Shown here piece by piece: positions 1-64,000 of a stretch of DNA of 64,000 nt (position 1 is the stretch's first letter; each line of letters begins with the position of its first letter). Where the stretch lies: positions 19,902,001 through 19,966,000 of the forward strand of contig OZ116698.1 of the NCBI GenBank assembly GCA_964199315.1, written 5' to 3'. The stretch is from Orbicella franksi (lineage: Eukaryota). Position numbers and translations under genes: made by a program. The notes beneath the pieces are model-generated. The model was given only the letters and a program-made list of their open reading frames with translations. It had not been told where the DNA came from and made no database searches.

Positions 1-193
1 CAACGTCAAAATGTGGCAAGATCTATCTCCTCGTGTGCCAATTTTTTGTTCTTACCACATTTTCACGTCATCTGTGATCTATTACGGCAACATAGAATCT
101 TTAACGTCGAGATATTACTCGGAGCGTCACGCAAAACTTCTAACTTCTGCGTGACGGCCCAAATAAGAATTGCATCGGGGATGATATACATAC

Positions 194-3100
194 AGCAGCT
201 CTGTCACGCCTTCCAAATGCTCCATGCTTGGGAAGGAAGAAGTGAAGCCAGCTTCCGACAAGTCCTGCCCAGAACTTCTGCCATGATGACACCTAAAGCA
301 AAACAAGCCCAGAAGCTTAACATGCACGCTTCAAAAGTCGCCCAGTCTCAACCAAACACACCCAGTTGACCAACACCCTCAAAACACACGACAAATTTAC
401 AGTGTGACAGGGAAAAAAAGTCACAATCCAGTCAGTCTCAAACAAATAATAACAGTTCATTTTAACAAGGGAACAACAACAACAACAACAACAAACAGTG
501 GCAGCATGTAAGTTGGTTGTCGCTTGTGGCAAATCCTACTACTTGTCCTAAAACTTACCGTCATTTTTTTGCCTTCCTTCAGACATTTCTTCCTTTTGAT
601 GAAACCTAAGGACACAGTTTGGTCAGTTTTGTTCAAGGAATCACCGAAACAAAAGCCAGCATCACTATCGTCACAATACTAGGATGGCCAGTCGGGACTG
701 ACCTCAACAACGCATCAGCCTCGAATCCAACGCACTACCTACAGCACCACGCGAGGGTACTGTAAAATAGCTGTTATTCGACTGCTTACACGCTGGGATT
801 TCATACAAAATGTGACTTTCCAAGGACTTTTCAAGGCTTGAGCGAACGATGTTTGGCTTAACAAATTGACGTCAGTTTTTCATGCGTCTGTCCTGTTATT
901 GATCATAAATTTCGTCATAACATCGTCAAACGAACTGTATACAAACGAGACGATAGCCGAGTGGATCCGCGGACTTCTTTAACAACGTTATAAACGAAAT
1001 TCATTGTCAATAATAGAAGAGATGCATGAAAAACTGACAACAATTTGTTCTTTTTTTTACAATAAATTATCGCATAAATGATCAATTCATGTGTCTGTCT
1101 CTGTCCGCTACACTGAAAATTAGCCTATGAGCGCGCTCGCAAGAATTTCTGCAGTTACTGCAAAAATCAGGTTTGATTATGATCTTGTCAGAGAACATCT
1201 GGCTTTTAAGTCGTTAGAACTCATGACTTCACCTTTCAATAACACCTACAAATGACATAAGAAGGTCATAACAGGCTATTTTCACTGCCTTCAATCATAA
1301 TTACTCAGGTAATCAAGGAGCTTTGGAGAAAGAAACAAACAAACTATATCGAAATCCACCAATCACAACCCACAGCTTCAGTGTCTGATATTTACCTTCA
1401 ACAGTAAACACTGGATCAGGTGGACACAGGTTGTAGTCCTCGCTCTCGTTGTCACTTATGACACTGTAAGATAGACATTAAAGTACAAATATTCAAGTCA
1501 CGGTCAAATGTGCTGTACACAGAGAGAATCACCAGTATAATGAAGGTGAATATACAGCCATCTATATGGTTTCAGTTGTTTCACAGGACAATATACCGCA
1601 AACATGAGGTAGATTAGCCAGAGAGGGGAGTAGATGGGCCATTCTGACAATGCTTCTTCAGTACCATAATATAGATTAATCATTACAATATAGTTAATTG
1701 TTTGATGACCAACACTGTAAGCGAGATTACATTTTAACAAAAATCACAAGTAATTACATACAGCCTGGCAGGTGATTTACTGGGACACTGTTTCCGAATT
1801 AAGATTTTACCTTGCGGTTTTGCTTAGTTTACAACGTATTTTACCTTCTGTTTAGCAGATTTTGAAGCACGGCTGTTCACAAGATGTCACCATTTAAAGA
1901 AGTTCAAATTTGAACTGCATAAGAAAAACAAATGCTACCTAGACCAAAACACCGTCTAACAATGTCTAACTATCATTGTCTAACTATCATTCTCAAACTC
2001 ATTAATAATTCATCAAGTTTAAACAAAGGAAATCATGTCCGTGAAGTTGTTTAGATATCTGATCTTAATTAGCATAGATTTTTACGATTTTATTTCTTCG
2101 TTTTCTTCCTAGTTTTAGTCTCGATTGAGAAGATATATCAAAAACTCAAGACAGTGTTTGACCACATTTCCAAACACCTCGACGTTCGTCAAAAATACTC
2201 GCTGCGCGTCGTATTTTCAACTCTCTTCTCGGTGTTTGGAAATGTGGTCAAACACGGTCTTTCGTGTTTGATATATTACATGAAATACACCTACCTGTGT
2301 CGGTCCAGAGTCATGTCAGAACTGGTCAGATTTCCTTTAGAGGAAAAGTGTACAATATCTGGTCAGTCGTAAAAGCCAGGTAAACAGGGCATGTACAACT
2401 CATTCTTCCCGCCAACGCCCTCAAAAGGTGTGAATTACCCTAGATGAACCGTTCAAGGAAGGACTTACCAACAGAGGACTTGTTGTCTTCCAGTGGCATG
2501 CTGTCATCTAGTAAATTCCTAGACCCAGTGCTACTCGCTATACTGCAACTAGAAATCAAGTGAAATGACAGTCACATTTCGGTGTGTGTTCTGGGTTGAG
2601 ACATGCTAATCTAGCAGTGCCTTCTCAAGTCAAAACACCATAAACAGGTAAGGAAAAAAATATCGAGGCAGAGGTGGAAAAACAAGGGTAAGTCCCTAGT
2701 CTGTAGTGCTAAGATACCAGGTTTGGGATAAAATGGACAGGGTTGCACTGCAATAGTAGGAAATAAACTGATTCCCGTTTGCCACAAGCGTGGGACTACT
2801 TAGCCTGTGTCACAGCCGCCCTCACAGGCCAGGGACTACTGAGTCCACGTGACTTTCCACACTCTGAGCACTGGTATAAAGGACTATACATGAACATGTA
2901 AGTAAACTGAGCTCAGTTTTCCAATTACCTATTTAACCATGCAAAAAGCGGGCGGTGAATAATTGCTAATCTGATCGTCACAGAACAGATTAACAAAGGT
3001 CTTTATTAAAATCACAATTCAAAACCTCCATTTGCTTACGTTAAGGACTCCGTTGATGACAACGCACTTCCTCCAACAATACTCAACACGCTAAAACAGA

Positions 3101-6100
3101 AACAGACAAATTCCAATCAACTAACAGATAATTAGAGGTGTACCACTATCGAAATAATTAACAGAAGGTCACTCAACCGGTCTAGAGTATTTGTATCGAT
3201 TTTATCAATTGTTCACTTGCGAATTAAGTACTAAGTTTTTGTTATAAATTGTTATAAATAGTTTTTTTAATTACGTTTCTGGCAGGTCCCCACCAGCCTT
3301 TAGGTTGCCTCAAACCAACCTGCCTCAACAAAAAGTATATGTATGTATGTATGTATATGTATGTAACTTGTCTTTCAGACTCATCTTTATTACAAAGTCA
3401 CTTTGGAGTTAACAAACTATTTTGCTAAGTAACTGAGATACTACGCACGCTCTCATTGGCCGATAGGTGTGTTTAGATGAGAGCATGTAAACACGGTTGT
3501 GACGTTTTAGATTCGCGCGTATTCTTGAGAAATATTTTATAAAAGCAATGGAGTACTTTTTCCGTATTTACATGGCCTGATCTAAACACTTGGGGGGCTA
3601 GGAGAATTCTCGAAAGTTATGCAAACCTGAGACGCATTCGAGGGTTTGCATAACTGTCTCGAATTCTCTCAACCCTCCTCGTGTTTAGATGAGGCTATGT
3701 AAACACGGAAAAAGTGCTCTATTGCTTAATTCTCAGACCATGACACAAGCGGTGGTCCCGAATTCATCTCCTCCACGTCTTGTAAAACAGTAAATAGCCA
3801 ACTGGTCAGCCTCCAACCAGTTAGGATTTTTAACAAGTTTTCTTTTTTTTTAAAGTTTTACATGTGTATATCATACACAACTCACTTAGTCCCTAAGCTG
3901 ACAGCCTTTCTATGTCCTGGAACAAACTTTGTGGATGAATTCCCTGGTACATCTAAAAAGATAGAAAAATAGATGTTTGCAACAGAAGTATCCGCTGTAT
4001 TATTAGAACGATCGGGCTCTATGTAAGATTTCACGAAAATTGGGGAGGGGGGTGGGTTGAGGGGAGGAGCATGTGGACCAAACTTCTAGCAATTTAGTTC
4101 TAACTACTGTCAGCAAAGGCACGGCCTTTCAAGCTTGAACGGGAGAGGGAACTCTAGCCAGAATTAATCCTTATAGGCTATCCACAACAGTACGAAACAA
4201 CACTACGAAAACAGCGATAAAATTCCTACCTTTATCTTTGTGTTGCAATTCTAATTTAGTGTGTGTCAGTCCAATATAATTCACAATTCCATAGTTAAGG
4301 AAAATAACATTTTAAGACTCACCACTTATACTCTCTCTTGACCTGGAAGTAGCTTTGTTATTCAGGTTAGAGCTGCTGGGCTTGGGCTCGATCTGAAGAG
4401 ATAACCTAAAAAGAGAAAACAGAAATCTCCTTTGAGTTTGTAGTTACAACAGCACTGTAATAGTAAGTTACACGTGAAAAGAGTTGGAAGCTTTAAAAAG
4501 CGTCTGCATCAATCAGTTCATCTGAAAATGGTTACGTTCAAATGTTTGAGCACAGTGACATATGAATTTTATCAGTTGGACTTAGGTTTATGTAAGTAGA
4601 ACTCACTGTGTGCTAGTCAAGCAGCTTTTCTCAATGATCAAATATACTCTACCTATTTCATTAATTAAGAAGTACAGCCTGAAGAAAATGTATTTCTTGC
4701 CCATCAGGCAAGTTACATTGATTTCTAGCTCAACAACAGAATTCAGGACTTTCTTTGCAAGCAGGAAGTTTGTTGCATGATGACCTGTTACTTCATAATT
4801 CTAATGATATCACCAAAACCTAACTTTAATATTGAATAAATTTCAGAAACCTAACTGTGAAAAGCTGGCCAAATTACACAGGGTTAACTTATACATGTAC
4901 CTTAGGCTTGACGACTAAATATTTGTTTGCATGCACTGTACATGTACTGTACATGTACTCCCCATGTACTTTAAGGTCGGCACACACGAGGGGACTTGTC
5001 CCTGCAACTAAGTCGCGGTGCGAGCTCCATCGTGTGAACTGGCCCTTTTTGCTTCAAAATCTAATCGCGGGGACCAAAGTTTGGTCCCTGCAACTAGTCT
5101 CACGAATTCAAACCAGTTTGAATTTTTGGGACAAGGCCCTACGACTTGTTTCTCAAAACGTTTTGTGTGAACTTTTCATGGGACAAGTCTCTGCAACCAG
5201 TCCCTTCGTGTGAACTCTCCAGGGGACTAGTGGCAGGGACTAGTGGCAGGGACTAGTGGCAGGGACTAGTGGCAGGGACTAGTGGCAGGGACTAGTGGCA
5301 GGGACTAGTGGCAGGGACTAGTGGCAGGGACTAGTGGCAGGGACTAGTGGCAGGGACTAGTTGCAGGGACTAGTGGCAGGGACTAGTGGCAGGGACTAGT
5401 ACTGTTGTGTGTGCCGACCTTTAAGTCCTATTGAAATGACAGTAGTAACTATCAACATGTTTCTCAGCAATCAGTTCTTACTTGTAGTTGTCATCTTCCA
5501 TAAACTTCTGCAGTTCTTCGATATAATTAACAGAACTTAAATAGCTTTGTATGTGGGCTGCAGGTTCAAGATTTTCTAAGAAAAAAGAGTCAGGAAATTT
5601 AACACTTACATGTACGTGAGCACTATGAAATAATCTATAAAGTCACACAGTGTTTACACACATTTAATTCCATAAGACAATTCCATTAGAGTAAAGTTAG
5701 CAACATCTGGCCTTCAATAGTTAAATCAATCAGGGAAGATTCTAAAATTTTCTTTCTTTATCAGTGACTTTGGTAGAATGAATATTTATTTGTACAAGAC
5801 CTTACCATACTTTGACTGTTGGAATTCTGAGATCAACCTGATGATGTCATTCATCTGAAAGTCAAATACACGCTGTTTACTAAAAGAATGTTTCCATAGC
5901 AGTCCCCAGTCCTACATGTAATTAACAATAAGGAGTTTCCATTGTTGACAGCCAGCTCCCAGATGGAGACTGTACCCATTGCTGGCAAATCCTGGCAACC
6001 CAGCCAAGAGCTCCCATACAAAAGGGAAAAAACAGGCTTCAATCACACTGATAAAACAGTTGAACGAGAGGGAAGGAAGGGGGTGAGAGCCTATTAGAAG

Positions 6101-9100
6101 TACTTCCTACTGAAGAAAATACTCACTCCAAGCAAAATGCAAAAGTCACTTTAAGGTACATGTAAGGCTGGCATTCAATCTTTACTGCCTTAAATTGCAT
6201 TTAACTGCATTTAAACTAAAATTGTTTTTCTAGCCAGCTAAGTTCATGATAATTCAACAACCAGGGCAATGCGATCTTATGAGCACCGTACAATGGACAC
6301 TAAAGGGGGCCAGGGACAGATGGTGTGGAGTATAACGGATCATATCAACCCTTGGAGATACAGGGGCCTGGCTGCAATTTGCAGATAGATGCAAGTCTCC
6401 ATCCTGTTCACTCAAAACTACACACTTTCACACTTTATTTCAATTGCATTTAGAAGTTAATACAAGTGCAAAACTGATCCGCTGGTAGCATTAGGTTAAT
6501 CTACAGCAGGCGGATCAGTTTGTATCAGATTATCCATAGTCTGAATTAATTTCTACCTTCATTATCACTAGCTATGTACCTTGCGAGTTCTAGCATCATC
6601 TAGACCTCCAGTGTTGGGATGAATAGTGTCTATGTAAGTTAAATCTGTCAGGTACATGCCTGTTGCAAAAAAAAATAAAAAATGTTGTAACAATGTTAAA
6701 TACAACTTTTGATGAATTATTTACCATTGAATACAACCCACTCTTCTCTCCTAAGACCTTCGAAGTTTCAACCATGTTTACCATACCCAAATTTGTTAGC
6801 CAATCAGAGGTCATGTCTACTGACCTGATATCATGCAATAATCTTTACCATGGATAAATAAAGTCTTGATTTGATTTGATTTGATCCAGTCACTGAACTG
6901 TTGTGGCTACAATTTCCTGGCCACTTTCGAGTAATTAAGTAATATTTCCATGAGTCAAATTGAAAAGAGGAATTAAAAATCTACAGAATATTTAATTAAG
7001 CTCACAATTAAACATTGAGCATTTGTTTTGGGGTCAAAATTTCCCACCGAAACTAAACTCCTCACATGCCCTACATAACTTGCACATCAGGTAGACTACT
7101 TTATTGTTGTTTGTTACATATTTCACTGAAAAGCCCCTTGGGGACATGGAATAAAAGTATGTATGTATGTATGTATACATGCAACATCTTGTCAAAATAC
7201 AAGCCAATGGTCGACCAATCTCAACTACTATGCTGCTGAAGCCTACCAAAGAGGTACAATTACACGTAGGTATAAATATTCAGACTATTATTATCAAACA
7301 CAGACATGATACACTGTACATGTATATATTCTTACCTAAGTATGGAATACAGGGTAGTTTGACGGAACTCAAGTAATCCCTCAGTTGTTTCCTGGTGCAA
7401 ATCAAAAAATAAAGTTTGCTTGGCACGTCAGAATTATACAAAGATTTGTTCACGCCAAAAATAATTTTGGGGTTTATAGGCACTTTAAATGCACTTGACA
7501 ATTCCCAAAGCATAAAATAAGGTTTAACTATATGCATGAAGTCTGAACAGTACTGCAGTCTGAATTGTACCTGTACATGTACAATTTTTACCATTGATGA
7601 TGATGCACAGTCTTAAAATCATTATCTGGCCTGTAGCTGAAATGAAGTACTTCCATGGAGTACCTTCACCATGCACACAGTGGACACTGTAGATTGTGTA
7701 CATGATCAAAATGTTACAATCAGTAATGCATGTTTGATGTTACATTATATAATTAATACGCTATCTTGGAGTTTTGTCTATTTCCCAGCATTTATATTTT
7801 GGAAATAAACTGCTTTAAGATTACATCATACACATGTAAATGTACAGTCATGTATATAGGTTATATCTTAAATAATTATGCTATTATTATGCACAGTTGA
7901 AACTACTCGATCAAGGACTATAATTAATTGCAACATTACCTGTTCTCTTCCTCTGAAAGAAGTTCTGCCAACCTGTCAAACTGGGCACGATCTCTGCGCT
8001 GAATTTGCTGTTAAAAAATGACAACAATAGTTGTCAGCTGTGATAATCATATACATGACTGTAATAATTCCCACACACAAAACACAAATATATTAATGGC
8101 CCATAATCTTTCCTTTTATATTTGACAAAATACAGTAATATGCAAGATTAAGGAAACAAACATTCTCTCCTGAATTTTCAGTAAATGCTCCCTGCAGGGT
8201 ACCAATAGAAAGTGTATTGTAAACGCTATATTATGGAACCTAATTGCAGAGCTATGGCCAATGTACATGTAAAGTCTCATTTTAACCCCCTGATCCTATG
8301 CTGGTTTCTGTGACTTTACACGTACTTAACCTGGAATATTAAAATATCACACATGTTTTGCATACTATTGTAAGTTATAATTAATCAACTTACTGCCCAA
8401 GTCTTGTCCAGTCTATAGATAGGTGCACTCTGAAGTCCAGATATCACTGCCTTCAGAGAGTGAAGACTGTTTAACTCCAAAAGTTTCTGTGTTGTTAACA
8501 AAAATATTTTTACAATGTTTCCAACACCAAACAAAATTCCCAAGTATACTCTAGTTGATCATCAACTTGGAGGGTTGTCCAATACACCTGATTCGTAATG
8601 GGTCACCAAACTGGTGATGATCCGTGACGGGTCGTGACGGCCCATCACCTTTTGTCAGTTTGCGACATGTCGGCAGATCGTCACATTCAGGACAGATGGT
8701 AACAACCCTTGACCGTTTGCCATTTGAAGGGGGGTGAAATTGTTGGCGGATTGTCCCGATCGGGACAGATCACGACGACCTGTGATGGATGATGACCATA
8801 CTGACAGTTTGTCTGTTCAAGAAAGACTTTGATAATTTTTATGGCAGTATTATGGAGGGAGGTGAAAATGTTGGCGGATCATCCCGATCAGGACAGATCG
8901 CAACGACCAGTCACCATTTGTGCAGTTTGCGACATGTCGGCGGATCGTCATGACCAGGACGGATGATGACGATTCATGACCGTTTGTCAGTTTATGAGAG
9001 ACTCATCATTAGCGTGCATCATTCTTTACACTTGTGCGAATGTTTGTGGCCGCTTTTTTTAAGAACGAGGAATATTCACACACTTCATTTGCCTGTTTAT

Positions 9101-12100
9101 TTCTGCTATCCCTTTTCGCGACATGACTTCCGGTGTGATGGTCGAGACAGTCTGTGACAATTCGCGACGAGTTATAACGACCCGGTGAACCGTCACAATC
9201 CGTTGCAAACTGTCACCCCTTTTGCGACCTGTTACGGATTGGGTGTATTGGATATGAGTGTCAACTTGACATCAATAAACTAAGGTAAGTGTACTGTCAT
9301 AAGTACTTTTTCATAACTTAGTGTAAACAGCTACATGTACATTTGTATTAACAAAAGTAACATGACTGTAGACAAGGAAATGACTCAGGTTCATCATTGG
9401 CTTACCTTAGCTATCTTAATAAAGTGAGTTAAAACTGCTGCTCTTGTCTTTGTTCTGTTGGCATTGAGGATTTCTCTGACTACCCAAAAGCTCACCTGTA
9501 TAGAGTATGATTATTAGCTAATGGATGAATAGTTATACATGTAAATTATTCAGTCATTGTTACAAGTCCAGTAATACAAATTGGTGATTCTCATCTGACA
9601 TCATCAAAATCCTAATCCTAAATCCACTTCAAGCCTGAATTTTTTCAGGTTTCAATTTCACAGCTGCTTAAGTTGTGTATATAAATGTGCTAATCAATCG
9701 TGTCTTCATATCTTCCCCACAGTTCAAATATATCATCTTTCATATTTTCATTTGTATCTTCATCATCTACAGGGTATTATTACGAACTCACAATGTGACT
9801 AGCTCCCAGTTGACTTTATAGCTCAGTTGGTATCTAGAGCAATGTATCCGTATAGCAGAGGTCAAGGGTTCAAATCCCACTCAAGCCTGAATTTTTTTCA
9901 GGCTTCAGTTTCACAGCTGGTTAAGATGTATAATTATTAACAACTGTAATGAGTTTTATTATGTACATGCACATGACTTACATGGTTAAATCTCCTTGTA
10001 AGTGCCACTACATTTGGTGCAAGATCTAGCTTTTGTTTCTTTGTCCAGCCACAGCCTGATAACTCCTAATGAAGACAGTTACATGTATGTGTTAATGTTA
10101 AAAATGACAAATGAACAAAAAACCACCCCAGAGCGATTTGCGGAGGTGCGGTGGCCTTAAGCTTATTAGCAGGCTTGACTCTAGTTCAAGTGGTTTGGAT
10201 TCAAGCGTTGCCAGGGGACACTGTGTTGTGTTCTTGGGCATTAAACACCTAGTCTTTAGGCTACTGTATACCTTTATGGCTACAATCCTGGCCATAAGTT
10301 GTTGGGACACCTTTCCTTTTGCGTGCAAAAACCCACAATTTTAACTACGTCCTTGACCAATGTTGAAAAAAATGAAGCTATTCTGAGGAGTAGATCGGAT
10401 GGTGTTAAAAAGGAAAAAGGGACAATAGAAAGTGGTTTGACAGTTGTGTTGGAAGCGAACATGACTGCTGAAAAATCGTTATTATTGGAATAAGACATGA
10501 ATACCTATGTTATCATCAATTTAGTTGGAGAAGACTGTTCTAGGAGGCAAACAATTCTTGAAACGTGGCTATTCTGAAGCTATTATCAAGGTGTTTTGTT
10601 TGTTTTCAAGATTTCTATCAACATTGACAGGAGGGTGGAAGGTAGGCGGGCTTACATGGTCTTGGTCTTAAGAGAGGCTCCCTGCGATTTTAAGAGAGGC
10701 TGCCCGTGAAGTCATCTGCCATAAACTGTCCCAACACTTGTGACCACGATTGTAGTTATCTCATATCCAAGCGATGTAGTGCGTCTGGTTTAAACTGTAG
10801 TTACAATGTATGTAAACCCCTACATATTAAATTAAAGCTTATAGAGCTGGCTATCAAACTATACCAAGAACTTTGAAATAAAATGAATTGTCAAATTCTT
10901 TTACGACCTCTAAATGCAAGTGTCCAAATCACCTTTTGAAAGCTACAAGTCAAAGGGAATTTTGTTATTTGCTTATTTAATTTGTTCCTCAGTTTCATGA
11001 CCCAAAGCACTAAGAAACACATGTCTGCAATTTGCCATATTCACTCAGAAATTTACACACAAGTTTAACTTACATCTGGACTGATTGACTTAAACACAGA
11101 CAGATCCAAAATAGTGAGCTGTTGCTGTTAAGAAACAAATCAAAACAAGCAAGTTAAACTAATTTATATTTATTAATTTATACCAAAGGTAGGGGAGAAG
11201 AAGGAAGTAGGAGTGGGAGGCAGAGAATCAAGTAGGGAAAAAACTGGAGATGAGAAGAGAAAGAGGCACAGTTGGGAAGGAGTCCATGGTGATGTGAAGA
11301 AATAAAAAAAAGGAAATGGGAAGGGAAAGAAAATGGAAATATGAGGAGGAAGGAGAAGCATATGTAAATGCAGAGGAGAGGGAGAGGGAGAGAGCCACAG
11401 GAAAGTGAAGAAAAGGGAGAAGGCAACAAAATGGAGATTAGTGATAACAAAGAAAAGAGAGTTACAAAGGAGAAGATCTTGAAAAAAGAAGAATAAATTA
11501 TAAGAAAGGGATGAAGAGGGAGATGTGAAGGCTGAGGTGAGGGAGATCGGAAGGAAAAATTATAGAGATAAAAGAAACCTGCAAGAAAAATGAAAAGAGA
11601 AGGAGAAGAGGGTGATAGGAGAGAAAAGGAGAGGGTAATGCAAAGAGTAATGAGAGTAAGAGATAAAGGAAAAGGGTAAGGGAAGTGAGAAGTTGATACA
11701 TGTACTGTAGGAAGGAAAAGGAGATAGACATGGGAGGGGAAAGGCAAGGCTTCCAATCACCTAGAGGTGGTTTTCAGGAGGATCGTCTGAAAAATTAAAG
11801 TCTAAAATGAGTGATGGGAAAGTCCAAAATGAGTGATGGGTAATGAAAAGAGAGTCAGAGTGATTGTAAGGGAAACAAAAGGGTGATGGGAAAGGAGAGG
11901 TGAGAGCGATGGGAAGGGAAAAATGAAGGTGATGGAAAGGAAAAGAAGTGAGTGATTTGATAGGAATGGAAAGGAGAGAGTGGTGGGAATGGCAAAGAGT
12001 GGGTGATGGAAAGGAAAAGAAGTTAGTAACATGATAGGTAGAGTAAGGAGAGGGTGTGTGCATGGAAAGGAGAGGGTCATGAGAATAAAAAGGACTGGGT

Positions 12101-15100
12101 GAAAATAGGGGGAGATAGGAAGGGAAAAGACAGGGTGACGAGAAGAGAAATGAGATGAGATAGGAAGGGGAAAGAGATAGAGAAAGAAAATGGAATGGAG
12201 TGATATGGAAAAGAGAAAGAAGAGGGTAGTGTGAAAAGGAGAGGGAAAGGAGAGGGAAGGAGAGGGTATTGGAAGGGAAATAAGAGGAAGATAGAGAGGA
12301 AAAGAAGAGGGTCCGTGAAAGGAAAATTACAGGATTATGAGAAGAGGAAGGAGAGGGTGAAACAAAACATAAGAAAGTGACCGCCAAGTATATATTGAAA
12401 TATACAACAAAACACAATGTTAAAAAACACCTGTCCTCATAAAATAATGAATATAATGAAATGCATATACCTTATAATTAAGCTAAAGGCACCTAATATA
12501 ATTTATTAATGAAAAAATACTGCATATATATAATGACCAAAGCACTGTACAGCATATGACAAAAATACCACACATATACATGTAATGACCAAAGCACCTC
12601 ATGCATACACTGTACAAATGACAAAGCACCTCCAATAATCAAATAAGCACCACAGGTGATGAAGAAAAATTCATAACTAAAGGCAGTTAAATATGTTGTT
12701 CCGTCCACATAAAAACATAAAACGTGTCACTTACAGCAAATTCTTCAGGTTGAACCTTCAGTACATCAAACAAAGCTGAATCAAAATCCTTCACATCAGT
12801 TGAATCAATTTCATCCTCCTCCTCTGAAGACTATCAAACACACATGATTGTACAAACTCATAATTAAATTTCTACAACTTCTCCTTCTATTCCTTATTGT
12901 CAACTCAAGTTCTGACAGATGCATTGTAAGTCTTTTCCAGAGCTTTCATATTGGGCTCAAACTATACATGTACATGTACTTGCAACTGCAATACTTGTCA
13001 ATCAGGAGTAAATAAAAAGAAAAACAATAAAACTTGCCACCTTCATGAGGGGCCCCAAGTTCTGGTAGATGGCAAAACAGTTGTATTTTTTGTGAATGCG
13101 GGCAATTTCTGTCACTTCAGTGACATTATACGTCCCCTGCTTAGAACAAATTTGTTGTATGAAAAGCCAACAGTCGTTTTCTCGCCTCACGCGCTTCACA
13201 CACAAGGATCGTGCTTACGGCACTTCGCGCCTTCCGAAAACGTTCAAAAACAACTGTTTTGCAGTCTAAAGTTCCGGACCCTACACAAATACTGAAACAG
13301 ATTTTAAACTCACTAATCATAAACAGTACATGTAAAGTACACTAACAGGCTGGTGCAACTACAGTACACAGAAATTTAAGTTTCAGTCCAGGCTGAAGTT
13401 AATCCCAGGCTGAAAATTCCAGACTGGAAAGCCTCCAGTGTCCAGATGAGCTTGAAGAGCCCAAAAAGGCCATGCAATCAGAATGCAATTTCAGTCTCAT
13501 CTGAAAAGAGCACTTGGGCATGCATATATATTAACAGTGAAATTGTGTTTTCACTGGCACAAGATGGTGCCTGAGAGGGAAAAAAACTATATAAAATCAA
13601 TCAACAGCACCTTTCACAGTATTGAAAGGCCAACATGTACTGCTGCCTAAAAGAAATATTTCCAGCCCCCATGAATTTTGACAAGCCGTTTTGTACAATC
13701 CACATGACTGTATAATACTAGCACCTCACCTCATCATAATTGCCATTCCCAGGAAGTTCTTCTGTTGACATGGCGATATTGACTTTTGGTGAAAGTTCTG
13801 ATTCCAGTAAATAATGACTGGCAAAGGATGTCTTTGGGGTTGACATTGCAGTGACTTTAACTTGCAACTTGTTTTTCTATGTAAAGAACTATTAAGACAA
13901 AGTATCAATCTTACATGTACTAAACCAGCATTTGGTTCTTGTTGTAAGACAAAAGATTGCATTAGCATGTATACACTATAGGTAAAGTGCATGTAATACA
14001 TAACATCTAACTATTTTCGTACTTTATGTAATATCAGTTCACATACATTTTCTTTTATGTACAGTACATGTATGTGCAATGATTCTACAACAGACCATTT
14101 TGCAGTTGTCTGCTCAGTAACCTGACCCTTGAATGGCAGCGAGGCTGGAGGTGACCTTGTTTAGATACAGACCTCAATGCTTTTTTGTTGTGTAAATCAA
14201 GTTGTTCTAATGCTAACTAGGTGAATTTACATGACAAAAGCAGAGAGGTCTGTATCAAAGCAAGGTCACCTCCAGCCTTGCTGCCATTCAAAGGCCAGGT
14301 CACCGAGCAGACAACTGTAAAATGGACTATTCTGGACAAGAAAACTGTTGTGACAATAATATTAAAATTCAATGAAAATTCAGGAGTACCCAACCAGATC
14401 AACTCCTCTGCATTTTTGCTTAGTTTTGCAAAAGATTATCCTGACTTTCATGGTTTTCACCCAAAACCTGTGTGCAAAAAAACTTGAGTCCAATAGCCTG
14501 GGGTTATTTGACCTGCACATCCTCAACAGGCAATATTGAAATTGTTTTGGGAAAATATTTGAGGGAAGTTCAAACTGAAATTACAGTTGTTAAGTAGTAC
14601 TGTTAAAGATGAAATTATCATAGATGTAATAAATAAATTCAATTTTAAATTGATTAAACATGCCAGTAAGAAACTTTTGGGTGATCCTGTAAGAAAGAAC
14701 TTTGGAGGAGGGGCTAGAGCATCATACATGTACTTGTACTCACAATTGCTTGAAATTTTGCCGCACTTTGCACAACTCAAAGATTAAAAGTTGCTAAAAA
14801 TTTGGGGAGGATACAGGCACTTCAACAACAGAAAATATTTTCTGTGCTTCTATCAAAATAAAGAAACAGACTGAAGTAAAAGTTTGCAGGAGCAAGAAAT
14901 GGGGTGGGAGCTAGCACAAACCAAAGAAGAGTGTTTCAACGGTCTTTTTGAGTACCCTTATTTTCACAAGTGTTTCTATGGCTTGATAAGGCCACACAGC
15001 AAATGTATCCTTGGCTATTTCTTTTTACAAGATAAGGTAACATAGAGATAGGAAAACCACTGCTGTGTGATATGCACTGCAGAGCTTTAGAAGTGAATTA

Positions 15101-15969
15101 GTGAGTGCAAATCCTACTGGACTTTACACCTGCAAGCTTTGACCCGTCCCTCAAAAATATTACTAACCTACAAAATACATGTACATGTACTCTGGTCAAT
15201 CTTTACGAGCAACTGCTCGGTATGAATTGTTTACATGTATGAACAGTGTAAATGCTTAACATGTAGATGTACATTCAGAGCACTAGTGAGTGCAACTGAT
15301 ACAGAGGGTAATATTTTAATCACCAAAACAAAGCACTCAGCCATACTTATTGAGTTGGACTTTTTCCACAGGAACATTCTGGGTAAAACTTATTGGAAAC
15401 ACCAACCAAATGGAAAATACATGCAATAGACTTGCGCCATCTTATACAACTGTAAAAGGAGCTGACAGCAAAATTTCGAAATTATCCTGGCAATATTAAG
15501 AAATCTATTCTACATGTTCGAGACTTAAGCACTAAAAATAAAACTTACTGAAGAGTCACGCGCACAACAAAAATAAACCAAGTCTGTTGGAGCAATTTGT
15601 TCCTGTTACTACATGCAAAATATGTACTAGATGCACAAACTACCACTCTAAAATTGCCCAATTTGCCGGCAAATACTTGAGATTTCTAAAATTTTACACT
15701 CAAAATTTAAAGAGTGGTCTGTGCAAAATTATGTTAATAATTATGATTACAGCATGATATAGTATCCGTACAGTAAATGTTTCACCAGTGATGTCAGAAA
15801 GCTTCTTACGTGAATATACATAAAATAATCAATGTCATACAAAACAGTTCTCTCAAGCAACAACGCAGTTAAGCTTGTAACACATACTTCCTCTCTAAGA
15901 AATAAGTATGCACGAAACAAAAATATTGTCAAGTCTTACCTTTCTTTCGATTCTACACGTAATCAGCAT
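194..15969 (-). CDS. RALGPS1: Ral guanine nucleotide exchange factor with CDC25/RasGEF and PH domains (RalGPS family), 3' end beyond left edge of window
   Basis: Hand-spliced phase-consistent GT-AG exons: 15940-15969 (tentative first exon), 13730-13876, 12735-12830, 11074-11124, 9982-10065, 9406-9495, 8394-8486, 7940-8007, 7336-7391, 6580-6659, 5806-5854, 5482-5575, 4323-4405, 3886-3952, 3040-3090, 2469-2548, 2295-2334, 1396-1463, 559-605, 194-292. Peptides [117 protein letters not shown] match RalGPS1/2. Cannot distinguish RALGPS1 from RALGPS2 orthology. Confidence 0.93.
860..1049. repeat. Palindromic MITE-like repeat
   Basis: AACAAATTGACGTCAGTTTTTCATGCGTC ... GATGCATGAAAAACTGACAACAATTTGTT. 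Confidence 0.75.
2133..2276. repeat. Palindromic MITE-like repeat
   Basis: GTGTTTGACCACATTTCCAAACACC ... GGTGTTTGGAAATGTGGTCAAACAC. Confidence 0.8.
3431..3730. repeat. Dispersed hairpin repeat family; further copies in reverse orientation at about 32790-33072 and 45790-46072
   Basis: Shared blocks GTGTTTAGATGAG..ATGTAAACACGG, TCGAAAGTTATGCAAAC, GAGGGTTTGCATAACT in all three places. Confidence 0.8.
4974..5420. mobile_element. PIF/Harbinger-like MITE with internal 13-bp minisatellite
   Basis: TIR AGGTCGGCACACAC / GTGTGTGCCGACCT, TTA duplication on both sides (4971-4973, 5421-5423); about 14 copies of AGGGACTAGTGGC at 5221-5400. Confidence 0.85.
8578..9252. mobile_element. Non-autonomous TIR element in RalGPS intron
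   Basis: ~30-bp imperfect TIR TCCAATACACC(T/C)(G/A)AT(T/C)CGTAA; CpG-rich interior with repeated GTTTGCGACATGTCGGC and GGCGGAT..CCCGATC blocks; no clear TSD. Confidence 0.7.
9610..9930 (+). repeat. tRNA-derived tandem/SINE-like repeat (~1.7 units)
   Basis: TAGCTCAGTTGGTA (A box) and GGTTCAAATCCC (B box) at 9812-9886 followed by CAAGCCTGAATTTTTTTCAGG, which also occurs at 9630-9650. Confidence 0.7.
11190..12400 (+). repeat. 1.2-kb purine-rich low-complexity tract
   Basis: Plus strand almost entirely A/G with degenerate GTGATGGAAAGGA(G/A)AG units. Confidence 0.9.
14089..14331. mobile_element. Foldback MITE (long hairpin)
   Basis: Arms of ~110 bp (AGACCATTTTGCAGTTGTCTGCTC... / ...GAGCAGACAACTGTAAAATGGACT) around a short loop. 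Confidence 0.85.
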
Positions 15970-16688
15970 CTTGTTCAAACCCCTCTCACAATTTTCATCA
16001 CGAAATATCCACTGCGTGTGATTTAAGCTTATATCCTGCTACAAAAGTTACCAATAAACTCTATTCAATCGTCAACTGATGAAAACGCTTCAAAGGCTCC
16101 TGTTAAACCGTTTTTCGTTTTTTCAAAAATCTTCCACTTCTTCAGATCTTGAAAACCTGAATGCAGATAAGCTTATATGTTCGCAGTGTTTTCAAGACAA
16201 CAGCAGCACAAGAATCGCCTTTAAATGAAACACGTATCCATAGTTTTCAGCTTCCTGTCAAAACATCTCCAGAAGTCCGGTAATGAAACTGATAGCCCGG
16301 AAGATATGATGTAAGCCTCTTCAAAGAGTCTACTATCGATAATCATGAGAGCATGTCACGGTCTTGAATGACATAGTACGCAGCACGTGACTCGCAAACG
16401 TTTCAGTAGAAATTTGAGCCGCGAAGCTTCTCTGCCAGAACTTCTACTGTGTACAAACTGGCATATTTTACGAGTAGAGCGCCAAGCGACAGGTATAAAA
16501 GGTAAACAAAAGATCGTCACAGCAAGCCTTTTCTTTCAAAAACTACAGTGAACATAACACGTCACGCAGGGTCCACGCAGGGCTCACTTCTGCTCATGCT
16601 CTTTCTGATTGTCCGCTGCTCATTCTAACTGCATGCGCAAAATAGGTGTTGCAATGAGTTCTGCAATGAACTAAAGTGTTAGTCGAAT
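15970..16688. promoter_or_regulatory. Putative bidirectional promoter between RalGPS and RIOK1
   Basis: Divergent coding starts ~720 bp apart; CpG-richer than neighbouring introns; CACGTGAC at ~16385, TATAAAA at ~16494, TGCATGCGCA at ~16630. Confidence 0.55.
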
Positions 16689-18407
16689 ATGGCGTACGAA
16701 CAAAACGGGCAGGTTTCTGTTCACGAGGGCCAGTTTGAAGACGCCGAAGAAGATAACAGTGTTATACCTGAGTTATTGACTCATTATAGTGTAAATGAAA
16801 CCAATACAAAAGCTGAAGATCACTCAAATGAAAATCAAAATGGCGGATCAAGCGACCACGTGAAATCTTCATCGGAAGACAGCGACGATGACGATTTTGG
16901 AGAATGGGATTGGGAAGACGAAACTGGAGATTTTACTAAGCGCTACAATGCGTCAAGATCAGAGGTGAATGTTACGAACACTTCTGGCAAGCGCCAATCA
17001 ACGTTACAACCGAACGAGAAATCACTAGCAAAATTTGGTAATCGAATCAAAATTGAAAGGTATGAGGGGCCTAAATTATCGAATAAAGCCGCTAACGTTC
17101 TGATTCAAGCGAGTAAAAAGCTTGAAAATGAGAGACTGCGAGCTAAAGACAAGGCAGACAGGGCGACTGTTGAACAAGTTCTTGATCCTCGCACGAGAAT
17201 GATTCTGTTCAAAATTCTCAACAAAGGAGTGATCTGTGAAATAAATGGCTGTATCAGCACTGGTAAAGAGGCCAATGTATACCACAGTACTAATGTTGAT
17301 GGGGATGAGCGAGCAGTGAAGGTGTACAAGACTTCCATCTTAACATTTAAGGACAGGGATAGATATGTGACAGGTGAATTCAGATTTCGCCATGGTTACT
17401 GCAAGCACAACCCTCGCAAGATGGTGAAGACTTGGGCTGAGAAAGAAATGCGCAACCTGACCCGTATGTACCAAGCCAATATTCCCTGCCCAGAGCCAAT
17501 TATACTGCGCAGCCATGTTCTGGTCATGGGTTTTATTGGGACAGATGGCTGGCCAGCACCTCTGCTCAAAGATGTCACTTTGTCGCAGTCCAAAGCTAGA
17601 GAGCTGTACCTTCAGTGCATCCAGATTGTCAGAAACATTTACTGGAAATGTCGGCTTGTTCATGCTGATCTCAGTGAATTCAACATGCTGTACCAAGCAG
17701 ATAAGCTGTATGTGATTGATGTTTCCCAGTCGGTTGAACATGACCACCCACATGCATTAGAGTTCTTGAGGAAAGACTGTACCAATGTCACAGACTTTTT
17801 CAAAAAGAATTGCGTGTGTGTCATGACTGTGCGAGAACTGTTTGACTTTGTTACAGATCCAAGCATCAGTGATGACAATGTCGATGACTACCTTGAAAGA
17901 GCTCAAGCTATAGCTGCGAACCGTGGAGTCAAAGAAGAAATCCCAGAAGAATCAGTGCAAGAAGAGGTTTTTAAGAAAGCTTACATTCCTCGTACACTGG
18001 AGGAAGTTGTGGACTTTGAAAAAGATGCAGAGAGAGCTAAAAAGGGGCAAGCAGAAGAAATTTTGTACTCAACACTAACAGGTTTAAAACCAGACTTAAC
18101 AGGAGTACAAGCACAACCTGAACTCCTTAAGAACAAGCATGTTGACAGTGGGGAAAATAAAGGTGACTGTCTTGACAATAAAGAGGTTGATAGCAGTGAA
18201 AGTTCCAATGATGAAAGTGAAAGTGATGATGGAGATGATGAACAAAAGGAAAAAGTTTTGGATGAAAAAGGAACTGCTTTGAGCAAAAAAGAACACAAGA
18301 AACTTGTGAAAGAAGCCAATAGGGAAAAAAGGAAAAACAAAACGCCTAAACATGTCAAGAAAAGAAAAGAAAAGCTGGCTAAAACAAAGCGTGGAAGAAA
18401 TAGCTAA
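16689..18407 (+). CDS. RIOK1: Serine/threonine-protein kinase RIO1 (40S ribosome biogenesis factor), single exon, 572 aa
   Basis: Uninterrupted ORF with RIO motifs [51 protein letters not shown], acidic N-terminus and Lys-rich C-terminal tail typical of RIO1; AATAAA near 18555. Confidence 0.97.
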
Positions 18408-18882
18408 TTACTAATTCAAGTTACATGTAACTTTGTGCACAAAAACAAATATAGAGCTGACATTGTATATAAAGATTCATAAACTGAGTCAGGATTGTAT
18501 AAGCCTGTAAATACAGTCACCTTTGTTACTCCAAGTTTTTCAGAGCTAAAAGGAATAAAAGGAAAAAAAGCCCTTAGTACATGTAGCTGCGAGTTATGTG
18601 AGATGACTGTAATTGTAGGGTAGAATTACACTGGCTTATGCTATTTCCAGTGTTCGCACTAACATTAACAATTTTTGTCAATAATTCCAAAGCACTTCCT
18701 GCGTGAACAGATTAAAGACTTAAACAGTTGACATACATGTACCAGAAATTTATTGGTAACAATGATTACAATAACCAGTTAAATAATAGCCCAGGTCTGA
18801 CATATCAAAATACTTATAGGGCACTGAGGCTTTTGGCAAACATTTTACTTATTTTCTCTTCTTCTCTTTGTATCCAGTCTTC

Positions 18883-19283
18883 TTACAACTCTCGATCGCG
18901 ACTTATAAGTAATAACTCTCGATCGCAACTTATAACTCTAGATCGCAACACATAACTCGCTATCGCAGCTTACAACTCTCGATCGCAACTTACAACTCTC
19001 GATCGCGACTTACAACTCTCGATCGCGACTTACAACCCTCGATCGCGACCAGCAACTCTCGATCACGACTTACAACTCTCGATCACGACTAACAACTCTC
19101 GATCGCGACTAACAACTCTCGATCGCGACTTATAACTCTCGACCGCAACTCATAACTCTCAATCGGGACTTAAAACTTTCGATCGCGACTTATAACTCGC
19201 GATCGCGACTTATAACTCTCGATCGCGACTTATAGCTCTGGATCGCGACTTATAACTCGCGATCGCGACCTATAACTCTCGCG
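18883..19283 (-). repeat. Inverted-orientation array of the same 20-bp satellite (~20 units)
   Basis: Units read CTCGATCGCGACTTATAACT, the reverse complement of the right array consensus. Confidence 0.95.
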
Positions 19284-19284
19284 A

Positions 19285-19560
19285 GGTTACATTGTAATTC
19301 TTGCTCTACTGCATCCACGACTCTATTGATACTTGAACGGATATTTCTCCTGCGTGGTCCACGACTTCTGAGGATCCTTTTGAGGTGCCTTAAAACTGAA
19401 TCGAATGCCATGATATACCAGCAGAAATGAGAGCACTTCCCAGTAGCTAAAAAAATCCAAGACAGAAGTAATCCTCTATCAAGGCCTCCCGATTTCCATT
19501 GCAGCTACGTAAATTAGGAATGTAATTTGGAAGAGCTTCGTGGCATGAAATCGGAAAAGG
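19285..19560 (-). mobile_element. Decayed N-terminal fragment of an IS3-like (IS3EU-type) transposase
   Basis: With two frameshifts in T-runs reads NREALIEDYFCLGF-SYWEVLSFLLVYHGIRFS-LRHLKRILRSRGPRRRNIRSSINRVVDAVEQELQC, resembling the HTH N-terminus of cnidarian IS3-like transposases (recalled, not searched); terminus-like GGCCACCGTA ends at 23014. Confidence 0.6.
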
Positions 19561-19586
19561 GCGACAAGAAAAGTCACAGCGAAGTG

Positions 19587-19742
19587 CAGTAGAATCCTGG
19601 TAACTCGAACTCGGATAACTCGAATTCCCCGCTAACTCGAACCAAGTCCCATTTTCCAAGGATTCGACCCCACTTTTCAGTCATTTTAACTCGGTTAATT
19701 CGAACTCGGATAACTCGAATTCCCCGCTAACTCGAACTAGAT
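19587..19742 (+). mobile_element. Truncated Tc1/pogo-like MITE end
   Basis: CAGTAGAATCCTGGTAACTCGAAC start and internal direct repeat GAACTCGGATAACTCGAATTCCCCGCTAACTCGAAC twice. Confidence 0.5.
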
Positions 19743-22700
19743 TTATAAGTTGCAATCGCGAGTTATAAGTCGCGATCACAAGTTATAACTTGCGATCGTG
19801 AGTTATAAGTCGCGATCCCGAGTTATAAGTCGCGATCGCGAGTTATAAGTCGCCATCGCGAGTTATAAGTTGCGATCGCCAGTTATAAGTCGCGATTGCG
19901 AGTTATAAGTCGCGATCGCGACTTATAAGGCGCGATCGCGAGTTATAAGCTGCAATCGCGAGTTATAAGGCGCGATCGCGCGTTATAAGTTGCAATCGCG
20001 AGTTATAGGCTGCGATCGAAAGTTATAAGTCGCGATCGCGAGTTATAAGTTGCGATCGAGAGTTGTAAATCGCGATCGCGAGTTATAAGTCGCCATCGCC
20101 AGTTATAATTTGCGATCGCGAGTTATAAGTTGCGATCGCGAGTTATAGGTCGCGATCGCGAGTTATAAGTTGCCATCGCGAGTTATAAGCGGCGATCGAG
20201 AGTTATAAGTCGCGATCGCGAGTTTTAAGTTGCGATCGAGTGTTATAAGTCGCGATCGCGAGTTTTAAGTTGCGATCGCGAGTTATAGGTCGCGATCGCG
20301 AGTTATAAGTCGCGATCGCGAGTTATAATTTGCGATCGCGAGTTATAAGTCGCGATCGCGAGTTATAAGTTTCGATCGCGAGTTATAAGTCGCGATCGCT
20401 AGTTATAAGTTGCGATCGCCAGTTATAAGTCGCGATTGCGAGCTATAAGTCGCGATCGCGAGTTATAAGTTGCGATCGAGAGTTACGACTCGTGATCGTG
20501 AGTTATAAGTCGCGATCGCGAGTTGTAAATCGCGATCGCGAGTTATAAGTTGCGATCGCCAGTTATAAGTCGCGACTGCGAGTTATAAGTCGCGATCGAG
20601 AGTTATAAGTTGCGATCGAGAGTTATAACTCGTGATCGTGAGTTATAAGTCGCGATCGCGAGTTATAAGTTGCGATCGCGAGTTGTAAGTCGCGATCGCG
20701 AGTTATAAGTCGCGATCGCGAGGTATAAGTCGCGATCGCGAGGTATAAGTCGCGATCGCGAGTTATAAGTTGCGATCGCGAGTTATAAGTCGCGATCGCG
20801 AGTTATAAGTTGCGATCGCCAGTTATAAGTCGCGATTGCGAGTTATAAGTCGCGATCGCGAGTTATAAGTTGTGATCGAGAGTTATAAGGCGCGATCGAG
20901 AGTTATAAGTAGCGATCGCGAGTTATAAATTGCGATCGTGAGTTATAAGTTGCGATCGCGAGTTATAAGTCGCGATCGTGAGTTATTAGTTGCGATCGCC
21001 AGTTATAAGTCGCGATTGCGAGTTATAAGTCGCGATCGCGAGTTATAAGTTGTGATCGAGAGTTATAAGGCGCGATCGAGAGTTATAAGTAGCGATCGCG
21101 AGTTATAAATTGCGATCGTGAGTTATAAGTTGCGATCGCGAGTTATAAGTCGCGATCGTGAGTTATTAGTTGCGATCGCCAGTTATAAGTCGCGATTGCG
21201 AGTTATAAGTCGCGATCGCGAGTTATAAGTCGCGATCGAGAGTTATTAGTTGCGATTGCGAGTTATAAAGTTGCGATCGGGAGTTATTAGTCGCGATCGT
21301 GAGTTATAAGTCGCGATCGCGAGTTATAAGTCGCGATCGTGAGTTATTAGTTGCGATCGCCAGTTATAAGTCGCGATTGCGAGCTATAAGTCGCGATCGC
21401 GAGTTATAAGTTGCGATCGAGAGTTACGACTCGTGATCGTGAGTTATAAGTCGCGATCGCGAGTTGTAAATCGCGATCGCGAGTTATAAGTTGCGATCGC
21501 CAGTTATAAGTCGCGACTGCGAGTTATAAGTCGCGATCGAGAGTTATAAGTTGCGATCGAGAGTTATAACTCGTGATCGTGAGTTATAAGTCGCGATCGC
21601 GAGTTATAAGTTGCGATCGCGAGTTGTAAGTCGCGATCGCGAGGTATAAGTCGCGATCGCGAGGTATAAGTCGCGATCGCGAGTTATAAGTTGCGATCGC
21701 GAGTTATAAGTCGCGATCGCGAGTTATAAGTTGCGATCGCCAGTTATAAGTCGCGATTGCGAGTTATAAGTCGCGATCGCGAGTTATAAGTTGTGATCGA
21801 GAGTTATAAGGCGCGATCGAGAGTTATAAGTAGCGATCGCGAGTTATAAATTGCGATCGTGAGTTATAAGTTGCGATCGCGAGTTATAAGTCGCGATCGT
21901 GAGTTATTAGTTGCGATCGCCAGTTATAAGTCGCGATTGCGAGTTATAAGTCGCGATCGCGAGTTATAAGTCGCGATCGAGAGTTATTAGTTGCGATTGC
22001 GAGTTATAAAGTTGCGATCGGGAGTTATTAGTCGCGATCGTGAGTTATAAGTCGCGATCGCGAGTTATAAGTCGCGATCGTGAGTTATTAGTTGCGATCG
22101 CCAGTTATAAGTCGCGATTGCGAGCTATAAGTCGCGATCGCGAGTTATAAGTTGCGATCGAGAGTTACGACTCGTGATCGTGAGTTATAAGTCGCGATCG
22201 CGAGTTGTAAATCGCGATCGCGAGTTATAAGTTGCGATCGCCAGTTATAAGTCGCGACTGCGAGTTATAAGTCGCGATCGAGAGTTATAAGTTGCGATCG
22301 AGAGTTATAACTCGTGATCGTGAGTTATAAGTCGCGATCGCGAGTTATAAGTTGCGATCGCGAGTTGTAAGTCGCGATCGCGAGGTATAAGTCGCGATCG
22401 CGAGGTATAAGTCGCGATCGCGAGTTATAAGTTGCGATCGCGAGTTATAAGTCGCGATCGCGAGTTATAAGTTGCGATCGCCAGTTATAAGTCGCAATTG
22501 CGAGTTATAAGTCGCGATCGCGAGTTATAAGTTGTGATCGAGAGTTATAAGGCGCGATCGAGAGTTATAAGTAGCGATCGCGAGTTATAAATTGCGATCG
22601 TGAGTTATAAGTTGCGATCGCGAGTTATAAGTCGCGATCGTGAGTTATTAGTTGCGATCGCCAGTTATAAGTCGCGATTGCGAGTTATAAGTCGCGATCG

Positions 22701-22883
22701 CGAGTTATAAGTCGCGATCGAGAGTTATTAGTTGCGATTGCGAGTTATAAAGTTGCGATCGGGAGTTATTAGTCGCGATCGTGAGTTATAAGTCGCGATC
22801 GCGAGTTATAAGTCGCGATCGCGAGTTATAAGTCGCTATCGAGAGTTATTAGTAACGATCGAAAGTTATAAGTCGCCATCGCG
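19743..22883 (+). repeat. 20-bp tandem satellite (AGTTATAAGTCGCGATCGCG), ~157 units with 741-bp higher-order repeat
   Basis: Direct reading; the diagnostic 1-bp insertion AGTTATAAAG recurs at 21261, 22002, 22743; exact 180-bp duplication 20821-21000/21001-21180. Confidence 0.98.
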
Positions 22884-23065
22884 ATTAATGGAATCGCGGT
22901 CGAGAGACAAAGAAAAGACGAAAAAAGAAAGCTATGCTCATCTATTAAGTCGTCAAAGCAAAATTTTTTATGTGACAGTGAAAAATATTGAGGTGTCCCT
23001 TACTGGCCACCGTAGGCACGCCTTATGCGGCTCCTGTGGATTTCCTGATGTTGTTTAACTTACAT

Positions 23066-23341
23066 TAGAGCGCTTTTTATTTGTGTGTAGAAAAGTTTTT
23101 GGTTTTACACTTACTACGCTACTCGATTTGCTTTTAAAAAAACTTGCGCCACTTTTTCGTCCGATCAGAAGTAAAACCAAAAGCAATCGTAACTTACTCG
23201 CACTCGTTTTCCCGCGCTTTGCGCCAGCTACATGAAATTACTTTGAGCTATGATTGGTTCATTGTATTCGGCTGTGTCATTTGTGATTGGCTAGAGTGAT
23301 TACTTTGGTTTTGGTCTTGGGGCACTTAATTGAAAACCGCT
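23066..23341. mobile_element. Short interspersed non-autonomous element with degenerate TIRs
   Basis: Ends TAGAGCGCTTTTTATTTG / CACTTAATTGAAAACCGCT; internal TGATTGG motifs. Confidence 0.5.
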
Positions 23342-23874
23342 GGAAGATGACATCGGAGTTTTGCTCTTACGCGTAGACCAAGGAATCGTTACATTACCAT
23401 GGCAACCCAGTAACTGATACTACTTTAAAAGAAATTTGCACCTCATAAGATAGAGGACGTGCAGGCAGATATGGTGGTAAACAACGACTTGCCTATCATT
23501 ATATGGGACGTCCCTGTGATAGTTAATTACTCAACAACGAGTGCGCACACGGTCGCCATTTTGGAATTTTAAGGTATGGAAATTTGAAATTTGGTCAGTT
23601 CGCGCCGGACTGTATTATTTCCCGTGAAGTCAGATATAGCGGGAACAAGTCCAAGCATAAATATATACTGACGGAATCAATATATGAAGAAATCTACATA
23701 CACGTAGCATTAATATTATAGAGCACACTGGATTGAAGGACACCGATTTATCCCAGTACTGGAACCTCTGACGTAGATCTGACAAAAATAAACAGACGGG
23801 CTATGAGGAAACGAGAGTGAATTTCTGGAAGTCGAAGTCGGCAGTATAAACCAAGAGATTATCAGGGTAAGTAC

Positions 23875-24410
23875 CGGGGGGAGGGGGTATTCCCTTATAT
23901 GAGCTATATTTGTATGTGCGGCCCCAAAGGGTAGGGTTTTTCAGCCGTTTTGGTCATAAATAGGGTATCGATTTTGTCCATTTTGGTCTTAACTAGGGTA
24001 TGGTCTTAGCACTCTAGTCTTGAATTGGGTATGTTTCTTAGAAGGAGCTACGTTTTCATCATTTTCAATAAGACCGTCAACAAAAGCCTTCATAACTTGT
24101 GTTTAGGGCAACCGTGCCAGCTGCAGAGGTCATAAATAGGGCATCGAATTTTTGGCCAGGTCATATACAGGGTAGCAAAATTGGCAGATGTAACACTCCA
24201 AATTCACTCGAGCTCGATGTGTACACTCTAAAAACACCTGGTTTAATTCTAACACATACTTCATGTCAGTCACACTAAATATATCATCTAACAACTACTT
24301 CGTGTAAGTCGCACAGGATATAACAGCAGATTTTGGTCATAAATAGGGTAAGGATTTTGGGAAGTGGGCTGCACACCCACACCCAACTTTTCTGGGAGTA
24401 ACTAGCCCCG
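23875..24410. mobile_element. Non-autonomous DNA-transposon-like repeat with CCGGGG..CCCCGG ends
   Basis: G/C-rich inverted ends, internal repeats TTTTGGTCATAAATAGGGTA three times; hosts the solo LTR. Confidence 0.6.
24189..24325 (-). mobile_element. 137-bp solo LTR
   Basis: TG...CA termini (TGTAACA/TATAACA), perfect 5-bp GCAGA duplication (24184-24188, 24326-24330), ATTAAA on the minus strand, interrupts another repeat. Confidence 0.8.
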
Positions 24411-25219
24411 GTGTAAGTACCTTGACAATCTATTTTACAAACCTAAAGCTAGTATAACTGGAGTCATATTGCATTATTTTGAATTGCAAAAATGACTCGG
24501 TAATACTGAAAAGAGAAGCCCCTTAGGTGGCTTCAATTTCAATATTTTATTTAAACAACAATGCCAACATATCTCAAAATATTATCAAAATACCTGGTTT
24601 GCATTTAAATAGACATTTCGATAAGCTCTTGTTGTTAAAAAAAAAAAGATCCGGTTACTTGTTACTGTTTGTTAGTGTCCTTCACTTTAATTTCCCATTG
24701 CAGTCAAAGCCGAAACAAATCATGCCTACTGCTGCAAGCTAAGACCGAATAACTAAAAAGTTTCGATCCTTGTTTATTTTCTTCATATAAGAGCAGCAAT
24801 GGTTAATTAAAAGTCTACTTTGGCCAAACCTCTGTTTGTAATCTTTGGCGTTAACTTTTCTCATTTGCATTACAATATAATCCAACATAATCCAACATGT
24901 ATGTGAGACAATTTCGGGCAATTTTGTGGTTTCAGCCCGGAATTGCCTCGCATCCACGTTGACAGATAGATATAAACTTTGTTAAAATGTCAATGCCTTG
25001 TAGCCCGGGAAAATCCAATACTAATCTGGGGACACAAAATAATTATGGGAAAAAAGAAACAATTTGAAAAAATATTCACGGTAATAATAATAACAATAAT
25101 AAATAGGTTTTAATAGTTTATTTCTTTTATTTACTTTTACCTTGTAATATACCGATATTGACGTTGAAACCCAGGAGGGAGCCATTATGTAAACACTGTA
25201 GAAAATAGTTTATTTCTTC

Positions 25220-25251
<32 letters not shown>

Positions 25252-26146
25252 GTAATAGTAATAGTAATAATAATATAAAATCTAATGTAATGCAAATCAT
25301 ATGTAATGCAAATGAGAAAAGCTAACAGTGAAACGTGCTATTGCTTCTATGGGGAAAGATAAATACATCTACATTTGAGAAAGATGTAATTTTCGAGGAA
25401 GCAAAACGTGTGACCAAAACTTTGCCATTATTATTTCATAGTTAGTAGTTACTAACTATGATTATTTGAATTACTTCCTGTTGTGTTCCCCTACTATCAT
25501 TAAAGCGATCCCTTTGAACCGATTCCCTTAAATGCAAATGAGAGCTTTGTTTTGAGATGCCTTACATCAATTAAGAAAATTTTAAATATCGATGGTACTT
25601 AACCACCCTAGGACATCCATCGAATCTCTACATTTTCCCCATCAGTGTATTTGTAGCTTTAAATTTTCAAGATCTAACGACGGAAAGCACGTGGAAGCAC
25701 GTGCAAAGTCTCCGCATAAAAATGCAATCATGTTTTCCAGCCTACTACATGACTCTAAGAAGAATAAACGGAGTAACGTTTCCGAAATGGCACTTCTATT
25801 TTTGTCTCTGAAATTGTTCCCATTTTACCCCTCACCTATCAACAAACAAATAAGTTCAAAGAGGCTATTAGATTTAAAGCTATTGTTTTTCCTTGGAAAT
25901 GAAAATGATCCGGTCACTTAAAATGTATTCCGGTCGGGTGACATGTGCAAATTATTCCTGCTTTCCGACAGGAATTAACGAGTGCAAGCTGAAAACGTCA
26001 TTTCAGTGAACTTAATGACCTGACAAGAGAGGTAGGATACAAGGCTTTCAAGATCAATGCAAGATTTCTGCCGCATGTCTAGAATCGGAATTGGGAATTG
26101 AAATTAGAATCGGAATTAGGAGCTCGTACATGTCGACTCCTTTATC

Positions 26147-27025
26147 ATGAGCAGCTGGTACTGGAATGTTGGATGGCTTCCTTCAATACTGGCTGTTGTT
26201 GGAAACGGTCTTGTTATCTACTTGATTCTCGCACGCCGTATTCTTCGCACGACTGCCAACAGATTTGTCCTGTCGCTTGCAATAGCTGACTTAAGTGTTG
26301 GTGCATGTTTCTATCCGGGACAAGCGATATGCCACTTTGTACTCACTTCGTGCAATGAGATGATCAGAGACGATATTGCAGTGTTGATGATTTACTCTTC
26401 AGTCTGTAATCTTTTTGCCATGACTCTCGATCACTATATTGCCATCACCCGTCCTCTTCGCTACACATTACTTATGACTGCTAGACGCGTCGCAGTTGTA
26501 ACAGCCGCGGCGTGGATAATTCCACTGTCATTCTACTTCATCCCGTCCGTTTGTGCCAGTTTGGGTTTATTTCGCATAGACTTTAAGGTCAGCGTAATCA
26601 TCTGGACGACACTGTTCGAGTTTATTCCTTGTCTAGTGTTACTCCTAGTAACCGTGCGGAATGTGATAACCTCACAGAAACACAGCCGCCGCGACACACT
26701 ACTGAATATACAACTACGTCACAACCAACCAAATATGAAACGTCCTCGATCAGCTTCTTCTACGAAAGTGATAACAACTGTGGTAGTCACATTTCTGATT
26801 TGTTATTCGGTAGAGGTTTACAGCTCATTTTGTCATTTTACGTCATTATGTGTGATGAACCAAAACTTGTACAATGTAGTGCGCTTTCTAGTTATCATTA
26901 ATTCTGCTATTAATCCCATCGCTTACGCGTTATTAAAGCGCGATATTAAAAAGGAACTCCGTAAAATGTTCCGCCAAAAACCTGTTTGGAAAAGACGCAA
27001 TTCTGAACGAACAACTAGTGTGTAG
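26147..27025 (+). CDS. Intronless rhodopsin-class (class A) GPCR, aminergic/adenosine-like orphan, 292 aa
   Basis: Seven hydrophobic segments; GNxLV (TM1), SLAIAD (TM2), LDHY (DRY position), PLRY (ICL2), NSAINPIAY (NPxxY). Confidence 0.92.
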   Translation: MSSWYWNVGWLPSILAVVGNGLVIYLILARRILRTTANRFVLSLAIADLSVGACFYPGQAICHFVLTSCNEMIRDDIAVLMIYSSVCNLFAMTLDHYIAITRPLRYTLLMTARRVAVVTAAAWIIPLSFYFIPSVCASLGLFRIDFKVSVIIWTTLFEFIPCLVLLLVTVRNVITSQKHSRRDTLLNIQLRHNQPNMKRPRSASSTKVITTVVVTFLICYSVEVYSSFCHFTSLCVMNQNLYNVVRFLVIINSAINPIAYALLKRDIKKELRKMFRQKPVWKRRNSERTTSV

Positions 27026-29466
27026 GGGCAGTCGTTGTTTATAAACTGCTCGGCAAAAAAAATCTTGAAATGAATTTTACATTTCGTCATCTAGACAAAA
27101 TAGATAAAATAAACTGTCCAAGAAATATTGAGAACATTTTTCAATCGCATATTGCAATGAATTTTGCCTTGCATTTCAAAATATAAATGAGTAATCTTAA
27201 AATCAGTAGAGCACGTTGATTGAAGTTTTCATTGGCTTGTGAATTATATCTACATAATGAACACTGGTTCCATATTGCAATTGTTTCCACTTTTCCTTTC
27301 GTTATCTGTGCTTTCGTGATCAGTTGTAGCAAAGTACGGTTTCTGTCCGTTCTCAGTTCTCCCGTGGAAAAAATAAAATTTTGGCAAGCATCTCAGTGGA
27401 AAACTGGACAAGCACTCATGTGTTTTAAGGCAAGGGTGATTTTCGCTGCTAGTCAATAAACGTTACATTTCACGTGGTTTTATTGGCGCAGAAATATGCT
27501 GTATCTACTGTATCTACTTTCTTATTAGTCCGTGCTAATAGCGATGTCTAATACATGACCCAGTTTTCAATTACAAGTAAAGAGGAGATTGCATAGTTAT
27601 TTATATTTTGAAATTGTTCCGATAACAAACTCTGTCAAAGATGAAAGAAGTGCTTCTGAAGAAATTATCGTGTTTTAATCTGAGCTGATTAATCGGGAAA
27701 AGAATTATTTATTCACTGTTGCAAAGTTTTTTCTTTTTTTCATTCCTTACACTAAATAAATACTTCGTACAACATCAGTGCACTGTACTGTGTCATAAAA
27801 ACCAGAATATCTTACTTATAATTATTAGTGGTATTATAACAAAGGACCATCACCTCGCAGAAATGACATTTGAAAGAAGCTAGGAAATTATGCATGGCCA
27901 AATCGTGATCGTCTGAATTGAGGTTTATTTAAGGCAAATCGCTTCCTGTTAAAACGGCAGCGTGCATTAAATTAACGGACACCGGAACTGGTAATTTATT
28001 GTCTCCGTAAAAGTAATGATAAAGAAAATGTATTAATAAAAAATAGACACATTTTAAGAACAGCATGGTAACGCTAACTTTTTCATTTCCTAAACCTCCT
28101 GAATTGAAAACACAGACGAACTAAATGTATTGTTGTTGTTTGAAATGGCTACCGTAAAGTCAAATTGGGCATTTTTTTGTTTCCTTTGAGATAAGCAACA
28201 TGGAAAGATGACGTTTTATCACATGGTAATTAGGCCATGATCTCATATCCAAACAGCCGCTGTCTCAGATTTCTTGATCTTTTCAGAACGAAGAAAGCAA
28301 CCAAAACTGGCTCAGAAGAAACCAAATCAACGAATCAATCATAAAAGTACTTAACAATGTACAAAAATTGTTGATAAAAAACATTCCAAATTTGGAAAAA
28401 AACATGCCTGGCTGTCAAAACGTGGTTCGAAAAGTTAAGCCGTTCTCAGTAAAATGAACGTTTCACTAAATTTTTTGTAGATAATTTTTTCAGATAAAGT
28501 TGCAAAGATCGGCATCTTTTAGCAAATGAAGATTCAGCGGATTTCGTTCATCCGGTGTGGGCTTATAATTAAGTCTCGGTGTTTGAGGGAGGGGGTAGGG
28601 AACGCTCTGGCAATGCAATCGCTTTGGAAACGCACGGAATACCGGTGCCAAGCGACTAAAAGCTAATTGAATGAGGAGACTATATATATAGGGGAGGGGG
28701 GAGTGGGGTTATAACCGGTGTCTTATAATATGTCTAGAGTGGTGGATCGACACGTTTTAGGGGAAATGATTTATTGTTCGGTCTAATGATAAAACCGACG
28801 TTTCGATGTCCTCATGACGCCATTGTCAAGGTCACAGCTTAAAATCAAGGAATACAAATAAAAAACAAACTGCTAACCGTTTTATACTTCTGATGATGTA
28901 TGTAGAAGCATATGAAACGTTAAGTTCTCAAATCAAGGTTTTTGTAGCATGCGTTGTTTTGTTACGTTTGTGACCGCAGTTTGTTTTTTATTTTTACTCA
29001 AGCTGAAATGGTCCAAGAATAAGAGTTTCTACGATAAGGAATACAAATTCTCCGTGTTAATGAAGATGTAAAATGAATTTACATAATGAGTGCGAGGCAA
29101 AATTATACAAATATTTTTGCCCGAATTGAGACGCTTTGCACGTTCCGAGTTGGTTTTAATTCTTCAATGAATAACATCTCGTGCGGTAAGCAATCGTACA
29201 GTAAATAGTAAATTATATTTCCGCACTATATAGAAAATCTGAGTTACTTTTTTTCAGGATCAGGTAGATTGGGTGCTGTACAGACCATTTATAAAGTTCC
29301 CGCTATGGCAGTAGATTACGCATGTAATAGTCCTTCTTACCTCTGCAGGCATCATTAGCATCACCGTCTGAAAACGTACATATTTGAAACAGTCTCGGCA
29401 AACTGCTAGAAACATCAAAGGGCTTTTGTTTGGTGTGAAACTGAAACTCACGCGATATCTATTTTA

Positions 29467-29477
29467 GGGGATTCCCC
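29467..29477 (+). promoter_or_regulatory. NF-kB-type site GGGGATTCCCC upstream of TNFR-1a (10-mer retained at 42507-42516)
   Basis: Exact match to the classical MHC class I kB element; function not demonstrated. Confidence 0.55.
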
Positions 29478-30692
29478 CTTCTCGTTCCCATTGCAGCCTA
29501 TGAGCATTAACCTCGATTTGGCGGAATGCTAATTAGTTGTTCCGGGTTGGCCTGTTGTCGGTAACAGAAGAACGTTCTGCAAACTGCTGACTAAAATTAA
29601 GACATGTGAAAGCATCCCTCGCTCGTTACGACTACTACCAGAATATAGCCGGGTATTAACAGGCTACATAGCACTGAGGAGTCACTGTGAGGTGCAAGTA
29701 CGCTCAGTGCAGTGGCCGATTTACACTGCGACGAAGTCAATGTTGCATGGTGCGTATGTTGAAGCGTCTGGAGTGCTGGGTTAATATTTTGGCCTGGAGA
29801 ATTTGTCGTGCAGTTGGAATAGCACCAGCTATTGGTAGGTCTATGTCATATTTACTTTCTCCAGTTATTGAACACTGAACATTTCAAAGGGAAATTTGTA
29901 TATTTAACCTTATAACTTGTACATGTTGAAGGAATCTCGACCATTACATCAAACACACAGGAACATCAACATTTTCACGGTCAAACAGATTTTTCTGTCA
30001 CGGAAATTCAGAAAGTTACGATTATGTCAGCTGACTATGTGATTGATAAAGACCAAGACCTAAAAAAATATCGCGTGTATCAGAGAAAACGGTTTCTTCA
30101 TTGTTCATCGATGTTTCGTCGCTTTCAAGATTTCACGGTTAGATGGTTCCAACGTGGTGTTATGAAAAAGTTGTTTCTCGGCGTGTCGTGATCTGATTGG
30201 TTCATAGAGTACAGGTAACGTAGGTCGTTACCTTTACCCTTACGTAAGTCGGGTTTGTTTATTATTGTAACGCTACATTGAAAAACACCGCGATTTTAGC
30301 TCCAAATATGCAAATATGCATGCAGTCGGTCTGGCACATCATGCGACCTCTGTGACACAAATTCCTAACAGGTGCAGAATGCACGTGAGAACAAAAACCC
30401 AGAAAAAAAGCGTCGATTTAAATACGTCTAGTGTTATTTAGAAGGTACAATACAACACCAGTTCCTATCAGTCAATAGAAATCAGTCTGTTGGTATACAG
30501 GCTCGCAGACCTTAATTCAAAACGTTTGGAGCGGAAGAAGTGCCTCTTCAATACTTTCGTTAGTTTGAGTATGTTTTGCTTGTTATTGACTTCCTTTTTT
30601 AGTGAGTCGACCATCTTTATTTGAACTCATTTTCATTTTTAATAACAGAATTGCACAATCTTTAGCAAGACGCCAGAAGCAAACCTATATCA

Positions 30693-33467
30693 ATGGCTAT
30701 CCCTGAGTTGAAAGTGCTACTGCTCGTGATTTGCAGTGTCCTGTTATTGTTGGTAAGCGAGACTTCTTACTTACCTTAGTTCAGGTATTCATTCTCTGAA
30801 TCGAAACTCGTTCATTTGTCATCGACCCGGTCAGTAAAAGGAATAATTTTCCATTTCACACCAAACCAGTGACGGCAGTTGCACAGTGACGGCAGAGCGT
30901 AATTTTAAGTATTGTGGGAAAACTGGCAAGGGTATCACTCCTGGAGGGGAAGAGGGTATACTAAGGAAATGTGTTCTTAACACAGAAACTATTTTACATG
31001 TTTTATCTGAAAAACTATTTTCTCGGTTATTTATCGGTCTTGAAAGTGTGGGGACTTTGTTCCTCCCCCCACCCCACCCTTTCCCCCACCCATGCTGTTA
31101 TACCGTTTAAGTTCCCAGATAGATGTGATCACGTGGTTTTCGTTTTCTGATTGTCGCTATTAAAAACTTAACGCATCATTTTCTCTGATTTTTTGCATTT
31201 GTTATGGTGATAGAATGAGGCAATGTGGCAGTGGCGGTGGTGGAGACTGGACAATAGTAGTGTTGGTGGCACGGCCAGCTGTTCTGGGAACCAAATTTTA
31301 ATCCGCAATGACAGCAAGGCGACCGTATGCCAGCCCTGCCCTATTTGTAGCGAAGGCACGATACTTTCGCCGCCATGTGGCAGCATATTGACCCAGGACA
31401 CAGTTATCGAGTGCAAGCCTTCTCTTACGAAGGTACTGATTGAAAGCAAGCGGAAGAAGTCTGAACACGAGAAGTCTCCCTCGTACAAACGAAAAAGGAT
31501 TGCCCACCATGGAAATAGTAAAGATGATGGTAGCATCGGCTCCCAAAATGTAAACCGGACTGCCTGGCCATCTCTGGACGTAAGTGACATCTCTGATGAG
31601 GAGGAACTTGAAGACTCAAATCTACCGGAAACAGCAGACTTCCACAGCTTCCTTAGTCCTACACAAGATGTTCAAGGAATGACCACAGTTACTCCTCCAA
31701 CACAAGCCTTTTTATCGAAAGCTTTTCATCGCTGGAGACAAAGACGAGCCGCCCAACCTCCGAATGCACGCCCTCCCGCAGAAGCGAAGACTTTGTCAGA
31801 GCAGCCGATCTCAGAACAGATAAATAAAGAATCATGCAGTTTCACAGCGAGCATCAGTTGTGTACTAGGAGGTTTTCTTGGAACATCGCTGGCATGCCTT
31901 CTGTCTGGATCAGCACTGGTATGGCTTTTGTGGAGTCTGCAGAAACGTAGAGGCTGGTATAGGTGGAATGGCACAGAGCTACCAGAAAGCGAAGTTGAAG
32001 GTAAGAATTATTTTACCGAAAAGTCGAAAATATTGGCCGAAAATACTTGAAGATCATCCTAAAAGCGAACTGGCCAATAATTAGCAGTGGGTGAGTTGGA
32101 AATGGGTCTGGGAATGCTACCTCTCTGTCCTCCCCTCCCCGACAGTATTTGTGACAGATCGAAAATACACTTAAAACACGACCGAACTTTTTACAAGAAC
32201 CACCACATCAAACTCCCTTTATTCCGAATGTTTCCAACGTGACCCTTGCACTTTCCATTTGCACACGGTATGACGTAATACATGCGGGAAAAACGGCTAC
32301 ATATGGGAGTAAAACTACCTTCCTTTCCTCTGCACCCCGTCTTCTAATTTTACCATCCCAATGTTTTTTTGGTTGTCTGATAAACTTTGATGCAACACTT
32401 TATTATTTTATACAGAAATGCCTGGCTACTACGAGAAGGTGGACTATTTATATGCTGTCAACCTTAAACGTAAGTAACAATGGACATTCTTACCGATGTC
32501 ACGCAATATGAACAATATTTTTGAAATTTTCAAATAAAGAAAAAAAACCCTCGATAGATCGATTTATCATGCCGAGTTAAGTAAATATGTGAAGTTTCAT
32601 AAGAATATGTTGCAAACTCGTGAAAATATGGGACCCCAAACTTGCCAATATTTTACAAAGAACTGTATGCCAGAGGGCAATCGGGGCAATGACGTTTAAG
32701 AAATTCGGCTCAAAAAAAATCGAATGTCGAGGCTTGAAGAAGTCAGATCGAAGCTCAACTATAACTTTAAATTTGGTAACAATATTTGTTTGGGGATTGC
32801 TTTTTCCGTGTTTACATAGCCTCATTTAAACACGAGGGGATTCGGAGTTCTGCAAGCCCGAGACGCAGTCGAGGGTTTGCATAACTTTCGAGAATACTTC
32901 CACACTCCCCCCCTCCCCTCTCCCAAGTGTTTAGATAGCGCACTCTATTGCTTTTATAAAACATTTCTCAATTGGGAATACGCGCGAATCTAAAACGTCA
33001 CAACCGTGTTTACATTCTCTCATCTAAACAAACTTATCGACCAACGGGACCGCACGTACTAGTATCTAAGTTAAAAAAAGGTATTTCATACAGACATTTA
33101 TAATGGATGTCCTTCCTTACGCTCGGTTTTTACTTATTCTCTTTTAGACCTTAACCTGTCCGAGATGCCTCCTGATCTTGATTACCTTCTTGTTAAGACT
33201 CTCGATGTGCGCCGCAGGGGTGAACGTCGCTATGGCTGGCAAAAGGTCGGCGCTGCATTCAAGATTTCCAAGGATGACCTTGAATACCTAAATATTGAAT
33301 ACAGAAGGGATAACGGCAGCCCTACCAGTACGCTTTTATCAATACTCGGAACTCAAGGCAAAACAGTATCTGACCTGGTGAATGTATTGAGGAGTCCCAA
33401 AGTAAAACTCCCTAATGTCGCTTCTCAAATAAGACGATATATAAAAGAGGCGAATAAATTCCAGTAG
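30693..33467 (+). CDS. TNF receptor superfamily member with one cysteine-rich domain, TM and death domain (TNFR-1a; EDAR/TROY-like)
   Basis: Exons 30693-30752 (MAIPELKVLLLVICSVLLLL, phase 0), 31214 or 31232 to 32000 (CQPCPICSEGTILSPPCG, stalk, TM; phase 1), 33148-33467 (death-domain-like: GWQKVGAAFKI...SPTSTLL...TVSDLVNVL). Joined frame is open. Confidence 0.85.
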
Positions 33468-35857
33468 CTCAGTCTGACACGCTGGAATAATCCTGGGCGA
33501 AGTAACTGACACATTGTAAATATTATTTTTGTAAGATAGTTTAACACTGACTAGTTTATGTGATTTTTTGAAAAAAAAAAAAAACGAGTTAATAATAAAC
33601 TTGAAAAAAATTGGAAATACATTTTTCTTTGCGAGTTTTTCATGTACATTTATATGGATCTTCCGTCTAAACGAATCACAATGTAGCAGCAATAATTGCG
33701 TGAATGAATAAATGAATGAATGAATGAGTAAATGAATGAATGAATGATATATTTAGATAAATTTTTTTCTGTTATCTTGACATTTGCCTTGGAATTTACC
33801 CCTAACAAAGTTTGAAAACGCACCCATCTAATCTTACGCCCAAACAAATCATTATAGACTAGCATCATAATATGATCAAACGCGACAAGTCTCGTGAAAA
33901 AAACAAAACAAAACAAAACAAAACAAACAAACAAACAAACACTGACAAGCAAGAGTGAACAGAAAGGTTAAGAGTATGCAGACTTACCCTGATTGTTTAC
34001 GCAAAATGAATTATTGAATCCCCAATCGAAGTTCTTGAAAGTTGAGATGGTTAAGAGTTCTGGGCGTTTTGCCAAGGACAAGTGTTGGCTACCGAAACCC
34101 AATCATCTAGAACCTTCGACCTCAAGTGGTATTATCGAATTTTTCCTAGAAACCCATGTCGACTGATTTACGTAATTGAACGGTTGAACGTCATTTTAGG
34201 GTTGCCAGGGTTCACCGTAATTATTCTTTCGTTTCCTAGAACATAATCTGTACTTCCGCTGGATATCTTGTGAGAAAAACAGCAGAAGCTTCAATGAGAA
34301 GCCACTCTTAATTTAAAGAATCGCCGGTACCTTTTCTAAAGAGCCAAACCGGGTTCTCTCATTCCCTGTTTAGCTTCCGTATAGACGACGTGGCATACCT
34401 TGTTTGTTGCGAGGAGTTCAGTTCTCGGGAAACGGAAAAGCTCTATTCATATCAGTAAGGTACGTTTGTTTGTTGTTAGCTTTACCGTGCTATAACATAT
34501 GCAGTAAAGAGGCGGTAATTGTTTAAGTTAAGACCGCCCTTATAGTTAAGCTAATCGTCTGAAACAGATGCACGCTCCATCACAAGGGAACACATTGTGT
34601 TGAAAATTATGTACTGAGCGGGCCTTCTAATTCATGATCGATGATCGATGGTGACCAAGGAGATGTCAAAAGAACACGAACTTTCGAAATTGCTCTTTTC
34701 TCTTAACTTTAATGGCTGGTTTTAATGATTTCGTGTTGTGAATTGCTTTTACTTCACTCGGTAGACCATGAGTGGGCGGATATTTGTTTGGAGTGCATCT
34801 ATTTCTCAGGTTCCTGTGCAAGTATTATAACGTTATATTATAAAAATGTTAGTTTAACATGAGGAAAAATGGGATCGATGTGTATTGGTTACGCTTGATA
34901 TAAAGCCATACAACTTATGTGATCAGGAATTACTAAGCCGTGGTTACGACAAACTGCACAAACCTAGCTTCAGGCTGAAAGGTCTGTCGTGTAACAGTCA
35001 AAGTTGTCAAAACGCCAAAAACGATATTTAGACTGCATTCATATTACTGAAGTTCGTTTCACAGTATCAATTGGTCGCCGGAAGATTAGAACCCGAGCAC
35101 TATCCTACCGATAATTCTTTGCCAACGATTAATATATATATGTATTATATATTCAGAATACACTTTCTGAAGCTTAAGTATAATTACATGCATAATATGA
35201 ATGTTATTGTTTTCATATTCAAAAATTGTTCGGTTTGTCGTTTTCAAAATGGTTTTGATTTCGAAACCAGTCACCTAAAATGTTATTATTTAATATAGAT
35301 ATTTATTTCTTTTTTTTTATTATTTTTCATCGACAATGGTGAATTGAAGGGTCATTAGCTATACTTCCGCTTACCAACCGGTAACAAAACTTCTGTTTGA
35401 AGAACTTAAATAGACCAGTGTTTTTATCACAGGAATCTACATAAGGTTTCCGCTTCTCGTTTGGTTTGCATTGGTTTATTAAACAACAAAACACTAGAAT
35501 TGGACAAGTACGTTCCAAATAACATAGTGTTATGATGTGAAGAATTTTGAGCAACTTGGAGGAACTGATGTCTCGAGTCAGTATGGGAGCGGAAATTGTT
35601 GGGGAATTCAGAGAATACTAACACTTTAGTTATACCACTGCACATGCAGGAACGTAAGAGAGAATACAGTATACTCCAAAGCTAATATCAGTATACAGCT
35701 AATACACAAAACCGAATTCGAAAGGAAACGGCGCTGGAATCTGTAGGAACGAAAAATAATACGGTTTCAAAATTTGTAGACATTGAAAACCCCATTTTAA
35801 CCAAATTGTCGCATTTTAGTATCTTTCAGGGCAACTCAACTTGAATCTCTATTAAGG

Positions 35858-38800
35858 ATGATGGAATTAGAAGTGGAGCTCCTGGTCAAACTATTATTTA
35901 TTTTTGGATTATTGTTCTTACTTTGGGTAGGTCAAGCTGTTGTTATACGATTTGTATGTACAAGCAAAGAAGAATTATCAATAATCGCTTTTACACTTGG
36001 AGTATTAATATACAGCATGTATGGTAGCCAAATAGATTAAGCTGAAGCCTTTAAGATACTACAATTGAAATACCACACAGAGCATCATCATTATAATAAA
36101 TTTCATCAGCAGAATGTGGCTCTCAAACTATGCTTTGAACTGCAATTCTTTTTTGTGTTACAGGTGAAAGGCTAGCTGATATATGTAATGTGATAAGTAC
36201 ATCACTTCGAATTATTGGAACGATAAGATACATATATGCTATCGAGTCGTTTCTTTTGAATAGACATGGGACGATCGTAAATGTCATGGCAAATACAGGA
36301 TGATCAAAACTCATTAGCATGGGTTCAAGAGTTTTTGGTTCGCGTTGATAGATATACACAATGAATTGTTAACTACCCTGAGTGAAATAATTTTGTCTTT
36401 GTTTCCACTGGTTTGGCCGGTTAGATATGATCCTTCTAAGAGGATCTAAATCACACTGTCATGCCAAATACAGGATGATCAAAACGCATTAGCTTAAGCC
36501 CAAAATGTTTTGGTTCAGGACGCTAGACTACAAAATGAACAAATAACTACTTTGAGTAAGATATATTTTTTTTCATTGTTTCCTCTGGTTTGGTCGGTTA
36601 GGTATGGTCCTTCTGGAAAGATGTACAAGACAACAACGAATTTTATCCAGATGGCCTTGAACAATGTCCTCAAGAGACGTACACGATTCTTGAAAATGAC
36701 AGTAGCAATAGTAGCAGGATCAGGTGCTTATCCTGCCCTGTATGTCCACCAGGGGAGGAACCATCACCACCATGTGGTATAACATTGGTCAGAAGGGCAG
36801 CTGGTGAGTGTACTTCCTGCAGTCCAGGGACTTATTCAGATGAGACTGGCAGTACTGCCTGTAAGGTATGCTCTGTTTGTGACTCCAGGAAGATTATCAA
36901 CTCCTGTACTGCACAGAAAGACACAGAATGCAAGGACTGCCCATTGAGGCACTACGAAGACGATAATAAACGTACTTGCAAGCATTGTTCTTCCTGCTGT
37001 GGTAAAAATTATTCCGCTAAGTTGGAATGTTTCAAATCACAAAAGTGCAAGGGTAACTGCACCAGGAAAACAAACATTATGAAAAAACATTTTAGCACTA
37101 TTTTTAACAGGCTGGTTGCAAAACATATAAATGATCCCTACAACACTACCTCTATTTCAAATGGTAACAGCCTACCTAAAGAGGGTGAGGAAAATTCAAA
37201 GTTACTTGAAAGCGTTATAGATTACAAACAAGAAGACCTTACGCATTTGGAGACTAAACGCGACATCAGTGTTGAAGTTGCTGCACAAGAGGAGTACAAG
37301 GACAGCACCAACAGCCAAACAAACTTTGAGCTTCTGGAGATACCTGAGATCAATAAATACGTTCAAGAGGAGGCTGATATTTTGGGAAAGAAACAAGACC
37401 CTTCACCTACGAAAAACAGTACTGAACTCACTAATACCTTGGCTAATGAGGATAGAGAGCAGACTGCTCCTCAAACATTTCCAGACAAAGATTTCAACTC
37501 CGTTCAACCAACCGTATCTTCCCCAACTACAACAGAAAGTGAATTAGGACACCTGACACCACAAAGCCCAAAGACCCTGCCATCGGCAGCTCAAACTCAA
37601 TTAATAGTCCCAGGTTTCTTTCTAAGTAGCTTTGTTGGAACTATTGCTGCAGTCCTTTTGCTTGGTCTGATGGGACTATTAATATACCACGTATACAAGA
37701 AGCGGGTTAACAGAATGCCCAAGGGTTACGAGAAGTTAGGCAGCACATCAAAGCTTGAAGNNNNNNNNNNNNNNNNNNNNNNNNNNNNNNNNNNNNNNNN
37801 NNNNNNNNNNNNNNNNNNNNNNNNNNNNNNNNNNNNNNNNNNNNNNNNNNNNNNNNNNNNNNNNNNNNNNNNNNNNNNNNNNNNNNNNNNNNNNNNNNNN
37901 NNNNNNNNNNNATGAGGAAGTAGCAGATCCCATTAAAATAGTGCTCAATACACATATAGTGTAGAGCTGAGTATATGAGTAATAACGAAGAGGCAAGATT
38001 TGCTGTTACTCCGAGTTTCGTGCTTACGCACTCATCAGATAGTATTTAAATACTGTCTGATGAGTGCGTAAGCACGAAACTCGGAGTAACAGCAAATCTT
38101 GCCTCTTCGTTATTACTCATATAGATTTATAATTATATTTTATATTATAATATATATTTATACATTTATTATTATCATTATTATTATATATTATTATAAT
38201 AATAGTTATTATTATTATTTGGCTGTTGTTGTTGCAGATCTTAGCTGACACTTGTTATAGCATAGTATTCAATCCAAACACTCTGTACTTATTCAGTCCT
38301 AGTACTTTAGCACTAGCTGAATAGTGGATTAATTCAAGGCTTGAGAAACAGGATGAATTGAATGGGCTGCAGATGCCAATTTTGTATATCGTCTCTTATC
38401 AGCAGTTTATTTGTTATTTCTTTTTTAACTTCTTGTGTGTAAGTTGAGCTTTCACTCTCAAGCCAATTTAAAACAATTACTTGATGTCACTCACAAACAG
38501 GTGACAGCTGTGCAAAGAGTGCTCTTCAAGAGGTTGACTCTCTATAACGAAGATATTGAACAATATTTATTAATTCTTCTTATTTTGAATTTATCGAAAG
38601 ATGATTCAGCTGATGAGTTATCGGACAAAGAAGGCAGGAATGAACTTCGGGATGAAACTGCTGCTGCCACAGAATTGGAAGGTAATGAGGAAATCATAGC
38701 CTTTAAACATTATAGCTTTAGACAACGTGAATTAGCTTAGAGTACAGCCTGATAGTAGTTTGAAAACTAATTCTGGCCAGAATATACCCCTCACCCCCCG

Positions 38801-39508
38801 AGGAATACACCGTGTAGACTTAGCCATTTCAAACAAGGAGCATTGCATGTAGCTGCCTCTCAAGGAAACTCTCTCTTTGTCTGTCTACATTATTTATAAG
38901 GCTAAGTTAGTTATGAAAATTAATGTCGCAATAATATAGCTACCTTGGGAAAAAAAAAACGATTGCCTTTGACCAACAATCTACTCTTCGGAAGAGTACA
39001 CACAGCTGTATCTTCTCTTCGGAAGAGTAAATACAACTGTACAGTGGTAGCCAACTTTAACTTTTTGGCACTTGTTTAACCTCAACTTAAAATTTGTAAA
39101 AATTGTTTTGATTGTCATATTGAAATAGTCTAAGCTAGATATTGTTGTTACAGTTTGAACTAAACAAGAGAATTCTATTTACTGTACTTCTTGTGTTTAG
39201 GTCTGAACTTATCAGAAATACCTCCAGATCTAGAGGACATATTGGTAATGAAATTGGATGTGCCTCATGGAGCTGAAAGCCAGCAGTTTGGTTGGCAGAA
39301 AGTAGGCAGCGCGGCCGGAATTTCAAGATGTGAACTTAAATATTATGAACACTTGCGAGGAAAAAATGAAAGCCCTACAAAGTTGTTGTTAGATAAATTA
39401 GGAAGCCAAGGGAGAACAGTTTCGTATCTCATTGATGTTCTCCAGAAACCTAGAGTAGACCTTGATAATGTTGCTAAAACAATACGACACCGTGTGACAA
39501 GGATTTAA
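35858..39508 (+). CDS. TNF receptor superfamily member with three cysteine-rich domains, TM and death domain (TNFR-2a)
   Basis: Exons 35858-35926, 36602 to about 37763 (end hidden by N gap), 38601-38681, 39201-39508; CLSCPVCPPGEEPSPPCG resembles EDAR/TROY/XEDAR CRD1; TM FVGTIAAVLLLGLMGLLIY; DD GWQKVG...SPTKLLLDKLGSQGRTVSYLIDVL. Confidence 0.87.
37761..37910. other. Assembly gap (150 N)
   Basis: Run of N; hides the TNFR-2a exon 2 donor and the left end of the intronic insertion. Confidence 1.
37972..38123. repeat. 152-bp spacerless palindrome (76-bp arms, one mismatch)
   Basis: Arms 37972-38047 and 38048-38123 are reverse complements except 38040/38055; absent from the paralogous intron 50776-51181. 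Confidence 0.97.
38053..38092 (+). ncRNA. Minimal type I hammerhead ribozyme motif (Penelope/retrozyme-like)
   Basis: CTGT (stem I) - CTGATGA - GTGC GTAA GCAC (stem II, GNRA loop) - GAAA - CTCGGAG (short self-complementary stem III) - TA (GUA cleavage triplet, after 38088) - ACAG (stem I). Mirror copy on minus strand at 38003-38042 with one stem I mismatch. Confidence 0.8.
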
Positions 39509-41020
39509 AGGAGCTACGTCACGGTTTACGCATTTTGAAAAGTTAAACCTAAATATTTCATGTTCATGGATTGTAATCCGTGTTAATCTTCTGCATCCTT
39601 AAGCTACTTGTTCCTTTATGGTTTATTATTTTTTTATCTTAGTAAACAACTACTTTCAGGTTTTCTCCAATTCTAAGCTAATTTTCTACGTGGCCTAAAT
39701 AACTCAAAATGCCTCGACTGTGCTCCTTTAAATAGCTTAGTTATTTTTATAATCCTGTTTCTTTCATCTCGTGGTCAAATACAAAAATCGGCTCCTACCT
39801 CCATCATTCTCCTTGGTAATTCCCTTTGATTAAAGCAGCAAATCAGCAAAGTGATAATGTTGACACTAATGAAATGACGAAGGAGTAGCTACATTTTGAA
39901 ATGGAAAATTAAACTGATGATTATTTTTTGATAATGGTACTGGTACATTATGAAAAAGCAAGATATTGATCTAGTTTAACAGCTGAAAATTTTTATATTA
40001 AATTTGTACGCTTACCTTTTTCTTCAATTACCAAAAATGTAATATATGTCAAAAGTAATTATTGAGTATAACTTCGGTGTACTATGTTCGGGTATAGTGT
40101 TCATCAGGCATTCAGTAATTTTTAAACAGATACCAAAGTTTCAAACTTGCCTGTTTTGATAAAAATCCAATCTCTAGCCGTTAACTGTAAAATATAAAAT
40201 TCCCATTAAGATTTCTACTCGTCCAAAATTATCTTGGTAATCAATAAATTTGTTTGTAATTGCTGGTGTTTGGACTTTGTGGTTAACAGCATTTCACATG
40301 GCCGGTGGACGTTTAGGTTACGTCTTCTGCAAGCTATACCAGCTGCACCAAAGGTGTGCCCTGTCTGTTGGAACCCTAATCATACGAGATCGTTCTAAGA
40401 CAGTACGATGTTCATTTTGTACGCTTGTTACGACAAAGGCCTCCTTCTAAAGCAAGCTTAAAATAATGAAAACAAACGACCTGCCTTAAGCGACCACACA
40501 ATGGGCAAGCGACGATATTTCGTGTCCATGATCAGAACTCCACGCCTTATAAGTTCCAAACTCAGAATATGGGCTCTTGTGCTCGGATGCTTCAATTCCT
40601 TCAGCTAGCTGAACTGTGATTAGTAACCCTATAAATTAAGGTTCATTACCATTTTAAAATTTGCACGAGTTAAGAATGACTAAATATTGTGTGACCTTTA
40701 CTGGAGAACAGTTAACTCTCCTCGTTGTCTCTCAAAAAGGCGATTTCCTTATTTGGGCCACTGTAAAGAAGGACTGAGAATGCAATATATCATCAATTAC
40801 TCCATCTGGATCTGTGTCGGCGCAGTTGCAATGATGCCAGGGGGAATCCCCGAGCTAATAATCATGCAGAAATGTAAATTCAGCGGGGAAACTGGGTCCG
40901 CTTTCGATTCTCGGAATCGGTCGATGCGAACTCGAGTACATCTTGAAACAATTGTGTATACTTGGATAAAGATTCCATCGAACAATAATTGAAAACAACG
41001 CTTGATTACAAGCAGCCATC

Positions 41021-42506
41021 ATGGGAAGACATCACAAGGTATCGCATTTTAGTAGTCTATCAGTAGCATATACGTTTGAGATCTGTGCACATCGAGGAAT
41101 CAGAATAATTGAATTCAACGTAATACGAAATATTAATTCAGGATATTGTTCCAAGCCGATACATTTGTCGCCGTTTGATAGATCCTAATTGGTCTATGTT
41201 TGGGACTAAGCCCTTCAGTTCAGCGCAATTAGGAATATAGAATAGGCTTCATCGACTCATAGTGCATAATTCGGGATACCTAGGCTCCCTGCTTATTACT
41301 AAAATCGTTTCACAGCAGCTCAATATTACTCAAGCCGGCAGTGGTAATATAATGCCCAGAAAATCGCGCGCTTTGTTCAGCTGCGTTTCGCTACATCAAG
41401 CTGGTATGAAAACCATAACGAGAGATTTATAGAACTGAAAAGAAGTTTTAAACTGACATTTATAACAAAGACCTTGTCACCCTTATTCACAATTAGGAAC
41501 TTTACATGAATGACAATCATTTCGCTGCGCCCTTTATTTATTTATTTTATAAACGCGGTTACTTGCGTGTGTTAGTATTCTCAAAATGTATATTGCAAAA
41601 CGTTTAAGGCGTTTTGCCTATATCTAAGTTAGATAAGGTTGCAAACTGGTTTCAAACCTATTGGAAGTGGTGATTGAAATACGTTTATATTTTACATGTT
41701 CAGACAGAAAGAGGTGATCAATATTGCTCTGATCCCGGCCACCAAATTTGCATACTGTAATTGCATATGAAAGCAAACCTTTAAATTGTATTATTAACAA
41801 AAACGTTTCAAAGCCATAACGCAGTTTTCCACGATGGTTCATTTCAGCCTGCAGATCTGCCTTCAAGTTCAAGTTATCCTACAGGCTTCAGTCGAAGTCC
41901 TTTTACGATAAGGGAAGTAAGGTGTTACATTTGGTGGCCCGCAAATAAGATTCCTTCAGTTATTCCGCTTGCTGTCATCGTGTGCTTCTTTATCTGCGTA
42001 GTAAGTCACTACGTTTTGTATTTATATGTTAATTGTTAAGTTTAGAACATGAGGACAACGTACGAAAATTTGTAATGAGCGTAAGAGATCAGATGCATAC
42101 TTCGAATTCATGTTTACGAATTAATACGTGTTACATGACTTCTAAATCACATGATCTTTGTATAGGAAATCACATGATTCTGAGTGCAATTTGGACATTG
42201 GAATGAATGAGCACTTGTAAATTTTTTAAAGACTGAAGATTGTACGAGCCCGTAGGGCTGTGATTACTTGTTAATAACACACTTGAAAACATAATATTTA
42301 ACTTTTTTAAAAATTTTTTAAAGACTTAAGAATGCACGAGCCCGTAGGGCTCTGATTACTGTGGCGAACGTTCTCGGGGATACTATCAAGAAGACTATAC
42401 GTTGGATTCGTGTAAGAGGTGTTCTACGTGTTGTGGGGTCAGGCGCTTTGCTGAGTTAGAATGCATTTATCTGAAACAATGCGTAAGAAAAAACTGTACC
42501 CAGCAA
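41021..42506 (+). pseudogene. Truncated 5' copy of TNFR-3 (leader exons plus 147-bp CRD3 fragment) at the duplication junction
   Basis: 41021-41038 and the exon ending at 42000 duplicate the TNFR-3 leader exons (53569-53586, ending 54296); 42360-42506 nearly equals 55772-55917 of the TNFR-3 large exon; the splice acceptor of that exon is deleted and TM/DD exons are absent. Confidence 0.8.
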
Positions 42507-43731
42507 GGGATTCCCCCTTCTCGTTCCCATTGCAGCCTATGGGCATTAACCTCGATTTGGCGGAATGCTAATTAGTTGTTCCGGGTTGGCCTGTTGTCGG
42601 TAACAGAAGAACGTTCTGCAAACTGCTGACTAAAATTAAGACATGTGAAAGCATCCTTCGCTCGTTACGACTACTACCAGAATATAGCCGGGTATTAACA
42701 GGCTACATAGCACTGAGGAGTCACTGTGAGGTGCAAGTACGCTCAGTGCAGTGGCCGATTTACACTGCGACGAAGTCAATGTTGCATGGTGCGTATGTTG
42801 AAGCGTCTGGAGTGCTGGGTTAATATTTTGGCCTGGAGAATTTGTCGTCCAGTTGGAATAGCACCAGCTATTAGTAGGTCTATGTCATATTTACTTTCTC
42901 CAGTTATTGAAAACTGAACATTTCAAAGGGAAATTTGTATATTTAACCTTATAACTTGTACATGTTGAAGGAATCTCGACCATTACATCAAACACACAGG
43001 ACCATCAACATTTTCACGGTCAAACAGATTTTTCTGTCACGGAAATTCAGAAAGTTACGATTATGTCAGCTGAATATGTGACTGATAAAGACCAAGACCT
43101 AAAAAAATATCGCGTGTATCAGAGAAAACGTTTTCTTGATTGTTCATCGATGTTTCGTCGCTTTCAAGACTTCACGGTTAGATGGTTCCAACGTGGTGTT
43201 ATGAAAAAGTTGTTTCTCGGCGTGTCGTGATCTGATTGGTTCATAGAGTACAGGTAACGTAGGTCGTTACCTTTACCCTTACGTAAGTCGGGTTTGTTTA
43301 TTATTGTAACGCTACATTGAAAAACACTGCGATTTTAGCTCCAAATATGTAAATATGCATGCAGTCGGTCTGGCACATCATGCGACCTCTGTGACACAAA
43401 TTCCTAAAAGGCGCAGAATGCACGTGAGAACAAAAACCCAGAAAAAAAGCGTCGATTTAAATACGTCTAGTGTTATTTAGAAGGTACAATACAACACCAG
43501 TTCCTATCAGTCAATAGAAATCAGTCTGTTGGTATACAGGCTCGCAGACCTTAATTCAAAACGTTTGGAGCGGAAGAAGTGCCTCTTCAATACTTTCGTT
43601 AGTTTGAGTATGTTTTGCTTGTTATTGACTTCCTTTTTTAGTGAGTCGACCATCTTTATTTAAACTCATTTTCATTTTTAATAACAGAACCGCACAATCT
43701 TTAGCAAGACGCCAGAAGCAAACCTATATCA

Positions 43732-46466
43732 ATGGCTATCCCTGAGTTGAAAGTGCTACTGCTCGTGATTTGCAGTGTCCTGTTATTGTTGGTAAGCGAG
43801 ACTTCTTACTTACCTTAGTTCAGGTATTCATCCTCTGAATCGAAACTCGTTCATTTGTCATCGACGCGGTCAGTTAAAGGAATAATTTCCCATTTCATAC
43901 CAAACCAGTGACGGCAGTTGCACAGTGACGGCAGAGCGTAATTTTAAGTATTGTGGGAAAACTGGCAAGGGTATCACTCCTGGAGGGGAAGAGGGTATAC
44001 TAAGGAAATGTGTTCTTAACACAGAAACTATTTTACATGTTTTATCTGAAAAACTATTTTCTCGGTTATTTATCGGTCTTGAAAGTGTGGGGACTTTGTT
44101 CCTCCCCCCACCCCACCCTTTCCCCCACCCATGCGGTTATACTGTTTAAGTTCCCAGATTGATGTGATCACGTGGTTTTCGTTTTCTGATTGTCGCTATT
44201 AAAAACTTAACGCATCATTTTCTCTGATTTTCTGCATTTGTTATGGTGATAGAATGAGGCAATGTGGTAGTGGCGGTGGTTGAGATTGGACAATAGTAGT
44301 GTTGGTGGCACGGCCAACTGTTCTGGGAACCAAATTTTAATCCGCAATGACAGCAAGGCGACCGTATGCCAGCCCTGCCCTATTTGTTGCGAAGGCACGA
44401 TACTTTCGCCGCCATGTGGCAGCCTATTGACCCAGGACACAGTTATCAAGTGCAAGCCTTCTCTTACGAAGGCACTGATTGAAAGCAAGCGGAAAAAGTC
44501 TGAACAAGAGAAGTCTCCCTCGTACAAACGAAAAAGGATTGCCCACCATGGAAATAGTAAAGATGATGGTAGCATCGGCTCCCAAAATGTAAACCGGACT
44601 GCCTGGCCATCTCTGGACGTAAGTGACATCTCTGATGAGGAGGAACTTGAAGACTCAAATCTACCGGAAACAGCAGACTTCCACAGCTTCCTTAGTCCTA
44701 CACAAGATGTTCAAGGAATGACCACAGTTACTCCTCCAACACAAACCTTTTTATCGAAAGCTTGTCATCGCCGGACACAAAGACGAGCCGCCCAACGACC
44801 GAATGGACGCCCTCCCGCAGAAGCGAAGACTTTGTCAGAGCAGCCGATCTCAGAACAGATAAATAACGAATCGTGCATCAGTTGTGTACTAGGAGGTTTT
44901 CTTGGAACATCGCTGGCATGCCTTCTGTCTGGATCAGCACTGGTATGGCTTTTGTGGAGTCTGCAGAAACGTAGAGGCTGGTATAGGTGGAATGGCACAG
45001 AGCTATCAGATAGCGAAGTTGAAGGTAAGAATTATTTTACCGAAAAGTCGAAAATATTGGCCGAAAATACTTGAAGATCATCCTAAAAGCGAACTGGCCA
45101 ATAATTAGCAGTGGGTGAGTTGGAAATGGGTCTGGGAATGCTAACTCTCTGTCCTCCCCTCCCCGACAGTATTTGTGACAGATCGAAAATACACTTAAAA
45201 CACGACCGAACTTTTTACAAGAACCACGACATGAAACTCCCTTTATTCCGAATGTTTCCAACGTGACCCTTGCACTTTCCATTTGTACACGGTATGACGT
45301 AATACATGCGGGAAAAACGGCTACATATGGGAGTTGAACCACCTTCCTTTCCTCTGCACCCCGTCTTCTAATTTTACCATCCCAATGTTTTTTTGGTTGT
45401 CTGATAAACACTTTATTATTCTGTACAGAAATGCCTGACTACTACGAGAAGGTGGACTATTTATACGCTGTCAACCTTAAACGTAAGTAACAATGGACAT
45501 TCTTACCGATGTCACGCAATATGAACAATATTTTTGAAATTTTCAAATAAAGAAAAAAAAAAAAACCCCGATAGATCGATTTATCATGCCGAGTTTAGTA
45601 AATATGTGAAGTTTCATAAGAATATGTTGCAAACTCGTGATAATATGGGACCCCAAACTTGCCAATTTTTTACAAAGAACTGTATGCCAGAGGGCAGTCG
45701 GGGCAATGACGGTTAAGAAATTCGGCTTAAAAAAATCGAGTGTCGAGGCTTGAAGAAGTCAGATCGAAGCTCAACTATAACTTTAAATTTGGTAACAATA
45801 TTTGTTTGGGGGATTGCTTTTTCCGTGTTTACATAGCCTCATCTAAACACAAGCCTTAGACGCAGTCGAGGGTTTGCATAACTTTCGAGAATACTTCCAC
45901 ACTCCCCCATCACCCCCGCCTCCCAAGTGTTTAGATGGCGTACTCTATTGCTGTTATAAAACATTTCTCAACTAGGGATACGCACGAATCTAAAACGTCA
46001 CAGCCGTGTTTACATTCTCTCATCTAAACACACTTATCGACCAACGAGACCGCACGTACTAGTATCTAAGTTAAAAAAAGTATTTTATACAGACATTTAT
46101 AATGGATGTCCTTCCTTACGCTCGGTTTTTACTTATTCTCTTTTAGACCTTAACCTGTCCGAGATGCCTCCTGATCTTGATTACCTTCTTGTAAAGACTC
46201 TCGATGTGCGCCGCAGGGGTGAACGTCGCTATGGCTGGCAAAAGGTCGGCGCTGCGTTCAAGATTTCCAAGGATGACCTTGACTACTTAAATATTGAATA
46301 CAGAAGGGATAACGGCAGCCCTACCAGTACGCTTTTATCAATACTCGGAACTCAAGGCAAAACAGTATCTGATCTGGTGAACGTATTGAGGAGTCCCGAA
46401 GTAAAACTCCCTAACGTCGCTTCTCAAATAAGACGATATATAAAAGAGGCGAAAAAATTCCAGTAG
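43732..46466 (+). CDS. TNFR-1b, tandem duplicate of TNFR-1a (coding if the acceptor is at 44268-44270; otherwise has a premature stop)
   Basis: Exons 43732-43791, 44253 or 44271 to 45024, 46147-46466; ~97% identical to TNFR-1a by eye; 15-bp in-frame deletion before TM; CAG>TAG at 44268-44270. Confidence 0.75.
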
Positions 46467-48877
46467 GTCAGTCTGACTCGCTGGAAGATCCTGGGCGAAG
46501 TAACTGACACATTGTAAATATTATTTTTGTAAGATAGTTTAACACTGACTAGTTTATGTAATTTTTTTAAAAATAACGAGTTAATAATAAACTTGAAAAA
46601 AATTGGAAATAGATTTTTCTTTGCGAGTTTTTCATATACATATATATGGGTCTTCCGTCTAAACGAATCACAATGTAGCAACAATAACTGCATGAATGAA
46701 TGAATGAATGAAAAATAAATTTAGATATTTTTTGTTTCTGTTATCTTGACGTTTGCCTTGGAATTTACCCCTGACAAAGTTTGAAACCACACCCATCTAA
46801 TCTTACGCCCAAACAAATCATTATAGACTCGCATCGTAATATGATCAAACGCGTCATCAAGTCTCGTGAAAAAAAAAGAAAAAAAAACTGAGAACCTTTC
46901 AAAAGCAAGATTGAACATAAAGGTTAAGAGTAAGCAGACTTACTCTGATTGTTTATGCAAAATGAATTATTAAATCCCTAATCAAAGATTGCTTAATCGT
47001 GGATGACGTGGAGATTACAAGCTAACCGTGACAAGGAACGAAGTTCTTGAAAGTTGAGATAGTTAAGAGTTCTGGGCGTTTTGCCATGGACAATTGTTGG
47101 CCACCGAAACCCAATAATCTAGAACCTTCGACCTCGTGGTATTATCGCATTTTTCCTAGAAACACATATCGATTGATTTGCATAGTTGAACGGTTGAACG
47201 GTTGAACGCCATTTTAGGGTTGCCAGGGTTCACCGTAATTATGCTTTCGTTTCCTAGAACATAATCTGTACTTCCGCTGGATATCTTGTGAGAAAAACAG
47301 CAGAAGCTTCAATGAGAAACTGCTCTTAATTTAAAGAATCGCCGGTACCTTTCCAAAAGAGCCAAACCGGGTTCTCTCATTCCCTGTTTAGCTTCCGTAT
47401 AGACGACGTGGCATACCTTGTTTGTTGCGAGGAGTTCAGTCCTCGGGAAACGGAAAAGCTCTATTCATATCAGTAAGGTACGTTTGTTTGTTGTAAGCTT
47501 TACCGTGCTGTAACAGTAAACAGGGGGTAATTGTTTTAAGTAAAGAACGTCCTTATAGTTAAGCTAATCGTCTGAAACAGATGCTCACTCCATTACACGG
47601 GAAGACATTGTGTTGAAAATTATGTACTGAACAGGCCTTCTAATTCATGATCGATGATCGATGATGATCAAGGAGAAGTCAAAAGAACACGAACTTTCGA
47701 AATTGTTCTTTTCTCTTAACTTTAATAGCTGGTTTTAAATCTTTCATACTGTGAATTTCTTTTACTTCACTCGGTAGACCATGAGTGGGCCGATATCTGT
47801 TTGGAGTACATATATTTTTCAGGTTCCTGTGCAAGTATTATAACGCTATATTATACAAAATGTTATTTTAACATGAGGAAAAATGGGATCGATATGTATT
47901 CGCTACGCTTGATATAAAGCCATATAACTTATGTGATTATATATAAGGAATTACTAAGCCGTGGTTACGACAAACTGCACAAACCTAGCTTCAGGCGAAA
48001 ACGTCTGTCGTGTAACAGTCAAAGTTGTCAAAACGCCGAAAACGATATTTGGACTGCATGCATTCATTTTACTGAGGTTCGTTTCACAGTATCAGTTGGT
48101 GGCCCTAAGATTAGAACCCGAGCACTACCCTACCGATAATTCTTTGCCAACGATTAAGATATATCTGTATTATATACTCAGAATACACTTTCTGAAGCTT
48201 AAGTATAATTACATGCATAATATGAATGTTATCGTTTTCATATTCAAAAATTGTTCGGTTTGTCATTTTCAAAATGGTTTTGATTTCGATACCAGTCACT
48301 TAAAATGTTATCATTTAATATATATACTTTTTTTATTATTTTTCATCGACAATGGCGAATTGAAGGGTCATTAGCTATGCTTCCGCTTATCAACCACTAA
48401 CAAAACTTCTGTTTGAAGAACTTAAATAGAACAGGATTTTTTATCACGGGAATCTACATAAGGTTTCCGCTTCTCGTTTGGTTTGCTTCGGTTTATTAAA
48501 CAACAAAACACTAGAATTGGACAAGTACGTTCCAAATAACATAGTGTTATGATATAAAGAATTCGAACAATTTGGAGAAACTGATGACTCGAGTCAGTAT
48601 GGGAACGGAAATTGTTGGGGAATTCAGAGAATACTAACACTTTAGTTATACCACTGCACATGCAGGAACGTAAGAGAGAATACAGTATATTCCAAAGCTA
48701 ATATCAGTATACTGACAGCTAATACACAAAACCGAATTCGAAAGGAAACGGCGCTGGAAACTCTAGGAACGAAAAATAATACGGTTTCAAAATTTGTAGA
48801 CATTGAAAACCCCATTCTAACCAAATTGTCGCATTTTAGTATCTTTCAGGGCAACTCAACTTGAATCTCTATTAAGG

Positions 48878-51800
48878 ATGATGGAATTAGAAGTGGAGCT
48901 CCTGGTCAAACTATTATTTATTTTTGGATTATTGTTCTTACTTTGGGTAGGTCAAGCTGTTGTTATACGGTTTGTATGTACAAGCAAAGCAGAATTATCA
49001 ATAATAGCTTTTACACTTGGAGTACATATGCAGCATGTATGGTAGCCAAATAGATTAAGCTGAAGCCTTTAAGATACTACAATAGAAATGCCACACAGAA
49101 CATCATATAATAAATTCCATCAGTAGAATGTGGCTCTCAAACTATGCTTTGAACTGCAATTCTTTGGTGATACAGGTGAAAGGCTACAATAGCTGATATG
49201 TAATGTGATAAGTACATCACTTCGAATTATTGGAACGATAAGATACATATATATTATGGAGTCGTTTCTTTTGAATAGACAAGGGGTGATAGTAAATGTC
49301 ATGGCTAATACAGGATGATCAAAACTCATTAGCATGGGTTCAAGAGTTTTTGGTTCGCGTTGATAGATACACACAATGAATTGTTAACTACCTAAAATAA
49401 TTTTGCCTTTGTTTCCACTGGTTTGGCCGGTTAGATATGGTCCTTCTAAGAGGATGTAAATCACACTGTCATGCCAAATACAGGATGATCAAAACGCATT
49501 GGCTTAAGCCCAAAATATTTTGGTTCAGGATGCTAGACTACAAAATGAACAAATAACTACGTCGAGTAAGATGTATTCTTGTTTTCATTGTTTCCTCTGG
49601 TTTGGTCGGTTAGGTATGGTCCTTCTGGAAAGATGTACAAGACAACAATGAATTTTATCCAGATGGCCTTGAGCAATGTCCTCAAGAGACGTACACGATT
49701 CTTGAAAATGACAGTAGCAACAGTAGCAGGATCAGGTGCTTATCCTGCCCTGTATGTCCACCAGGGGAGGAACCATCACCACCATGTGGTATAACATTGG
49801 TCAGAAGGGCAGCTGGTGAGTGTACTTCGTGCAGTCCAGGAACGTATTCAGATGAGACTGACAGTACTGCCTGCAAGGTATGCTCTGATTGTGGCTCCAG
49901 GAAGATTATCAACTCCTGTACTGCACAGAAAGACACAGAATGCAAGGACTGCCCATTGAGGCACTACGAAGACGATAATACACACACTTGCAAGCATTGT
50001 TCCTCCTGCTGTGGTAAAAATTATTCCGCTAAATTGGAATGTTTCAAATCACAAAAGTGCAAGGGTAACTGCACCAGGACAACAAACATTATGAAAAAAC
50101 ATTTTAGCACTTTTTTCAACAGGCTGGTTGCAAAACATATGAATGATCCCTACAACACTACTTCTATTTCAAATGGTAGCAGCCTACGTAAAGAGGGTGA
50201 GGAAAATTCAAAGTTACTTGAAAGCGTTCTAAATTACAAACAAGAAGACCTTACTCATTCGGAGACTAAACGCGACATCAGTGATAAAGTTGCTGCACAA
50301 GAGGAGTACAAGGAGAGCACCAACAGCCAAAGTAACTTTGAGCTTCTCGAGACACCTGAGATTAATAAATACGTTCAAGAGGAGGCTGATATTCTGGGAA
50401 AGAAGCAAGAGCCTTCACCTACGAAAAACAGTGTTGAACTCACTAACATCCTGGCTAATGAGGATAGAGAGCAGACTGCTCCTCAAACATTTCCAGACAA
50501 AGATTTCAACTCCGTTCAACCAACCGTATCTTCCCCAACTACAACAAAAAGTGAATTAGGACAACTGACATCACAAAGCCCAAAGACTCTTACATCAGCA
50601 GCTCAAACTCAATTAATAATGCCAGGTTCCTTTCTAAGCAGCTTTGTTGGAACTATTGCTGCAGTCCTTCTGCTTGGTCTGATAGGACTATTAATATACC
50701 TTGTATACAAGAAGTGTTTTAACAAAATGCGCAAGGGTTACAAGAAGTTAAGCAGCACATCAAAGCTTGAAGAAGGTAAGAAGAAATATTTATATTAAAT
50801 ATAATTATATTTAATATTATTACATATACTTAAATATATGTTTATTATTACGATTATTATATATAATAATAATAATTAACAAGTACTTAAACACCAGCTG
50901 AAGAATTTAATTCAAGGTTTGAGAAACAGGATGAATTGAATGGGCTGCGGATGCCCAATTTAGTATATCGTCTCTTATCAGCAGTTTACTTGTTATTTCT
51001 TTTTTAACTTCTTATGTGTAAGTTGAGTTTCCACTCTCAAGCCAGTTTGAAACAATTACTTGATGTCACTGACAAACAGGTGACAGCTGTGCCAAGAGTG
51101 CTCTTCAAGAGGTTGACTCTCTATAACGGATACACTTTCATTCAACAATATTAATTCTTCTTAATTTGAATTTATCGAAAGATGATTCATGTGATGAGTT
51201 ATTAGACAAAGAAGGCAGGAATGAACTCAGTCAGGATGAAACTGCTGCTGCCACAGTATTAGAAGGTAATAAGGAAATCATATCCTTCGAACATTATAGC
51301 TTTAGCAACGTGAATTAGCTTAGAGTAGCCGAAAGATAATACAGACCAGAATACACCCCTTCCCCCGAGGAATACAGCTTGTAGCCTAAACATGTCAAAC
51401 GGGGAGCATTACATGTAGCTTCATCTCAAGGAAACTCTCTCTTTGTCTGTCTGCATTATTTTTAAGGCTGAATTAGTGAAAATTAATTTTCCAATAATAT
51501 AACTACCTTTGAAAAAATCGATTGCCTTTGACTAACAATCTGCTCTTCGGAAGAGTACATGCAGTTGTACAGCGGTAACCAACTTTAGTTTATTGGCACT
51601 TGTTTAACGTCAACTTAAACTTATTAAAAAATTGTTTTGAGTGTCATATTGAAATAGGCTAAGCTAGATGTTGTTGTTACATTTTGAACTAAACAAGAGA
51701 ACTCTATTTAATGTACTTTTTGTTTTTAGATCTCAACTTATCACAAATACCTCCAGACCTAGAGGACATATTGGTAATGAAACTGGATGTGCCTCATGGA

Positions 51801-52037
51801 GCTGAAAGCCAGCAGTTTGGTTGGCAGAAAGTAGGCAACGCCGCCGGAATTTCAAGATGTGAACTTAAATATTATGAACACTTGGGCGGAAAAAATCGAA
51901 GCCCTACGAAGTTATTGCTGGAGAAATTAGGAAGCCAAGGGAGAACAATTTCGTACCTCATTGATGTTCTCCAGAAACCTAGAGTAGAACTTGGTAATGT
52001 TGCTAAAACAATACGACACCGTGTTTCAAGAATTTAA
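48878..52037 (+). CDS. TNFR-2b, tandem duplicate of TNFR-2a (3 CRDs, TM, death domain)
   Basis: Exons 48878-48946, 49614-50775, 51182-51265, 51730-52037, phases 0/1/1, open frame; about 35 amino-acid differences from TNFR-2a in the large exon. Confidence 0.88.
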
Positions 52038-53388
52038 AGGAGCTAAGTCACGGTGTACGCATTTTGAAAGGCCTAAATGTTTCAAGTTCGTGGATTGTAA
52101 TCCGTGTTAATCTTCTGCATCCTTAAGCATACTTGATCCTTCATAGTCTATTAATGTGTCTCTGGTGTTTTTCTCTATCATAGTAAACTACTATTTTCAG
52201 GTTTTCTCCAATTCTAAGCTAATTTTCTACGTGGCCAAACTAACTCAAAATGCCTCAACTAGGCTCCTTTAAATAGCTTAGTTTTTTTTATAATTCTGTT
52301 TGTTTCGTCTCTTGGTCAAATACGAAAAATCGGCTCCTACCTCCATCATTTTCCTTGGTAATTCCCTGTGATTACAGCAGCAATTCAGCAAAGTAATAAT
52401 GTTGACACTAGTCTAATGAAATAACGAAGGAGTAGCTACATTTAGAAATGGGAAATTTAACTGATGATTAGTTTTTGATAATGGTACTGGTACATCATGA
52501 AAAAGCAAGATACTGATCTAGTCTAACAGCTGTAAAATTTTATATTAAATTTGTACGCTTGCTTTTTTCGTCAATTACCAAAAATGTAATATATGTCAAC
52601 AGTAATTATTGAGAATAACTTCGGTGTACTGTGTTCTGGTATAGTGTTCATCAGGCATTCAGTAATTTTTAAACAGATACAAAGTTTCAAACTTGCCTGT
52701 TTTGATACAAATCCAATCTCTAGCTGTTAACTGTAAAATATAAAATTCCCATTAAGAGTTCTACTCTTCCAACTTTATCTTGGTGATCAATAAATTTGTT
52801 TGTAATTGCTGGTGTTTGGACTTTGTGGTTAACAGCATTTCACATGGCCGGTGGACGTTTAGGTTACGTCTTCTGCTAGCTATACCAGCTGCACCAAAGG
52901 TGTGTCCCGTCTGTTGGAACCCTAATCATACGAGATCCTTCTAAGACAGTAAGATGTTCATTTTGTACACTTGTTATGAGAAAGGCTTCCTTCTAAAGGA
53001 AGCTTGAAATAATGAAAACAAACGACCTGCCTTAAGCGACCACACAATGGGCAAGCGACGATATTTCGTGTCCATGATCAGAACTCCATGCCTTATAAGT
53101 TCCAAACTCAGAACATGGGCTCTTGTGCTCGGATGCTTCCTTCAGCTAGCTGAACTGTGATTAGTAATCCTATAAATTAAGGTTCATTACCATTTTAAAA
53201 TTTGCACAAGTTAAGAACTGAATGACTAAATATTGCGTGACCTTTACTGGAGAACAGTTTTAAACTCTCCTCGCCGTCTCTCAAAAGGGCGATTTCCTTA
53301 TTTGGGCCACTGTAAAGAGGGACTGAGAATGCAATATATCATCAATTACTCCATCTGCATCTGTATCGGCGCAGTTGCTAGATGCCAG

Positions 53389-53399
53389 GGGGAATCCCC
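53389..53399 (-). promoter_or_regulatory. NF-kB-type site (GGGGATTCCCC on minus strand) 170 bp upstream of the putative TNFR-3 start; copy at 40841-40851
   Basis: GGGGAATCCCC on the plus strand in non-homologous flanking context relative to the 29467 site. Confidence 0.55.
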
Positions 53400-53568
53400 G
53401 AGCTAATAATCATGCAGAAATGTAAATTCAGCGGGGAAACTGGGTCCGCTTTCGATTCTCGGAATCGGTCGATGCGAACTCGAGTACATCTTGAAACAAT
53501 TGTGTATACTTGGATAAAGATTCCATCGAACAATAATTGAAAACAACGCTGGATTGCAAGCAGCCATC

Positions 53569-55116
53569 ATGGGAAGACATCACAAGGTATCACATTTTAG
53601 TAGTCTATCAGTAGCATATACGTTTGAGATCTGTGCACATCGAGGAATCAGAATAATTGAATTCAACGTAATACGAAATATTAATTCAGGATATTGTTCC
53701 AAGCCGATACATTTGTCGCCGTTTGATAGATCCTAATTGGTCTATGTTTGGGACTAAGCCCTTCAGTTCAGCGCAATTAGGAATATAGAATAGGCTTCAT
53801 CGACTCATAGTGCATAATTCGGGATACCTAGGCTCCCTGCTTATTACTAAAATCGTTTCAAGCAGCTCAAGTATTCTCAAAATGTATATTGCAAAACGTT
53901 TAAGGCGTTTTGTCTATATCTAAGTTAGATAAGGTTGCAAACTGGTTTCAAACCTATTGGAAGTGGTGATTGAAATACGTTTATATTTTACATGCTCAGA
54001 CAGAAAGAGGTGATCAATATTGCTCTGATCCCGGCCACCAAATTTGCATGCTGTAATTGCATATGAAAGCAAACCTTTAAATTGTATTATTAACAAAAAC
54101 GTTTCAAAGCCATAACGCAGTTTTCCACGATGGTTCATTTCAGCCTGCAGATCTGCCTTCAAGTTCAAGTTATCCTACAGGCTTCAGTCGAAGTCCTTTT
54201 ACGATCAGGGAAGTGAGGTGTTACATTTGGTGGCCCGCAAATAAGATTCCTTCAGTTATTCCGCTTGCTGTCATCGTGTGCTTCTTTATCTGCGTAGTAA
54301 GTCACTACGTTTTGTATTTATATGTTAATTGTTAAGTATAGAACATGAGGACAAAGTACGAAAATTTGTAATGAGCGTAAGAGATCAGATGCATACTTCG
54401 AATTCATGTTTACGAATTAATACGTGTTACATGACTTCTAAATCACATGATCTTTGTATAGGAAATCACATGATTCTGAGTGCAATTTGGAAATTGGAAT
54501 GAATGAGCACTTGTAAATTTTTTAAAGACTGAAGATTGCACGAGCCCGTAGGGCTGTGATTACTTGTTAATAACACACTTGAAAACATAATATTTAAGTT
54601 TTTTTAAAATTTTTTAAAGACTTAAGAATGCACGAACCCGTAGGGCTCTGATTACTGTTTAATAATACGCTTGAAAACATAATATCTACGGTTTTTATCT
54701 AAACAGTTTCCTCAGGTAGGCTGCAGTGTGCTTGGTATTCCAAAAATCTTCAAAAATTTCCGAAAATATTCGCAAAACTGTTCCAACAATGTTTGAAAGT
54801 CTTCGGCCAGCTTCGGACGATCTTCTTAAATCTTCGGAAGGGTTTGGATGATTGTCAGAGGTGTCCGGAAATGTTCAGGTGATATTCGTTTATATTCGGA
54901 AGTAATCGGAAAACGGCTAATTACCTTCGGTTATCTCCGGAAGACCTCGGGTGAACTTCGACCACCTTTGAAATACGTTAGATGACCGTCGGTAGTCTTC
55001 TAGCCGTATCTTCGTACTAGCTTCGGATGTCTTCATTTTAATTTGCACTGGTGTTACATGAAAACTGCACTCCTTTTTAACCAATTAGAATCCAGTAACT
55101 TTTTCAAGCATATTAT

Positions 55117-55168
<52 letters not shown>

Positions 55169-58100
55169 GCAGGCAGGCAGGCAGGCAGGCAGGTAGATGG
55201 ATGGATAGTGTTCTCTTATCTTTTTATGATCCATTCCACACCTTCGTTAATTAGTTTGGCCTTCAAAGGCATTACGAGGTTCTGCAATTCGACAGGCAAG
55301 TGGTGGAGTTTCGTCTACTTCATCGAGGGAAATAACAATAAAATGCACGATTATAAAGCGCGAACGTCATGTATAATCTCGGTGTTTTTATCAATACGTG
55401 ACTCAATACATGTATCAATATTATTTATTACCCTTCTATAAAAACTATTTATCACACAGATTTGGTGCTTCTGGCGATTACCTGAAGATCATGATGAGTA
55501 CCCTGATGGCTTTACATGTCCAAACTCAACATACAAAATTTTGGACGACAGAAATGTGACCATCAGTTGCAAGCCTTGCCTAGAATGTCCTTTGGGGCAA
55601 CAGCTTCTACTGCCATGTGGCAGCACAACACAATCAGAAACCTCTATAGCGTGTAGGAAATGTCCACCAGACACTTATAAAGAAAGCCAGGGTAAAGGCA
55701 AGTGTAAACCATGCCAAACCTGTGGACTCAGAGAGACCATCAGCCAGTGCACACCAGAGAAGAATACACAATGTGGCGAATGTCCTCGGGGATACTATCA
55801 AGAAGACTATACGTTGGATTCGTGTAAGAGGTGTTCTACGTGTTGTGGGGTCAGGCGCTTTGCTGAGTTAGAATGCATTTATCTGAAACAATGCGTAAGA
55901 AAAAACTGTACCCAGCAACTGAAAATCAAGGAGAGCAGTGTCCTGAAGTCGGAGGATTTTGCCAAACTGTTTGCAACGGAATCAACTGGACCTGAAAGAG
56001 CAATGACACAACGAAGTGCTTCTCAAAGTGATAATCCAAGACATGCAAGAAATTGGGTATTGGAGAACATAGTACCCCAGTTAAAGAAATCTAAATCTAA
56101 AAGAGAGGTTAACGTGAAAATGCAAAGCGCAGATAGTGGCAAAAATGCTTCTCAGGTAGTCGAGGAAGGAACTACTTACGCTCTTAAAGGGAATAATTCA
56201 AATCCCGCTACCATAGCCTCTGTTGAAAACAGTGTGGCCGGCAGTTTGGTAACTCTTCAAAGCAAACTGCAGGAGAGTTTTGGAACTACTTTTAATGATT
56301 CTGTCAGGGAGCCAACATTGCAATCGACGTCAAGCAATTCTAGTAAAGAAAATAAGCTACTGACCATTCTAATTGTACTCGTAGCCGGATTCGTGGGCAT
56401 TGCAATTATGCTGGTTTTAATTGGAGTGATTATATTATTGAGGATGCAGTCTGGGCATTTTCCAGGAAGTGGTTGTACTATTACATGTTGTGCAAAATAT
56501 ATATCAATAGATGGCGACGAATACCGACCATTCCTTCGTGACAGATCTCTGACAGGTGAGGCAGTTATGTACAAACCGTTACAAACAACTTAGACTCTTC
56601 TATTCTACTGCATGCTGCTGGCCACAAGTTCATTGCAAGTGGTACAACTTCTAATAACTGAAGAAAGGCAAGCTGAGTGAAACACGTTTTACATGAGACG
56701 CAATTTTTCCTAATATTTTCATTTATAGTTGTCTCGTAATCTACAGTGCATTTAGGTCCACGCATGCATTTCTTATTTGATGCCAGCACCAAGGAGAAAT
56801 TGCCTTGCTTCTCAAGAAGTAATGTTATATAATGGGCTCTAAGGGGAATGAAATTTGTTCATTGTGATTAATGGCAACTTTCTGTTAAGAGGAGTGATGT
56901 CAAGGTTAAATTATATGAATTTATTTTCAGTTGTAATACTAAAGTTACTAAAATTTAAATTTATTAAATGTTTTGGTAATGCAAGGAGGTGGCAAAATAG
57001 CTAATGAAAAAAACAATTATCAGTATTGATCGCAATATAGGCAGTAATAGCAATGACTCCAAACTAAGCAGAACAATTCTTGTTAAGCTGTAGATCAAGG
57101 GTGCGAAAATCTCTTCGCCATAATCGACACCCGTACACTTGCCACACTTACTGTATTATGCGATTTTCTTTATTTTATATTGTCTTAGTTGCTCAGCTTT
57201 CATTTTCAGATTCTGATTGTCAAGAAATCACTCACATCAGTGACAGTGGGGTTGACAACTCCTCTGAGAAAAGTACAGATACTGGTGACCTTGAAAGTAA
57301 GTGCTGCAAGTCGTGTATTTGTCGCTATTTAACCACCCATGGATTTCTAGTCAGTTCAGGGCAGTCATGAACTGAAATGTTGTCATTCAATTAATGTAAA
57401 GCGAGATTGTTACTCATTCATTATTTATAAATGGAATCCCAAACATCACATAAACTGAGCGAGGTAATAGACAATATCACAGCGTACGGAGCAACTTAAC
57501 AGGGAAAATTAAATAACCTCTCAACTTGCAACCAGTGGCAACTATGGAGGCTTACCTGGAATATCAGAGCTGGATCTAATTTAACTCCTAAAACAATGCT
57601 GAGATTCTCTGATTTTAAAGGCTGGTGACTCCTAGCTGGCTCTAGTTTCATTACAGTTTCCATCACATAATGGTTTTATTTTGTTAAAAATTACCATATG
57701 CCATTACCTTGAGATTATTGATTGTGTATCATGAGTAATGCAAGCACAAATTTCGATCTCAAATTGATAAAGATTGGCAGACTTCACGAAATTCTGGTCT
57801 TGTCGCCAATGTTCCTGCAGTTGCAAGGTTTAGTTCGTGTTATATCAGAAACAGAATAATCGTTTTTTTTTATATTCCAACATTGCAGGTCTTCCTTTGT
57901 CTGAGTTACCTCCAACCCTTGAAAACATACTTATAAAGACACTAGATTTGCGCCACAAAGGTGAATATGGGTGGAAAAAATTGGGAAAGGCTTTTGGAAT
58001 TAACAACGTTGAACTAGAGTACCTGGAAACTGCGTACAAAAGGAGTGTAGAAAGTCCTACGAAAGAACTGTTGGAAATACTAAATACGAGTCATTGTGGA

Positions 58101-58214
58101 ACTGTTGGTGACCTACTAAACAAATTAAAAGCTTCACATGTAAACCAACCAGCTGTTGCTCTGCTAATATGTAAGAAATGGCAAGAAATTAAATATGTTC
58201 AGGCCAGGAAATAA
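53569..58214 (+). CDS. TNFR-3: TNF receptor superfamily member with three CRDs, TM and death domain
   Basis: Well supported exons 55460-56555, 57210-57296, 57889-58214; upstream exon ending at the strong donor at 54296 (..VIPLAVIVCFFICV); tentative start exon 53569-53586 (GCCATCATGG, MGRHHK) joined to acceptor at 54144. CKPCLECPLGQQLLLPCG, TM LLTILIVLVAGFVGIAIMLVLIGVIILL, DD GWKKLGKAFGI...SPTKELL...TVGDLL. Confidence 0.87.
54350..55117. repeat. Interspersed repeat in TNFR-3 intron (partial copy at 42060-42362)
   Basis: Internal direct repeat CACGAGCCCGTAGGGCT.TGATTACT and many CTTCGG motifs. Confidence 0.5.
55118..55200. repeat. Compound microsatellite (GATA)n(GGCA)n
   Basis: Direct reading. 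Other short microsatellites: (CAA)n ~472-495, (TATG)n ~3335 and ~7160, (TAA)n ~25220 and ~63030, (TGAA)n ~33700. Confidence 0.95.
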
Positions 58215-58621
58215 CTTTATTAGAGCAGATATTTGCGTTGCACCACTAGGCTTAAATCGTAGAATGGTAGGATTGATAAGTGTGTTAAATAAATCTTACA
58301 ATAATATAAAAAGCATAGATGTGGGAAGATGCTCGTTCAGACGTAAATGTTATTATCAGACATAAATGTTATTATAAAACATGTAAAATTCACTTCTAGT
58401 TTCTAATATGTAATATTGTTTTACATATCATTTACAAAGGAAATCTTATTTAATTATTTTATCACGGCAAGGTATTTTTTCTTCCAGGGGATGCCTCGAA
58501 TCAAAGAGACAATTTACCTTGACACCATATACATCAAATTCAAACTATACCATCAGAAACTCGTTGTGTGTTTATATATTTCTCTGCGGTGCACAATTTT
58601 GACAAGGGTGCACGAGACAAT

Positions 58622-59621
58622 AGGGACTTTAAGCAAAGACAACGCGGACGGCGACGGGAACGCCATGAGATCAGGGAAAAGCCAAAAGGTGCACTGCGCA
58701 TGACTGGCGGGAAACAAGTTGACGTTCTGCGTTCGGGCCCGACGTGAGTGAAGCTCATTTCGCGTTGTCTGAAAACGTGAGTTTTCGCTTTCGTTTTCTC
58801 TGCTGTGTCAACGCTAAATAACCCGTGTTACTAATTTCGAGGAACTTTAATGCTTGTCTTCTCTTGTTATGTGACATATTTCATTTTAAAGAAACGTCGA
58901 GAAATCTGAATTGAACTCAAGCCGGTCGGCGAACATGTGAGTACCGTGAAATATCTTTTCGAAAGCTTATGTAAATAAAGACAACTTACACGAATTTCAA
59001 CCGAAATTTTTCCTTTCAAGAAGTACTCAAATGTCAAATGGCTCATTATGGTGAAATTCTAACACATTTAAAAGGGTAGACACCATTAAAACTTGCGTAG
59101 CTGTTTCCATTTTCAGTCGTAAGATCAGTGGTTTACCTAGATCTTTATCAGTCGGTACACTGATCTGTCGCGCCAGTCTGATTAAACTTCTGCTGATAAT
59201 AAGTTCATTTACTTCATTGTACAGCTCAGCGAGAAGGGGCAAGTTGCGTTTGTGGAAGCGAAATTCGGACCGGCACTCGTCTTCAAACTATCGCAGTTAC
59301 AATTAGGAAAGGAATCATAAGGTTGGTCGAGATCATTCGACCGGTTTAAATCGTACAAGAGTAGAAGTTCGTCATCGTTTAACACACCTTCATCGTGATT
59401 ATCAAGAGTTGATTGCGAACTTCTTTCAATGAAGTCATCCTAGTTCATCCTGATAAACAGAGGACGAATAATGTCAATAAGCTTGACAGTGCGGAAACCG
59501 CGGTTTCGGACGGTGCTGCTTAATGTTTGTGAATTCCCGCCACAACGGCCTTCTCTCCCCAGCCTTCTCACAGGTTTCGGCGTCCCGGTCGCCGTCCGCG
59601 TTCCCGCTGCTTAAAGTCCCT
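58622..59621 (-). mobile_element. PIF/Harbinger internal-deletion derivative with transposase N-terminal remnant
   Basis: TIR AGGGACTTTAAGCA..AACGCGGACGGCGAC at both ends, AAT duplication; minus strand 59438-59221 reads (frameshifted) MTSLKEVRNQLL..LNDDELLLLYDLNRSN..ECRSEFRFHKRNLPLLAE, typical of Harbinger-type transposases. Confidence 0.85.
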
Positions 59622-62176
59622 AATTATTAAAGGACAACTGGTGTATCAAAGTTTGTGTTACCAATGGTGACTACTATTTTACGAGTATTGGTGTAATGTT
59701 TCTAAGAGAGAAATGTAGACGTACATGCAAAATTCTTTAAAATGCTGTGAGAAGTATTCAGAAACAGACCTGTATGTACAAATGGACTAGTTTAAGAAAC
59801 GTTATTGGGTAATAGAATTGTAGAATTATGGGACTGCTGTAATTGTAAAAACCCAACATATTAATTTTTAACCACATTTTACACTTTTATAACAAATTCA
59901 CGTAAACAGGCCATTAATGTACGTGCCTAAGAAACTGACCATCTTAGTACGAGAAAAGAAATTATACATACTCAAAAAAGGAAAAAAAAAAAAAAACTGG
60001 AATAGAATGAAATGACTGGAATTAATGTATATATATAAATTGTAGCACAGGATATGAATAATTTTTATACTTGAAAAATTTTAAATTCTTTTAGAAATAG
60101 TGTAACAGAATCTAACATGACGTTTAAAAAAGAAATAAGACATTTGATCGCGTCATCTGAAATCAACATAATAATTACAATGCATAATATTAGACAGGAG
60201 TTTAATTCTTGCCGTAAGTTCACCCTAATGAGCACAAAACAAGAAATGTGTGTGCTGATTATACATTTTAAAAGCCTATTTGATTAATAGGTTTATTTAA
60301 CGACTGTTGTTAACATACATGTACATGTTATAGCTACATGTATAGTGTTATAAGGCAGGTTCGAACAATAAATGAACAGTGCTTGCTTGCTCACTGTAAA
60401 TAGTGACAGTTGCATTGATAATTGACAGAAAGTCACCACAGTTACAACAAATTAGTTCACTAGTTTAGTAGCTCATTAGTTCACATAGCTTCAATTTTGC
60501 TTTCACCGGGAAGCAATTAGCACTCACAGGTGATGCTATAGGGATGACAATTAGATTTAAGTTACATCACAAGAGGTATTAAACAGATCTCAGAAAACTT
60601 AATAACCACCTTTTTGCATAACACAGCAAATACCTTATATATATTTTATACACCATTATAAATATAGATAGGTCATGCTTTATTACAATGTAATACAAGG
60701 CTTAGGCTTTTTTATTTGCTAATTGATACTCTTAAGCCTAAGGTTCCCCTCTGGAAAGGTGTCCTATATTTAAATGTAAGCCATAAAAATAATATCTAGC
60801 CAAGTGTTTTGTTTGATGTAAATCCAAGAAACGTTTGTGAGCATATACCTTGTTAAGAAATACTTACTAGAGTAATAAGTTTACCTTTGTAATATACTTT
60901 TTCTTATACTATTCAAGTTAGGATAAATATTTTTTTTATGTACCAATGTATGTGAAATTATGTTTCTGAAGAATAAATTAAAAATAAATGCACTTACAAT
61001 TATTTAGCAAAGCTAGAGCCTGCTTACTCAGCTTAGTAATATAACATACAAAAAGTGCACCTTTACAATGTACAGCTTTCTGTATCAGAAATTTACTACA
61101 ATCATCACATTGAACCTTAGGAAGAACGCTTACACTAGTTAAAATATTAACATTGTTGCTTGATAATATCACTGCTTTTTGAGTTGTGCATCAATGCTTC
61201 TTGACAAGTTTGGAATCATACGTATAAAGTACGCTGAGAATTTCTGGACCGAATGGAGAGGAAAAAACTATTATTTTATAATAAATTCTTAAGGATGTTC
61301 TTCCTGGGCGGATTTTAATTTTACAGCTTGTATCAAAGGTGACTAAGGCTAAACAATTGATATAGTATTAAAAAATTCAAAGAGCAATAAACTTGACTTA
61401 GAATTCTCAAGTCACGTGTACAGTATTTATTGCACATAATAATCCTACCAGTTCCTGTTTGTAGTGACATTCTGTGACGGTAGCAAATGATCATACTACT
61501 CTCTATGAATGGTTTATTAAGTGCATACATATTCGAAAAATTGGATTAAAAAACAGCCCTTTTAAAGAAAATACACACGCTGATTGGTTAAAAATCGTGT
61601 TTCTATTAAACAATTAGATTATGAGCTCGAGATTTCTATCGCGTGTTAACTATCACGCATAGAAATTGAAAGCGAATAATCTAATTGTTTTAGTATAAAT
61701 CTACCAGTCGTTCAAAACTTTATCTAAAACCTCTTCACAGACACTTCAAAAATGGCATGAAGTGGCCGTCAATTTGTTAGCAAGGGCACACTGCTATGCT
61801 ACTCACTATCTATCACAGAATAGATAGTGAGTAGTGTACGTAGCCAATCAGAGAACGGTGTTCGTGATAGAACGTTAGTAGATTTATACTAAAACTCAAT
61901 AGAAACACAGAACTACATGTAGCAAGAGCTGTTGATGTAATGATGATGCGAGCAAAGAGAATTTACATTTTGATGATCAAAGTAAACAAGTTGTTTCCCT
62001 TTTTCGTCGCGGCATTTTCTAAAAGAAATAGAAACCATGTTCTTCGTGTTTCTATCATGTTATAGAAACACTCGTAAAAGTTTGGCAGAGCTCTAATAGC
62101 ATTTCTCGTTCTCCCAAACTTCATGTTTCTATAACTCGACAAAACTCAGTACACATGTACATGTATTCTATTTCTT

Positions 62177-62377
62177 AATAGACCTCTTTAGCTTGGGCGG
62201 TTTGTTTTCCCATTGTAGACCACGTGATATTCTCCAGAGAATTTTTCTTTTATCTTTCTTAAAATGATTCATTCATGCACATGCGACTATTTAAAAATTT
62301 GAAAGCAAGAATTCTCAAGAGTATCATCACGTGGTCTACAATGGGAAAACAAACCGCCCAAGCTAAAGAGGTCTATT
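62177..62377. mobile_element. MITE with ~50-bp perfect TIR
   Basis: AATAGACCTCTTTAGCTTGGGCGGTTTGTTTTCCCATTGTAGACCACGTGAT and its exact reverse complement. Confidence 0.9.
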
Positions 62378-62622
62378 GTCTGTGAAACATTGCATATATT
62401 TCTACCATTACATAAAGAACTTACAGGGCACTCAAATATTTTGCTGCCTTTTTGTTATCATTAGCCTGTGTGTAATTAATGAAACATGCCATACAAATAG
62501 TAAAATACATACATCATAATTCACTTCCTTACATTTTCAGCAGAATGTGCTGTTCACTACAAGCAAACAGATTAAAAAATGCAAACACGATGCTAACAAT
62601 GTCCTTTGCAACATACAATGTC

Positions 62623-63728
62623 TTAAGTTAGCAAGACGAGCTTTCCTTTTGCTCCTTTGCCTTCCATAATATCTCTGTGTGCATCTGAAGCGTGGCTCAG
62701 CTGATATTCACGTCCAACAATTGGGCTCAAAAAACCTGCCTGCAGCCCAGCTGCTATTGCAGATGCCATTTCTTGCAGCTCACTCTATAAAGTGTCATAG
62801 AAAATTAATACAGAAAAATACATTAATAAAATAAATTAGAAAGTACATTTCCTACCACTACTTTTTATATCCAATGTCTGCACAGCCCAACAATATAAAA
62901 CTGGATATTCTGAAAGATCCATTTAAGATACATGTATGTAAGTCACTGTAATATTAGCTAAAAGCCTATGTTATCAATCATTTAGTAGATTTAACTTGAG
63001 AATCCTGTTTATTATAATATTAGTAGTAATAATAATAATAATAATAATAATTTTTAAATTTTTAAATCTTACAGGACCCCTTTGATAACAGTACTTTATA
63101 GTACTGATGGGTTAATCCTGTCTAAAGATTCGTTATTATTTATTATTATTATTATTAATATGAATAATTAATAATAGAAATTTAACAATTTATAATAATA
63201 GCCTCTTCAGTTTACAGCTCCTGTATGTACTTTCTTGTATGACAAAGAAATAATGAATAAGTAGACAAACGTAACTGTAGCCGTGAAGAACAATATAATT
63301 GTTAACTAGGATCCTTTTATTAAGATATCATAGTGTAAAGGATACTTTAACATACTTCAAGAATAGCCTGACTGTCATAAAAGATATTGTTTTTGATGTA
63401 ATGATCTCACAAATTTTCATATCAGTACTTTAAAAGATCCTGTGTGTTGGATCCTTTAATTTAATGGGTGCAAATTTTAGTATAAATAACTCTAGAGAGT
63501 GAACATAAACAATGATGATCACCAGCCTGGTGCGATAATTTCACTCATATTTACTGCAGAATTTCTTCTTGTCACCCATCACCTTGTAATAAAAATTCCC
63601 ATAATGTTAATTTAAATGCAAAGTTTTCTTACTTCGGTAGCTCGAGGTAAGAGAACACCAACAATGCTGCATTCCTTAGCCATGGTTTCTCTCGGATTAA
63701 TTTCAATTGTTCCTCTGCTGCCAACAAC
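62623..63728 (-). CDS. CRYZ: Quinone oxidoreductase / zeta-crystallin, last two exons (5' part beyond right edge)
   Basis: Exons 63633-63728 ([25 protein letters not shown]) and 62623-62784 ([45 protein letters not shown]), both phase 0, closely matching the CRYZ C-terminus. Confidence 0.92.
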
Positions 63729-64000
63729 CTAAAAAAATAACATGGCTAATCAATGAGTCCAGAGATTTTGTATATTTACAAATTTCTGGTTCAATGCACA
63801 GTTGTTTATTTCAATTAAACTCAATGTTTCACCGTTCTCATGCAAATTCTAAATAAGTTGTGGGATGAGTAGGCAGAGGCTTAAGTCTTATCTTCCTCAC
63901 TGATGTTGACTGATGTTCTGAAACATGTACTGCCAATTATTAGAATTATCATTTCTTCCAATATTAATGTCATGCGTGAGGTACTAAATGTTATTTCTAA

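Follow-up and report, generated by a model that had tools for sequence, protein, structure and literature searches.

Where Penelope-like elements (PLEs) have inserted, a second copy, inverted and 5'-truncated, often lies alongside and a tail extends on one side only; such insertions break assemblies (PMC8557442). The hammerhead ribozymes of metazoan PLEs are inactive as single motifs in vitro, and closely spaced dual motifs on opposite strands have been reported for them, together with near-identical copies in a genome undergoing ongoing invasion (PMC4209133). In Anolis, the PLE hammerhead depends on the protein that the element itself encodes and is not needed for insertion; the purified PLE protein cuts and extends both strands, and reverse transcription begins at two internal sites flanking the tail (PMC11167929). 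Published PLE hammerheads cleave weakly, as dimers or with the assistance of protein (PMC4209133; PMC11167929), and an origin of animal non-LTR retrozymes from PLE pseudo-LTRs has recently been proposed (bioRxiv 10.64898/2026.07.22.740005). Here, we analyzed a window of 64,000 nt from the coral Orbicella franksi, in which two hammerheads lie back to back in a palindrome, within an intron of a TNF-receptor (TNFR)-like gene, TNFR-2a. Very probably, a Hydra-clade PLE left a short insertion here in AT-rich intron DNA, complete or nearly so, and the palindrome is its inner junction.

A repeat search of the window delimited two inverted arms of 76 nt each, 99% complementary and separated by a spacer of 0 nt (table 1). 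The sole mismatch opposes a T at 38040 to a G at 38055 and becomes a G·U wobble in plus-strand RNA; position 38040 is occupied by a C in every other genomic copy of the arm, and, read on the minus strand, the change in the left arm replaces a G of stem I by an A. Each arm matches the PLE over 76–78 nt (78 nt if the central TTAA is counted), the two element matches overlapping by 4 nt at this TTAA, at unit position ~2436, upstream of which the canonical element sequence diverges from the locus. The palindrome and its hammerheads are far beyond chance expectation, given a hairpin z-score of −30.5 and the E-values obtained with R1, a covariance model built only from foreign PLE hammerhead loci (right arm, 54.4 bits, E = 7e-14; left arm, 47.1 bits, E = 1e-11). 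An earlier note on this DNA had described 76-bp arms without spacer, with one mismatch and a hammerhead core on each arm's own strand, and all of this is borne out. It had also mentioned an adjacent gap, which is the run of N at 37761–37911; repeat similarity does not end at 37972 and continues on the minus strand through the tail, which runs to the gap edge, where it is cut at 60 nt, and tandem copies show the same continuation. The stretch is not a free-standing element, and each arm is a PLE 3' end. The locus presents two element 3' ends head to head, each made of the pseudo-LTR hammerhead plus 35 nt, with the 3' termini pointing outward.

Table 1. Features of the TNFR-2a locus and of the palindromic insert (positions in the window)
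Feature	Position	Strand	Evidence or remark
Host exon: TNFR-type cysteine-rich region, long linker, transmembrane segment	36785..37760	+	Translation; TNFR_c6, E 9e-6
N run, either an assembly gap or masked sequence	37761..37911	.	Conceals TNFR exon end, splice donor and outer tail end
One-sided tail, next PLE unit positions 60 to 1 (5' UTR start)	37912..37971	-	100% match
Left arm, final 76 nt of PLE unit	37972..38047	-	Hammerhead 38045-38000
TTAA centre, common to both arms	38046..38049	.	4-nt palindromic microhomology; head-to-head junction
Right arm, final 76 nt of PLE unit	38048..38123	+	Ends exactly at element 3' terminus
Right-arm hammerhead	38050-38095	+	Core 38057-38063; stem II 38064-38075; GAAA 38076-38079; predicted cleavage 38088/38089
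AT-rich intron DNA, insertion target site	38124..38234	.	Matches paralog 50800-50876
Downstream host exon, Death-domain-like	39191..39505	+	PF00531, E 0.0018, 18.8 bits, under cut-off 22.6

The parent element, which the note had proposed to look for, was found to be a PLE with a unit period of 2513 bp and an ORF of 712 amino acids. At the locus L031, the order is arm, 123 nt, ORF (L031:6214–8352), 175 nt, and arm, with an inverted copy upstream. The palindrome arms are co-linear with the 3' end of this unit, which supports the idea that the hammerheads derive from a PLE. The ORF contains the motifs YRDDG, RWK, and DKT, a CxCX5C linker, a C-terminal GIY..YIG, and CxxC/CxH; in translation, RT-like blocks are seen beside YRDDG, and the C-terminus contains VIY...YIGLTEG. 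Residues R37 W38, K126, C574/C576/C582, C672/C675, and C701/H703 are invariant in an alignment of 17 sequences (A2). This motif set corresponds to the diagnostics of the Hydra clade (PMC8557442, section 11), of which other traits were also observed: pseudo-LTRs originating from partial tandems, an inverted 5'-truncated neighbor copy, a one-sided tail, and (TA)n targets. Pfam matched a GIY-YIG domain in two relatives, P0012 (E = 1e-5) and P0044 (E = 0.006). It returned no significant domain, reverse transcriptase included, when the 712-aa ORF was submitted whole and in pieces, and PDB sequence searches with this ORF and with the 17-sequence profile found nothing meaningful. From motifs read by eye and from the published clade description, the ORF is predicted to encode a reverse transcriptase and a GIY-YIG endonuclease, and the element probably belongs to the Hydra clade, a placement made by diagnostic motifs.

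On the plus strand, the right arm reads stem I CUGU, core CUGAUGA, stem II GUGC-GUAA-GCAC, GAAA, CUCGGAG, UA, and ACAG, and has the conserved catalytic core of type I hammerheads, with the U-A at 38087–38088. The predicted cleavage site is the one given in the note, which had put the resulting 5' end at 38089. The same core (C3-U-G-A-N-G-A, G12-A-A, A15.1-U16.1, H17) was identified in 67 distinct relatives; at H17 they carry A, U, or C, the hammerhead scan having been built to exclude G. The hammerhead lies on the ORF strand in 70 of 86 foreign related PLE loci (0–1 in reversed controls). In 33 foreign sequences, 87.9% of the cells are paired versus 58.1% after shuffling, sliding the partners leaves no more than 44% paired, the covariation score is 0.78 versus 0.19, and 139 cells are changed on both sides versus 44; these values have to be read with the fact that the scan itself demanded three pairs each in helices I and II, while the pairs that it did not impose (4-47, 35-40, 34-41, and 33-42) are formed in 31 to 33 of the 33 sequences. 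Three helices, supported by covariation, thus surround the core, and helix I is open. Helix III is near-palindromic in the relatives (94.7% vs. 44%), in agreement with the view of a minimal type I hammerhead with a tiny palindromic helix III. The Rfam hammerhead scan envisaged in the note gave no match at the gathering threshold over the whole window, the best match of the arms being Hammerhead_3 with 20.4–23.1 bits for a gathering score of 48.5. Matches to mir-2733 and to other microRNA hairpins, retained by Rfam at an E-value threshold, were far below gathering and were rejected as reflecting hairpin shape and not homology. A third R1 match (28883–28928; 15.7 bits, E = 0.045), in which the core words are present and helix I is unconvincing, was attributed to chance. 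We regard the motif as a real hammerhead, with a predicted cleavage site, of the conserved, dimer-type kind found in Hydra-clade PLEs.

When copies of the arm were counted, another of the checks suggested, at least 45 were found at 100% identity in the genome, and a 35-nt hammerhead pattern gave 200 genomic matches (0 in the reversed control). The PLE family is young, with ~200 near-identical hammerhead copies. Tight palindromes number at least nine among the first 100 hammerhead copies listed, and because the window locus is one of them, it is not special. Twelve tight inverted loci were mapped (the window and 11 others), with arms of 66–154 nt and a 67–72-nt tail on one side only, of which the gap leaves 60 nt visible in the window, and in 12/12 the outer terminus falls at unit 2512–2513, the last or second-last base. 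This structure, recurring at 11 other mapped loci, matches the anatomy published for PLE insertions and supports the view that Penelope insertions often leave inverted duplications. Other copies of the family adjoin TA, CATA, or TGTA microsatellites. Because the left outer end lies within the N run, the size of the insertion in the window, ~225 bp or much longer, is deduced by analogy. The gap could hide a full-length inverted PLE copy, but this is less likely, as the tail ends at unit 68–72 at the four analogous loci that have it on the same side as the window.

These insertions may be explained by a dual-priming scheme, borrowed from an element of the Poseidon clade studied in vitro, which is a different clade from that of the Hydra-type element described here. 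The PLE endonuclease would cut both target strands, and both target 3' ends would prime reverse transcription, each at one of two internal RNA sites, either the unit end or ~70 nt into the next unit. Both cDNAs would then extend to a preferred stop at unit 2431–2437, just 5' of the hammerhead, and would be joined via the short microhomology TTAA. Distinct 5' boundaries do cluster at unit 2431–2437 (13/46), and none of the 46 lies at the predicted cleavage site (unit 2479), where they would be expected if cleaved RNA were the template. This pile-up, 10–16 nt upstream of the hammerhead core, might also mark the 5' end of the element RNA, that is, a transcription start, and the ~225-bp mini-insertions would then be full copies of an RNA of ~150 nt. 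We consider this only tentatively and think it rather doubtful. If true, the ribozyme would be the first structure of the PLE transcript, the ~150-nt RNA would consist of the hammerhead plus the tail and be primed on by both target strands, and the mini-units could seed non-autonomous, retrozyme-like elements or, as a class, be genome-wide sources of hairpin RNA against the PLE.

The insertion is probably located ~20–24 nt downstream of the 5' splice site in the TNFR-like intron. The TNFR_c6 match of the upstream host exon (26.4 bits) is slightly below the Pfam cut-off. The paralogous intron (window 50776–50800) is devoid of the insertion, which is therefore recent and, as had been suggested, postdates the TNFR-2a/2b duplication. 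The insert differs from a natural full PLE copy at 1 position in ~212 nt, and the paralogs differ by 6–12%. As also stated in the note, the plus-strand core is in the sense orientation in the TNFR-2a pre-mRNA, between the transmembrane and Death-domain-like exons. The RNA of the palindrome can form a 74-bp hairpin of −134.7 kcal/mol, versus −58.8 kcal/mol for the best fold that retains the ribozyme, and these energetics support the claim that hairpin folding would mask the ribozyme core. On the other hand, the suggestion that TNFR-2a is regulated by cleavage or by masking finds no support, and the energetics leave essentially masking alone. Most likely, the insert just folds in the pre-mRNA as a 74-bp intronic hairpin and is removed by splicing, with the ribozyme as a passenger of the TNFR-like gene.

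Such a hairpin could serve the host as a source of double-stranded RNA, giving small RNAs against the PLE or a substrate for editing, with possible side effects on the splicing of TNFR-2a, the 5' splice site being no more than ~100 nt away. The one G·U wobble aside, pairing in the RNA hairpin is perfect, the intron is transcribed, as contigs of the flanking intron are present in an RNA run, and the frequency of similar palindromes among the hammerhead copies listed implies that the whole family could feed such a pathway. However, this is a property of any inverted transposon junction and does not point to selection at the window locus, and the insertion is very young, so that we find a host function of this kind unlikely.

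That the palindrome could be a fold-back artefact of assembly beside a contig end was considered because it lies 60 nt from the N run, because PLE structures are known to upset assemblies (PMC8557442), and because no contig from four public runs (Logan) bridges the locus center with at least 31 nt per side, the AT-rich flank being skipped as a repeat. We nevertheless judge it very unlikely. The palindrome stops short of the contig end, the intervening 60 nt being the expected one-sided PLE tail, and the 11 other mapped loci, which differ in their flanks and contain no N, have the same architecture. Moreover, the central junction (38033–38075) is present in short-read contigs (another organism label; RNA run), and the left arm has its own point difference, which is unexpected in a fold-back copy of the right arm.

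It is extremely improbable that the plus-strand hammerhead cleaves the TNFR-2a pre-mRNA in the intron and thereby increases the amount of receptor without a death domain, even though its core is intact, suitably oriented and placed between the transmembrane and Death-like exons, and even though hammerheads are conserved in evolution among PLEs. Transcription reaches the antisense arm first, and this arm pairs perfectly with the ribozyme arm, to the energetic advantage given above, and the monomer ribozyme fold (−5.8 kcal/mol) is weaker than the arm's own minimum-energy fold (−11.9 kcal/mol). Helix III is that of a dimer-type ribozyme, and the plus-strand transcript contains only one sense copy, so that no dimer can form in cis. 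Furthermore, published single PLE hammerheads are inactive (PMC4209133) or protein-dependent (PMC11167929), and a cut in the intron alone would not give a truncated, translatable mRNA. Finally, a miniature inverted-repeat DNA transposon (MITE) with 76-bp terminal inverted repeats, to which the perfect inverted repeat, the outer end TATA, the AT-rich flanks, and minus-then-plus arm pairs a few kb apart might lend some appeal, was rejected as having a negligible chance of being correct, because the arms align co-linearly with a retroelement predicted to encode RT and GIY-YIG endonuclease, over its 3' UTR and tandem-unit boundary, each long inverted pair consists of two ORF copies, 5'-truncated and head to head, junction positions differ among loci, and no transposase was found.

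The insert is an ordinary PLE scar and shows no sign of a regulatory role. For the TNFR gene, this young intronic remnant is of little consequence, its ribozyme being almost certainly locked in the hairpin. Its value is that of a clean and dated example of Hydra-clade PLE integration, with an empty paralogous site for comparison, exact outer termini, a ~70-nt one-sided tail, and a microhomology junction. Together with its sister loci, it lends support from genome sequence, and for a second PLE clade, to two features that a Poseidon element showed in vitro: two-strand priming and two internal RT start sites. For annotation, it illustrates that an abundant PLE and its ribozyme are missed at the default thresholds of Pfam and Rfam, and that inverted PLE junctions coincide with assembly gaps.

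Among described systems, Hydra-clade PLEs (PMC8557442) share with this element (TA)n-like targets, a canonical pseudo-LTR hammerhead, tandem and inverted insertions, and a cnidarian host, but the tail is ~70 nt here versus 30–40 bp quoted for PLEs generally. Metazoan PLE hammerheads (PMC4209133) are likewise of type I, located in flanking repeats, and endowed with a short near-palindromic helix III; they differ by a long helix II with a bulged base, whereas helix II of the coral hammerhead has the canonical 4 bp, ends in a GNRA loop, and includes a G10.1-C11.1 pair. At positions 10.1/11.1, U/U is found in about half of the relatives. The anatomy observed here fits that of Poseidon from Anolis carolinensis (PMC11167929), in which both target strands are cut and extended at AT-rich targets and the spacing of two internal RT start sites sets the genomic tail. 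Poseidon belongs to another clade, however, and its hammerhead overlaps the ORF start, whereas the coral PLE hammerhead is at the 3' UTR end, 35 nt before the unit boundary. Animal non-LTR retrozymes are also short non-coding DNAs with a type I hammerhead, but they repeat a short non-coding unit in tandem, head to tail, with one hammerhead in each unit, and yield circular RNAs; the copies here are inverted, and the insert, in which two copies form one head-to-head pair and each strand has a single sense ribozyme, is not a retrozyme. In the twin priming of LINE-1, cDNAs from both sides of the target break meet head to head with microhomology at the junction and their 3' ends pointing outward, but the two parts are different segments of one RNA and form no palindrome, whereas both arms here copy the same segment of the element.

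A repeat search of the window recovered 37972–38123 as an inverted repeat with arms of 76 nt, no spacer and 99% complementarity, which confirms the palindrome described in the earlier note, including its single mismatch (38040, T, against 38055, G). The position of 38040 is a C in every other genomic copy, and the change corresponds to a G-to-A in stem I of the left-arm motif, on the minus strand. The insertion extends beyond the 152 bp that the note presented as the insert, and these form only its inner portion: the match to the unit, a natural 2513-bp copy of a Penelope-like element (PLE) in the same genome (L031:6091–8603), continues through 37912–37971. Both arms share the central TTAA, with which the unit match reaches 78 nt per arm, and unique AT-rich intron directly follows 38123. 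By analogy with the other inverted loci of the family, the tail should end about 10 nt into the run of N, which would bring the insertion to about 225 bp, an estimate of length only.

Features of the insertion and of its host gene TNFR-2a (TNF-receptor-like)
Feature	Position	Strand	Description
TNFR-2a exon	36785–37760	+	TNFR-type cysteine-rich repeats (TNFR_c6, E 9e-6, slightly below the Pfam cut-off) and transmembrane segment
Run of N	37761–37911		Palindrome starts 60 nt rightward
One-sided tail	37912–37971	−	Unit 1–60, start of the next tandem unit, reaching the gap edge
Left arm	37972–38047	−	Unit 2438–2513, opposite strand
Left-arm hammerhead		−	Identical motif except stem I G-to-A
Right arm	38048–38123	+	Unit 2438–2513; end coincides with the element 3' terminus
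Right-arm hammerhead	core 38057–38063	+	Stem I CUGU; core CUGAUGA; GUGC-GUAA-GCAC; GAAA; CUCGGAG; UA; ACAG
Predicted cleavage, right arm	38088/38089	+
TNFR-2a downstream exon	39191–39505	+	Death-domain-like (E 0.0018, slightly below the Pfam cut-off)

Counting genomic copies, as the earlier note had proposed, showed that the 497-Mb genome from which the window comes contains the right arm at least 45 times with 100% identity, and the parent element is the 2513-bp PLE unit. Searching this genome with a 35-nt hammerhead pattern gave 200 matches (105 forward, 95 reverse) versus none in a reversed control; among the first 100 matches listed, all but one are identical letter for letter. The public runs containing the palindrome stretch are coral-labelled. 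At L031, a 712-aa ORF lies between two arms, 123 nt downstream of the first and 175 nt ahead of the second; the period is 2513 bp, and upstream there is an inverted copy of the ORF. The ORF had no match in Pfam or PDB searches. Motifs read directly in its translation are YRDDG with adjoining reverse-transcriptase-like blocks, RWK close to the N-terminus, ADKT, a CxCX5C linker and, at the C-terminus, VIY...YIGLTEG (GIY-YIG) with a core devoid of cysteines, then CxxC and CxH near the end. An alignment with 17 homologs (50–85% identity) shows no variation at these residues, and relatives of the ORF match the Pfam GIY-YIG domain. The residues are the same set as that published as diagnostic of Hydra-clade PLEs, which are shorter than 3 kb, mostly cnidarian, (TA)n-targeted and endowed with canonical hammerheads (Craig et al. 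2021; PMC8557442). With arms that correspond to unit 2438–2513, the Penelope origin suggested previously is borne out.

Public data contain more than 3,000 proteins homologous to the ORF, many of them encoded on roughly 2.5-kb contigs. Marine metagenome and metatranscriptome assemblies are very rich in its relatives (contigs L072–L151, proteins P0001–P0120), with 488 confirmed loci, many on contigs of approximately one unit (2.3–2.9 kb). Pfam-A gives no reverse-transcriptase match for L031:6214–8352 and its relatives, and precomputed annotations of the clade are limited to PF26215 (HTH_animal, weak) and PF28514. Elements of this clade would escape routine domain annotation. Next to one element copy of the same genome lies a 368-aa ORF (L033:4826–5932, minus strand; C1:4010825–4011931) in which RVT_1 is clearly recognised (E 1.6e-19); it is a different retroelement. 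Contigs of the polyA RNA run X20 cover the tandem-unit boundary and the 3' UTR-to-hammerhead region (window 37912–38000 and 38046–38119), which suggests that transcripts of the family exceed one unit in length, DNA carry-over being an alternative source of these contigs.

The Rfam scan put forward in the earlier note yielded no gathering-level match in the window, the best being Hammerhead_3 with 20–23 bits versus a gathering score of 48.5. We assembled a comparative set of 86 loci from other assemblies and metagenomes that encode ORF relatives (43–85% identity). A simple descriptor detected a UTR hammerhead on the ORF strand in 70 of these 86 foreign loci and on the opposite strand in five, versus 0–1 on reversed or complemented controls. 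Across 67 distinct motifs (66 foreign and the window's own), the inner positions of helix I show all four Watson–Crick pair types, helix II covaries, and helix III is self-complementary at 94.7% of symmetric positions (44% when shuffled). In a 33-sequence alignment, 87.9% of cells are paired versus 58% when shuffled and at most 44% when partners are slid, and the covariation score is 0.78 versus 0.19; some pairs were imposed by the scan filter, and the non-imposed ones still hold in 31–33 of the 33 sequences. Finally, R1, a clade-specific covariance model trained on foreign PLE hammerheads only, matches 38050–38095 (+) with 54.4 bits (E 7e-14) and 38045–38000 (−) with 47.1 bits. These comparisons of sequences argue strongly for a genuine hammerhead, as the first reading had it. 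A near-palindromic helix III, too short for hairpin closure, is the mark of dimer-acting hammerheads (PMC4209133), and a two-copy cofold forms exactly the extended helix III expected of dimers. About half of the related hammerheads have U/U at 10.1/11.1, where G-C is usually conserved; the window's family has G-C. A weak R1 match at 28883–28928 (+; 15.7 bits, E 0.045), with CUGAUGA and GAAAC and no convincing helix I, is probably due to chance.

Alignment of 36500–40500 with the tandem paralog TNFR-2b (49510–53046) gives 94% for the exon and 88% for intron plus downstream sequence, in keeping with a tandem duplication, and TNFR-2b has only about 24 nt opposite the run of N and the element. In paralog coordinates the insertion falls at about 50796–50800, in an AT-rich stretch 20–24 nt past the GT donor at 50776. 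The insert departs from a complete natural copy at one in about 212 nt and is therefore far younger than the duplication of the gene, which upholds the claim of a recent insertion absent from TNFR-2b. A further stretch of about 65 nt, at 38235–38300, is present in TNFR-2a and absent from TNFR-2b.

The earlier note inferred that TNFR-2a would be regulated differently from TNFR-2b, either by ribozyme cleavage of its pre-mRNA or by hairpin folding that masks the core. The transcript carries only one sense ribozyme, its arm preceded by the antisense arm, and the full stretch is predicted to fold into a 74-bp hairpin at −134.7 kcal/mol (z −30.5), versus −58.8 kcal/mol for the best fold that retains the ribozyme; the monomer ribozyme fold has −5.8 kcal/mol and the minimum-energy fold of the arm itself −11.9 kcal/mol. 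Moreover, metazoan PLE hammerheads are inactive in vitro as single motifs (PMC4209133), and that of an Anolis PLE requires the element's protein and is dispensable for insertion (PMC11167929). Given these energies, the single copy in cis and the published data, ribozyme cleavage of the pre-mRNA appears very unlikely, and the regulatory story is unsupported. Lying near the 5' splice site, the long intronic hairpin could in principle interfere with splicing or supply small-RNA or editing pathways.

Eleven other tight inverted loci mapped to the unit (L007, L008, L017, L030, L152–L158) follow one plan throughout: inverted arms of 66–154 nt, outer ends at the last or second-last unit base and, on one side only, an extra 67–72 nt (unit 1 to about 70), with no N near any of them. 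Inverted hammerhead pairs 52–91 bp apart occur at nine loci, window included, in the unbiased sample of the first 100 pattern matches listed. PLE insertions cause trouble in assemblies (PMC8557442), and no public-run Logan contig bridges the centre with 31 nt per side, the AT-rich flank being skipped; however, an assembly artefact is argued against by the identical architecture at gap-free loci, by the private substitution in the left arm, by the central junction sequence in short contigs of another organism label and of an RNA run, and by the 60 nt separating palindrome from gap, which are the expected tail and not further palindrome. We conclude that the palindrome represents a genuine and young insertion of a retroelement kind already known, with a ribozyme known for such elements and an inverted arrangement likewise known. 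Opposite-strand hammerhead pairs 100–700 bp apart were already reported (Cervera and de la Pena 2014; PMC4209133).

Among L001–L035, L042–L071 and L152–L158, 13 of 46 distinct 5' boundaries, in a sample enriched by seven loci chosen for tight spacing, lie at unit 2431–2437, the others being scattered singly. This pile-up, 10–16 nt upstream of the hammerhead core, may reflect either the start of transcription or a position at which the reverse transcriptase preferentially stops; none of the 46 falls at the predicted ribozyme cleavage site.

PLE insertions are partial tandems truncated at the 5' end, and they often come with a neighbouring inverted copy, likewise 5'-truncated, and with a one-sided tail (PMC8557442). 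The protein of a Poseidon element cuts and extends both target strands, favouring AT-rich DNA, and reverse transcription begins at two internal RNA sites, the distance between which matches the tail (Frangieh et al. 2024; PMC11167929). The flanks of the present family are AT-rich or microsatellite, and the junction of the window's palindrome is a microhomology. Dual-strand priming of the Poseidon type would leave a similar anatomy: both target strands would prime, producing two cDNAs with their 3' ends outward and a microhomology joint, and two start sites would produce alternative outer ends, at unit 2513 and about +70. The recurrence of the one-sided tail of about 70 nt, together with the 5'-boundary hot spot upstream of the ribozyme, is of modest interest for the PLE mechanism. 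The tail of these mini head-to-head insertions (67–72 nt) is about twice the 30–40 bp generally given for PLEs (PMC8557442).
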